Made by a program: the position numbers and the translations under genes. 64,000 nt of DNA from Octopus vulgaris (Eukaryota), in the NCBI GenBank assembly GCA_951406725.2, contig OX597831.1, forward strand, positions 80,662,001-80,726,000, given 5' to 3'. Of this stretch, positions 1 through 64,000 are shown in pieces (positions within the stretch are counted from its first letter, which is position 1; every line of letters starts with the position of its first letter). The notes under the pieces were generated by a model. It was not told where the DNA came from. It did no database searches and was given only the letters and a program-made list of their open reading frames with translations.

Positions 1-57
<57 letters not shown>

Positions 58-72
58 ACACACAGACACACA
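1..72. repeat. (CA)n microsatellite
   Basis: Direct reading. Confidence 0.97.
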
Positions 73-181
73 GGCATCCATCTAAATACACATGGGCTAA
101 CCAGCTAGATATGATAACCAAGATAGGTATGTAGGTGGATAGAAAGGTAGGTGGATAGATACACAGATAGAGAGGTGGATA

Positions 182-548
182 GGCGTGGCTGTGTGGTAAA
201 AAGCTTGCTCCCCAACCACATGGTTCTGGGTTCAGTCCCACTGCATAGCACCTTGGGTATGTGTCTTTTACAATAGCCTCAGGCTGACCAAAGCCTTGTG
301 AGTGGATTTGGTAGATGGAAACTGAAAGAAGCCCATCGTATATTTATGCATGCATTTACGTGTGTGTCTGCATTTGTTCCACCAGAATTGTTTGTCAAGT
401 TACAGGGACGGTGCTGGTGTGTTTATGTCCCTGTAACTTAGCAGTTTGGCAAAAGATAGAATAAGTACTAGGCTTACAAGGAATAAGTCCTGGGGTCAAT
501 TTCTTTGACTAAAACTCCTGAAATGACTGAAACAAATAAAAGTATAAA
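182..548 (+). mobile_element. tRNA-derived SINE, family A
   Basis: Head GGCGTGGCTGTGTGGTAA..GGGTTCAGTCCC (A/B-box-like), body GCCTTGTGAGTGGATTTGGTAGAYGGAAACTGAAAGAAGCCC, tail ATGACTGAAACAA. About 20 full or partial copies in the window (e.g. near 11510, 16790, 26000, 28660, 34905, 44240, 50120, 57790). Confidence 0.85.
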
Positions 549-958
549 AGAATTTATGTACATATGTATATATTTTCCCCAACTTGATGGGCATAAAACA
601 ACATGACAGCCTAAACTCAGGACTTTTAGCGAGACACCACTTTATGTATGGCTGTACCTGATGTGACCCAAACTGCAAAATGGATGCTCCACAACATGTT
701 GAATGGAGTGACTCACTCATAAGGGACAGTAGCAGGAGGGGTTGAAATTATTGTTGTATAAAATAAGGATTAATACCAAATCCATCTTCTGGTTACTTAA
801 TTACCACTATCTCAACTAACACTGTGGAATTCCTGAAGTAGATCCAATGGAAATACATCCCAACTGCTGATGACACCAGGTAGCCCCAAACTGTGCCAGT
901 GTGCCACTCAACACTTCAACACACTATTCAACATTTACCCATTAGTCCATAATATTAA

Positions 959-1005
<47 letters not shown>

Positions 1006-1021
1006 TATATATGTATACATC

Positions 1022-1410
1022 AGAGGCACAGTGGCCCAGTGGTTAGGACAGTAGGCTTGTGGTCGTAGGATCACGGTTTTGATTCCCAGACCGGCCATTG
1101 TGAGTATTTATTGAGTGAAAACACCTAAAGCTCCAAGAGGCTCTGGCAGGGGGTGGTGGTGCCGAACCCTGCTGTACTCTTTCACCACAACTTTCTCTCA
1201 CTCTTACTTCCTGTTTCTGTTGTACCTGTATTTCAAAGGGCCACCCTTGTCACACTCTGTGTCACGCTGAATCTCCCTGAGAACTACATTAAGGCTATAC
1301 GTGTCTGTGAAGCGCTCAGCCATTTGCACATTAATTTCACGAGCAAGCCGTTCCGTTGATTGGATCAAGTGGAACCTCATCATCGCAACCGATGGAGTGC
1401 CACGACAACG
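1022..1410 (+). mobile_element. tRNA-derived SINE, family D
   Basis: Head GGCACAGTGGCCCAGTGGTTAGG..GGTTTTGATTCCC. Matching copies at 29655-30030 (-) and 61675-61980 (+). Confidence 0.85.
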
Positions 1411-1413
1411 ATA

Positions 1414-1822
<409 letters not shown>

Positions 1823-3289
1823 CAGTCGAGACTCCGGCACTTGGGCTGTTGGACTTATCCTGAATATAAATTTAGTAAAAGGAACCTGTATTTTTCAAGC
1901 TGATTTCATTTCTGCCAACACTGACTTCAAGAATGGAATTGCAGCCAATAACTCGGGCTCCTTTTATTAATCCTAGTTGTTGTTCATTTATTTTCGTTTG
2001 GCATCTGGCGGTCATCTTAGAGGTGCCCTGTATCAAAAACTATCATCCGTGGCAGACGTTCTTTCGACATCGTCCAAACGCTCCTGACTCGGGCTCAGAA
2101 TTTACATTCCCAGTTGCTATCTATAATCGTAAGAATTAAAAGTAATTCAAATTCAATGTTTTCTTGAAAAAATAAATTTCTATAGAGATTAGGATTTAAA
2201 TTCCAATCTGTGAGAAGTTTCCGTTCTACAATATTCTTAAAGAAACAAAACTTTATCCAACAACTCGGGTTAATACGACCGAGCCTGGTAGGTGTAAAAG
2301 ACTAACTGGTATCTCTTGTCAAGAGTACAGGCGACAGTCAGATCGGTGATGCTTGTCTTTATTTCATTACTGTTGTTTTGTGTGTCTGAATGTAAAGAAA
2401 AGTTGTGTTTTGCATGGTTGCTTTATTTTTTACCCTAGAAATGGAGAAAGACATAGTGCTAGATATAAAAAACAAGCCATTTGGGGCGAGAAATGTTGTG
2501 GAAAAACGTGCAATTCTTTGAGCAGGCATGTGTCTTATGTGAAATTTGTGATTAGCCTGAGTGATGAAATCAGTGATTAGCCCAAGTGACATATATATAT
2601 CAATAGAGAGAGAGAGAGAGATGTAGGTAGACTGGTGGATAGTTACATTGACAAATAAGTAGATTGGAAAATAGATAGTTGACCAGCAAGATACACACAC
2701 ACCTATCAATCTTTGTGAATATATATAAATATATATATAAATATATATATATATATATTCGCACACATATGTATATGCATCGTTATTATCATTGTTTTAT
2801 GTCCACTTTCCATGCTAGCTTGGGTTGGATGGCTTGTGAAGGTCTGAATCAGCACACACACACACTTACTTATATGAGGGGCAGGGTTTGATTCCTTGTG
2901 GAGGCTTGCTGGCCACATTTTGCCATCTTCTAAAAAGTAGTCACCTGATTTCCTAACCTATCTTCGCAGTCTCCCCACATTTGTGAATTCCTTTATTTTT
3001 ATAGAATACTGACACATGTGCTGCTTATAAGTTTGTTTCAAATATATTTACATAAATATACACACACACACACACATACATCTATAATGTATATATATAT
3101 ATATATTAATTACAGGATTCATTAGAATCTAGGTGCATCAAAAGTAGGGTGCCAGGACTGGCTGGGTACCCTACCATTTAGTCCACAGTAAGGTAAAACA
3201 GCCATTAAGTGTCTTTTGTTGATAGTATACCACAGATATGTATGTGAGTGTGTGTGTGTGTGTGGTGTATATATATATATATATGTTGA

Positions 3290-3600
3290 TGCCAGCGTTG
3301 AGTTTACGATCGTGAGGTTGTGAGCTCGAATCTTGGACCGGGCTGTGTGTTGTGTTCTTGAGCAAGACACTTTATTTCACATTGCTCCAGTTCACTGAGC
3401 TGTAGAAATGAGTTGCGACGTCACTGGTGCCAAGCTGTATCAGCCCCTTTGCCTTTCCCTTGGATAACATCAGTGGAGAGGAGAGGTTGGTATGCATGGG
3501 TGAATGCTGGCCTTCCATAAACAACCCTGCCCGGACTTGTGCTTAGGAGGGTAACTTTCTAGGTGCAATCTCATGGTCATTAATGACCGAAGGAGGTCAG
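3290..3600 (+). mobile_element. SINE family E (degenerate tRNA head, CORE-like central block)
   Basis: TTGAGCAAGACACTTTATTTCACATTGCTCCAG block also at 13503 and, degenerate, near 52010. Confidence 0.65.
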
Positions 3601-3610
3601 GAGGTCTCAT

Positions 3611-3652
<42 letters not shown>

Positions 3653-3654
3653 TT

Positions 3655-4400
3655 CATCCTGTAAATAATGTGGTTTTATATACTTTTATTTTTCAAAATT
3701 AAGATAAACAAAGTTCTTTTTTAATCTAAAATATACTCTCCTTCATTTTCTACAATGCTCTTCCATCTATCTGGTAGACTTGCAAGGCCTCTCTTTCAAA
3801 ATTCACTTATCTGTGACAAAAAATACTCCTCTACTACTGTTCTGACCTTGTCTACAGAATTCAGATTTTTTCTGTCCAAATGATTTTGAAGACTGCAGAA
3901 TAAATGATAATCAGATGGGACAATGTCTGGCATTGGAATGTCATCCTTGCTGTATGTGGCCAAGTATTATCCTGATGGAAGAACACCTTTAGTCTTGAAA
4001 CTAAAGAAGGTCATTTTTCTTCTAGCGCTGACTTCAGCCGCTCAAGCTGTTCACAGTAGATCTCCCTTGTTATTGTTTGGTTTGTGTTTAAAAGTTCAAA
4101 GTCGACTAAACCTTTCATATCCCACCAAACAGATAACAACACCTTACGTGGGTGAAGACCTTCTTTAGCCTGGGGTGCTGCTGTTTGTCCTTTCCCTACC
4201 CACTGTCTTTGGCACTTGACATTTTTATAGAGAACCCATTTCTTGTCACCATTCACTATTCAGTTCGAAAAAAGGCTCACCTGTGAGACGTAACAGCTAA
4301 GAAGGGCACAAATTCACTCTGCATGCAATTACACTCGGAAAGTTTGTGAGGAATCCATTGACTGAATTGTTGACTTTTTCGATGGCACACAGGTGTTGAT
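3655..4400 (-). mobile_element. Degenerate mariner transposase remnant
   Basis: Minus-strand peptides KWVLYKN, LHPRKVLLSVWWD..ITREIYCEQLERL, WIPHKL and PDIVPSDYHLF match mariner WVPHEL and YSPDLAPSD motifs; frameshifted and deleted. Confidence 0.9.
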
Positions 4401-4409
4401 GAATGGTTG

Positions 4410-4642
4410 GGCCTAAGATCACAATGCTGTATGTAAAGTAAATATAACAAATAATCCAGAATCCTTGTCCGGCACCGGATCAGTCCCAAAATCTAATCAA
4501 TTAATGCCAGTCATGAGGCCAAACATCCTTGAAAGTTTCATCCAAATCCATCCAGTGGTTCTTCGGATATTTTGTCCATGGACAAACAAACAAACAAACA
4601 TGACTGAAAACAATACCTCCGCCTTAGCGAAGGCAGAGGTAA
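4410..4642. mobile_element. Partial non-autonomous repeat G (Helentron/HINE-like)
   Basis: Ends in palindrome ACCTCCGCCTTAGCGAAGGCAGAGGT; longer copy at 24397-24730. Confidence 0.55.
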
Positions 4643-4679
4643 AAAAATATACAGTACAGTTTCTAATTTACAGATTTTA

Positions 4680-4737
4680 ACACCTATCGCAGGGGTTTTT
4701 GGAACATAACACCTGCAATAGTCGAGGGATTACTGTA
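4680..4737 (-). mobile_element. Tigger/pogo-like MITE end
   Basis: Minus strand reads TA-CAGTAATCCCTCGAC, a typical pogo/Tigger terminus; other end not found. Confidence 0.4.
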
Positions 4738-4743
4738 TATATA

Positions 4744-4791
<48 letters not shown>

Positions 4792-4984
4792 GATGTCTAT
4801 TCTGATATTTCACTTTGGCATAGTGATACCAATAACCTGGCGTTGGAACTTGATAGGCATTTACTTCAGGACAAAGCATCGGTTGAGTGCAGAGCAGTAA
4901 CGAGGAATTAGAAAGACAAAGGAATAAATAATTATGTTTGCTGTTCATAGCAATTGCTTATTCTTTTGTCTTTCTAATTTCTTA

Positions 4985-5385
4985 TATCTATCTATATGTC
5001 TGTCTATCTCCCTATCTCTCTATCTATCTACTCTCTATTTATCTATCTATCTATCTATCTACCTGTCTATCTATCTGTCTATCTATCTACCTATCTATCT
5101 ACCTATCTATCTGTCTATCTATCTACCTATCTATCTGTCTATCTATCTACCTATCTATCTACCTATCTATCTACCTACCTACCTACCTACCTACCTACCT
5201 ATCTACCTACCTATCTACCTACCAATCTACCTACCTATCTACCTACCTACCTATCTACCTACCTATCTACCTACCTATCTATCTATCTACCTATCTACCT
5301 ACCTATCTATCTACCTATCTACCTACCTACCTACTTACCTTCCTACCTACCTACCTACCTACCTATCTATCTGTCTGTCTTTCTG
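4985..5385. repeat. (TATC)n/(TACC)n microsatellite
   Basis: Direct reading. Confidence 0.95.
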
Positions 5386-5397
5386 TGTATATATATA

Positions 5398-5792
5398 TCT
5401 TTATATATAAAAGTGAAGTTGTGTGTCTGTCTCCTACGATTTAGATTCCTAACTACTCCCACATTTTGCGGTGCAGTGTAACCAAAAGCGGGTATCTTAT
5501 AGTCGTGATTCATATCGAGCCCTTCTGGGTATTAGCGCGCGTCTATGATGAGTCTACGATTTATAAAAAAATTTACCATAATTTTTTCCCATTTTTAATG
5601 CCTTTTTTTGCTATTATATAAGGGAAGTAACTCTCTAAAAATGTATTATTAAATCTCAGAACGTAAAAAGCTACAGTAACACCTCCCTTTGTGGTTAGCC
5701 ATATTGAGATGGCTATTATACTTTACATCTCTAAAAATGCTTATATAGTTATTTCCCTTACAAACCCGAGCAACGCTGGGCGATACTGCTAG
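5398..5792 (+). mobile_element. Non-autonomous Helitron
   Basis: 5' A|TCTTTATATATAAAA, 3' hairpin CCCGAGCAACGCTGGG, then CTAG|T; inserted between A and T. Confidence 0.8.
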
Positions 5793-5814
5793 TATATATA
5801 TATATGTATATATA

Positions 5815-6198
5815 TTCTCTCTTTTACTCTTTTACTCTTTTACTTGTTTCAGTCATTTGACTGCGGCCATTGTGGAGCACCACCTTTTAGTACTTATTCT
5901 ATCGGTTGTCTTTTTGCCGAACCGCTAAGTGACGGGGACGTAAACACACCAGCATCGGTTGTCAAGCAATGCTAGGGGGACAAACACAAACACAGACACA
6001 CAAACACACACATATACATATATATACATATATACGACAGGCTTCTTTCAGTTTCCGTCTACCAAATCCACTCACAAGGCATTGGTCGGCCCGGGGCTAT
6101 AGTAGAAGACACTTGCCCAAGATGCCACGCAGTGGGACTGAACCCGCAACCGTGTGGTTGGTTAGCAAGCTACTTACCACACAGCCACTCCTGCGCCT
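5815..6198 (-). mobile_element. SINE family A, near full length
   Basis: Reverse complement of family A, with (GTAAAAGA)n tail. Confidence 0.88.
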
Positions 6199-6761
6199 AT
6201 ATATATACATATATATATATATGTATAGATATTTTTATATTATATTTAGACATTTAGTTCAATTTAATCCAGTTTTGCCAAACTTAAGGCATTTATATGT
6301 GTGTCTACACCCACGTGTGTGTCTATATGTGTCTGTCCACGTGTCTATTTAAGTGTCTTTATGCGTCTGTGTCTGTGCAGGGTGAAAGAGAAAAGAGACA
6401 AGCAGGCAGACAGGCTGATATTGAAAATATTGGTTTCAAAGTAGGCGGCAGCTATTAATAAATCATGCGTGCACTTGTGTATAAACATGCACGCATAACT
6501 GCATGTATGCGTTCATATAAATACACATATATAGTTGTGCATGAGTTTGTGTGTTGTGTGTGTGTGTGTGTGTGTGTCAAAACCTTGCAAAAAAATCAGA
6601 AGCTGATTCTTTCTGATCATCAAATCCCCGAGCGTTACGTAACTTAAAAAACGGAACAGCTGAAGAGGATGGTGATGCCGAGAGGTATATATAGGAAGTG
6701 GAAGATGAGGATGAGAGACTGGGTGGGGAGAGGGAGAGGGTGAGAAAGGTAGAGACCAAAA

Positions 6762-6891
6762 TAGAGAGAGAGAAAACAAGTCTGAGAGAAAGAGAGAGAG
6801 AGAGAAAACAAGTCTGAAAGAGAGAGAAAACAAGTCTGAGAGAGAGAGAGAAAAAAAACAAGTCTGAGAAAGAGAGAGAGAGAAAACAAGT

Positions 6892-6928
<37 letters not shown>

Positions 6929-6933
6929 CAAGT

Positions 6934-6972
<39 letters not shown>

Positions 6973-7009
6973 CATGTCTGAGAGAGAGAGAGAGAGAGAG
7001 AGAGATGTC

Positions 7010-7056
<47 letters not shown>

Positions 7057-7300
7057 AAACAAGTCTGAGAGAAAGAGAGAGAGAGAGAGAGAAAACAAGT
7101 CTGAGAGAAAGAGAGAGAGAGAGAGAAAACAAGTCAGAGAGAGAGAGAGAGAGAGAGAAAACATGTCTGAGAGACAGAGAGAGTGAGAAAAGAAACAAGT
7201 CTGAGAGAGAGAGAGAGATTGAGAGAGAAAACATGTCAGAGAGAGAGAGAGAAAACAAGTCAGAGAGAGAGAGAGATCGATATACATAGAGAGAGGGAGA
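6762..7300. repeat. Minisatellite: GAAAACAAGTCT + (GA)n units
   Basis: More than a dozen recurrences of AAAACAAGTCT or AAAACATGTCT separated by variable GA runs. Confidence 0.93.
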
Positions 7301-7842
7301 GCTAGAGAAAGAGAGAGTTAGAGAGCAAGTGAAAGAGACCTGTATAGTAGATGAGGAAGCGACAGGGTGGAGGGGGGGGCGATAGTCTTTAGCTGATCAA
7401 TCGGCCTTTAATCAGTTGAATGTTCGATATTGTATAGGCTGATATTATTGGAGTGGTTGTAGACAAGCCGACGGAGGAGGAGGAGGTTTCCATAGCCGAA
7501 GCCAAAATGTAGCATCAATCACCATCATCACTTCCACTTACACCTCTACATCATCATCGTTATTATTATTATTATTAGTGTTGTTGTTGTTGGTGTTATG
7601 GGATGAGCTGGCAGAATGGTTGCAGCACTGGGCAAAACGTTTATCCGTGTTTCATCCATCTTTATGTGCTGAGTTCAAATTCTGCTGAGGTTGAGTTGCT
7701 TTTCATCCTTTCAGGTTTAATAAAATAAGTACCAGTCAACTACTGGGGGGGTTGATGTAATCAACTTTTCCCATTCCTCGAAATTTCTGGCCTTGTGTAA
7801 AAATTTGAAACCATCATCATCATCATCATCATCATTATTAAT

Positions 7843-8237
7843 GTGGCAAGCTTGGAGAATCGTTAGCATGCTGGATTAAATGCTTAGCGGTATTTTGTCT
7901 GCCACTACGTTCTGAGTTCAAATTCTGCCGAGGTCGACTTTGCCTTTCATCCTTTCGGGATTGATTAAATAAGTACCAGTTACGCACTGGGGTCGATATA
8001 ATCGACTTAATCCGTTTGTCTGTCCTTGTTTGTCCTCTCTGTGTTTACCCCTTTGTGGGTAATAAAGAAATAGGCATTTCGCCTGTTGCTACGTTCTGAG
8101 TTCACATTCCGCCGAGGTTGACTTTGCTTTTCATCCTTTCGATGTCAATTAAATAAGTACCAGTTATGCAATGGGGTCGATGTAATCGACTTAATCCCTC
8201 CTCCCAAATTTCAGGTCTTGAGCTTCCAGTTGAAAGG

Positions 8238-8240
<3 letters not shown>
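7843..8240 (+). mobile_element. SINE family B, dimeric
   Basis: Head with TTCTGAGTTCAAATTCYGCCGAGG; core GCCTTTCATCCTTTCGGGGTCGAT..AAGTACCAG occurs twice; ends in (ATT)n. Many more copies (7600, 9915, 16330, 23925-25905, 31178, 33545-34420, 42755, 43595-44150, 44718, 52160-52610). Confidence 0.85.
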
Positions 8241-8276
<36 letters not shown>

Positions 8277-8289
8277 GTTATTATTTATC

Positions 8290-8436
8290 TTTTTAAAAAG
8301 TTGTTTATTTTAAAAGATTTATTTATCTATATTTATCATTTCATTATTATATGTAAACCCCCCAAACTTTATATCTGTCTCTGTATTGTCCCCCTCATCT
8401 TTCACTCTCGTGGCAAATAAATGATATTATTATTAT
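8290..8436 (+). mobile_element. Short 3' end of a Tx1-like LINE
   Basis: Ends CTCGTGGCAAATAAATGAT(ATT)n, resembling the terminus at 9862-9885; flanked by (ATT)n. Confidence 0.45.
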
Positions 8437-9885
8437 TGGACAGGCGGACCCGTTAAACTGCTCGGGGTCTGGTTCGGTCCGGACCTCCAGGTGGATAAAA
8501 ACTGGGAAGAAGTGATGAGCAGGGTGGCACGTTTCACCCAGAAATGGGCCGAGAGGAAGCTGTCCCTGAAAGGTCGAGCAGAGGTGGCGAATGCGTACAT
8601 CGCATCCGTCATCTATTACCGCTTGACCGTCGTCCCTTGTCCCAACCGCTCGTTGGTCAAGCTGGTACGCCTGCTCTTCGACTTTTTGTGGAAGGGTCAG
8701 GTGCCACTGGTCAGGCGATCCATCTGCTGTCAACGACCGCTGAATGGAGGCCTTGGCATGCCGTGGTTACTGATGCGCAGACATGCACTCAAGCTACGAC
8801 ATATCAAGCGTTTCCTAGACGGTGAACAGGTGTGGTCGTCCTTTGTCTGACGCGACTTTCCGCAGCTCGTCTCTTTGACAGAGCTGCAGAAACGTAGACC
8901 GAGAAAGGGCACATGACACCTCGAGTGCCGTCAAGCTCTCTCTGCCCTCCGCCAAGCGGGCAATGCGATCGGTAGTAGTTCCACTCTAGCGTTCTATAGA
9001 AGGTTAGTGGAAGAAAAGTGCGACGACGTTCTCGGGGAAACTCTAGGCGTTGATGATAATGAGCTGAGCGGTCTGTTCGGAAGGACTTTCGGGCCGGAGC
9101 CAATGGATAATTTCCAGAGGTCGCTCGCCTGGCAGTGCTACCGAGGCGCTCTGCCTGTTCGGGATAAACTCTACCAGCACGGAAGTGCCGTCAGACGGGC
9201 CTGCCCAAGATGCTGCCAGGACGACGAAACCGTTCTGCACGCGCTCGTCCAGTGTCCGAGTATTTGTGAACTATGGGCTTATGTCGAACAGCTACTGTTG
9301 CGTATAGGATGGATCCGGCTATCGGCTGAATCCATAGTGAAGATTGCCCCGCCGACCTCCTTTAACCGGGAGGGCAAGGCAGTTTTCCTTTGCCTATTGG
9401 CTGTAGCGAAAGAGGTTGTATGGTGGACCCGTTTGAAAGGGCTAAGGTCAAACACTTTCCTCTTTGGTCAAGGCCTCATCAACTTTTTCAAGTTCCACTT
9501 GAAAAGGAAGATGAGAGTAGAGAGGGAAGTGCTGTCCGATAGCAAGTTTAGTGAAAGGTGGATAAATGTCGCAAGAATGGCCAGTATGAAAGGAGCCATT
9601 CTGAGGTTACACCTGTGATTTAAAAAGGTATTACAAAAGGAGAAAGGGGCTCTCTACCCCCCCCCACTTGACCAGGCTCCCGTCGGCTTTTATGGGTTTT
9701 TCCATCAGGAACCTTTCGTAACGCCTCCCCCTATTGGGAGTTTCTCATTGTCATAATCTTGTGTTGTTAAACTGTTTTTTACTCGATTTTACAAACAGAC
9801 AAAACCCTCTGTAACCTTTCACCCTGTTTTGTCCCTTTATGTGATAATTGATTTTTGTCAGCCCTTGTGGCCAATAAAAGAATTA
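8437..9885 (+). mobile_element. 5'-truncated Tx1/L1-clade LINE (ORF2 C-terminus + 3' UTR)
   Basis: KLLGVWF, W..RKLSLKGR, FLW..GGLG and zf-RVT-like CPRC..ETVLHAL..CP; in-frame stops; (ATT)n on both sides. Confidence 0.92.
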
Positions 9886-10142
9886 TTATTATTATTATTA
9901 TTAACATTCTTATTAAGGTGGTGAGCTGGTGGAATTGTTGGAACGCTGGGCAAAATGCTAAGTAGCATTTTGTCTGTCTTTACGTTCTGGGTTCAAATTC
10001 TGCCGAGGTCGACTTTACCTTTGATCCGTCATGGGTGTGGGGTAAGAATTTTTGCTTCTCAGTCTCATGGCTCTGGGTTCAATCCTATTGCGTTGCACCT
10101 TGGGCAAGTGTTTTCATGCATACTGAATAATCTAAAGCTTAA

Positions 10143-10266
10143 CCTTTCATAAGTCCCAAGATATTCTGGTGATTGCAAAAAATGGGAATGTGTATCCTAT
10201 ATGATGCATGGACATCAGGGCAATATGTCTTGTGTATCATATGCGATACATAGGACAGGCAAAGGG
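10143..10266. mobile_element. piggyBac-like MITE
   Basis: TTAA|CCTTT...AAAGGG|TTAA; related ends near 11170, 12760 and 31830. Confidence 0.5.
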
Positions 10267-10464
10267 TTAAATCTACCCCAGTATGTTACTGGTACTTCAT
10301 TCATCAACCCCAGAAGGACGACAGGTAATGTTTGTCATAGTCTTCTATTATAATTCCAGTGACCTCAAAGAAGTCGTATTGCAATAATAACTGTTTGCTT
10401 GTCCAAATGTCCAAAGCATTTTCAAACATCCATGCTTGTTTTCAGACTTTTAGTTCGTCCCTTA

Positions 10465-10660
10465 TTTAGTTAGTTAGTTAGTTTTTTGGCTCAAAAAGCA
10501 AAAAAGCAAGGCCATGTAGGGGGACATTGAGTTATGTACAGGGTGGTGTTCATGTAAAGAGTTCAGGCCACTTGTGGTCAAGGGAGACTTTGAACTGAGC
10601 GGTCATCGGCATCTTCACCATCTCGTCTGGCAGCTTATTCCACGGATCCGCAACCTGGAT
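10465..10660 (-). mobile_element. CR1-clade LINE 3' end
   Basis: Minus strand VADPWNKLPDEMVKMPMTAQFKVSLD, then a 3' UTR and (CTAA)n tail; second copy at 60297-60458. Confidence 0.8.
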
Positions 10661-11691
10661 GGAGTTTCATACGTTCTGAGTAATCTAAAGTTTTCCTTTC
10701 ACAAGTCCCAAGGTGGACTTTGTCTTTTACACTTCTGGCTTCAATTAAATAAATATCAGTTACATACAATAATGAAATGATAAATAAAAATAAATAAATT
10801 TTTTAAATTTTTAAATAAAAAATAAATAATAATAATGATCCTTTCTCAAATTTGGTGTGAGGGATTAAGACCATTGAAACAAATTGTGAATGCCTATTGT
10901 ATATGATGCATGAACACTAGGGAAGTAAATCCTGTTTTATCATAGCTGATACATACAACAGGTGAAGCATTAAAGTGGGTGAGAGAATGCATCAAAGCCA
11001 AATTATTCTGAGTCTAAATTGCAATATTTACCTCTCAGACTGGGGTGTTATTTGTCCAGGTGTTGTAAACCCACAAAATTCTTTTAAAGCAAGACTAGAA
11101 GTCCCAAGTTACTCTGCTGGTTGAGACAATTGGAAATGTGTACTGCATTCGATAAACAGGGCAGGCAAAGGGTTAAAACACTGGTGGTGTGATTTGAGTA
11201 AGATTTGGCTGCTATTTCTAGCATGTCAAGTCAAGCTTCCTTGTTGACTCATTCTTCTTTTGTATTTTGTTTGGCCAATGATATTTATGTCAGCTTCACC
11301 TTTAAACTTCCAACTATTTCATTGTGTGTCCCAGAAAACTACCTCCACCATTGTTTATTGTTTACATTTCATGAATGTTACAAGCACCTCTGTTCTTTGG
11401 GATTTTGTTGCCGCTTAGGTATGCCATCCACGTCACTCTAGATTCCTGTGTCTGCCTGTCTTCCGGGTGATTTGTCCTTCAAACGAATTTCATTGTTTAA
11501 TGTTTCCGAAGGTGCAGACGCGGCTCAGCGGTTAAGAAACTTGCTTCCCAGCCGTGTGGTCTCTGGTTCAGTCCCATTGTGTGACAACTTGGACAAGTGC
11601 CTTCTACCATGGCTCTGCACTGACCAAGACCCTCTCAGTAAATGTGTTAGACAGAAACTAAAAGAAGCCCATCATGTGTGTGTGTGAGTGT

Positions 11692-11975
11692 ATGGCCTCA
11701 CTGAGGAAATGACAAAGGACCAGGAGGTGTGGCAGTTTGCTGGACTTAATGTGTCAAGCTAAGTAGGGATCACTGTCTTCCACGCATACAGGATTGTCCT
11801 TCAGGTACCAGTGGCACGTAAAAAAGCGCCTAGCAGACTCTGTTAAGTGGTTGGCACTAGGAAGGGCATCTGGACATAGAAACCATGCCACAACAGACAA
11901 TTGGAGTCTGGCCAGCTCCATGTCAAGGCATCCAGCCGATGCCAGAGGACGTTAAACAATGATGATGATGATGAT
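11692..11975 (+). mobile_element. RTE LINE 3' end (repeat family C)
   Basis: GLTEEMTKDQEVWQFA matches the ORF end at 41500; followed by AGGAAGGGCATCC..GACGTTAAAC(GAT)n. Confidence 0.7.
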
Positions 11976-12829
11976 GTTATATAAGGCAGTAATGCTGGTG
12001 ACATGTAAAAGACACCCAGTATAATCTCTGTGGAGTGGTTGGTGTTAAGAAGGGCATCCAGCCGTGGACTGGAACCTGGGGTCAGCTTACCAGCTCCAGT
12101 CAAACCATCTGAACCATGCCAGGATGGAAAATGGACATTAGATGTTGATGATGATGGTGATGTTGCATATATGTATGTATACAGACATCTCAGAAGTAAA
12201 TAGACACCATCATTATCAAGATTTGTTTCTAGGGACAAAATAATGTCATTTGACTCTTTTTAATACGGAACCTAGTATTTAGTAGACATGGTTAGTGCAG
12301 TTTTTATTGATTTAAATTTGCGTGTGTGTGTGGGGGGGGGGAGGCATCACACTAACGAAGTGTCTGCCCAGATACAACAGTAGAATGAGGGGTGTCTATT
12401 TACTTTTGAGGTGTGTGTATGTGTGCATACATGGAAGTTGGATGTTAGATGAAGGTGATAGTGATGATAATTTAAGAAACGAATGTCCTAATTTAAAAAC
12501 AATGATTCTTTAATTCTTTTGATTCATTATCACTTTTTAATGAGAAATATTTTAACTGGTCAACCTGGCCCAAATATTCCACCCGTTTTAGGTTGAAACT
12601 GGTCATATCTGGCCTCTCACACCAACTTAAAACAATATCATTCTGAAGAAATTGACAGTTACCTCATCAAAATCTCAAAGCTCTGAGATAATACATGATT
12701 AATTCAAAACGAAGTGAATAAATACGGATTACTTTTGAGAGAATAATGTGAAGGTAACGGGTTAAAGAAATTTATTGAAAATACTTAATGAAATTGATAA
12801 ATAACAATAAAAATTCTCTCCTAGTTTAG

Positions 12830-13330
12830 AGCGGCTAACTGGCTTCCATGCCAGTGGCACATAAAAGGGCACCATTCGAGTGTGATCATTACCAGCGTCA
12901 CCTTACTGGCACCTGTGCTGGTGGCATGTGTAAAAAGATTCAAGTGAGGTCATTGCCAGTACTGCCTGACTGGCACCCACTACATTCTCGGAGTGGTTGG
13001 CATTAGGAAGGGCATCCAGCTGTAGAAACTCTGCCAGATCAAGATTGGAGCCTGGTACAACCATCTGGTTCGCCAGCCCTCAGTCAAAATCGTCCAACCC
13101 ATGCCAGCATGGAAAGTGGACATTAAACGATGATGATGATGTTTGGTGAGCATGTAAAAGCACCCTTCACATTCCTGGAGTGGTTGGCATTAGGAAGAGC
13201 ATCCAGCTGTAGAAACACTGCCAAATCAGACTGGAACCTGGTGCAGTGCTTTGGCTCATCAGCTCCAGTCAAACCATTTAACCCATGGCAGCATGGAGAG
13301 TGGATGTTAAATGATGATGATGGTGATGAT
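12830..13330 (+). mobile_element. Two tandem family C (RTE 3' UTR) copies
   Basis: GGAGTGGTTGGCATTAGGAAGRGCATCCAGCTGTAGAAAC..CCATGSCAGCATGGA..(GAT)n twice. About 20 copies window-wide (22300, 26690-27630, 31930, 32290, 35090, 37965, 39150, 42378, 45160, 47185, 49770, 51700, 58170). Confidence 0.85.
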
Positions 13331-13422
13331 GATTTGGCTGAAAATTAGTGAGTTCTAGCCTTAAATTAGCCCTGGCTCTTTCAGATTCAGTTTGTTAATA
13401 ATTTAGCACCCTTTATGCAAGA

Positions 13423-13820
13423 AGGCCTGTGGTTTAGGGGTTAGGGTATTCAGTTGATGATTATAAGGTCGTGAGTTCGATTCCTGGTTATGCCTTGTGT
13501 CCTTGAGCAAGACACTTTATTTCACGTTGCTCCAGTCCACTCTGCTGGCAAAACTGAAGATTGACGAATGGTTAATAAGGGCTGTACAGGCCCTTTACAG
13601 AGAGGCTGTTAGTAAGGTTAGGATTGGCAATGAGTTGTACGTGTATTTCAAAGGGGCCGGCCTTGTCACACTCTGTGTCATGCTGAATCTCCCTGAGAAC
13701 TACATTAACAGTACACATGTCTGAGGAGTACTCAGCCACTTGTATGTTAATTTCATGAGCAGGCTGCTCTCTTAATTGTATTTACTGGATCACTTACTGT
13801 TGTAACCAAAAGAGAGCCAG
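13423..13820 (+). mobile_element. Hybrid SINE (E-like head, D-type tail) with an inserted RTE fragment
   Basis: Central block as in 3290-3600 and tail as in 1225-1410; 13551-13634 encodes KLKIDEWLIRAVQALYREAVSKVRIGNE. Confidence 0.75.
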
Positions 13821-14624
13821 CCACCTCCCTTAATGCTCAAAATCATTTTAGGTGTTTATCAACCCCTTGGGTAGCTACATAGGCACCCACCCAAGGGTCA
13901 ATATTGGCCACTTTGCTGTTGTCCCCTGTTCTATAGATTTATTTGAACTTGTGGAAATAGTAGTTAAATCTCTCTCAGAATCATTCATATCAACATGAGA
14001 AAGGAAGGACACATTGTATAAAGCAGTCCAAGATACACTGTGTCAAAAACAAAAGAAAACAAAAGACATTCATAACCATAACACTTTTAATCATCGATCT
14101 GCTTTGTCAATGTTGACCTTGGATTGAGCAACAACAATGTACACCAAGCGTTGGCATTGATATTGCCCTAAACAATTAATTACCTAGTATTTTATTGATT
14201 TATTGCAATAGAAACAGCTCTGATCTGTTGCTTTAATTAGCTGGAGGAGAAGAAGGGGCAGAGTCCAAAATGCTATCAGTTTTTCATTCCAATAAGTAAT
14301 TTCAGGGTAAATACGTTGTTTTGTGACATTCGGAGGTCGGCTGTTGATGAGAGATCTGTTGTCAAACCAATTTGTTATTTGGCTTTTGTTTCTCTCCCAG
14401 ACAACAACAGTTATTTTTGGCCAAATTCCATTCCTATATCCTGTGACTATGTGTTAAGTAGGTTAAGGTGATTACAACAAGGTCAGCAAGAGGAGGAGGA
14501 AACGGTAAGATTCTTTGATTGACAGAATCGGGAGAGCTTCAGGGAAAAATGCCTTGCAGTATTTCATTATGTCTTATGTTCTGAGTTCAAATCTGACCTC
14601 CCTATGTGTATATATATATAAGGG

Positions 14625-14925
14625 ATGACCACTAGGTGGACTCCTAATATGCTAAATGTAGACCCCGTATGGTCTGACCACTAAGAAACGACAGAACGTA
14701 AAGCGGGCAAGACAAATGAAAAGATACAAAATATAATGATTAGTCACATACCAGGGTTCATCGTTACCATTTACATTAGCATATTGGGAGTCCACCTAGT
14801 GGTCATTCATTTTATATGTATTTAATATAATTTTCTGAATCTTCAGACTTTTTCAATATGCTAGGCCACTGGTTTAAATTGATATTAATCTAATTAATAT
14901 CAATTTTTTACCTTTATTATTTAAA
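14625..14925. repeat. Fold-back repeat next to (TA)n
   Basis: 14625-14660 is the inverted complement of 14772-14806; the tail resembles 61040-61120. Confidence 0.8.
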
Positions 14926-14929
14926 TTTA

Positions 14930-14973
<44 letters not shown>

Positions 14974-15030
14974 TAGATAGATGGATAAAACTTACTTGGA
15001 AGTGGATGCATGGCATTTGATCATATAACA

Positions 15031-15078
<48 letters not shown>

Positions 15079-15079
15079 A

Positions 15080-15297
15080 TGAGGGAGTGCTGAGAAGTTC
15101 CTGGCTTTGGGTCAAAGAAAATAGAGGAGGATGAGTTAATTGTGAGTTTATTCAACATATTCCCCTCTCAGATTCACACATTTATTGCAGTGGTCCTTCA
15201 GTTTTTCTAAGTCCTATAAAAGAACTCAGAAGGTTGGGCCTACGACCGGGCCCTTTGCAATACCCCTTAAAGCCAGGAACTTTTCAGCACCCCTTCA
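15080..15297. mobile_element. mariner-type MITE
   Basis: TA|TGAGGGAGTGCTGAGAAGTTCCTGGCTTT ... AAAGCCAGGAACTTTTCAGCACCCCTTCA|TA. Confidence 0.88.
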
Positions 15298-15689
15298 TAT
15301 ACACATATGCATACACACACTTATAAATATCCATCAACACAGACACATGTATATGTAACATATACACACACAAATTTAATACATAGATACACAAATAATG
15401 TACCACACACACACACACACACACTATACATATAACGTACACACGAACAAAAGGTACACGTTTACCACACTCACACACAGCCTCGCACTCTACACGCAAC
15501 ATACACACACATGTACAATGATTTGTTTTTATCAATCCATACACCCGCACACACATACCTAAATACCTACCTACACACCTGTGCACACGCGCATGTTCCC
15601 TCCCACACGTGGCGATCAGTTTCCAATGGTTACCGAGCTGCATTGCATTAAGAGCACAGGTATTTCAGATTAAGGTAAATACTCTGACG

Positions 15690-16320
15690 GGTGGGGCGTG
15701 GAGGTGACAATGGTGGTGGCGGGGATGGCGATGGAAGTGGTGGTAAATTGTATTCGTTGTGGTGATGATGATGATGATGGTAGTGGTGATTGAGGTTGGG
15801 TAGTCGATAGGTGTAGAGGTGATCATGATGATGAAGGTGGTGGTGGTGGTGGTAGTAGTAGTAATGGTTGAGACTATTAGAGGTGGTGGTTGTGGGGGGG
15901 GGAGGGGCAGCAGTTGTGATAGAGAATGAGATTTGACAGCAGTACTGAAAGTGGTGGGGCGTGGTGGTGGGGGCAATATTAGTGATGACCGACCGCCTGG
16001 TCATAAGGAGTTGAAGCTGGGGAAATAAAGACGATTGGGTTATGTTATGTCACCATATCAATGACGTAACACCCCCACCACCATCACAACCACCACTACT
16101 ACAACCACCACAACCATAACTACTACTACTACTACTACCTTCATCACCACTATCGCCATCACCACCAGTCATATCAACTACCAATACCACAACCACCACC
16201 ATGACTATCAACATCCCCACAACCACCACCACCACTGCTACCATCATAAACAACAACAACACTACCCCACCCCCACCACCGCCTCCATAGCTACAACACA
16301 AGTGCAACTTCAATAACAGC
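15690..16320. repeat. Degenerate (GGT/GAT)n and (ACC)n low-complexity tracts
   Basis: Direct reading. Confidence 0.85.
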
Positions 16321-17319
16321 TTCTAATAAAGGCAGAAACGTTAACATACTGGACGTTCTGAGTTCAAATTCCGCTGAGGTCGACTTTACCTTTCATTCTT
16401 TCAGGGGCAATGAAATAATACCAGTTATGCACTCGGGTTGATGTAATCGACTTAATCCCTTTGTCTGTCCTTGTTTGTCCCCTCTATGTTTAGGCTCACA
16501 CCCCCCCATGCGCAACAAAGAAATAAATAACTTTTCTAATTTAGAGATATGATCAGCACTGTTGACAGGTGGTGGGGTGGGGCATAGTTGATGCTATCCC
16601 CAGTACATGACTGGTACTTTAATTGACTTCGAAGGGATGAAGGACAAAGTCGATTGACTGTAGGTATTTATGATAGACGTGGCACACTCCCACTGCATGG
16701 CCTCTTGAGCAAGTTTCTCTAAATACAGGTATATGGTTTTAGGTTCAGTTCCACTGCGTGGTACCTTGGTCAGGTGTCTATAGGTGTGGGTGTGGCTCTG
16801 TAGTTAAGAAGTTTCCTTCTCAATCACATGGTCCCAGGTTCAGCTCCACTGCATGGCACCTGGACAGGTGTCTTTCGCTGCAGAAGGGGCTGAGTTCTGG
16901 AGAAGCTTCCTTCCCAATTGTGTGCATGGCCAACTGCGTGGTGCCTTGGGCTGGTGTTTTCTGCTATAGCTCTGGGCTGATCAAAGCCTTGTGAGTGATT
17001 GTGGTTGATGGAAACTGAAAAAAGCCCAGCTTGTGTGTGCATGCATGTGTATATGTCTGTGTTGGGGGGGGTGGAGTTGTATTTTGCATGTCCTCCCCCT
17101 GCACGTGTTTTCAGTGGTTGTAAACAATGACCCTTGGCTTGTTGTCCATCGTGAAAGCATATCTGGGCTTCTTGACATATGTGGACATGTTGTATGATCA
17201 TTCTAAACAAAAGGCCCATTCATTAGGTGTCGTTTGTTTCCAGTTCTCCACACAAACATGTCTGAGATGTTTGTTGTTTAATAAACTGGGAGATTTATTA
17301 ACTCACTTAGAATCAAGTG

Positions 17320-17350
<31 letters not shown>

Positions 17351-18032
17351 GGTGGTGGTGGTGAGGTGCAGTTGGCCCCAGGAAGGGCCTCTGGCCATGA
17401 AAAACTCTGCATCAATGCACTTTTGTCAGAACCATCCAAGCATGGATAAGTAGATGTTGAAATGATTACGATGATGATGAGGAGGATGAGGATGCTATTG
17501 TCTGTCTGGCGTGATGTAACATCTACCTGGCTGCCAGACTGCCTCTGATTTATCACTCTTAATCGGAAGTTGCTCGTTTAAAAACGAAAAGTACATCGAA
17601 AAACAAAAGGAAAAAAAAAACACTGAGCGAACAAAAGTAACACAGACAAACAGACAGACAAACAAACATAAATGGTAAAAATAAATAAAACAATAATCAT
17701 TAGTCTTTGTAAAACATTGAGAAGAGAGGCGAAGGTAGCAGCCAGGTGAACAAAAACACAAAAATAACCAGAGCAAGGAAAAAAAAGGCAAAAAATGAAC
17801 TAAAAATAATTACCACCAAAATACCTTCTCTTTCCTCCCCCCCCTCCCTATTAGCAAAAAACAAAAATACCCAAAAAACATGTAAGAAATTAGAAGAGAA
17901 TTGGAAAAAAAAAAGCAAAGAAAAGGAAGAAAAGAAAAAAACAACAGGAAGTAAAGAAATAATTATTTTCTTTTTGATTTTTTTAAAAAAATATTTTAAA
18001 ATTACGTAAAAAGACTAAAGAAATATAATTGT

Positions 18033-18033
18033 T

Positions 18034-18065
<32 letters not shown>

Positions 18066-18319
18066 ACAAATACACTCATTTAAATATGTATATATATGTG
18101 TGTGTGTGTATATATATATGTGTGTGTATGTATGTATGTGTGTATATATATGTATGTGTGTATATATGTGAGTGTATATATATGTATGTGTGTATATATA
18201 TAAATGTATGTATGTGTGTGGGTGTATATATATATGTGTGTGTGTGTATATGTGTGAGTATACATATATAAGTGTGTATATATATGTATATGTGTATATA
18301 TATGTATATTTTGTATGTA

Positions 18320-18368
<49 letters not shown>

Positions 18369-18515
18369 ATATATATACACATATATATATCTGTATATGT
18401 ATGTTTGCGTGTGCATGCATATGTCTGTACGTATGTATATATTTGAATGCTATGTATATAACTATGTAAACATGCGTATATATATGTATGTGTGTGTGTG
18501 TGTGTGTGTATGTTT
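18033..18515. repeat. (CA)n/(TA)n/(TG)n compound microsatellite
   Basis: Direct reading; similar tract at 18860-19000. Confidence 0.95.
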
Positions 18516-18965
18516 GCCTGCATGTATGAATCGTAATAAATCCTAAATGTGAGAATGTACTCTTTATTCTTGCATTTAGAAGACAAACCAATTAAACTGT
18601 GCGGATTAGTCACTGACATGTTGTTATGCAAGACACTAATCATGCTTCGCTAATTACCTATTTCCACCGTAGCAATTACTCTGCTTGTATTCCCCCTCCC
18701 CTTCCTTTTATTCCCTCTTCCCCTCCCCCTTCTCTTTTCCCCACCGCCACATTTCCTCACCAATTAGTCTCTTCTCTTTCTGTGGATCACCTCATTCTTT
18801 TGAGTTCAACTTCGCTTCGCTGATTCGCAGGTGTGTACAGGTGTGTTTGTTTGTATGAATATATATATATATGTATGTATGTATGTATGTATATATTTAT
18901 GTATGTATGTATATATGTATGTGTATATGTATATATGTATGTATACATGTATGTATGTATACATG

Positions 18966-18997
<32 letters not shown>

Positions 18998-19002
18998 TAT
19001 AT

Positions 19003-20192
19003 GATTTTGATTTTGATTTTTCCAGTTTCAGCTCATGAGCTGTGGCCATGCTGGGGCACCGCCATTTGGTTTGCTACATGATTTTACCTCACGAATGCTT
19101 TTTAGCAACCTGCCATTTGGTGCATGAGAGAGTTCGATGCAGCTGCCCTCATCTGCCCCTCCTGCCGTGAAGTTGGTTCATCCGGGACACCTGACAGGAA
19201 GAGATCCAGTCCTACTTTAAAGACATCCGCATCTACACCATGCAGGTCCCTCAGGTTCTTCGGGAGGATATTGAAGAGCTGTGGGCCTCTGAAGCCCAGG
19301 CTATCACAGTATCTTGTCCTACATCTTGATGGCAAATTTGGAGTCCTTGGTACCATGCAGTGGCACCCGGTTCTGGCATTTGTGTGACTCTCGATGCCAA
19401 AGTTTGAGACAAGTCCTTCCAGGATCTTCCAGATATATATTATGGCATATCTTTCTCGCCTACGCTCCAAGGACTAGAGTTTTAATCTCTTGAGTCTTTC
19501 CCAGTAGCTTATATGCTGCACAGAGGCTATCTTCTTCGTGTAGCTTCATTGGATCGCCTCAAGTTCTGTGATCAACTTGACACTGGATGGTGACCATAGC
19601 TGAGAGCAACAGTCAAAGTGGCTTAGGACAAGTGTCTTCCAGAGGACCATCATGGTTTCTTATTCTCTTGTTCTAAAGGTTCTAAGAATCCATCCGGCCA
19701 GCCGTCTACATTTCATTGCCAGTTTAGCAACATGTACATGAAAGGTTGCGTCATCACTCATGTGAATACCCAGGTCACGCACTGATTGTGCCTCTGGGAT
19801 TGCAATCCCTCCGGGTCCAGTGTTTTCATTGGGTATTGCATTCAGTTTTGCATGCTGATAGCATAAAGCTTGAAACTTTTCAGCATTGAACTGCATGCTA
19901 TTCTGTTCAGCCCACTTGTATTTTTTGTCGAGCTCACATTGCAGGTGCTTTGTGTCTTCAGGGTTCTGTATTTCCTGTGAAACTTTTGTATCATCTGCAT
20001 AACTTGTGATCATGGCTCTCTGCATGGCTGAGGGCATGTCTGAGAGGGCCATTATGAACAGTAGCAGTCCCAAAACAGTGCCCTGCGGAACACCGCTCAC
20101 TATTTTTGTGTTAATGGAAGTGGCCCCATTGGCTACTACCACCTGACTTCTATCTTTCAGAAAGTCGTGAAGCCATTCTCCCAATTTTCCTG
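19003..20192 (-). mobile_element. CR1-group LINE, 5'-truncated, with 3' UTR
   Basis: SGVPQGTVLG, YADDTK, RDLG, ERRRERY, GPQLFNILP; (TCAAAA)n tail; stops and frameshifts. Confidence 0.93.
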
Positions 20193-20261
20193 TGCCGAGT
20201 TTTGTTGCTCTACTATTATGGGAAGTGGGTCAGGGGCATTACTTATTGAACACCCCTCGTA
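20193..20261 (-). mobile_element. Isolated mariner-type terminal fragment
   Basis: Minus strand TA|CGAGGGGTGTTCAATAAGTAATGC resembles a mariner TIR and interrupts the LINE frame after ..RERYAVIY. Confidence 0.65.
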
Positions 20262-21300
20262 TATCACCGCATATCTCTCCCGCCTCCGCTCTATGGAGAA
20301 GAGGTTTAATACCTTCAGTCTTTCCCCGTAGCTGATATTTTGCATTGAGATGATTTTCTTTGTGTAGCTTCTCTGAATTGCTTCGAGTTCTGCTTTTAGT
20401 TTTATATTGTGTGGTGACCATAGTTGGGAGCAGTAGTCCAAGTGGCTGAGGACGAATGTTTTCCATAGGACCATCAGTGTCTCCTTCTCTTTTGTTCTGA
20501 AAGTTTGGAGAATCCATCCAGCTAGCCGTCTGCATTTTATCACCAGATTAGCAATATGCACTTGGAAAGATGCATCATTGCTCATGTCAATGCCCAGGTC
20601 ACACACTGATTTTGACTCAGGGATTGCAATTCTTCCTGGGTCAGTGTATCCAGTCTGCATGTTGTTTACCTTTGTGTGCCAGTAGCGCAGGGCCTGGAAC
20701 TTACCTGCATTAAACTGCATGTTGTTGTCCTCAGCCCACCTGTATATTGTGTCCAACTCCTGTTGCAGATGCGCAATATTTTCAGGGTTTTGTATTGCGT
20801 GGGAGACTTTTGTGTCATCTGCATAGCTAGCAAGGGTGGTCATCGTAGCAACTGAAGGCATGTCTGAAAGGGCCACTATGAACATTAGTGGCCCTCAAGA
20901 CAGTGCCCTGTGGGACACCGCTTGTTATTTGTGTTTCCTTGGAGGTGGCTCCATTGCTCACAACTGCCTGTTTTCTGTCTTTTAGGAAGTTGTGCAGCCA
21001 CTCTCCAAGTTTTCCGCCTATGCCGAGACCACGCAGTTTGTGACAGATCATATCATGGTCGACTTTATCAAAGGCTTTTGCAAAGTTGAGATATATCACA
21101 TCTACATTTGAGCCATTTAGTAGTTGTTTCAACACCCAGTCATAGTGTTGCAGGAGCTGTGTAAGGCAGCTTCTACCTGGTCGAAATCCATGCTGGGTGT
21201 CAGACAGCAAGTCATTTTCTTCAAGGAACATGATTAGTTTCTTACGGACTATTCGTTCCATGACTTTGCTGATGTGTGAGGTCAGAGAGATAGGCCTATA
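20262..21300 (-). mobile_element. Second CR1-group LINE RT fragment (diverged paralog)
   Basis: YRPISLTS, QHGFRPGRSC, LNFAKAFDKVDH, SGVPQG, YADD, LDYCSQLWSP; one frameshift near 20890. Confidence 0.93.
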
Positions 21301-21389
21301 ATGTTTATATAATAGGTTCTACCAATTATAGATTTGATAGGGTTGCCTGGCTTTTCAACAACCTTAATTCTTAGCTTAAGTTTGTCTAG

Positions 21390-21842
21390 GTTGTTGAAAA
21401 GCCAGGCAATCCTATCAAATCTATAATCGGTAGAACCTATCCTTTTAGTAGAACCCCCTGTACGGATAAGTACTGTACTGTATGTAGATTTAGCCCACAA
21501 ACTAACTGTAAAGCCAGAAATGTAGTCTATAGTATAAGATGTATAGAGGGACGATGCAGTAACAAGACAACGACATACGTAGGGGAAACGGCAAGAAGCA
21601 TAGGAGAGCGGGTAAATGACCATTGGAGACAACTCAAGGAAGGTAATAGCTCATCGATTCTGTACCAACACGCCGAACAGGAACACGGGGGATCAATCAA
21701 TAACATAGAAATTAAAATATTGTCCACACATAGATCAGATGCAACAATTAGAAAAATTACAGAAGCTACACACATAATAGAAAATAAACCTAGCCTGAAT
21801 AGAAAACTAGAATGGAACACTAGCACACACCACACCATATGA
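21390..21842 (+). mobile_element. Penelope-like element: Cys-rich linker + GIY-YIG endonuclease (5'-truncated open frame)
   Basis: Manual translation: VVEKPGNPIKSIIGRTYPFSRTPCTDKYCTVCRFSPQTNCKARNVVYSIRCIEGRCSNKTTTYVGETARSIGERVNDH..ILYQHAEQEH..RKITEATHIIENKPSLNRKLEW*. No start codon, so absent from the ORF track. Confidence 0.88.
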
Positions 21843-22096
21843 CGATAGAGGATCCCGAAAACATAATAAATACAAAGATAAATAAACAAATAGAAATAAA
21901 TAACTATATATATATTTTTTTTTCGAATCGATTTATTATTATTATTACTAGTATTGTTGTTATACATACATACATACAAGCATATGTAATGATGATAATA
22001 AGTGGATGTAAACACATGTACAAAATAAGAATAAACAAAAACAACAACAACAAAAGCAAAATGCAAATTACATGAACGTATATAAACATATATATA

Positions 22097-22245
22097 TATA
22101 GGGAGAGTTCACGAAAAAACAAGAGACGAAGACAGGTGGTGTAGGAAACAAACAGATGTTTTAGTATAATGATCGGGAATTGAAAAAGTTTCAAACAAGG
22201 AAAGAAAAAATGTGTGTAGGGGCTATCGATCTATCATGGCAACTA
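22097..22245. repeat. (TA)n-anchored repeat F, internally deleted
   Basis: Matches 58731-58915 but lacks its hammerhead segment. Confidence 0.8.
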
Positions 22246-22504
22246 TATATACACATATATATATATACACATATATACATATATATATATATATATCTCA
22301 TCATCATTGTTTAACGTCTGCTTTCCATGCTGGCATGGATTGGACGATTTGACTGAGGGCTGGCAAACCAGATGGCTGCACCAGGCTCCAATCTTGATCT
22401 GGCAGAGTTTCTACAGCTGGATGCCCTTCCTAATGCCAACCACTCTGAGAGTGTAGTGGGTGCTTTTACATGCCACCAGCACGAGGGCCGTTCAGGCGGT
22501 ACTG

Positions 22505-22662
22505 GCAATGCATATACGGGTACAGGATGTCACCAATGGTGCAAACAACATGAAATACGTAAACAACGAGAAAAAATGGAAAACAGGACAAGTAAGCACA
22601 GAGAGAGAAAGGACCCTTCATCAGTTGTCGACTGTCTTTCTACTCCTCATTTCGAGTATTCA
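22505..22662 (-). repeat. Putative Penelope-type terminal-repeat fragment with partial hammerhead motifs
   Basis: Minus strand CTCGAAATG...CAACTGATGAAGGG. Confidence 0.35.
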
Positions 22663-22674
22663 GTGACAATATGA

Positions 22675-22995
22675 GTTATGATGATGATGGGGAACAAAGT
22701 GATGATGATGATGATTATGGTGATGAATGTGAAGATAATAATCATCATGATGAGGTTGATTGTGATTATGATAGCAAAGGATATGATGTTGATGATGTTC
22801 ATGGAAGACCATTACTATAATAGCGACCGTTATGACAATGATGATTATAATAGTGATTGTCTCTATGGTGATGTTGCTTATGATAATAATACCCAATATT
22901 ATGAGTGATGTTAATAATTATGATGATGATGATGATGATTGCATTAATGGTCTTCATTATTCTTGTTGTTGTTGTTGTTGTTGTTATTATTATAA
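22675..22995. repeat. (GAT/AAT/GTT)n low-complexity tract
   Basis: Direct reading. Confidence 0.85.
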
Positions 22996-23521
22996 TAGTT
23001 TTATATTTTGTAGAGTACATCATTTTTGCCGCAAGTCTGTAGATATTATCACTAAGGAATTTCATTCCACAGAAGCAATCAACTGAATAAGCTTTATTGA
23101 TTTTTGTTCTAATATGAAGATTAAAAAGAAGAGAAAAAAAATCGGTAGTTTTTCTGGTTTACCAGAATTATAAGCTTTCTATGTGGTTGTAATTTTAGAG
23201 TAGAATTGGTTAAAAAAATAAAATAAAATAACAATACTGAGATGCATATTTCTAAAAAAAAAAAAAAAAAAGAAGAGGTTTCTAACTTAGGCACAAAACT
23301 AGAACTGTTTACCAAAATGAATAGTCAATTAAATGAAATTCCAGTTGTTGACTGATATCTTATTTATTGGTGGGAAGAGCCACCAGGAAGAAGAATGGAA
23401 ACAAGGTGGATCCTGGCAAAATTTGCCCCTAGAAAATGTAAGAATTCAACAGAATACTACATGAGGCATTTGGTCTTTCGTGCTTCCATTCCTGGCAATT
23501 TTAACAAATAATACAAACAAT

Positions 23522-23910
23522 AATGATTTCTTTTATTGGCCACAAGGGCCCAGGACATGGAGGACATCAAAGGACATGTTACAGCACAGGAAAACAAAAT
23601 GCAAAAACAGGTGATAGTGGGGTCACATTGATCGAAAGGAGACACTGCCACATTAAAGGATATAACAAAGGATATATAATAGAAAGTAGGGAAATAAAAA
23701 ATAAATAAACAAATAAATAAAATCCTTAATAGCGAGGCAGTCCACTTAGGATAATCTGGGGTCAACCCCACACAGAAATCCTGGATTACTCTGCCATCCC
23801 AAAGCATGGGAAAGTTCCCTCTTCCAGTTTCTTTCCTCCTGCTTAGAAAAACATATTCAGAGTCAGTCCATTCGGTCTCACCAGTCTTGCCACTGTTGAC
23901 CACCTTTTGA
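23522..23910 (-). mobile_element. Tx1-like LINE 3' end, related subfamily
   Basis: Minus-strand terminus GCCCTTGTGGCCAATAAAAGAA is identical to 9861-9882. Confidence 0.7.
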
Positions 23911-24396
23911 TAAACACACTAGAGGGCAGCAAAGTTTTGGTGGGAAGGGTGGATGGGTGGGGGATAATCAGTTAAACTGACCACAGTGTTCAACTGGTAC
24001 ATTATTTCGTTGACCCCCCCTCAGAAGGATGAAAGGCGAAGTTGACCTCATGAAAATAATAATAAGGGTTTCAAATTTTAGGGGCAGCGTAAGTTGATTA
24101 TATCGACTCAAGGGCCTCACTATATTATTGGCCCTGAAAAGATGGAAGGTAAAGTTGATCAAGGCAATAATAATCCTTTCTACTGGAAGCACAAGGCCTC
24201 AAATTTTGGGGGAAGGGATTAAGTTGATTACACTGACCCCAGTGTGTAACTGGTACTTATTAGTTGACCTCAGTGGAATTAAAACTTGGAATGTTGTGGC
24301 AGATGAAATATCGCTAAGCATTTTGCCCAGTGTGCTAACAATTCTGCCAGCTTGCTGCCTACACTACTACTACTAATAATAATAACAACAACAACA

Positions 24397-24730
24397 ACAA
24401 GAGCTCCCAGAGAGCGCAAACCCCCACCAAGGCAACACTAACATCCTCTCAATGATTAGTCGGAGATGATTTTTAAAATGAGAATATCTGAAATAAACTC
24501 GACTGCTCTCACAAATGAGAATACTAAAGATGAACCCAACCGCTCTCAAGCATTAAGTAAAAATAAACAGTTAAAATAATCCAGAATCCTTGTCCGGTAC
24601 CGGATCGATCTCTGAAAGTTTCATCCGAATCCATCCAGCAGTTCTTGAGGTATCTTGTCCATAGACAAACAAATAAAGAAACAAACATGACTAGAAACAA
24701 AACATGTACCTTAACGAAGGCAGAGGTAAT
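24397..24730. mobile_element. Repeat G (Helentron/HINE-like), longer copy
   Basis: AACAAGAGCTCCCAGAGAGCGC start, internal (CAAA)n, terminal palindrome ..GAAGGCAGAGGTAA; matches 4410-4642. Confidence 0.6.
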
Positions 24731-26470
24731 AATAATACTTTCTACTATAGACACAAGGCCTGGAATTTTTATGGAGAAGGAGTTAGTCAATTACATAGGT
24801 CCTAGTCCTTAACTAGTACTTATTTTATTGACCCCCACCTCCTAAAGGATGAAAGGCAAAGTCAACTTTGCCAGAATTTGAACTCAGAATGTAAAGGTGG
24901 ATGAAATGCCACTGAGCTTGTTGTGTAGCGTGCTAACAATTTGGCCAGCTCACTGCCCTTATAATGTTTTCTACTGTAAGCAAAAGGCCTGAAACTTTGG
25001 AAGAGGGGCTAGTGGTCCCTGGTGCTCAACTGATAGTTCTTTTTTTATCAACATTGAAAGGATGAAAGGCAAAGTCAACCTCAGTGGAAAGTCAACTCAG
25101 AATGTCAAGACCCTAAAGAAACACCTTGCTAACATTCCTGCCATGTTCGTCGCCTTAATAAATAATAATAATAATAATAATGATAATAGTAATAATAATA
25201 ATTTGTCTGTCCTTGTTTGTCCTCTCTGTGTTTAGCCCCTTGTGGGTAGTAAAGAAATAGGTATTTCATCTGTCTTTATGCTCTGAGTTCAAATTTCACC
25301 AAGGTCAACTTTGCTTTCCATCCTTTTGTGGGGTCAATAAATTAAGTACCAGTTGCGTACTGGAGTCGATCTCATTGACTGGCTCTCCTCCCCTAAAATT
25401 TCGGGCTTTGTGTCGCATGGGTGAAAGATGAGGGGCACAATATAGAGACTGACATAAAGTTATGGGGGTTTATATATAATAATGAAAAAAATGAAAGAAA
25501 GAAAGTATATAGGGTATACGCTGGAAAAAAAAGGGACATATTTATAGCATACAAAGATTGAAAAAAAAGGAAGTGGTGGGGGCGGATGATAGAGATGTGG
25601 CCCTCTGATACAGGAAGGCCTCTAGGAATAATCGAGGAACCCCACTGTCCAAGATTTCCCTGAATCCTTATGAGCAAGTGCCCTGTCAATCCTTTCTACA
25701 AGGTACAAGGCCTGAAATTTGGGGGAAGGGGACTAGTTGATTACATCGACCCCAGTGTTTCACTGGTACTTGTTTATCGACCCTGAAAGGATGAAAGGCA
25801 AAGCTAACCACAGTGGAATTTGAACTCAGTTTGTGGCAACAGATGAAAGAAATATCGTTCAGCATTTTGTCCAGCGTGCTAACGATTCTGCCAGCTCACC
25901 ATCTTAATTATGAGGATAATGAATAAGGATGATAATAATAATAATAACAGCAATAATAATAATAATAATAATGCTTTTTAATTTTGGCTTGTGCTTCTTT
26001 CAGTTTCTGTCTACCAAATCCACTCATAAGGATTTGGTTGGCTTGAGGCTATAGTAGAAGACACTTGCCCAAGGTGCCATGCAGTGGGACTGAACCCGGA
26101 ACCATGTGGTTGGGAAGCAAACTTCTTAACCACACATCCACATATACCTCAAAGACCAACAGGGTGACCAAAAAGCCACGTGTATGAAAGAGGCCAGCAG
26201 ATGCTTAAACCTCTGCAAATCCAATACTTTTAACAGAATTAGTTGACAGTCAGAGGGTAATCCAGATCAAAGTAGATTATTGACTTGGTAATAGTCTCTT
26301 TACACTCAACAAGATTTTGTCTTCATTTAATTATTGATTAATGATTGCATGATCTCTCATTAAGCAATATGTACTACATTCTCTCTCCTTCTCTCTCTCT
26401 CTCTGTTCATTTCTCTCTCTCTCTTTCTCTACTTTCTAGCTTACTCTATTTCTTCTGTCATTTTACTTTC

Positions 26471-26518
<48 letters not shown>

Positions 26519-27944
26519 TGTTCTGTGTCATCTTCTTCCTCTCTTAATCTCACATGAAGATTGTCCTATAAATTTACATTTTTAGCACATATGCATTGCA
26601 TGTGTTGAGTAATCCGTTCCAGGTCAAAACCTGGATGATCGGTGGAGATGGGATTAATTAATGAATGTAGAAACTGCTGTAAGCAATGCATCATCATCAT
26701 CATCATCGTTTAACGCCCATTTTCCATGCTGGCATGGGTTGGGCAGTTCGACCAGGGTCTGGGAAGCTAGGAGGCTGCACCAGGCCCCAATCTGATCTGG
26801 CAGTGTTTCTACAGCCCTTCCTGACGCCAACCACTCCGAGAGTGTAGTGGGTGCTTTTTACATGCCACCAGCACGGAAGCCAGTCAAAGCGGCACTGGCA
26901 TCGGCCATGTTTGGATGGTGCTTTTCACGTGCCACCAGCACGGGGATCACAACTACAATTTCCATTTGATTTGATATTGATATTGATGTTGAAATTGATG
27001 TACTTGACTCAATAGATCTCCTCAAGCACGGCATGTCACCCTATGATCCTTATATCTATCATCATCATTATCAATGTTTAATGTCCACCTTCCATGCTAG
27101 CATGGGTGGAATGGTTTCACAAGAGCCAGCTAGACTGAAGCCTGCACTAGACTTCTGCGACTGTTTTGGCAGGATTTTTACAGCTAAATGCCCTTCCAAA
27201 CACCAACCACTTTACAGTGTGGACTGGGTGCTTTTAAGTGGCACCTGCACTGACAGGGTCTCTAAGTACTTGCAAGACAACTGGTTCCACTGGATCACAA
27301 TGACCACCGACCGATACTTTCCTAAGTGACCATCAGATTACTGAATGTGGTTCCTTGTCAGATGCTTTCTCCAAATCAACATGATCATCATCATCATCAT
27401 TGTTTAATGTCTGTTTTCCATGCTGGCTTGGGTTGGACGGTTTGACTGAGGTCTGGAAAGCCAATGGGCTGCACTGGGCCCCAATCTGATCTGACAATGT
27501 TTCTACAGCTGGATGCCCTTCCTAATGCCAACCACTCCGAGAGTGTAGTGGGTGCTTTTTACGTGTCACCAGCACTGGGGCCAGTCAGGTAGCACTGACA
27601 TCAACCATGCTTGAATGGTGCTTTTTACATGTCATGTGGTTTAAAAGTCTTAAATAATGTTGATCCAGATTCACAATAACAGGAAAAGAAACAAAAATAA
27701 AAGCAAAAACAGCAAAAAAAAAAAAAGCAGGTTAGCCACACCTTATCTCCATGTTTTGGTCTCCGGTTTGCTCAGGTTGGAGGTGACCTGCAATAAAACA
27801 ACTGATTGTGAAAATATAAACTTTCTGCCCAGAAACATGAAATATTTTTCTTTGTTACTTTGTAACTTTTTAAATAGAAAAGAAAAATGTCTGTGTTTAT
27901 GTAACAGTGAACAAATCAATCTGGTTATTGTTTAGAGGAATAGA

Positions 27945-28026
27945 TCTGTCTGTCTGTCTGTTTCTCTCTCTCTATCTATCTATCTATCTATCTGTCTGTC
28001 TGTCTGTCTCTCTATCTATCTATCTA

Positions 28027-28059
<33 letters not shown>

Positions 28060-28066
28060 TTATCTA

Positions 28067-28101
<35 letters not shown>

Positions 28102-28130
28102 GTCTGTCTGTCTGTCTATCTATTTATCTA

Positions 28131-28165
<35 letters not shown>

Positions 28166-28194
28166 GTCTGTCTGTCTGTCTATCTATTTATCTA

Positions 28195-28229
<35 letters not shown>

Positions 28230-28260
28230 GCCTGTCTACCTATCTACCTATCTCTCTCTA
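27945..28260. repeat. (TCTG)/(TATC) compound microsatellite
   Basis: Direct reading. Confidence 0.95.
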
Positions 28261-28911
28261 TATTATAAATATATGTATATATTTATATATACTCACATAC
28301 ACACATCTGTGTATATGCGTGCATGAGTATACATGTATATGCGTGTGTGTGTGTCTGTGTAAAAACACAATGTTATATTTGTGCACATTTTGCTCTTTAA
28401 GTTGTCCTAAACATTGAGATGTGAGAGACTTGGCCAAAGCGCCACCGTTTCCTGTCTATTACACTTGCTGGAAGACAGGGTTATTAATATTGTGCCATCA
28501 GCCTGTCATTCTCTCCTCCACACCTCTGAACAATATGTAAATTGAATGATTGGAGACAAGGGGCCCACTGTTTCACACCTCTGTACACACACACAGAGTA
28601 TTACTAGTGGTGAACCACCGAGCAAAAGTATGAGCAATAAGGATATGAACAGATTCTCTGTTCTGCTTGTTTCAGTCATGTGACTGCAGCCATGCTGGAG
28701 CCTCACCTTCATGAATTTTTGTTTGAGCAAATCGACCCCAGCACTTGTTTTGTTTTGCTTTGTTGTTTTTTTTTTTTTTTTTACCTTGCTATTTACTCTG
28801 TTGGTCTCTTTTGCCAAGCAGCTAAGTTACAGGGATGTAAATGTGCCAACACCAGCTGTCAAGCAGTGGTGAAGAGCAAACACACACACACACATGCATG
28901 CAAAAATGCGT

Positions 28912-28943
<32 letters not shown>

Positions 28944-29654
28944 CAGGATTCTTTCAGTTTCCGTCTACCAAATCCACACACAAGGCCTAGATCAAACCCA
29001 GGCTATAGTAGAAGACACCTGGCTAAGATGTCACACAGTGGGACTGAACCTGGAACCATGTGGTTGGGAAGCAAACCTCTTACCACACAGTCTTCCCTCT
29101 GCCTACACAATGAATTTCTTTCATTTCTTCCACAAAGTCTACTTGCAAGGCATTGATTGGCCTGGGATTATAGTTAAAATTTCCCCCAAAGTGCCACACA
29201 CTGGGATTGAACTTGGAACTGCATGGTTGAGAGGCAAAGTACATAACCACACAGCCACACCTGGCCAATACAACAGTTCTTTGTAGAAGCAGCTCCTAAT
29301 ACCTGTACCAGTCATTGTGCCTAGTTTTTCCTTCCCAGAACATCAATCCTTTACAATTCATGTTAACAAAACCCATGGGCACTGCCTCTTCCTCCTGACC
29401 CAACAGATTAAAAAAAAAGAAAAAGGGAACCCTGATTTTATCAACTTCACCCTTACTTATACTGAGATGGATAAAACAGGTATGAGTACCAGTAATAAAC
29501 TGAGTTTATACAACTTAATATACACTTCCTCTTACAATAAACATAAACACCCCACTACTTCCCATTTCCCTTACCGTTAAATCTGTTGAAAGCTGGAGGA
29601 CTTTATGCTGTTTTTCAAGGTTCTAAGTCTGATAAGCTCTTGTAATTCTAGACA

Positions 29655-30030
29655 TCGTGGCACTCCGTCGGTTGCGACGACGAGGGTTCCAGTTGATCTG
29701 GCCAACAGAACAGCCTGCTCGTGAAATTAGCGTGCAAGTGGCTGAGCACTCCACAGACACGTGTACACTTAACGTAGTCCTCGGAGAGATTCAGTGTTAC
29801 ACAGAGTGTGACAAAGCTGGCCTTTTTGAAATACAGGTACAACAAAAACAGGAAGAAAGAGTGAAAGTTGTGGTGAAAGGGTACAGCAGGGTTCACCTCA
29901 CCCCCTGCTGGATCCTCATGGAGCTTTAGGCATTTTTGCTCAATAAACACAATGCCTGGTTTAGGAATCGAAACTGCAATCCCATGACCACAAGTCCGCT
30001 GCCCTAACCACTGGGCCATTGCGCCTCCAC
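29655..30030 (-). mobile_element. SINE family D
   Basis: Reverse complement of 1022-1410; head GGAGGCGCAATGGCCCAGTGGTTAGGGC. Confidence 0.88.
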
Positions 30031-30119
30031 AACTCTAAATTTAGTCTTAAATCAAATACATTAGATCAATTTGATGTTCACCCTTCTTTGGGTATTCTTT
30101 AATTGGTTTTGTTTATTTT

Positions 30120-30538
30120 TTTACTCTTTTAGTTGTTTCAGTTATTTGACTAAAGCAGCACCTTTAGTCAAGCAAATCGACTCTAGGACTTATTATTTGT
30201 AAGCCTAGTACTTATTCTATCGGTCTCTTTTGCCGAACTGCCAAGTGAAGGGGACGTAAACACAGCAGCATTGGTTGTCAAGCGATGTGGGGGGAGGGGG
30301 GGCAAATACACACACGCACACGCACACACACACACACACACACACAAACATATACACTCATATATACATATTCATATATACGACGGGCTTCTTTCAGTTT
30401 CCGTCTACTAAATCCACTCACAAGGCTTTGGTCGACCCAAGGCTATAGTAGAAGACACTTGCTCAAGGTGCCACGCAGTGGGACTGAACCCGGAACCATG
30501 TGGTTGGTAAAGAAGCTACTTACCACACAGCCACTCCT
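30120..30538 (-). mobile_element. SINE family A, full length
   Basis: Complete head, internal (TA/TG)n and tail. Confidence 0.88.
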
Positions 30539-31539
30539 ACGGTTTTATTTATTTTTTTACTGGATGTTTTGTATTTTCTAATTTATATTTGCTTTTTGTT
30601 ATTTTTGCCAGCCGTTTTAAAGCATATTAATCCATTAGTTAATCTATGTCACCAGAACATTCGAAGGGTGTCAAGTGTTTTTCTTTTTTTCTTTCCTGTA
30701 TTGATTTCCAGCACTTACCTGTATCGAAACGTGTCAAATGTTACATTTACAGACTTGAAAATGCTTATGCATATTTAAGGGTATCAAATGCTATGATGTA
30801 TTGATTTGTGTGTTAGGTACTCCAGCTATACTAAATGTGTTAAGGGGGGGGGGATGCTTGCAGTCTGTGGAACAACACAAATGATGATGACAGCAAAAGC
30901 ACAACAAAAGAGAAGCCTAATTTTGGTTTCTTGATAACCACAAGGTCACAGGTGTGTACAAGAACAACAACAGTTTGAGTGAATCAATCCTTCTTGTGTG
31001 AAAAGTGCATAGGTGTGACAGTCCAGTTCTGGCCACTACTTGTTTCTTTCCGGTTTTTTTACCTTGCTATTTACTCTGTTGGTCTCTTTGCCAAACAGGT
31101 AAGATACACCAACGCCAGCTGTGAAGCAGTGGGGAAATGCAAAAAAGCACACGCACGCACAGAGGATTCTTTCAGTTTCTTATTTCTTTACTGCCCACAA
31201 GGGGCTAAATACAGAGGGGACAAACCAGGACAGTCAAACAGATTAAGTCAATTATATTGACCCAATGCATAACTGATACTTATTTAATCAACCCCGAAAG
31301 GATGAAAGGCAAAGTTGACCTCAGCGGAATTTGAACTCAGAACCTAGCGACAGACGAAATACCACTGAGCATTTCGCCTGGTGTGCTAACGTTTCTGTCA
31401 ACTTGCTGCTTTCTACCAAAACAACTCATCCTGAGGAACAAAACTCAAAAGATGTGAGGTTCTCTTATAATATTTGATTCCAGAATATAGAAAAATATAA
31501 AATTAACCCTGAGAGCCATTTTAGCCAAAACCTCTACAC

Positions 31540-31817
31540 CAGCGGTTTCCAAACTTTTTCAGGTTGCCGCCCTTTTGGCACCCAGCCAGATTCCCTAGCA
31601 CCCCCTCTTCCTACCCACCACAAATACAGGCCACTTTCTGCAGCAGATTAAAAAAAAAACTGTATTTCACAAATAAAACTTAAACTTAACTTATTAATGT
31701 ATATTTTTTTACATCTCTAGTCCCATTTTGGCCACCCCATTATCATCCCACTTTTCTTCAACCTGGATCTTTCCACTGCCCCCGAGAGGGCAGTACTACC
31801 CACTTTCAGAACCATTG
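31540..31817. mobile_element. hAT (Charlie-like) MITE
   Basis: Perfect 8-bp TSD CTCTACAC at 31532-31539 and 31818-31825; termini CAGCGGTTTCCAAA / TTTCAGAACCATTG. Confidence 0.88.
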
Positions 31818-32069
31818 CTCTACACTATTAACCTTTTAGCATTTAAACTGGCCATATCTGGCTAAAATGTTCCTGTTTTATGTTCAAGGTGGCCAGATCT
31901 GGCCTCTCTCATATATTATGTGAGCAACAAGCTGGCCTTCGTGCCGATGGCACGTTAAGCACACCATTCGAGCGTGATCGTTACTGCGTTGCCTTACTGG
32001 CACTTGTGCTGGTGGCACATTAAACATTCGAGCGAGGTCGTCGCCAGTGCTGCTGGACTGGCTCCTGTG

Positions 32070-32139
32070 CTAACGCACTGATTGTGGTTCAGGAGACTCC
32101 AGGTTCAATTCCTGGAGAGTGCAAATTAGTTTTTTTTTT
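32070..32139 (+). pseudogene. Truncated, degenerate tRNA (Arg-like body), 3' two-thirds plus T-run
   Basis: CTGA-TTGTGGT-TCAG anticodon arm, CCAGG-TTCAATT-CCTGG T arm, then oligo-T; 5' end replaced by family C sequence. Confidence 0.5.
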
Positions 32140-32596
32140 CTGTTTAAGACTGTGATCTGACAGAATTGTTAGCACTACCGACAAAATGCTGAGCAGCTGT
32201 TCATTCATCTTTATGTTCTGAGTTCAAATCCCACTGAGGTCACCTTTGCCTTTCACCATTTCATCATCATCATCATCATCACCATCATCAACAACATTTA
32301 GCATCTGCTTTCCATGCTGGCATGGGTTAGACTGTTCGATTGGAACTGGTAAGTCAGAGAGCTGCACCAGGCGCCAGTCATCTGTTTTGACTGGGTCTCC
32401 ATGGCTGGATGCCCTTCCTAATGCCAGCCACTCTATAGGTTGTACTGAGTGCCTTTCACATGTCACCAGCATGCCTCTTCAGGATTGATAAAATAAAGTA
32501 CCAGTCATGTACTGAGAGGGGGGGTCAGTGATATCAACTAGTCCTCAGAATTGCTGGCCTTATGCCAAAAATTTGAAATAATTATCAATATGATTA

Positions 32597-33018
32597 TTGA
32601 GTGAGAGAGCAGTGCATGCCATCAAAGTGACACTGGGGTAAAATATACGAAGCCCAGTATACCCATCTTGACTACCTGTCTGAATTTTCTTTAGAATTTT
32701 CTTTAGGTTGAGATGACCATCCCGCTCAAAAGGTCCCTGAATAAGGGTTGTTTAAGGATGTTGAACAAAACACCAGAGGTGAATTATTCAAATCCCAAAG
32801 AATTCCTCTCAACACATGGCTATGATGCTCCCCCACTACTTCTGCTTGGTATCAGAGATGCACATATCGTCAGCCACTAAGGGACATGCTCAACTGGTTA
32901 AGGTCAAACAACTGACAAGCAAATCTGTGATATTGAGCAGAATATTTGCTGTGGCCCATCTTTTATACCAAGACAAAACTATGTACATGATAACACTTCC
33001 TGGTACTGCATCAGGACA

Positions 33019-33064
<46 letters not shown>

Positions 33065-33530
33065 GAGTGAGAGAGCAGTGCATGCCATCAAAGTGACACT
33101 GGGGTAAAATATACGAAGCCCAGTATACCCATCATGACTACTCGTCTCATAAGGGTACACTAGGCACATGCATCACAACCATATGTGCGTGACAGGGTGA
33201 TCTCATATCAAGATAAACAGCACATGACCTTGCAGGTGGGGCCCAGTTAGAATTTTCTTCAGGTCGAGTAACCCATCCAGCTCAAAAGGTCCCTGAATGA
33301 GGGTTGTTTAAGGATGTTGAATGAAACACCCATGTTTCCAAACGGGAATTATCCAAACCCTGAAGATTCCCTCTCAATAAATGGCTATGATGCTCCCCCA
33401 CTACTTCTGCTTGGTATCAGAGATGCACATATCGTCAGCCACTAAGGGACATGCTCAACTGGTTAAGGTCAAACAACTGACAAGCAAATCTGTGGTATTG
33501 AGCAGAATATTTGCTGTGGCCCATCTTTTA
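32597..33530. repeat. Tandem pair of interspersed repeat H in (ATT)n
   Basis: TGAGTGAGAGAGCAGTGCATGCCATCAAAGTGACACTGGGG starts at about 32598 and 33065; third copy at 53375-53800. Confidence 0.85.
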
Positions 33531-33544
33531 TTATTATTATTGAA

Positions 33545-34420
33545 GATGGTGAACTGGCAGAATTGTTAGCATGCCAGGCAAGATGCTTAGCGGTATTTTG
33601 TCTGTCCTTAGGTTCAAATTCCGCCAAGGTTGACTTTGTCTTTCATTCTTTCAGGGTCGCTAAATTAAGTACCAGTGAAACACTCGAGTTGATGTAATCA
33701 ACTAATCTCCCCCCACTACCAAATTTTAGACCTTGAAAGGGTTATTATTATTATTATTATTAAGGCGGTGAGCTGGCAGAATCATTAGCATATCCAGTAA
33801 AATGCTTGGCAAAATTTAGTCCATTTTTGTGTTCAGTGTTCAAATTCCATTAAGGTCAGCTTTGCATGTCATCCTTCTGGGGTTCCTGAAATAAGTGCCA
33901 GTCGAGTACTGTGTTGGTATAATCGACCAGTTCCCTTCCACCAAATTTCAGGTTTTGTGTCTGTAGTAGAAGGGATTATTAATAATGTTATTATTTTTAT
34001 GTTAAGGCAGCAAACTGGCAGAAACGTTAGCACGCTGGGCAAAATGCTTAGCGGTATTTCGTCTGCTGCTACATTCTGAGTTCAAATTCTGTCGAGGTCG
34101 ACTTTGCCTTTCATCCTTTCAGGGTCAATTAAATAAGTACCAGTTATGCACTGGGGTCGATATAATCGACTTAATCCCTTTGTCTGTCCTTGTTTGTCTT
34201 CTTTGTGTTTAGCCTCTTGTGGGTAGTAAAGAAATAGGTATTTCGTCTGCAGCTATGTTCTGAGTTCAATTTTCGCCGAGGTCAACTTTGCCTTTCATCC
34301 TTTCAGGGTCGATTAAATAAGTGCCAGTTACACACTGGGGTTGATATAATCGACTTAATCTGTTTGTCTGTCCTTGTTTGTCCACTCTGTGTTTAGCCCC
34401 TTGTGGGTAGTAAAGAGATA
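33545..34420 (+). mobile_element. Head-to-tail cluster of SINE B copies
   Basis: Four core units separated by (ATT)n or joined directly. Confidence 0.85.
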
Positions 34421-36074
34421 GGTAGTGCACCAGACTAGATACCTTACAGTATTTAATTTCATCTTTCTGTATGTTCTGAAGCTAAAATCTTGCTGTTGTT
34501 GTCCACTTTGGCTTTCAACCCTCTGAGTGCAATAATAAGTACCAGTAATACACAAGGGGGGTTATTCAATTGGCTATACTCATCTTGCCCATTTCAAATT
34601 TATAACATTGTGTTGGTAAAAGAAACTGGTTCCAATATTGTTGTTTTCTTTATTTTTCTAGGGTCAGCTGACTTGAAAGTATTTCTAAGGAGTTAAAAAA
34701 GACAATTTGCCTCTAACCTGTGGTGTGCCATAAGGTATGTAACTGTTTTTGTTTCTGTTCTTGAGTGGAGTTACTGTATTCCAAATGGCCTCTAAACATC
34801 CTCTGGTTATAAAGATGATGATGTGATGGCTTAAATGATGCATTAGTTAATGAACAATTGACTGGAAGACACCATTGTGAAGTTTGATATAAAAAATAGA
34901 CATACAGGCATGGTTGTGTGGTTAAGTAGCTCGTTTTGCACCCATGTGGTTTCAGGTTCAGTCCCACTGTGCAGTACCTTGGGCAAGTGATTTCTGCTAT
35001 AGCTTTAGGTTGACCAATGCCTTGCGAATGAATTTGTTCGACAGAAATTGTGTGAAAGCTCATTGTATGATATGTATATATGCATCGCATTGCCTCACTA
35101 GCACTTGTACTGGTGGCACATGAAACATTCGAGCGAGGTCGTTGCCAGTGCCACTGGACTGGCACATAAAAAGCACCGTTTGGGTGTGGCCGTTGCCAGT
35201 ACCAAGCTGGCCCTCATGCCGGTGGCACGTAAAAAGCACCCACTACACTCTCGGAGTGGTTGGCATTAGGAAGGGCATCCAGCTGTAGAATCTCTGCCAG
35301 ATGAGATTGGAGTCTGGTTCACCAGAATTCAGTCAAATCGTCCAACCCATGCCAGCATGGAAAGCGGACGTTAAATGATGATGATGTGTGTGAGCAGAGC
35401 TGGTAGATGGCAACTGAAAGTAATCTGTCGTGTGTGTATGTGTGAGCGTGTATGTGTGTGTGTGCATGTGTGATATCATGCAGTGGCTGTAAAAGAGTAT
35501 CACCATCATATAAGTGATGATGTTTGTTTCCAGCCATTCATGGGAAAAAAACTTGTCTAACCATGGTGGGGGGGATCTTACCTTGCTTATAAACCGGTGA
35601 GAGTTGGTGACAGGAAGGGCATCCAGCTGTTGAAAAATCTGCCTTAACAGATTGCGTCTGCCCCATGCAATCTCCCTGTAAATGGATGCTAAATGATGAC
35701 GAGAAACTGTATGGTGTCTTATGTGATTTTCTTCTCATACTAATTGTCAAATCTACACCAGAAGGTTATTAATTAAATCTAGATATTAGATAATTATTGA
35801 TCCTCTATCTTCTTTGCTGGGTTTTTTTGCACAGCAACCAACAAACTAATCCTGAACAATTTTAGAGTAAGCTTTTGAAATGATTTCACACACAGAACTT
35901 AATTAATTCTTGTCAAACGGTTGTATTAATTAATCAACTAATTGATTAGTTACGATGAGGTCAGATCTCAGGCTTACACTTTGGTGGATATATCATAAAG
36001 TTGAGTGGCAACATGCTGTATGGCAGACCTATCCAACCCTCACGTGCATGGAAATATGGACATTTTAAAACTAT

Positions 36075-37040
36075 AGTGGTGGTGGTGGTGGTGGTGGGTG
36101 TTAGATTCAGTCGTTGGTGTTGTAGTGGTGGTGGTGGTGGTAGTGGTAGTTGTGGATATAGTGATGATGGTAGTGGTGGTGGTGGCGGCAGCGGCGGTGG
36201 GTATGGTGCTGATTGTGATAGTGGTGGTGATGGCAATGGTAGTGGTTGTGTCAACTGTGTGTGGTAATGGTGCTGGTAGTGGTGAATAGGATGATGATGA
36301 TGATGATGATGATAGTAATGGTGGTGGTATGAGTGGCAATGGTAGTCATTTAAGGAATGATGATAATGGTATTGATGGTTGTTGATGGTAGTGGTGCTGG
36401 AGAAAATGGTGATCAGGATGATGGCCATGGTAGGGATGATGGTTGTAGTATAGATGTGGTTGTTATGATGGTGGAGGTGGCTGTAGCAATGATGATGATG
36501 ACAACTACAATGATGGGTGATGAGTGATGATGTTGAGTGATGATGATTGGTGGCATTGATGATTATGCTAATGACTGATGGTGGTGATGGTGGTGGTGAG
36601 ATAATGGTTATAATACTAATAGTGGAACTGGTGGTGGAGGAGGGGGGTCATGATGTTAATGACAGCCGCAGGGGCGGTGGCAGTAGTGATCGCAGTGGTG
36701 GGGTTGGTGGTGGTGGTGGTGTGATGTGATGGTGGTGGTGGTGGTGGTGGTACAGTGTGTGTGGGGTGGGGGTCACATAATGGTGAAATGGTGGTGGAGG
36801 AGGCAGGTCATGGTCCTAATGTTTGTAATTGTGATGGCGGTGGGGATGTTGGTGGTATAGCAATGATTGTGATGCTGTTGGTGGTGGTGGTGGTGGTGGT
36901 AGCAGTGGTGTTGGTGGGAATGGAGGTGGTATGGTGCTGACAGTAATGGTATTGCTGCTGTTGTTGTTGTTGTTGCTCTTATTCAACTATGATGAACATT
37001 GTGAAAATGATGATGATGATGATGATGACAATCATGGTGG
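36075..37040. repeat. (GGT/GAT)n low-complexity region
   Basis: Direct reading. Confidence 0.9.
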
Positions 37041-37437
37041 CATCATATGTAATTAGGTTTCCTTATCTAATCAATCATCTCGGTTTATTTGGTTCACTTG
37101 TCTTGGAATTGTCTTTTGTCTCCCTCATTCTTCGCAATACTGTCTCTCATTCTCTGTGATTCTGGCATTCCTCTTCACCCTTTGATTGAGTAGATGCTTA
37201 ACCAATACAGTTCCAATCCCCCAGTACTTATATCAATGTTTCTATGCATTTACATGCATTTATGATATATAAATGTATATGTGTATATATATATATATAT
37301 ACACATATTTTTAATTTTCTCCTGGTTTACGGAATTGATGTTATTTTGCGGTTGAAGCTTTTGGCTGTTATTTCTAGTGGGTGAATGGCCTATTATGGCC
37401 GTTCCTTGATTGTGATATATATATATATGTATATATA

Positions 37438-37665
37438 ATACAAATAAGAAAATGGAGAAACAAATTTGGTTTGTTCATCAACTTTTGAATATTAGAATGT
37501 TGGATTATTAATTAATTCATTTAGCAAAATGAAAACCTTAATAGCATACATATATATCTTATAATTCAATACATATAAGGTAAGAATACAAATTATAAAA
37601 ATCCTAATAAATTATTGAAATCATTAAAATCACTCCTTACAGCTGTTTCAGCCTATGGTTAAAAT
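37438..37665 (-). repeat. (TA)n-anchored repeat with hammerhead 3' half
   Basis: First 60 nt match 61613-61674; minus strand GAAACAGCTGTAAGG matches 59092-59105. Confidence 0.6.
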
Positions 37666-38253
37666 TAGTTATGTATATATATGTATATATATATGTGTGT
37701 GTGTGTGTGTGGGTGTGTAAATGTATGTATACACACATCCACATAAACACATACATATTTATGAGAAATGTTAATGTCTGTGTTTGCGTTCAGTTATAAT
37801 GAAATAATTTTAGATTAATCTGATGGGTTGCTCTATACTTTTGTCGAGTACAAATTTGTTATTCTTAAATAATGTTATTGACATAAGTCCAATGATGGCT
37901 TACGTGGCCACAGCTTTGAAGTTAATGATTTTCTTGTTTAAGAATAACATATTTATGATTTCCTTGCCAGTGCCACTGGACTGGCTCCCATGCAGGTAGC
38001 ATGTAAAAACACCTTTTGAGCATGGTCGTTGCCAGAACCACCTGACTGGCCCTCATGCCAGTGGCACATACAAGCATCCACTACACTCTCGGAGTGGTGT
38101 TGGTCTTAGGAAGGGCATCCAGCTGTAGAAACTTTGCCAGATCAGATTGGAGCCTGGTGCAGCCTCTGGCTCACCAGTCCTCAGTCAAACCATCCAACAC
38201 ATGCCAGCATGGAAAGCGGACGTTAAACAATGATGATGAGATATATGTATGTA

Positions 38254-38897
38254 TGTAGCAGGCTGAATGTGATGTGCCACATCACGTTGATATGATGTAG
38301 CCCAATACCAAATGTAGCGTGTAAATGTAACACTTAAATGTTCTTGCGGAGGAGTAACCAGTGGACATCGAAGAATTGGCACCAAGAAGGAAGAAATATT
38401 ATTTGTTTGTTTGCCTGACAGATAATTAAAGAGACAGTAGAAATTCTAGTGATCGTGACAACAAGGTTGATAATGTAGAAAATGATTGTCTGTCAGTAGA
38501 GAGTGAAAGAATAAGGAGCGCACGGTGCTAACTAGAAAGGAAGAAAGCATAAAGGTGGCATCACCTTTCTTGTGGCCGAAAGCCCCTTCGCATGTTGAGC
38601 GAAGGGAAGTGCAGCTCTTGGTCATGGCTGATGCAAAAGAGAGTGTTGCTCCTTTGTCATAGCTGACACAAAACAGAGAGAGAGATGGAAAATGCTGTGT
38701 TTTATAAACTATGGTCAGTAATGTAGGTCAAACCTAAACAAAGGACTGACCTTTCCTTGACCAGCACAGGTCCTTGGGGGGTCGAGTATTTCCCCATCAA
38801 TCTTCTGGTGTGGAGATGCTTTCCTGCTTGTTTTGACAAGCAACAAGTGGGTAGATTTGGTTTCAAATCTCAGACAGGGCAAAGCGAGGTCCCTACA
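38254..38897. mobile_element. Probable solo LTR
   Basis: Complex 644-bp block with TGTAG...CTACA inverted termini inside a TATG/TACA microsatellite; flanks TGTA and TATA. Confidence 0.55.
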
Positions 38898-39444
38898 TAT
38901 ACATACATATGTGTGTGTGTGTGTGTGTGTATACAAATATAATGTTTTCCATGTGTAATATTTTGTATTTGATACCCAAACTTTTATTTTTAATATATCT
39001 AATTTGTTTATCTGCGTAATTGTCACTATATCGTGTGTGTGTGTGTGTGTATAAGAATATTTATGTAATACATGTACATGTATGTATAACTGTATTTGTA
39101 ATATGCATACATATCAATCTATCTGTATGTGTGTATCTATGTATATATATCGTCATCGTTTAACGTCTGCCTTCCATGCTGGCATGGGTGGGATGGTTTG
39201 ACAAGAGCCAGCCAGGCAGAAGCCTGCACCAGACTTCTGCAACTGTTTTTGCAGGATTTTCACAGCTGGATGCCTTTCCTAACCCCAACCACTCAGCAGA
39301 GTGGACTTAGTGCTTTTTACATGGCATTTACAAGGTGTTCCTGCTAAACTTGACATTTTGCATAAAAGGAAAAGAAAACACTTTATTCTGTCCAAAAATA
39401 AAATATTAAAAAAAAAATTTTTTTTTGATATCAACAAGTGCAGG

Positions 39445-39578
39445 ATTAGCTTGCTTACCAGCCACATGGTTCTGGGTTCTGGCACCTTGGGCAAGTGTCT
39501 TCTACTATAGCCTTGGGCCGACCAAAGCCTTGTCAGTGGATTTGGTAGACGGAAACTGAAAGAAGCCCGTCGTATATC

Positions 39579-39632
<54 letters not shown>

Positions 39633-39689
39633 TAGACATATATATCATCATCATCATCGTTTAACGTCCGTTTTCCGCGCTAGCACAGG

Positions 39690-39741
<52 letters not shown>

Positions 39742-39955
39742 ATATGTTTGTTTGCCTGTGTTTGTCCCCCTAGCATTGCTTGACAACCGATGCTGGTGTG
39801 TTTACGTCCACGTAACTTACTGGTTCGGCAAAAGAGACCAATGGAATAAGTACTAGGCTTACAAAGAATAAGTCCTGGGGTTGATTTCTTTGACTAAAAG
39901 GTAGTGGTTCTGCATGGCCACAGTCAAATGACTGAAACAAGTAAAAGAGAAAAGA
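39445..39955 (+). mobile_element. SINE family A with a short family C end inside its TA tract
   Basis: Family A body interrupted at 39645-39690 by (CAT)nCGTTTAACGTCCG. Confidence 0.8.
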
Positions 39956-39974
39956 TGATGGCTAGAAGATAACA

Positions 39975-40392
39975 GTTTACTTGAAGTATCTTTCTTCAGC
40001 TTCCATCACAGCTCCAGAATCTGGTGCCTGCATTCCTCACTGTGTCCTTGAGAAGATCTTCTCCTTCATCTTGGCCTTGGTCTTCGCAAGCAGAGGGGTT
40101 GGTGTTTTCTCAACTGTGCTTCGCATACAGTAATCCTTGGGGTTACAATCAGGGGAATTAAGAGGCCAGAAATTGGTGCTGATGGAGTCGTAGAAATTCT
40201 CTGAAAAATCATTTCTGACTCTTTCCAGAGGAATGGCAAGGAGCTGAATCTTGATGCCTCACATATGGCCTTCCAGCAGCATTCCTCTCCGGTCTGGGTT
40301 TGACTGCAGTCTCACATAGTCTCCCATGTATTGAGCCTAAGGCATCACCCACACTGCAGACACAGCCAAAGACCATCACAGTTTGGAGGAAT
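39975..40392 (-). mobile_element. Tc1/mariner-superfamily transposase remnant (DDD, maT-like)
   Basis: VMVFGCV, QDSAPCH..KSQK, FWPLNSPDCNPKDY. Confidence 0.75.
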
Positions 40393-40404
40393 TTGGTTTC
40401 CATA

Positions 40405-40806
40405 TTTCTTTTCTACTCTAGGCACAAGGCCCGAAATTTTTGGGGAGGGGGCCAGTCGATTAGATTGACCCCACTATGCAACTGGTCTTTAATTTATCGA
40501 CCCCAAAAGGATGAAAGGCAAACATCAACCTTGGCGGAATTTGAACTCAGAACTTAGCGGCAGACAAAATATCTATTTCTTTACTACCCACAAGGGGCTA
40601 AACACAGAGAGGACAAACAAGGACAGACAAAGAGATTAAGTCGATTACATCGACCCCAGTGCGTAACTGGTATTTAATTTATCGACCCTGAAAGGATGAA
40701 AGGTAAAGTCGACCTCAGCGGAATTTGAACTCAGAACGTAATGGCAGATGAAATACCGCTAAGCATTTCACCTGGCATGCTAACAATTCTGCCAGCTCGC
40801 CGCCTT
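40405..40806 (-). mobile_element. SINE family B dimer, well preserved
   Basis: Reverse complement of 7843-8240. Confidence 0.88.
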
Positions 40807-41054
40807 CCCCTGTCCATTTTGTTCATGTCACATATTACAACCTGTACAGTGTTCACAGAGTATTGAGCAGCAGTCATGATGTTGACATTTTGATATCAGG
40901 TGCAAATCATCGTGACACAGGTAACTCTTAGCCAATATTCAGATGGCTTGCAGTTCTCCGTGTCAGCAAATTTTCTTCTCACTTACAACTTTAATCTTTA
41001 TTCTTTCCAATGCTGTATATGTGTGTGTGTGTGTGTGTGTTGAAAGAAATGAAG

Positions 41055-41127
41055 TCAATTGTGGCCTAATGGATAAGGCATCAGCCTCCGAAGCTGAAGA
41101 TTGTGGGTTCAAGTCCCATCAGGGTCG
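41055..41127 (+). pseudogene. tRNA-Arg(CCG) pseudogene, broken acceptor stem
   Basis: D arm GCCTAATGGATAAGGC, anticodon arm TCAGC-CTCCGAA-GCTGA, T arm GTGGG-TTCAAGT-CCCAT. The 5' acceptor TCAATTG pairs with CAGGGTC at only 3 of 7 positions. Confidence 0.8.
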
Positions 41128-41254
41128 ATATTCAAAGGTATTAATTTCCTGACTTATGATATATATCTTACTCTGTTCTACTCAGAGCTTTATTTTACCG
41201 TCCAACCCATGCCAGCATGGAAAATGGACGTTAAACAATGATGATGATACTTCG

Positions 41255-41895
41255 TTGGATGGGTAATGTCAGTGTATATAAATGACAGGGTGTAAATGAT
41301 TTGAGAGAAGAACCGAGTGCGGAGGGCATGAGATGTAGTGTGCCAGAGAGAAGACTGTGCTGGTATAGTCATGTGATGTGTATGGTTGAGGCCAGCTGCA
41401 TCAAGAAGTGCCGATCTCTAATTGTGGAGGAAATATGTGGAAAGGGTAGACCCAGGAAGATGTGGGATGCAGTGGTGAGAAAGGATCTTCAGATGTTGGG
41501 CCTCACAGAGGGGATGACAGGGGACCAAGACTCCTGGCGGTTTGCTGTGCTTAAGAAGACACACACCAAGCTAAGTAAATACATGGTTGGCCTTGCATAC
41601 AAGCATGTCCCCTGCATCTCCCTTCAGCCGAGTGATCCTAATCTTGCGGGCTTGTGGGTGTTGGTGCCACATGAGCATGCATGATAGTGCCACATAAAAA
41701 CGCTCTTGCCAGTGCTGCATGAAAGCACCCAGTACACTCTGTATTGGATGCCCTTCCTAACATCAGGTGGTTAGGAAGGGCAGTGGAAACCCTGTTAAGA
41801 CAGTCAGGGGGCCTGGGCAGCTCTTCAACTAGCCAGTCCCTATCAAACCATCCAGCCCATGCCAGCATGGAAAACGTATGTTAAATCATAATGAT
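41255..41895 (+). mobile_element. RTE-clade LINE 3' end (ORF C-terminus + family C 3' UTR)
   Basis: RRLCWYSHV..GKGRPRKMWDAVVRKDL..DQDSWR is the RTE C-terminal signature; continues into CCATGCCAGCATGGAAAA..GTTAAA. Confidence 0.85.
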
Positions 41896-42263
41896 GTGTG
41901 TGTGTGTGTGTCTACATTTATGTAATAGTGTTAAAATATGAAAAGACACATCTTCACACACACATACAAGTACCAAAGCCATATCAACGTTATATATAAC
42001 CATGCACCATCACCAGAATCCACGTTCCCGCACCACATTTGCCTGCATGTCTTGCTTCTACCATTCCATTGCAGATAATTGCAATCAAAAATATAAATAA
42101 ATAAGCCGTAGGAAATGGATTGCATTGGAAATAAATACAAATCTGTCTGTCGACAATTCTGGAGTGTTGCTATCATTAGCATGGCTGTCAGTCAGGGCAG
42201 ATAAGCCAGTGTTAACCCTTTAATCCTATTATGTAGGAAGGAATAAGAATAGGCACTTGTACC

Positions 42264-42311
<48 letters not shown>

Positions 42312-42326
42312 ATTTGTGCATATATA

Positions 42327-42357
<31 letters not shown>

Positions 42358-42703
42358 GGATTTGTGCATATATATCTTCATCATTTAATGTCCGTTTTCC
42401 ATGCTAGCATTTGGTTGGACGGTTCGACCAGGGTCTGGTAAGCCATGGAGGCTGCACCAGGCTCCAGTCTGATCTAGCAATGTTTCTCCAGCTGGATGCC
42501 CTTCCTAACTCCAACAACTTCGTGAGTGTAGTGGATGATTTTTACGTGCCACCGGCACGGGCCAGAGGAGGCTTGCAAGCGTGTCACCAACACAGACACC
42601 AGTCAGGCGACGCTGGCATCTGTCACGTTCGGACGGTGCTTTTTACATGTCACCGGCACAGGTGTCTTAACTACAATTTCCATTTGAATTTTATTTTGAT
42701 ATA

Positions 42704-42734
<31 letters not shown>

Positions 42735-42984
42735 GGATTTGTGCATATATATATATTTCTTTATTGCCCACAACGGGCTAAACTTAGAGGGGACAAACAA
42801 GGACAGACAAAGGGATTAAGTCAATTACATTGACCCCCCAGTGCGTAACTGGTACTTTATTTATCGATCCCGAAAGGATGGAAGGCAAAGTCAACCTCGG
42901 CAGAATTTGAACTCAGAACGTAACCGCAGACAAAATACCGCTTAGCATTTCGCCCGGCACGGTAACGTTTCTGCCAGTTTACCG

Positions 42985-43031
<47 letters not shown>

Positions 43032-43101
43032 ATGTGTGCTGCTGTAATCCAGCTACTCAGAGGCTTGGTTGGTTTGCTAGTTTGGGAATGCGAGTTCTGG
43101 C

Positions 43102-43369
43102 CAAGGCTGTAGAGTTGAAACAAAAAACTTCAACTCTGACTCTTGTACTATTGGAACCTTCGACTCTGACTCCTCTACTATTAGCAGTTCTGACTCTGAC
43201 TCTTCCTTATGTAATTAAGTTTTATTATGGTATACCTATCTCATAAAGCACATGCATACGCTTGTACTTTGAGTAGGCCTTTGTGAGTCGGAATCAGAGT
43301 CGGTAGAGTTTTTCCGACTCTGAATCCAGCTACCCCTTAGTTGTTTCCAACTCTGACCCTACAGCCCTG
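43102..43369. mobile_element. hAT-like MITE with GAGTCG/CGACTC subterminal repeats
   Basis: CAAGGCTG...CAGCCCTG termini; flanks GTTCTGGC / GTTCTGTG. Confidence 0.7.
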
Positions 43370-45073
43370 GTTCTGTGGCGACCAGAGGTCCACACTGAGC
43401 TCAGTATCATTATGGTGCTGGTAAAGGGGTTTATCTGGACGAGGTTGACTAAGAAGAGAAGGGTCAATTCAGCCAAGGGCAGAAACACAGCTGGCAAAAG
43501 ACCCTGCGGTGAGTAGCAGTGGGAGTGAGCTTGTGAACGGTCATCAGCTTGCAGCCTTTCGGATATTATTGAACTGCAACCTTTTAAAAATATTCAGCTG
43601 GCAGAAACGTTAGCACACCGGGCAAAATGCTTAGCGGTATTTCATCTACCGCTATGTTCTGAGTTCAAATTCCGCCGAAGTCGACTTTGCCTTTCATCCT
43701 TTCAGGGTCGATAAATTAAGTACCAGTTACACACTGGGGTCGATGTAATCGACTTAATCTGTTTGTCTGTCCTTGTTGTCCTCTCTGTGTGTAGCCCCTT
43801 GTGGGTAGTAAAGAAATAGGTATTTCGTCTGTTTTGACATTCTGAGTTCAAATTCTGCCGAGGTCGACTTTGCTTTCATTTTTTCAGGGTCGATAAATTA
43901 AGTACCAGTTGCATGCTGGGGTCGATATAATCGACTGGTCCTCTTCCCCAAAATTTGAGGCCTTGTGCCTAGAGTAGAAAAGAATCGTTAGCTCACTGAA
44001 CAGAATGCTTGGCGCTATTTTGGTCATCTTTACGTTCTGAGTTCAAATATTCTGTTGAGGTTGACTTTGCTCTTCATCTTTTCAGGGTCGATAAAATAAG
44101 AACCAGTCATGTACTGGGGTTGATGAAATCAACTTGCTTGTCCCCTCCACATTTCAAGCTTTATGTCTATATTAGAAAGTGTTTATGTGTACATGTGTGT
44201 GTGTGTATTTGCATGTATGTATAAAAGTTCTTAAAGTTACAGGCATGGCTCTGTGATCAAGAAGTTTGCTTCTCAGTTGCATGGTTTCATGTTCAATCCC
44301 AGTGCATGGCAGCTTGTGCCTGAATCCTCTACTATAGCCCCAGGCCAACTAAAGCCTTGTGAGTGGACATGGTAGACAGAAACTGAAAGAAGTTTATTGT
44401 GTGTGTGTGTGTGTGATGATAGTTCTGAATGCAACTAGTGTCCCTCATTTCCAGTTTTCTGTGAGAACATGACTGGCCATGACAGGTAAGGGTTGGCAAC
44501 AGGAAGGGCATCCACTTGTAGAAAATCTGCCTCAACAAATTCTGTCTGACCCATGCCAGCATGGGAAAAAATATATACAATAGACCCTTGCCCCATTGTA
44601 TGAGTAATTTGCAGTACAAGCCAAGACCTGTGCAGATTTTGGTCTTCAAGTACGAGCAGAAATCCACAGTACAAGCACACAAATCGTGCCATCTTGAAGG
44701 TAATTCAGTTAATAAAACCAGACAAAGGGATTAAGTTGATTACATCGACCCCAGTGCATAACTGGTACTTAATTTATCGACCCCGAAAGGATGAAAGGCA
44801 AAGTCAACCTTTGCGGAATTTGAACTCAGAACGTAAAGAGAGATGAAATACCGCTAAGCATTTCGGCCGGTGTGCTAACGTTTCTGCCAGCTCCTGTTAT
44901 GTGATGAGATTCTGCAAAGATTCTCTCTACAAAATGTACTCTCACTTCATTAGTCAGTTCAGAGCTCTGGGAGAACACACTTACCCAAGGTGCTATGCAG
45001 AGGGATTGAACCTGAAACCACCATGAATGCAAAGTGATCCCCTTAACCACACAGCCATACCAGCACCGATAAT

Positions 45074-45696
45074 TAGGGCTGTGGAGTCGAAACAAAAAAC
45101 TTCGACTCTGACTCCTCTATGAAAATAAGTGATTATGGTCTATTTTAGCGACTCTGACCCGGCAAATAAAGTCCACAGCGGTAACTACACCAGTGTTGCA
45201 TAACCAACCCCCTCAAAACTACCTTGGATCGTAGGGTGACATGCCGTGCTTGTAGAGACCTATTGAGTCAAGTACATCAACAGCAATATCAAAATCAAAT
45301 CAAATGGAAATTGTAGTTGTGAGCCCTGTGCCGGTGGCACGTAAGAAGCACCATCCAAACGTGGCCAATGCCAGTGCCGCTTTGACTGGCTTCCATGTTG
45401 GTGGCACGTAAAAATCACCATCCGATTATGGTTGATGCCAGCTCCTCTGGCCCCTGTGCCAGTAGCATGTAAAAAGCACTCACTACACTCTCGGAGTGGT
45501 TGGCGTTAGGAATGGCATCCAGCTGTAGAAACACTACCAGATCAGATTGGGGCCTCCTGGCTCCCCAGAACCCAGTTGAATCATCCAACCCATGCCAGCA
45601 TGGAAAGCGGATGTGAAACAATGATGATGAGGATGACTCCAACCACCCCTTAATTGTTTCCGATTCCGACTCCACGACTCCAATTCCACAGCCCTG
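45074..45696. mobile_element. Same hAT-like MITE family with a nested family C insertion
   Basis: TAGGGCTGTGGAGTCG...CCACAGCCCTG; TSD CCGATAAT / CCAATAAT; family C at about 45160-45635. Confidence 0.8.
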
Positions 45697-46054
45697 CCAA
45701 TAATATTGGCTTTTTCTTTCTATCCTAAGATCTAATAAAGTTCTTTCATCCAAATTGTTGGCTGATCAGTTTGAAGGGTTTCTGCTTGGATTCCCCAGTA
45801 TTTAGTCTGTCTCACCTGGAGGCTATTCGGTTACTAGATTCCCCGATTAGTTTGGTTTTGCTGGTTTTTTAAATTCTATTTTGTTTTATTTTATGTTCTT
45901 CTCCTCTAAATATTTTTACCTTTGTACATGTGTGTGTGTGTGTGTGTGTGTGTAGAAAGTGGATGTTAAATATGTTGATGATGATGATATATATGTGTAT
46001 ATATATGCATGGATGTGTGTGTGTGAATATATATGTATGGGAACATGTGTTTAT

Positions 46055-46505
46055 AATGTACAGGTGTGTGGGTATTATATATGTATACAGGTGTGTGTGT
46101 GTATATATATATATGTATGTATATGTATACAGGTGTGTGTGTGTGTATGTATATATATGTATGTATACAGGTGTGTGTGTGTGCATATGTATGTATATGT
46201 ATACAGGTGTGTGTATATATATGTATGTATACAGGTGTGTGTGTATATATCTATGTATACAGGTGTGTGTGTATATATGTATGTATATGTATACGGGTGT
46301 GTGTGTATATGTATGTATATGTATACAGGTGTGTGTGTATATGTATGTATATGTATACAGGTGCGTGTGTATATATATATATATATATATGTATACAGGT
46401 GTGTGTGTGTGTATATATGTATACAGGTGTGTGTGTATATATGTATGTATATGTATACAGGTGTGTGTGTGTGTATATATATGTATGTATACATGTGTGT
46501 GTGTG
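46055..46505. repeat. Minisatellite: GTATACAG + (GT)n(AT)n units
   Basis: About a dozen GTATACAGGTGT anchors. Confidence 0.92.
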
Positions 46506-46815
46506 TAGGTATATGTAAATGTTTATATATATCTTTGTTTTTGAGTATATTTGTGTGGTTTTTTTCTTTCATTTTTAGTTTTGCTGGGTTATATTTAGAA
46601 GATTATTTTTAACATCATCACCATCGTCATCATCATCATCATCATCATTATTATACATGCTCACACTCACTCAACACATATATGCGCACATGTGCTTACA
46701 GTCAGATGTAAATTCTCTTATGCACGCACACACACACACATCTATACATTGTCATGCTACCACACACACACACACCTGTACATTATCTTACTTCTACATG
46801 CACACATACACATTC

Positions 46816-46857
<42 letters not shown>

Positions 46858-48014
46858 CCTGGGAAAGGAGGAACTCAAACTCTGAGATAAAATACAAAAT
46901 TTAATCCTGAAGGAGATAAGAAGACACATCTGAACTTGGGTGGCAGACTAAATCCACCACCACCACCACCACCTGTTCCGCCGCCACCATGGATCTTGGG
47001 TAGGGGGTCGTGTAAGGGGAGTTAACTCTGTTGGAAGTGTTCAGAGCCATGTCACTGGATAAGTTTGTCTTTTCATCTGACCAGTGTAGATGGGGTTGGT
47101 GGTGCTAGCATTAACTTTCCCCTCTCTGTCTAGGGAATAACACACATATATAAACACACAAACTCATGCACACACACACACACCATCATCATCATCGTTT
47201 AACGTCCGCTTTCCATGCTGTCATGGGTTGGACGCTTTGAACTGAGGACTGGTGAGCCAGAAGGCTGCACCAGGCTTAGTCTGATCTGGGAAAGTTTCTA
47301 CAGCTGGATGCCCTTCCTAATGCCAACCACTCTGAGAGTGTAGTGGGTGCTTTTTATGTGTGACCAGCACGAGGGCCAGTCAGGCAGTTCTGGCAACGAC
47401 CATGCTCAAAAGGTGTCTTTTCACATGCCACCGGCACATTTGCTGGTAAGGCAACCCTGGCAACGATCATGCTCAAATGGTGCTTTTCACATGTCACTGG
47501 CATGGGAGCCAATCCGTGGCCCTGGCAATGATCATGCTTGGATGTGCTTTTAATGTTCCACTGGCACGAGTACCGATCAGGTGGTTCTGTCATTGGCCAC
47601 GTCAGCGATTTTGATTTGTTTTCACGTGCCTCAGTAGGTCTTTGCAACCAAAGTTCATTGTCTAATGAATGAGGGGTACTCATAAGTGGGCCACATATAA
47701 ACGTACACATAAATACACATGCACATAAACAAACACACATATAAACATACACACACACACATGCATGTAATTCCAGAAAAAAACAAGAAGTCTTTAAAAA
47801 CACATACACACACGCATGTATATGAGCACACACACATGCATATATATATATATATAAATAAACACAGGCACACGTTATTACAGTAAAAAAAAAAGCAAAA
47901 GCTCATAAAAGCACACACACACACATACACATTACTATACACAGGTAATTGCAAAAACACACTTGTATGTAATTAGAAAAATAGTCACGCACATAAACAC
48001 ACATTACCATACGT

Positions 48015-48059
<45 letters not shown>

Positions 48060-48427
48060 TATATAATTATGGAAAACCATGAACGTATACATACCATGCA
48101 AACACACACACATAAGCAACTCGTACACAATTACTGTGAATACACACACATGAACTCACGCACACGTACATTCACAGACTCACTACACATTATAAATTCA
48201 CACACACACACACACCGACAGATCTGTATACACCAGTATGCACACACACACACACATCTACTCACAGGTATGCACATAAACACACACACACACACATTGG
48301 TGTGCACATACATACAAACATACAGACCTATGCTCACAGACCCGCATTCATACACGCGCACACACAGTCCCATCTACACATCCACACAGATGAACACACG
48401 TTCTACAAATACATCCACACGCACACT

Positions 48428-48459
48428 CCTCTCTCTCTCTCTCTCACACACACACTCAT

Positions 48460-48497
<38 letters not shown>

Positions 48498-48508
48498 CAC
48501 ACACACAC

Positions 48509-48550
<42 letters not shown>

Positions 48551-48557
48551 TATGCTC

Positions 48558-48595
<38 letters not shown>

Positions 48596-48596
48596 T

Positions 48597-48627
<31 letters not shown>

Positions 48628-48804
48628 ATACACACACACATATGCTCTTCTCTCTCTCTCTCTCTCTCATCCACACACACACACATATGCTCTTCTCTCT
48701 CTCTCACACACACACACACACATGCTCTTCTCTCTCTCTCTCTCTCACATACACACACACACACTCTTCTCTCTCTCTCTCTCACATACACACACACACA
48801 CTCT

Positions 48805-48837
<33 letters not shown>

Positions 48838-49033
48838 TGCTCTTCTCTCTCTCTCTCTCTCAGCCACACACACACACACACATGCTCTTCTCTCTCTCAC
48901 ACACACACATGCTCTTCTCTCTCTCTCTCTCTCTCATACACACACACATATGCTCTTCTCTCTCTCTCTCTCTCTCATACACACACACATATGCTCTTCT
49001 CTCTCTCTCTCTCTCTCTCATACACACACACAT

Positions 49034-49064
<31 letters not shown>

Positions 49065-49078
49065 ATACACACACACAT

Positions 49079-49120
<42 letters not shown>

Positions 49121-49128
49121 TATGCTCT

Positions 49129-49161
<33 letters not shown>

Positions 49162-49245
49162 TGCTCTTCTCTCTCTCTCTCTCTCACATACACACACACA
49201 CACTCTTCTCTCTCTCTCTCTCTCACATACACACACACACACTCT

Positions 49246-49278
<33 letters not shown>

Positions 49279-49349
49279 TGCTCTTCTCTCTCTCTCTCTC
49301 TCTCAGCCACACACACACACACACATGCTCTTCTCTCTCTCACACACAC

Positions 49350-49384
<35 letters not shown>

Positions 49385-49390
49385 ATACAT
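48428..49390. repeat. Minisatellite: ATGCTCTT(CT)n(CA)n units
   Basis: About 1 kb higher-order array; source of the 347-462 aa spurious ORFs. Confidence 0.95.
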
Positions 49391-50484
49391 GCATATTCAC
49401 TCACACAGGCAAAGATGTGCTCTTGTTTGTTTTTTTAACCTTCTGCTCCGTTCATAGAATATTTTCGGTGCCAACACTCACACACACAAAACACAAAAAC
49501 TAAATCTATTTACAGTCTGTAATAAATTCTACCAGAATTCTTCCTGCTGCCTCTTCCTTGTCTCAATCACAATACCACATTCCTATTCCACTTCACAAAA
49601 AACCAATACCCATTCTACATCATATTCTAACATTTCTTTTTCTTGATGTCTTTATTTTTCATGTTTTGTTTTGCCTTCTTAGCTTTGAGTTCTTCATTCA
49701 GTATTTTTTCTGCTTTTGTTTTTGTTGGTTTTCTGTTTTGTACCTTTTGGATCCATGTTAGCTTACATCATCATCATCGTCATCATCATCGTTTAACGTC
49801 CGCTTTCCATGCTGGCATGGGTTAGATGATTTGACTGAGGACTGGCAAGCCAGAAGGCTGCACCAGGCTCCAATCTTGATTTGGCAGAGCTTCTACAGCT
49901 GGATGCCCTTCCTAATGCCAACCACTCCAAGAGTGTAGTGGGTGCTTTTACGTGCCACCAGCACAAGGGCCATTCAGGCGGTACTGGCAACGGTCACAGA
50001 AAAATCGGGTTTTTTTTTTTATAATTATTGTTACAAATGGTGAGCGTTAAATTCATACTCATCTTTATTCAAGTGATGATGCTAGATATCTACCAAAAGA
50101 TGGAATTGGTCTTTGCAAGTCACAATGGTTGTGTGATAAAAAGCTTGCTTCCCAACCACATGGTTCTGGGTTCAGTCCCACTGAGTGGCACCCTAGGCAA
50201 GTGTCTTCTATTACCACCACCGCCTCCCAACTAGTGCTGGTGTGTTTATGTCCCTGTAACTTAGCAGTTTGGCAAAAGTGACCAATAGAATAAATGCCAA
50301 GTTTTAAAAAAGAAAATAAATTCTAGAGTTGATTCGTTTGACCAAAATTCTTTGAGGCGGTGCCCCAGCATGGCCACTGTCTAATGAATGAAACACGTCA
50401 AAGGTTTCTCACTGAAAATAGCTTCAAACATGGTATTTCACAACAGGACTTAGATTGGTATATAAAACCGTTTCTTGTACTTAA

Positions 50485-50695
50485 CCCATTAAGTCCCAGA
50501 GGACTTGAATTTCTGAATATTGCTTTTAAATTTTTACAGATGATTAAAAACAGGTTAAAATGAAAGAAATAATTATGAAAACTCCTTTACTTCAAGTAGG
50601 AAATGGAAATACTCGGTGTCCTATAAATAGGACATTAAGACAATGTGATATAGTTTATTTAGTGTCCTATTTATAGGACAGTGGGGCATAATGGG
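50485..50695. mobile_element. piggyBac-type MITE, copy 1
   Basis: TTAA|CCCATTAAGTCCCA ... TGGGGCATAATGGG|TTAA; internal palindrome TGTCCTATAAATAGGACA. Confidence 0.88.
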
Positions 50696-50699
50696 TTAA

Positions 50700-51125
50700 A
50701 CATCAAATTGCTATGGGGGTCCACCGGAATAAAATAGTAATCAATGTGGTAAATAGATAAATATAAATGGTTGAGAACCCCTGCTTTAGATGTACCTATT
50801 GGTATGTAAAGCAAGAAACAGGTTCCTTTTTCTAACATTTTACACAAATTAATGTGTGAATAACAAAAGAATTCTGAAAGTAGTTTCTAGAAATCTAGTT
50901 TATAAACATGGAATGGCTATCGAGGTCCACCAGAAAAAAATAGTAGTAAATCGGGTTGATAGATAAAAACTGGTTGAGAAACCCTGTGTTAGATGTATGT
51001 ATTGGTATGTATGATAAGAAGCAGCTAGGTTCCTTTCTCCGGCATTTTACACAGTTCAACCAACACAAGTTAATGAGGGAAACACAAAATGAGAATTTTG
51101 AAAGAAGTTTCTAGAAAACTGGTTT
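50700..51125. repeat. Two diverged ~200-bp tandem units containing a hAT-like end
   Basis: GGTCCACC..GGTTGAGAAMCCCTG..TAGATGTA..ATTGGTATGTA..GGTTCCTTT occurs twice. Confidence 0.7.
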
Positions 51126-51129
51126 TTAA

Positions 51130-51354
51130 CCCATTAAGTCCCAGAGTACTTAAATTTCTGAATATCACTTTTGAATTTTTACAAATGATTGAAAATAGGT
51201 TAAAATGAAAAAAAATAATTATCAAAACTGCTTTACTTCAAGCAGGAAATGGAAATACTTGGTGTCCTATAAATAGGACACTGAGACAATGTGATATAGC
51301 TTATTTAATGTTCTCATTTAGTGTCCTATTTATAGGACAGTGGGACTTAATGGG
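51130..51354. mobile_element. piggyBac-type MITE, copy 2
   Basis: TTAA|CCCATTAAGTCCCA ... TGGGACTTAATGGG|TTAA (perfect 14-bp TIR). Confidence 0.9.
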
Positions 51355-51469
51355 TTAAGGGCAATGAAATTTTAAGTGGATGTATTGGTTATTTCCACAA
51401 TAAAGGGATTAAGTCCCATCTTGGCACCTCATCACCACTATTTTGTCATTACTATTCTGTATTATGAGA

Positions 51470-51690
51470 CATCTACTCCCACACTCATTCTTTCCTATCT
51501 TGTGCCTTGAAGCTCCACCTTGACCCCTTGCCACGGATATTTTTATAACTTCCCAGCTCTACCCAATCACTCCCACTCTTTCTACCAAAATGTGAGTAGT
51601 CATGTAGCTCCTCTATACCAAGAAACCTGATCTGCTCTGGTCCTTTTCTCTCATATTTTACCCCTGTCAATTCCTCATCTCCTAGTTCAC
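51470..51690 (-). mobile_element. Degenerate RTE-like ORF end
   Basis: Ends ..WSFKAQDRKE, resembling the RTE W...AQDR..W motif. Confidence 0.4.
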
Positions 51691-52710
51691 TTGGGGTTCA
51701 TAGTCTTCCAAGCTGCTTGACAGCCTCACTTGTGCTGGTGGCATATAAAAAAAGGCACCCAGTACATGCTGTAAAGTAGTTGGTATTAGGAAGGGCAGCC
51801 AGCCATGGAAACCATGCTCAAACAGGCCCTGGAGCACAGTGAAGTCCTTGGGACCCATCAGGCCCTGTCAAATCATCCAACCCATGCCAGCATGGATGTT
51901 AAATTATGACAATGATGATGTGAAAGTGCTTAGCTTAGTGGTTAGGGTGTCTGACACATGATCATAATGTTATGGGTTCAGTTTTCAGACTGGGCAGTGC
52001 AATGTGTACCTTGAGCAAGTCTCTTCATTTCCATGTTGCTCCCATCTATTCAGTACTAGTCGAGTGCTCATTAGTGTGCCAGAAAAATGCTTAGTAGCAT
52101 TTCATCCGTCCTTACACTACCACCACCACCAATACTACTACTACTACTATTATTATTAATAAGGTTGTGAGCTGGTAGAAATGTTAGCACACCAGATGAA
52201 ATGCTTTGTGGTATTTCACCCGTTGCTACGTTCTGAGTTCAAATTTCACCGAGGTCAACTTTGCCTTTCATCCTTTTGGGGTAGGTTGATAAATTAAATA
52301 CTAGTTGAGTACTGGGGTTGATGTTACAGACTGGCCCCTCCCCCCAAATTTCAGGCCTTATGCCTATAGGAGAAAGGATTATCATCAGCATTCATTATGT
52401 AGGCAAGCTGGTAGAATTGTTAGTTCGCAAGGCAAAATGTTTAGTGGTATTTCATCCACGTCTACGTTCTGAGTTCAAATTCTGCTGAGGTCGATTTTGC
52501 CTTTCATCCTTTTGAGTTTGATAAATTAAGTACCAGTTGAGCCCTGGGCTCGGTGTAATTGGCTTATCCCCTCTCTTGAAATTGCTGGCCTTCTACCAAA
52601 TATTGAAACCACCACCACCATCATTCTTCTTATCATCATCATCATTATTATTATTATTATCATTATTATTATTATCATCATCATTATTATTATTATTATT
52701 ATTATTATTC

Positions 52711-53312
52711 TATGTTTGTCTTTGGCTTTACATTTGCACGAGCTGGCTCCAGTCTCAGCCAGAGACCTCAAGAGACAACAAGTTGGAAGTTCATGTTGGT
52801 GTTATGCCTAGGGTGCCATATATTTGGTTTTGTACTTAGTGTTGTACTAGTGAATTCCTAAAAAACCATACGAAAATTATGTTTGTTTTAAAACTTGAGA
52901 TTACAAAAAAGTATTTTGCGTAGGATATGAGTAGTTCCCATGAGCACTATCTTTTGAATTTCGGCCATTTTGGGGTTTCCTGGTATCTGAGTTAGGTAGC
53001 AATCAGCCCCTTTTGCTATCATTCCCAGGGCACCTATGACAACAGGTATTGTTTTAGTCTTCAGGTTCCACATTTTGCTGATTTCTATTTCAAGATCTTT
53101 ATATTTGCTCAGTTTTTGGTAGGTCTTGACAGATACGTTTATATCGATTGAGACAGTCATATCAATGAGGAGGCATGTTCTTTGTCTGAAGTCTTTCAAT
53201 ATGATGTCTGGCCTCTTCGCATCTATATTTCTGTCAGTTTGAATGGTGAAGTTCCAGAGGAGTGAGATGTGGTCGTTTTCAAGCACTGGAGGTGGTTTGT
53301 GTTCCCACCTGT
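52711..53312 (-). mobile_element. R4/Dong-like LINE 3' end (restriction-like endonuclease)
   Basis: LLWNFTIQTDR..RPDIIL..LIDMTV..KLSKYKDL..PVVIGALG is the RLE PD-(D/E)xK C-terminus; (TAA)n-type repeats on both flanks. Confidence 0.9.
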
Positions 53313-53374
53313 TTTTATCATTATTATTTTATCATTATTATTTTATCATTTTATTATTATTATTATTATTATGA

Positions 53375-53800
53375 AGTAAGAGAGCAGCACATGCCATCAA
53401 AGTGACACTGGGGTACAAATATATGAAGCCCAGTATACCCACCGTGATTGATAAGGGTACACCATCATGTCTGATGATGTACTCAGTATACCCAAATATT
53501 GGCAGGACACGGTGAACTCATATCAAGATAACCAGTGCATGACCTTTCAGGTGGGGCCCAGTTAGAATTTTCTCCAGGTCAAGTCACCCATCCCACTCAA
53601 GAGGTCCCTGAATAAGGTTTGTTTAAGGATGTTGAATGAAACACCTGTTTCTAGAGGTGAATTATTCAAACCCCAAACAATTCCTCTGAACATATAGCTA
53701 TGATGCTCCCCAACTACTTCTGCTCATGATCAGAGATACACATATTGCCAGCCAGCCTCCAAGGGTCATGCTCAAGGGATTAAGGTCAAACAACTGACAA
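53375..53800. repeat. Repeat H, third copy
   Basis: Matches 33065-33485. Confidence 0.8.
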
Positions 53801-53849
53801 ATAGGCTATGGGCTGACTCAATCGTTTTGCATGTCAGACAATATGCCTC

Positions 53850-54020
53850 TTTTTTACTTGTTTCAGTCATTTGACTGTGGACATGCTGAAGCACCACCTT
53901 TAGTCGAGCAAATCGACCCTGGTACTCATTCTATCGGTCTCTTTTGCTGAACCGCTAATTTACGGGGACGTAAACACACCACAATCGTTTGTCAAGCGAT
54001 GTTGGTGGGGACAAACACAG

Positions 54021-54053
<33 letters not shown>

Positions 54054-54210
54054 CGATGGGCTTCTTTCAGTTTCCGTCTACCAAATCCACTCACAAGGCT
54101 TTGGTCGGCCTGAGGCTATAGTAGAAGACACTTGTCCAAGTTGCCATGCAGTGGGACTGAACCCGGAACCATGTGGCTGGTAAGCAAGCTACTTACCACA
54201 CAGCCACTCC
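53850..54210 (-). mobile_element. SINE family A
   Basis: Reverse complement of family A. Confidence 0.88.
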
Positions 54211-54466
54211 TAAGCCTAGGGAGTTTTCTTTCAGCTCTTTCTGTTTTAAGTTCAAATACTGGAGCAGATATAATCATCTTGCCCTTCCCCTCAAAATCGC
54301 TAACCTTCTGTTAAAATTACAAAACTAGAAAAAGAAAAAAAGTCTTATTATCCTAAATTTTTGTGTCTGCCCATAGGTATCCAGCAGACAGAAGATTACT
54401 TAGCAAAGCACCTTTCAAAGTTTGAAAATGTGTTTACTACAACATGACCCCTTTTGTTGTGGTAGG

Positions 54467-54885
54467 GGCAGGAGTGGCTGTGTGGTAAGTAGTTTGGTTC
54501 CGGGTTCAGTCACACTGCGTGGCACCTTGGCTAAGTGTCTTCAACTATAGCCAGCCTCGGGCCGACCAAAGCCTTGTGAGTGGATTTGGTAGACGGAGAC
54601 TGAAAGAAGCCCATCATATATATAATGTGTGTGTGTGTGTGTGTATGTTTGTGTGTCTTTGTTTGTTCTCCCCCCACCCCACCCACCCAACATCGCTTGA
54701 CAACCGATGGTGGTGTGTTTACGTCCCCGTAACTTAGCGGTTCAGCAAAAAAGAGACCCATAGAATAAGTACAAGGCTTACAAAGAATAAGTCCTGGGGA
54801 CGATTTTCTCGACTAAAAGGCAGTGCTCCAGCATGGCCACAGTGAAATAACTGAAACAAGTAAAAGAGTAAAAGAGAGTAAGAGT
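54467..54885 (+). mobile_element. SINE family A
   Basis: Full head to (GTAAAAGA)n tail; head-to-head with the copy at 53850-54210. Confidence 0.88.
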
Positions 54886-54936
54886 ATGACAGGAAACTTT
54901 AGGTCCTTGACTAACTCCTGTTGTATGCTTGGAGTA

Positions 54937-54995
<59 letters not shown>

Positions 54996-55691
54996 GCCCA
55001 CATACACACACGTGCCTGCGTGCACACATGTCATTCTATGTGTAGAGTTCTGCTGCTCTCGTTTGTAAAATCTGACCCAGGACAACATGTAAGGAACACA
55101 CTGAAATTATTTACCTGTGCAGGAAGGTCGAATTACCTTTACATGAAAAGCATTTGTACTTTGAATGTGTGTGTGTGTGTGTGTGTGTAAAACAAATAAC
55201 TAGACAGGCAGAAAGGTGGGTAGATGAATGGATGGATGGGCGGGTGGAGGTGAGGTGGGGGGGAGCAGAGATTGATTGAGTTGGAGGATGGAGATAGGAT
55301 GGGGAGAGAAGGGAAGGAGGGAGGTTCCAAGCAAAAAAAAAAATAAAAGGGAAAACTAATTATATTGAGTTGATGGCAGCGGTGGGGCAGAGGTTTTTTT
55401 TTTATTTTTTCAAGAGCAGAAACCGGCTGCGTGTGTAGAGATGTGTGTGAAAGAGAGATTGTTTTTGTTGTTTATATATTGTAACAGAGGGGGACAAAGA
55501 GAGAAATAGCATTGTGGTGGTGGTGGTCACGGTGGTTGGTTGGTTGGTTATGTAAAGAGGAGCAAATAATTTCCTTGCAGAAAAGGAAGTCACTGCGGAG
55601 GAGGGAGTAAGGCGAGCATGATCTGCTAGAAATAGCAGTCAGATCTCTTTCAAACCATACCGTACAGACCGAGGCACTACCGAAATGCACA

Positions 55692-55797
55692 GGTCCCGAT
55701 GCATCTACGTAACGACATGTTTTGACAGTGCCCACTGGTTAGGGGGTTAGGGCTTGGGTTAGTTTTAAGGTTAGTGTTACGTAGATACGTCGGGACC
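55692..55797. mobile_element. Tiny TIR element with internal GGTTAG repeats
   Basis: GGTCCCGATGCATCTACGTAAC / GTTACGTAGATACGTCGGGACC, 22-bp inverted repeats. Confidence 0.7.
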
Positions 55798-56855
55798 CAG
55801 ACCAATAGAATAAGTACCGAGTGTAAAAAAAAAAAATTGTGGGATCGATTCGCTCGGCTAAAATTTCTTCAATGCAGTGCTCCAGTATGGCCGCAGACTG
55901 ATGACTGAAACAAGCAAATGACTAAAGAAGAAAAAAAAAGGATACCATCGAAGAAAAACGATAGTTTCGCAAAGATAATGCCAGGTTTCTTTATACATTG
56001 GCAGAACTTTCGGGTGATCACAGCTGGGCTGGAATGCCTCTGATTATAGGGTTACTCGATCAGTTCTGACCGAGGGTTAAACAACAGCAACAACAACAGC
56101 ATCAACAACGTACCTACACGTATGCCATTTATTATCTATTATTATCTTCTTTCTCTCACCTGTTTTGTCTATCTACCTGTCCTTCTTTCTGCCTACTTGG
56201 CTGTATACCTGCTCCATGTAAAAATATATATAATATGTATCACATATTTATACAGACACACATATATATATATGTATATATATATATGAGTATATATATG
56301 TATGAGTATATATACATATATGTGTGTGTGTGTGTGTGTATACATATATATATATATGTATGAGTATATATATATGTATGAGTGTGTGCATATATGTATG
56401 AGTATATATATATGTATGAGTGTGTGCATATATGTATGAGTATATATATATGTATGAGTGTGTGTATATATGTATGAGTATGAGTATATGTATATATGTA
56501 TGCATATATATATAAAATAAAACTAAAAACAACAGAAATAAAACTGGAGAACCTTTTTCACACACTTTACTAACATTCCTTAGGTTTGATCCTTGGTCAT
56601 TCCTTCTCTCTCTCTCTCTCTCACCTGAAAGTGTGTATGTGTACAGATTCTGCTGCAAGGATCAAAGCAAAGTGCACCAAACATGGTCCCGACTTGAGCC
56701 CAGATGCAGGTTCGGACACAAATACAATCTGGGCGCGAACACACGCGCACATAAGCCTGGGCACAACTTAGTGCACTTGTACCTACACAGACAACAGCTC
56801 AGACCCCCACCCCCCCAGCATACGTTACTAACTGATCTCACGTTTATTTATTTAG

Positions 56856-56856
<1 letters not shown>

Positions 56857-56889
<33 letters not shown>

Positions 56890-57421
56890 CTCCATCTCTC
56901 ATTCTCTCTTACTCTTTGCATATCGGTCTGTCTTTCTGTCTCTCTGTCTCCCCCACCCCTTTCTCAGCCCCTCGCTCTCTTGCTCAACCTCCACCACCAC
57001 CACCACCGCCCTTTGTGCCATCACAGTAGGCGATCATCTGCTTTCTACTTCTTCATTCTCTCTCATTCATTCATTCATTCTTCGCCTTTCTTACCCTCTT
57101 TCCCCTGTTCATTTCTTTTTGTCTTTCTTCCTCTGTTTTCTTGCCTTATTTTCTTCCTTCCCTCCTTTTTCGTTCTTCCTTCCTTCCTTCCTTTAATTTC
57201 TTTCTCTTCTTCCATTCTCTTTTCTCACTTTGTCCTTCTTCCTCTTTCTTTCATTCTTCTTTCATTCCTTTCCTTATTTCCTCCTTTCCCTCGCCCTTCC
57301 TTTCTTTCTTCCTTCCTTCTTCCTTGCTTTCTCTGACTTCCTCACCTTTTCCACCTCTTTATCTCTCTCTCTCTCTCTTTCTCTGCCTGTCTCTCTCTCT
57401 CCCCTCTCTCCCTTCCCTCCC
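56857..57421. repeat. Polypyrimidine low-complexity tract
   Basis: Direct reading. Confidence 0.85.
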
Positions 57422-57733
57422 AATATACAAGGAGGACGTTACTCAAATGGCGAACAGGAAACCGGTTGAACGAAGTTCTCTTTCATGTTTACCGTTTTAT
57501 GCTGACTTCGTTCCTCGTCTAGAAGTGCGACTGCTGCATCCATCGCTTCTTGTATTCTGTGTTCACATTCAATGCAATCTTCCAATTTATTGTCGTTGGT
57601 ACTTAGCTCCGTATAAACACTGGTTAAACAGATCTATGATCAAAGTTGTCCCAAATGTGACCATCCTGCCTTTAATTTTTTTTTTATCTGACAATGCGTT
57701 TCTGCATTTCAAAATGCTGTTTATGTTATAACA

Positions 57734-57782
<49 letters not shown>

Positions 57783-58363
57783 TGTCCTAAGTGTGGCTGT
57801 GTGGTAAGAAGCTTGCTTCCCAACCACATGATTCCAGGTTCAGTCTTAATGTATGGCATCTTGCCTAAGTGTCTACTGCTATAGATTCAGGCTAACCCAA
57901 GTGGATTCGGTAGACAGAAACTGAAAGAAGCCCATTGTGTGTGTGTGTGTGTGTGTGCACGCCCTTTTAGCTATATTTTTAGGCCGGGTGTGCCACCGAA
58001 TTTTGAAAAGAATATAAGTGTACCAGAAGTGAAATAAAAAGCTTGTGGAGCACTGCTCCAAGCCAATCAGTTGACGGTGTGTGTGTGTGTATGTGGTAAA
58101 GAGGAGAGGCTCTTCTTTGTCTTGCTGGTTGCTTAGCAACCTCACTAGTACCAGTGTCATAAGCAGAAGAAGAAAAAAAGCCCCCAGTACACTCTGTAGA
58201 GTGGTTGACATTCAGCCATAGAAACCATGGCAAGACCACCATTGGTGCTCAGTTCAGTCCTTAGGCTTATCTCAGCCTCTTCAACTGTTCAACCCATGCC
58301 TGCATGGAAGACGGATGTTAAATAATAATTGTCTTCCCTTCTCTGGATCTTTCCTTTTCCTAC

Positions 58364-58398
58364 GTTTCTGACGAAGAGCTCCGCTCGAAACGTTAAAC
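58364..58398 (+). ncRNA. Minimal type I hammerhead ribozyme motif
   Basis: GTTT-CTGACGA-A-GAGC-TCC-GCTC-GAA-ACGT-T-AAAC: stem I GTTT/AAAC, stem II GAGC/GCTC, palindromic stem III ACGT. Confidence 0.7.
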
Positions 58399-58524
58399 CC
58401 TCCTTCGTTCTTTCCTTTCCTGTGCTTCCAATAAGACTATACTTGTTCCATGTCCTCACATTGTTGTGTTTTCTCTTTGTGTTTTCATGTTTGGATTAAC
58501 TACATTCTGTCCGAGTCGGATGCC

Positions 58525-58915
58525 ATGATAGATCATTAGCCACTACACACATTTTTGCTCTCCTTGTTTTTTCTGTGTCCCTTTCTGTAGAAGAGCGTAG
58601 GCTCGAAACGTAAAATACTTTTTCTATTCCTGAGCATTATACTAATACATCTGTTTGTTTTGTACACCACCTGCCTTCGTCTTTGTTTATTTTCGTAAAC
58701 TTTCCCTTTATATATATATATATATATATATATAGGGAGAATTCACGAAAAAAACATAAGACGAAGACAGGTGGTGTACAAAACAAACAGATGTATTAGT
58801 ATAACGCTCGGGAATTAAAAAGTAGTTTACGTTTTGAGCCTACGCTCTTCTACAGAAAGATACACAGAAAAAAACAAAGAGAAAAAAATGTGTGTAGTGG
58901 CTACTGATCTATCAT
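58525..58915. repeat. Inverted pair of repeat F around (TA)n, each arm with a variant hammerhead
   Basis: 58525-58710 is the inverted complement of 58731-58915; motif TTT-CTGTAGA-A-GAGC-GTAG-GCTC-GAA-ACGT-A-AAA at 58582-58615. Confidence 0.85.
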
Positions 58916-58923
58916 ATAATATA

Positions 58924-58961
<38 letters not shown>

Positions 58962-59023
58962 AGTTTAAATAGAGATTAAAATAACATTTTAATAACCTAA
59001 TGATATGCTTTTTACCTTTTTAC

Positions 59024-59107
59024 TCCGCTGACGAGATTTTGTCGCAAAGAATGTTTTAATTACTGGAATTTAATTCGTTTGGGAAAAATTAAAACAGCTG
59101 TAAGGGA
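59024..59107 (+). ncRNA. Degenerate hammerhead motif with long stem II
   Basis: CTGACGA-GATTTT...AAAATT-AAA-ACAGCTGT-A-AGG; G12 is lost. Confidence 0.45.
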
Positions 59108-59155
59108 ACGTGTTGAATATTTGTAGTTAATAAATTATATTAACGCTACTTCTCC

Positions 59156-59221
<66 letters not shown>

Positions 59222-59223
<2 letters not shown>

Positions 59224-59608
59224 TGCTGGAGTGACTGTGTGGTAAGTAACTTGCTTACCAACCATATGGTTCTGGGTTCTGTCCCACTGCGTTGCATCTT
59301 GGCCAAGTGTCTTCTACTATAGCTTCGGGCCGACTAAAGCCTTGTGAGTGGATTTGGTAGACAGAAACTGAAAGAAGCCCGTCATATATATGTATATATA
59401 TATATATGTTTGTGTGTCTTTGTCCCCCTAGCATTGCTTGACAACCGATGCTGGTATGTTTATGTCCCCATCACTTAGCGGTTCGGCAAAAAGAGACCGA
59501 TAGAATAAGTACTGTGCTTACAAAGAATAAGTCCCGGGGTCGAGTTGCTCGACTAAAGTGGTGCTCTGGCATGGTCACAGTCAAATGACTGAAACAAGTA
59601 AAAGAGTA
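59222..59608 (+). mobile_element. SINE family A, full length
   Basis: Complete head, body and tail. Confidence 0.88.
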
Positions 59609-59751
59609 TATATATATATTTGTATTTATAGAGTGTTAAACATTTTCAGTTTGAAAATTAGGGACTCCTTCATAGAGTAACTGCGGCATTTGTTGAGTAT
59701 ATAAACAGTTTGGCTAATTGTTTCTCTGGAGACTGACAGAATGATGTAGAC

Positions 59752-59794
59752 ACCTCTGATGAGAATACAACAATGTTCGAAAATTGATTAAGGT
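59752..59794 (+). ncRNA. Minimal type I hammerhead ribozyme motif, canonical core
   Basis: ACCT-CTGATGA-GAATA-CAACAA-TGTTC-GAA-AATTGATT-A-AGGT; all three stems pair; predicted UUA cleavage triplet. Confidence 0.75.
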
Positions 59795-59891
59795 TGTTCA
59801 TCATTTTTTTCAGTCTGTGGAGAAATGGCTAAAATGTGCCCAGTTTATAATTATACCATATGTTACATATATATATATATATGTATATATA

Positions 59892-60618
59892 TTGGGTTGT
59901 CCGGAAAGTTTGTGCCAATTTTTAAAGGAAAGAAAAAGGTCAATAAATACTTGCCATTACATTTTTTACCAACCATATATGAACCATTTTGTTGCACAAT
60001 GCGTCTCCATCTTTCCTTTAACTTGAAAATACCCTCTTCCCAGAATTGAGGTGGTTTCATGGCAAAGAATTCATCAAGGTATCTTTTTACAATATCCAAG
60101 GAATTAAAATTTTTACCATTAAGACTGTTCTGCAGAGACCTGAATAAGCGGAAATCTGAAGGAGCAATATCTGGTGAATATGGAGGGTGAGGTAACACAT
60201 CCCAGCCGCACTGCAGCAATTTTTGTCTGGTTCCCAAAGCATCAAGTGCCAAAAATGAACTTTCTTATCTTCCATTTTAAAAGGTTACAGAATTACAGTG
60301 AAGATGCCGACGACTGCTCGGTTCAAAGTCTCTCTTGACCAAAAATGGCATGAACTCTTTGCATGAACACAACCCTGTACATAACTCCATGTCCCCCTAC
60401 ATGGCCTTGCTTTTTGCTTTTTGAGCCAAAAAATTAACTTAGCTTAACTTAACTTAACACAGGTTATAGGAACATAAAACTTCTTCCACGAAAAGATAGC
60501 TTAGACTGTGCTCTAAATGGAGGTGTAGTCAAATCCTATTTTATGGACTCAACCATGTTCTAATAGAAGTCGAAATGTAAGCTACTATAAATCGGTACAA
60601 ACTTTCCGGACAACCCAA
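59892..60618 (-). mobile_element. Internally deleted mariner with both TIRs
   Basis: TA|TTGGGTTGTCCGGAAAGTTTGT ... ACAAACTTTCCGGACAACCCAA|TA; N-terminus MEDKKVHF joined to HPPYSPDIAPSDFRLF..GIFKLKERW. Confidence 0.93.
60297..60458 (+). mobile_element. CR1 3' end nested in the mariner
   Basis: Same family as 10465-10660; (CTTAA)n tail. Confidence 0.8.
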
Positions 60619-60750
60619 TATATCAGAAATTACAATAAACACAAATTCATTTTATTTGTTATATACATACATGTGTGTGTGTGTATAGATGGATAGATAG
60701 ATGAATGTATAAATGATTATGTGTGTGTGTATATATAGTCCTCTAAATTT

Positions 60751-60787
<37 letters not shown>

Positions 60788-60788
<1 letters not shown>

Positions 60789-61122
60789 AAATTTAGAGGA
60801 CTGACCACTAAAAGTGGACAGCCTTTATGCTAGATATAGACATCAAAATCGCCATTTTCCACGAAGAATGTGTTCTCAAGAAAAAACTCAGCAAAAAACC
60901 CAAAGTGTAAAAATAAGCAAGAGTTTGTTTCTTGAGAACACATTCTTCATGGAAGATGGTGATTTTGACGTCTATATCTAGCATAAAGGCTGTCCACTTT
61001 TCGTGGTCAGTCCTCTAAATTTTATATGTATAAAGAAATTTTCCATCTTCAGATTTTTTTTAAAATATGCTAGAGCACTGGTTTTAATTCATTAATATCA
61101 ATTTCTACCCTTATTTAATTTT
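60788..61122. repeat. Fold-back repeat (~100-bp arms) plus tail, in (TA)n
   Basis: 60788-60889 is the inverted complement of 60921-61023. Confidence 0.9.
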
Positions 61123-61402
61123 ATATATATATATATAAATTGTTTGAATACATAAATAATTACATTATGTACACACACACACACTCAGACACACACTCAG
61201 ACACCTGCATGCATGCAAATGGATCTCTCATGATTGTCTCTCTTGATTTCCAAGCATAAAAATCTTGGATTTCATAAGATAGACAAAGAGATAAATATAG
61301 ACTGAAAGGTAACTATGTAACTGGCATATCTTTAGACGACACAGTTTCTTGCAGATTATTGGTGGGAAAGAATGTGTGTACATGTACGTACATATATATA
61401 AA

Positions 61403-61441
<39 letters not shown>

Positions 61442-61674
61442 CACAAAGTAAGTTATGGGTGTAAGCCACTAAGGGATAGTATTTATCCAATATACTGTTG
61501 GTAAAGTACCCAGATTCTTAATACATAAATGTTTATAATTGCAATGCAATTATCTCATTTATTGTATTAAACGGGTGAAGGTAAAGAAATGTTTTTACCG
61601 TAAATTTATAACACAAATAAGAAAATGGAGAAACAAATTTGGTTTGTTCATCAACTTTCAGATATTAGAATGTT

Positions 61675-61980
61675 GAGGTTTCGATTCCCAGACCAGGCTT
61701 TATGAGCAAAAACATCTAAAGCTAAATGAGGAGGCAATGGTGAACCCTGCTGTATTCTTTCACCACAACTTTCTCTCACTCTTTCTTCCTGTTTCTGTTG
61801 TTGTACCTGTATTTCAAAGGGTAGCAGCCTTGTCACATTCTGTGTCACGCTGAATCTCCCCAAGAACTACGTTAATAATACACGTGTCTGTGGAGTGCTC
61901 GGCCACTTGCACGTTAATTTCACGAGCTGGCTGTTCTGTTGATCAAATGGAACCCTCATCGTCGTAATCTAAGGAGTACC

Positions 61981-61981
<1 letters not shown>
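61675..61981 (+). mobile_element. SINE family D, 5'-truncated
   Basis: Matches 1075-1402. Confidence 0.8.
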
Positions 61982-62017
<36 letters not shown>

Positions 62018-62241
62018 GCACACACACACATGCATGTGTGCATGCATGCGTGTGCATACACTAACACACACACACTGAGACATTTTAAATGCAGCCTTAA
62101 AAATAAACAAATATATTAGGTAGAATTTTGTCTCTTGTTTTCATGCCAAAAGATTGCTTTTCACTTCCATAGAGAAGGACATTAATATCCAAACAGGTTT
62201 TGCTTTAAAATTCCATTATGTTTTGCAGAGCTGTGACAGAT

Positions 62242-62297
<56 letters not shown>

Positions 62298-62303
<6 letters not shown>

Positions 62304-62474
62304 CTTAATGAAGTGGTTCCATTAGAGAATGCCATTGTTTTCACATATACCAAAATTGTCGGCACTGACATGCCATACATACATACATACATATGCATTG
62401 CGTGTCAGTGCCGACAATTTTGGTGTATGTGAAAACAATGGCATTCTCTAATGGAACACTTCATTAAGAACATA
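62298..62474. repeat. Fold-back repeat (~75-bp arms) adjacent to (TA)n
   Basis: 62298-62373 is the inverted complement of 62400-62474; spacer is (CATA)n. Confidence 0.92.
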
Positions 62475-63014
62475 AGATGTCAAATCAAGAGGAAGTTGTG
62501 GTGAGTGTGGTGAGTGGGATTATGGGAAGAATGCATTGGAATATAGATTATTGTTATGGGATAAAATTGGAGAGGAGTTGAAGATAAAATTTTGTATATG
62601 TTTGTATATAAGCATGTGCGTGTGTGTATGTATATATATGTGTGTGTATGTATATATGCCTGTGTATATGTGTGTGTGTTAGCAAAGTGATGCTTGTTAC
62701 ATTCCTTAAGTTTTTAGATTTTTATTTGCATTGTTAGTTACTTCGTGGCTAAACCGTGAGTTGTATGGTGACCCTCAGCTTATCAAAATTCCTTTTAATT
62801 TTAATATGGGACGAAGTGTGTAGCTTATGTTGTTAATAAACTTGTGTTATCATATACTGTCCTCCATTTCTCCTCTGCTGTTCTTGCCGCATAAATGCTC
62901 AAAGCCTGCTAACTTCCCACACTTGGATCGTTGGATTGTACTTACCTAATACTACTAGATATATGAATATAAATGAGTGTTTGTGTGAGAGTGCGTTTGT
63001 ATACATGTAAATAC

Positions 63015-63325
63015 ATACTGACAGGCAGACAAGAAAAAGTATGTGCTGTCATAGAGGTCAGTTGTCCAGCCAATGTGAATATCTCTTTGGAAATCAGAGA
63101 TAAAGAAGATATCTATGGTACCGCCAACTTCTATATCTGGATTACAAATTTACATTTATACCAATAAAAATTGGATCACTTAGTTTTATAAGTAAATACC
63201 TAACTGTCAGCCTGGATAAGGCTGGATTTTCAGAAAAAGATATCAACTGATTTGCACATTACAAATACAACCTGTAAGCGGAACAGTCAAACTATGCAAG
63301 ATTTTTCTAAGGTTTAGAATATGAC
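63015..63325 (+). mobile_element. Degenerate RLE-type LINE C-terminus (second family)
   Basis: RQEKVCAVIEVSCPANVNI..KEDIYG..YKFTFIPIKIGSL parallels the motif order of 52888-53286. Confidence 0.6.
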
Positions 63326-63763
63326 ATTGTTTTTATCTACATTCCAGAAATTGAGCTTTTTATCTTTGTTAGAAACCAGCTCCTTGTTCAGAGGAAGAAT
63401 TTAAATGATTAAATACAGAAGAGACAGACAGACAGACAAACAGGTTAATAAGTTCAGTCCTGTTGCTAAGCAACCGGACAGAAAGTTGTTTGTGAAGCCT
63501 CACATCAACTGACATCTTTTTGATAAAACTGGGTGGATGAAAACTATACAGACAAAGCCTGTTGTTCGATACATTCTACCCTGAAGTCAAAAGGTACTGC
63601 TGCCTTGTCCTACTATGGTCAAACTGACTCTGTCTGAGAATTCCAGTAAGAGGACAGTAAGTGGCTGTGGAATCCCCAGGTATTTATATGTTAATTCAGG
63701 GACAGGTAACTCTGGTAATAGAACAAATGAATGCACATTGTTAAATCTGACAAGGAACCACAT

Positions 63764-63803
<40 letters not shown>

Positions 63804-63864
63804 GTGTGTGTGTTGTATGTATGCATATATATATATATAAATTAAATTAGATATATATATATAT

Positions 63865-64000
63865 AGAGTAGACCCAAAAAAGAACAACAAACACAAAAAA
63901 CAACAATGCGAGGACGTGGTACATGTAAAGTATTAGCAGAAGCTCAGGGAAGGAAACAAATATGGTTTAATGTTTCGAGCAAAGCTCTTCTTCAGGAACA
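63865..64000 (-). repeat. (TA)n-anchored repeat with hammerhead motif, same family as 58330-58503
   Basis: Minus strand GTTC-CTGAAGA-A-GAGC-TTT-GCTC-GAA-ACAT-T-AAAC; runs off the window end. Confidence 0.7.

What the first reader, a model, noticed from the sequence alone, without database searches (positions are those of the whole stretch)
58330..59865. Cluster of minimal hammerhead ribozyme motifs in (TA)n-anchored non-coding repeats: candidate Penelope-associated retrozyme system
Seen: five hammerhead-like motifs within 1.5 kb (58364-58398, 58582-58615, its inverted copy near 58825-58858, 59024-59107, 59752-59794), in at least three dissimilar carrier repeats that abut (TA)n. They share a CUGANGA...GAAA..UH-type core, but their stem sequences differ while still pairing. 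Established: minimal type I hammerheads with palindromic stem III occur in Penelope-like element terminal repeats and animal retrozymes, and cleave as dimers. Inference: these are non-autonomous, ribozyme-processed retroelements that target TA microsatellites. The first two motifs are co-oriented 218 nt apart, so a transcript could release a ~218-nt monomer or circle.
Basis: partly seen in the sequence, partly recalled or inferred. Interest (0 to 1): 0.85.

Follow-up and report, generated by a model that had tools for sequence, protein, structure and literature searches.

The report
Penelope-element ribozymes piled in TA repeats
The five self-cutting-RNA (hammerhead) motifs lie in pieces of four different repeat families that likely landed one after another in the same TA-rich spot; they are mostly an ordinary feature of Penelope-type jumping genes, although one young family carries a changed catalytic letter and another looks like a small non-coding ribozyme element whose cutting is untested.

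Summary
All five motifs are real hammerhead-family sequences, but they are not one system. They belong to four dispersed repeat families. A and B are truncated 3' ends of two Penelope-like element (PLE) families of the Neptune/Nematis type: other copies run back into RT and GIY-YIG coding sequence. The inverted copy is a second B. D is an old non-coding family with no parent found. E is a 305-nt non-coding unit in partial head-to-tail tandems, which is retrozyme-like. Only the A and E copies here keep a canonical core; inverted B and D have lost G12. The 218-nt A-B spacing looks accidental: 0 of 24 other A copies are followed by B, and 0 of 24 other B copies follow A. One oddity: the B lineage has U at core position 6 in 94 of 97 copies while position 7 varies freely, yet it includes very young tandem elements. 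The scan had already noted that variant and other retrozymes elsewhere in this genome. Cleavage and circles are untested. Verdict: new members of a known kind.

The parts
58330..58500 (+). Family A: 5'-truncated 3' end of a Neptune/Nematis-type PLE family
   Evidence: 40 scored hits at 92-100% from 1430 first-look candidates. Walking upstream reaches decayed RT/EN sequence; 5 of 20 loci show RT/EN remnants with co-oriented A about 1.0-1.15 kb downstream.
58364..58398 (+). Minimal type I hammerhead A: canonical core, extra A after A9, 4-bp stem II, ACGU palindrome, predicted cut after 58394
   Evidence: A6 in 94 of 96 copies. The lowest-energy fold is a competing hairpin.
58501..58708 (+). Family B: 5'-truncated 3' end of a young Neptune/Nematis-type PLE lineage
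   Evidence: L096 has RT and EN remnants upstream of B. 23 of 30 endonuclease-search loci have co-oriented B downstream. L129 is a partial tandem with an 804-codon RT-EN reading frame.
58582..58615 (+). Minimal hammerhead B with U at core position 6, predicted cut after 58612
   Evidence: U6 in 94 of 97 B-lineage copies; position 7 is A 40, U 35, C 12, G 10.
58709..58734 (.). (TA)13 tract at which the 3' ends of B and inverted B meet
58735..58915 (-). Second B copy, inverted; hammerhead 58825-58858 has lost G12 (58835), likely dead
   Evidence: 89.7% identical to B. It carries the other allele at 3 of 7 scorable bi-allelic columns, plus a gap at an eighth, so it is likely a separate insertion.
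58914..58961 (.). (TA)n tract
58966..59158 (+). Family D fragment, old and AT-rich; hammerhead 59024-59107 with long stem II and loop; this copy has lost G12 (59091)
   Evidence: 40 scored of 269 candidates, best non-self 81-88%. Family motif. No coding parent found.
59162..59221 (.). (TA)30 tract
59620..59872 (+). Family E: 0.83 of a 305-nt non-coding unit that occurs in partial head-to-tail tandems; retrozyme-like
59752..59794 (+). Hammerhead E: canonical core, 5-bp stem II, 8-nt stem III palindrome with wobble, predicted cut after 59790; stem I continues as a long rod over about 59705-59836
   Evidence: rod fold -45.4 kcal/mol, z -4.30, 0 of 200 shuffles as stable.

Best explanation
The 1.5-kb stretch holds pieces of four separate hammerhead-bearing repeat families, which likely inserted one after another into the same (TA)n-rich site; A and B are truncated 3' ends of protein-coding Penelope-like elements. 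Shown: the families, their fixed 3' ends at TA, the coding parents of A and B, and the 305-nt partial tandems of E. Inferred from established PLE biology: a GIY-YIG endonuclease nicks (TA)n, reverse transcription starts at the RNA 3' end and usually stops early, so 200-400-nt ends carrying the ribozyme are left behind; each insertion leaves TA that attracts the next. Inferred: E is a non-autonomous retrozyme-like unit copied by PLE enzymes from a multimeric or circular RNA, and D is the long non-coding end of an unidentified older element. In source elements the ribozyme would cut slowly, as a dimer through the palindromic stem III. At this locus the copies are probably inert.
For: B: RT and GIY-YIG frames upstream. 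Pfam RVT_1 at E 9.5e-08 and a weak GIY-YIG match. Linker motif C-x4-C-xx-C. L129 has two 1,250-nt direct repeats 99.1% identical, with hammerheads 4,537 nt apart. A: RT/EN remnants then co-oriented A in 5 of 20 loci, with the same linker motif in L313. TA after the 3' ends. A and B are found apart (0 of 24 each way). Other families sit beside them in other loci. Min-HHR architecture and mostly solitary truncated copies are described in PMC4209133; its supplement lists an Acropora digitifera Neptune motif of nearly the same layout as A. E: 49 of 63 pattern-picked copies end at the same phase, 16 of 63 exceed one unit, and the junction is fixed.
Against: The GIY-YIG Pfam score (17.4) is under its cut-off (22.6). 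The clade was not placed on a tree. Five other A-then-B neighbours exist (L002-L006), although the joint query selected for them. No parent was found for D or E. No E array reached two full units (maximum 1.94). Core positions are barely more conserved than flanks across copies: A 0.964 vs 0.944, D 0.931 vs 0.909, E 0.950 vs 0.936, B 0.984 vs 0.913. Between two B subfamilies the ribozyme is 26 of 28 identical against 145 of 177 outside, p=0.18. No cleavage data exist.
Confidence: 0.85

Rival explanations
1. A and B together form a chimeric retrozyme: a read-through RNA folds a hetero-dimeric hammerhead and releases a 218-nt monomer or circle.
For: The cut sites are co-oriented and 218 nt apart, and both stems III are ACGU palindromes, so a heterodimer can be drawn. 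Five similar A-B neighbours exist.
Against: 0 of 24 and 0 of 24 in family-wise samples. Spacing varies from 208 to 227 nt with TA length. Both families have coding parents. B has U6, and its ribozyme is predicted to pair fully with the inverted copy.
Confidence: 0.04
2. The hammerheads in these families, B's above all, no longer cut; the motif is a relic or a structural signal carried along at the element's end.
For: U6 is fixed in the B lineage. A natural A6C variant is slow and poor in Mg2+ (PMC3088659; PMC7151607). Min-HHRs cut poorly in vitro (PMC4209133). The lowest-energy folds of A and B are not the active fold.
Against: Between the window's B and the young L129 subfamily, the only two changes in the 28-nt motif are at the tolerant positions 7 and 17. 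Across many families, the stems change while still pairing and the core persists. This rival does not compete with the pile-up reading; it concerns only catalysis.
Confidence: 0.3
3. Family E is not a retrozyme copied from a circle or multimer but an internally deleted PLE (terminal repeat, short spacer, terminal repeat) copied from a linear RNA.
For: No array of two or more full units was seen. 5' ends cluster at phases 169-201, just ahead of the ribozyme (26 of 63), as a repeat boundary would give. The 3' end lies about 75-85 nt past the cut site, not at it.
Against: Several copies reach 1.55-1.94 units, past that boundary, with a fixed junction. No coding relative of E was found. The two models overlap, since retrozymes are proposed to derive from PLE terminal repeats (bioRxiv 10.64898/2026.07.22.740005).
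Confidence: 0.35

Closest known systems
Minimal hammerheads (min-HHR) in PLE terminal repeats, e.g. the Acropora digitifera Neptune element (Cervera and de la Pena 2014, PMC4209133; parts 1-2 of 4 read; supplement file 2 searched and part 2 of 3 read; file 1 not searchable)
   Same: A and B have the extra base between 9 and 10.1, the G10.1-C11.1 pair, a short helix I, a palindromic 15.2/16.2 and a place at the end of an RT-EN element; most copies are solitary and truncated.
   Different: B has U6. Every core in the alignment rows I read (part 2 of 3 and the Acropora-to-Hydra passage) has A at position 6.
EN+ Penelope-like elements of the Neptune and Nematis clades (Craig et al. 2021, PMC8557442; passages read)
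   Same: RT followed by a C-terminal GIY-YIG, a CX2-5CxxC linker, partial tandems, inverted 5'-truncated neighbours and a microsatellite bias.
   Different: These particular families are not described in what I read. Neptune versus Nematis was not resolved. The 3' untranslated tail is about 1 kb of simple repeats.
Metazoan non-LTR retrozymes (Cervera and de la Pena 2020, PMC7229834, parts 2-3 of 6 read; Li, Clavereau and Pollet 2026, bioRxiv 10.64898/2026.07.22.740005, part 1 of 5 and passages read)
   Same: Family E only: a 305-nt non-coding unit, 38% GC, a type I hammerhead with a short palindromic helix III, head-to-tail repeats and a strongly self-paired predicted fold.
   Different: E was seen only as partial tandems under two units, with a fixed 3' end at TA. 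Circular RNA and cleavage are not shown. A and B are not retrozymes.
Natural A6C hammerhead of phage Bcep176 (PMC3088659, passages; PMC7151607, abstract and passages)
   Same: A natural change at core position 6.
   Different: That one is A6C in a single phage sequence, slow and favouring Mn2+. Here the change is A6U, fixed in a large and recently active animal retroelement lineage, and untested.

Membership tests
PLE minimal type I hammerhead (A, B) | Core CUGANGA...GAAA..UH | tested here: met
   Family A: A6 in 94 of 96 copies; window copy intact.
PLE minimal type I hammerhead (A, B) | A at position 6 in family B | tested here: not met
   U6 in 94 of 97 copies; all other core positions are kept. 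B is therefore filed as a variant, not a plain member.
PLE minimal type I hammerhead (A, B) | Extra base after A9, G10.1-C11.1 pair, palindromic stem III, short helix I | tested here: met
   features as listed in PMC4209133.
PLE minimal type I hammerhead (A, B) | Located in the terminal repeat of an RT-EN element | tested here: met
PLE minimal type I hammerhead (A, B) | Self-cleavage as a dimer | not testable with these tools
   Needs in vitro assay.
Rfam hammerhead families | Match to a covariance model | tested here: not met
   No hammerhead row or among the 77 rows.
EN+ PLE, Neptune/Nematis type (parents of A, B) | Reverse transcriptase domain | tested here: met
   L129: Pfam RVT_1, E 9.5e-08, 32.4 bits against a cut-off of 29.6. 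A parent: remnants by tblastn at 35-75% identity.
EN+ PLE, Neptune/Nematis type (parents of A, B) | C-terminal GIY-YIG endonuclease with CCHH | tested here: inconclusive
   Pfam GIY-YIG at E 0.0056, below the cut-off. CxxC inside the domain and two later histidines are visible by eye.
EN+ PLE, Neptune/Nematis type (parents of A, B) | CX2-5CxxC linker between RT and EN | tested here: met
   L129 residue 547; L313 in a frameshifted remnant.
EN+ PLE, Neptune/Nematis type (parents of A, B) | Partial tandem forming pseudo-LTRs; inverted neighbours | tested here: met
   L129 tandem; inverted B upstream of L130; inverted A upstream in L297.
EN+ PLE, Neptune/Nematis type (parents of A, B) | RT phylogeny within Neptune | not tested
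   No reference set was in hand.
Non-LTR retrozyme (A+B as one unit) | Recurring non-coding unit bounded by two hammerheads | tested here: not met
Non-LTR retrozyme (E) | 150-450-nt non-coding unit with a type I hammerhead | tested here: met
   305-nt unit. In the 50 E loci scanned by tblastn, three had PLE remnants, all separate from E.
Non-LTR retrozyme (E) | Tandem arrays with two or more consecutive hammerhead units | tested here: inconclusive
   Partial tandems with two cores occur; 8 of 63 copies reach 1.4 units or more; the maximum is 1.94 units; no full dimer or multimer was seen.
Non-LTR retrozyme (E) | Expressed as a self-paired circular RNA | not testable with these tools
   Only the fold is predicted: z -3.2 for the majority unit as a circle, 60 shuffles.
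Non-LTR retrozyme (E) | Target-site duplications | not tested
   Obscured by the TA flanks.
PLE or retrozyme (D) | Coding parent or tandem unit | tested here: inconclusive
   Neither was found over about 2.2 kb of overlapping non-coding sequence.

The most novel reading that the evidence does not exclude
A large, recently active Penelope-like lineage has fixed a change at a normally invariant catalytic-core base (A6U) while keeping the rest of the hammerhead and letting only the tolerant positions drift. The dimeric ribozyme therefore either works with U6 (a new functional core), or PLEs keep the hammerhead fold for a job other than fast cutting. Sister family A, with A6 in a nearly identical scaffold, is a ready natural control for the open question of what PLE hammerheads do.
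Probability: 0.35. Interest if true: 0.55.

Novelty: new member of a known kind. Interest (0 to 1): 0.3.

Why it matters
As a cluster it matters little: hammerheads in Penelope-like element ends are known and very abundant, and shared TA targeting explains the pile-up. Two by-products are useful. The A/B pair offers a natural A6 versus U6 comparison in sister retroelement families, one of them very young, which bears on whether PLE ribozymes must cut for the element to move. Family E adds a 305-nt candidate retrozyme whose insertions look like those of PLEs, in line with the proposed PLE origin and mobilisation of animal retrozymes.

Tried and rejected
(1) Rfam scans gave no hammerhead. The microRNA rows only reflect the B/inverted-B hairpin and are all below their gathering scores. 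(2) A first impression that E copies start just after the cut site (12 of 13 copies reaching the upstream unit began at phases 248-301) did not hold. In 63 pattern-picked copies, 8 began at 263-295 but 8 spanned 1.4 units or more. In 30 copies picked by a second pattern, 1 began at the cut and 0 at 233-250. (3) PLE remnants beside three E copies (L060, L159, L163) are separate insertions. (4) Three searches for family D, a fourth further upstream and fetched flanks found no reading frame with similarity to the B-lineage protein in the parent position; a distant PLE clade could be missed by that single query. (5) Core-versus-flank conservation was uninformative. (6) Sequencing runs: no RNA holder listed. 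The four runs laid (4 of 20) are contigs only guessed to be RNA and showed no start or end pile-ups, so they say nothing on cleavage, strand or circles. (7) Lunse et al. (PMC5785218), the main paper on small PLE hammerhead variants, is not held, so it may already list a U6 variant. A text search for hammerhead + A6U + catalytic core gave 0 papers. Searches for octopus with Penelope terms gave no paper on these families. (8) Look-ups of earlier scan notes by sequence for B and E, and by nearby place, were blank.

Full report
Setting. The window lies in a 2.8-Gb animal assembly of 227 contigs, dense in microsatellites. Earlier scan notes call it a cephalopod; I did not test that.

Observation. 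All five motifs are present. A strict hammerhead descriptor found A (58368) and B (58585) and nothing in 100 Markov copies of the window. The other three fail the strict scan for clear reasons: inverted B and D have A in place of G12, and E has a wobble in its stem III palindrome. Rfam gave no hammerhead hit.

Four families. Searching the genome with each piece gave dispersed families: A+B 4620 first-look candidates, D 269, E 2080, A 1430. Only 40 were scored each time, so these are not copy numbers, and best-hit sampling favours complete, similar copies. A, B and E copies end at a fixed 3' point. (TA)3+ follows within 24 nt in 78 of 88 A, 69 of 83 B and 85 of 166 E copies, against 6% of random window 24-mers (overlapping loci were de-duplicated by context, imperfectly). 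5' ends vary.

B is a PLE end. One B copy (L027/L096) continues upstream into decayed RT and endonuclease sequence. Searching with that endonuclease piece gave 12,567 candidates, and the 150 scored were 82-100% identical. 23 of 30 fetched loci had co-oriented B-type sequence downstream; five had none, one had it only upstream and one inverted. L129 is a partial tandem: a truncated copy followed by a full-length one, with 1,250-nt direct repeats 99.1% identical and hammerheads 4,537 nt apart. Its 804-codon frame matches Pfam RVT_1 (E 9.5e-08) and weakly GIY-YIG (E 0.0056, under the cut-off), and has the CX2-5CxxC linker that marks the Neptune and Nematis clades (PMC8557442, passages).

A is the end of a second such family. 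Walking upstream led through about 1 kb of simple-repeat tail to decayed RT/EN sequence. 5 of 20 loci showed RT/EN remnants with co-oriented A downstream inside the 1.5-kb flank. L313 has the same linker motif and is 67.6% identical in DNA to L129 over 1.3 kb. A and B align weakly around and after the ribozyme. Motif A has nearly the layout of the Acropora digitifera Neptune motif in the supplement of PMC4209133.

No 218-nt unit. 0 of 24 other A copies are followed by B, and 0 of 24 other B copies are preceded by A. Five A-then-B neighbours, found with the joint query, have core spacings of 208-227 nt against 217 here, across TA tracts of different length. That is what insertion of B into A's TA tail would give. 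B and its inverted neighbour are 89.7% identical and differ at 3 of 7 scorable bi-allelic columns plus a gap, so they are probably separate insertions. In a read-through RNA they are predicted to form a long duplex covering all of B's ribozyme.

The U6 core. B-lineage copies have U at position 6 in 94 of 97 cases, while position 7 is A 40, U 35, C 12, G 10; A, D and E keep A6 (94 of 96, 39 of 44, 171 of 173). All 28 motifs matched in the endonuclease-search loci have U6. The window's B and the young L129 subfamily differ at only positions 7 and 17 within the 28-nt motif, but 26 of 28 against 145 of 177 outside is not significant (p=0.18). A natural A6C variant is slow and prefers Mn2+ (PMC3088659; PMC7151607). 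I found no A6U paper and no U6 core in the parts of the PMC4209133 supplement that I read, but Lunse et al. could not be read. An earlier scan note (e1-9573165) reports the same variant.

E is retrozyme-like. The unit is 305 nt and 38% GC. Copies run head to tail across a fixed junction. Of 66 exact pattern matches I fetched the 65 outside the window; 2 were dropped because the best alignment missed the anchor. Of the remaining 63, 49 end at the same phase about 75-85 nt past the cut site, 16 exceed one unit, 8 reach 1.4 units or more, and the longest is 1.81. Among 30 of 71 matches to a second pattern the longest is 1.94. No full dimer was seen. Stem I extends into a long rod (window copy z -4.30; majority unit as a circle z -3.2). 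Stem III can close as two pairs and a tetraloop, as in invertebrate retrozymes (PMC7229834). 5' ends cluster at phases 169-201, just ahead of the core (26 of 63, against 7 in the 48 flanking nt; p about 1e-5, window chosen after the fact), and not at the cut site. A circular or multimeric template is inferred, not shown; a deleted-PLE origin fits almost as well.

D is unresolved. The family motif has a stem II of about 10 bp with a long loop. Copies are 70-88% alike, 5 of 19 loci have an inverted partner, and shared non-coding sequence extends at least 1.36 kb upstream and about 0.37 kb further by overlap. No coding parent or tandem junction was found.

Other evidence. A relaxed scan of all loci held at that point found 146 hammerhead-like hits in many unrelated stem variants and 0 in a 600-kb control, so hammerheads are common here and a cluster at a TA hotspot is unsurprising. 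Core positions are only slightly more conserved than flanks across copies, as expected for neutrally decaying insertions. Sequencing data were uninformative.

Verdict. The motifs are real and PLE-linked, as known from PMC4209133, PMC8557442, PMC6765202 (passages), PMC7229834 and the 2026 preprint. The cluster is most likely a pile-up rather than a system. New members of a known kind, interest 0.3, with the U6 lineage and family E worth a bench test.

Noticed in passing
window 59222-59600 and 57793-57946: A very high-copy short repeat with a tRNA-like head sits between D and E, with a second partial copy upstream. I recall it as an octopus SINE; that label comes from no call.
   Followed up: no
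window 22100-22241 (-) and 63874-63999 (-): Further decayed B and A copies lie elsewhere in the window.
   Followed up: partly
window 41060-41121 (+): A tRNA-like match at Rfam gathering level, 52.1 bits, model positions 6-65 only.
   Followed up: no
window 59867-59930 and 60580-60622; also 60772-61039: Two inverted-repeat pairs: the first flanks about 750 nt with transposase-like remnants by eye; the second has 115-nt arms 90% complementary. Both are likely DNA-transposon derivatives.
   Followed up: no
Family E, unit phases 169-201 (L321-L385): 5' truncation points pile up on the 5' strand of the long stem I, so many short copies keep just the whole ribozyme (26 of 63; 6 of 30 in a second sample). 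Unexplained.
   Followed up: partly
Family D, e.g. L047 and L033: The long loop II is complementary over 9-11 nt to a stretch about 100 nt upstream of the core and to one near the 3' end (read by eye); this may be a long-range contact.
   Followed up: no
window 58362-58393: The 5' strand of stem I in A can pair with the GAAA-containing strand, giving a 7-bp hairpin that blocks the active fold; the family majority can do the same with one G-U pair. It may act as an off state.
   Followed up: partly
Loci L001-L415: At least a dozen other type I hammerhead families turned up in flanks, several with long loop II, and three hits with C at position 6.
   Followed up: no
L217 (between the E copy and a PLE remnant): A processed, poly(A)-tailed copy of what looks by eye like a ribosomal protein mRNA lies just upstream of a truncated PLE.
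   Followed up: no
G000:C8:24516000-24535000 (L317, L318): Three tandem copies of the A-parent coding region about 6 kb apart, with no A end detected.
   Followed up: partly
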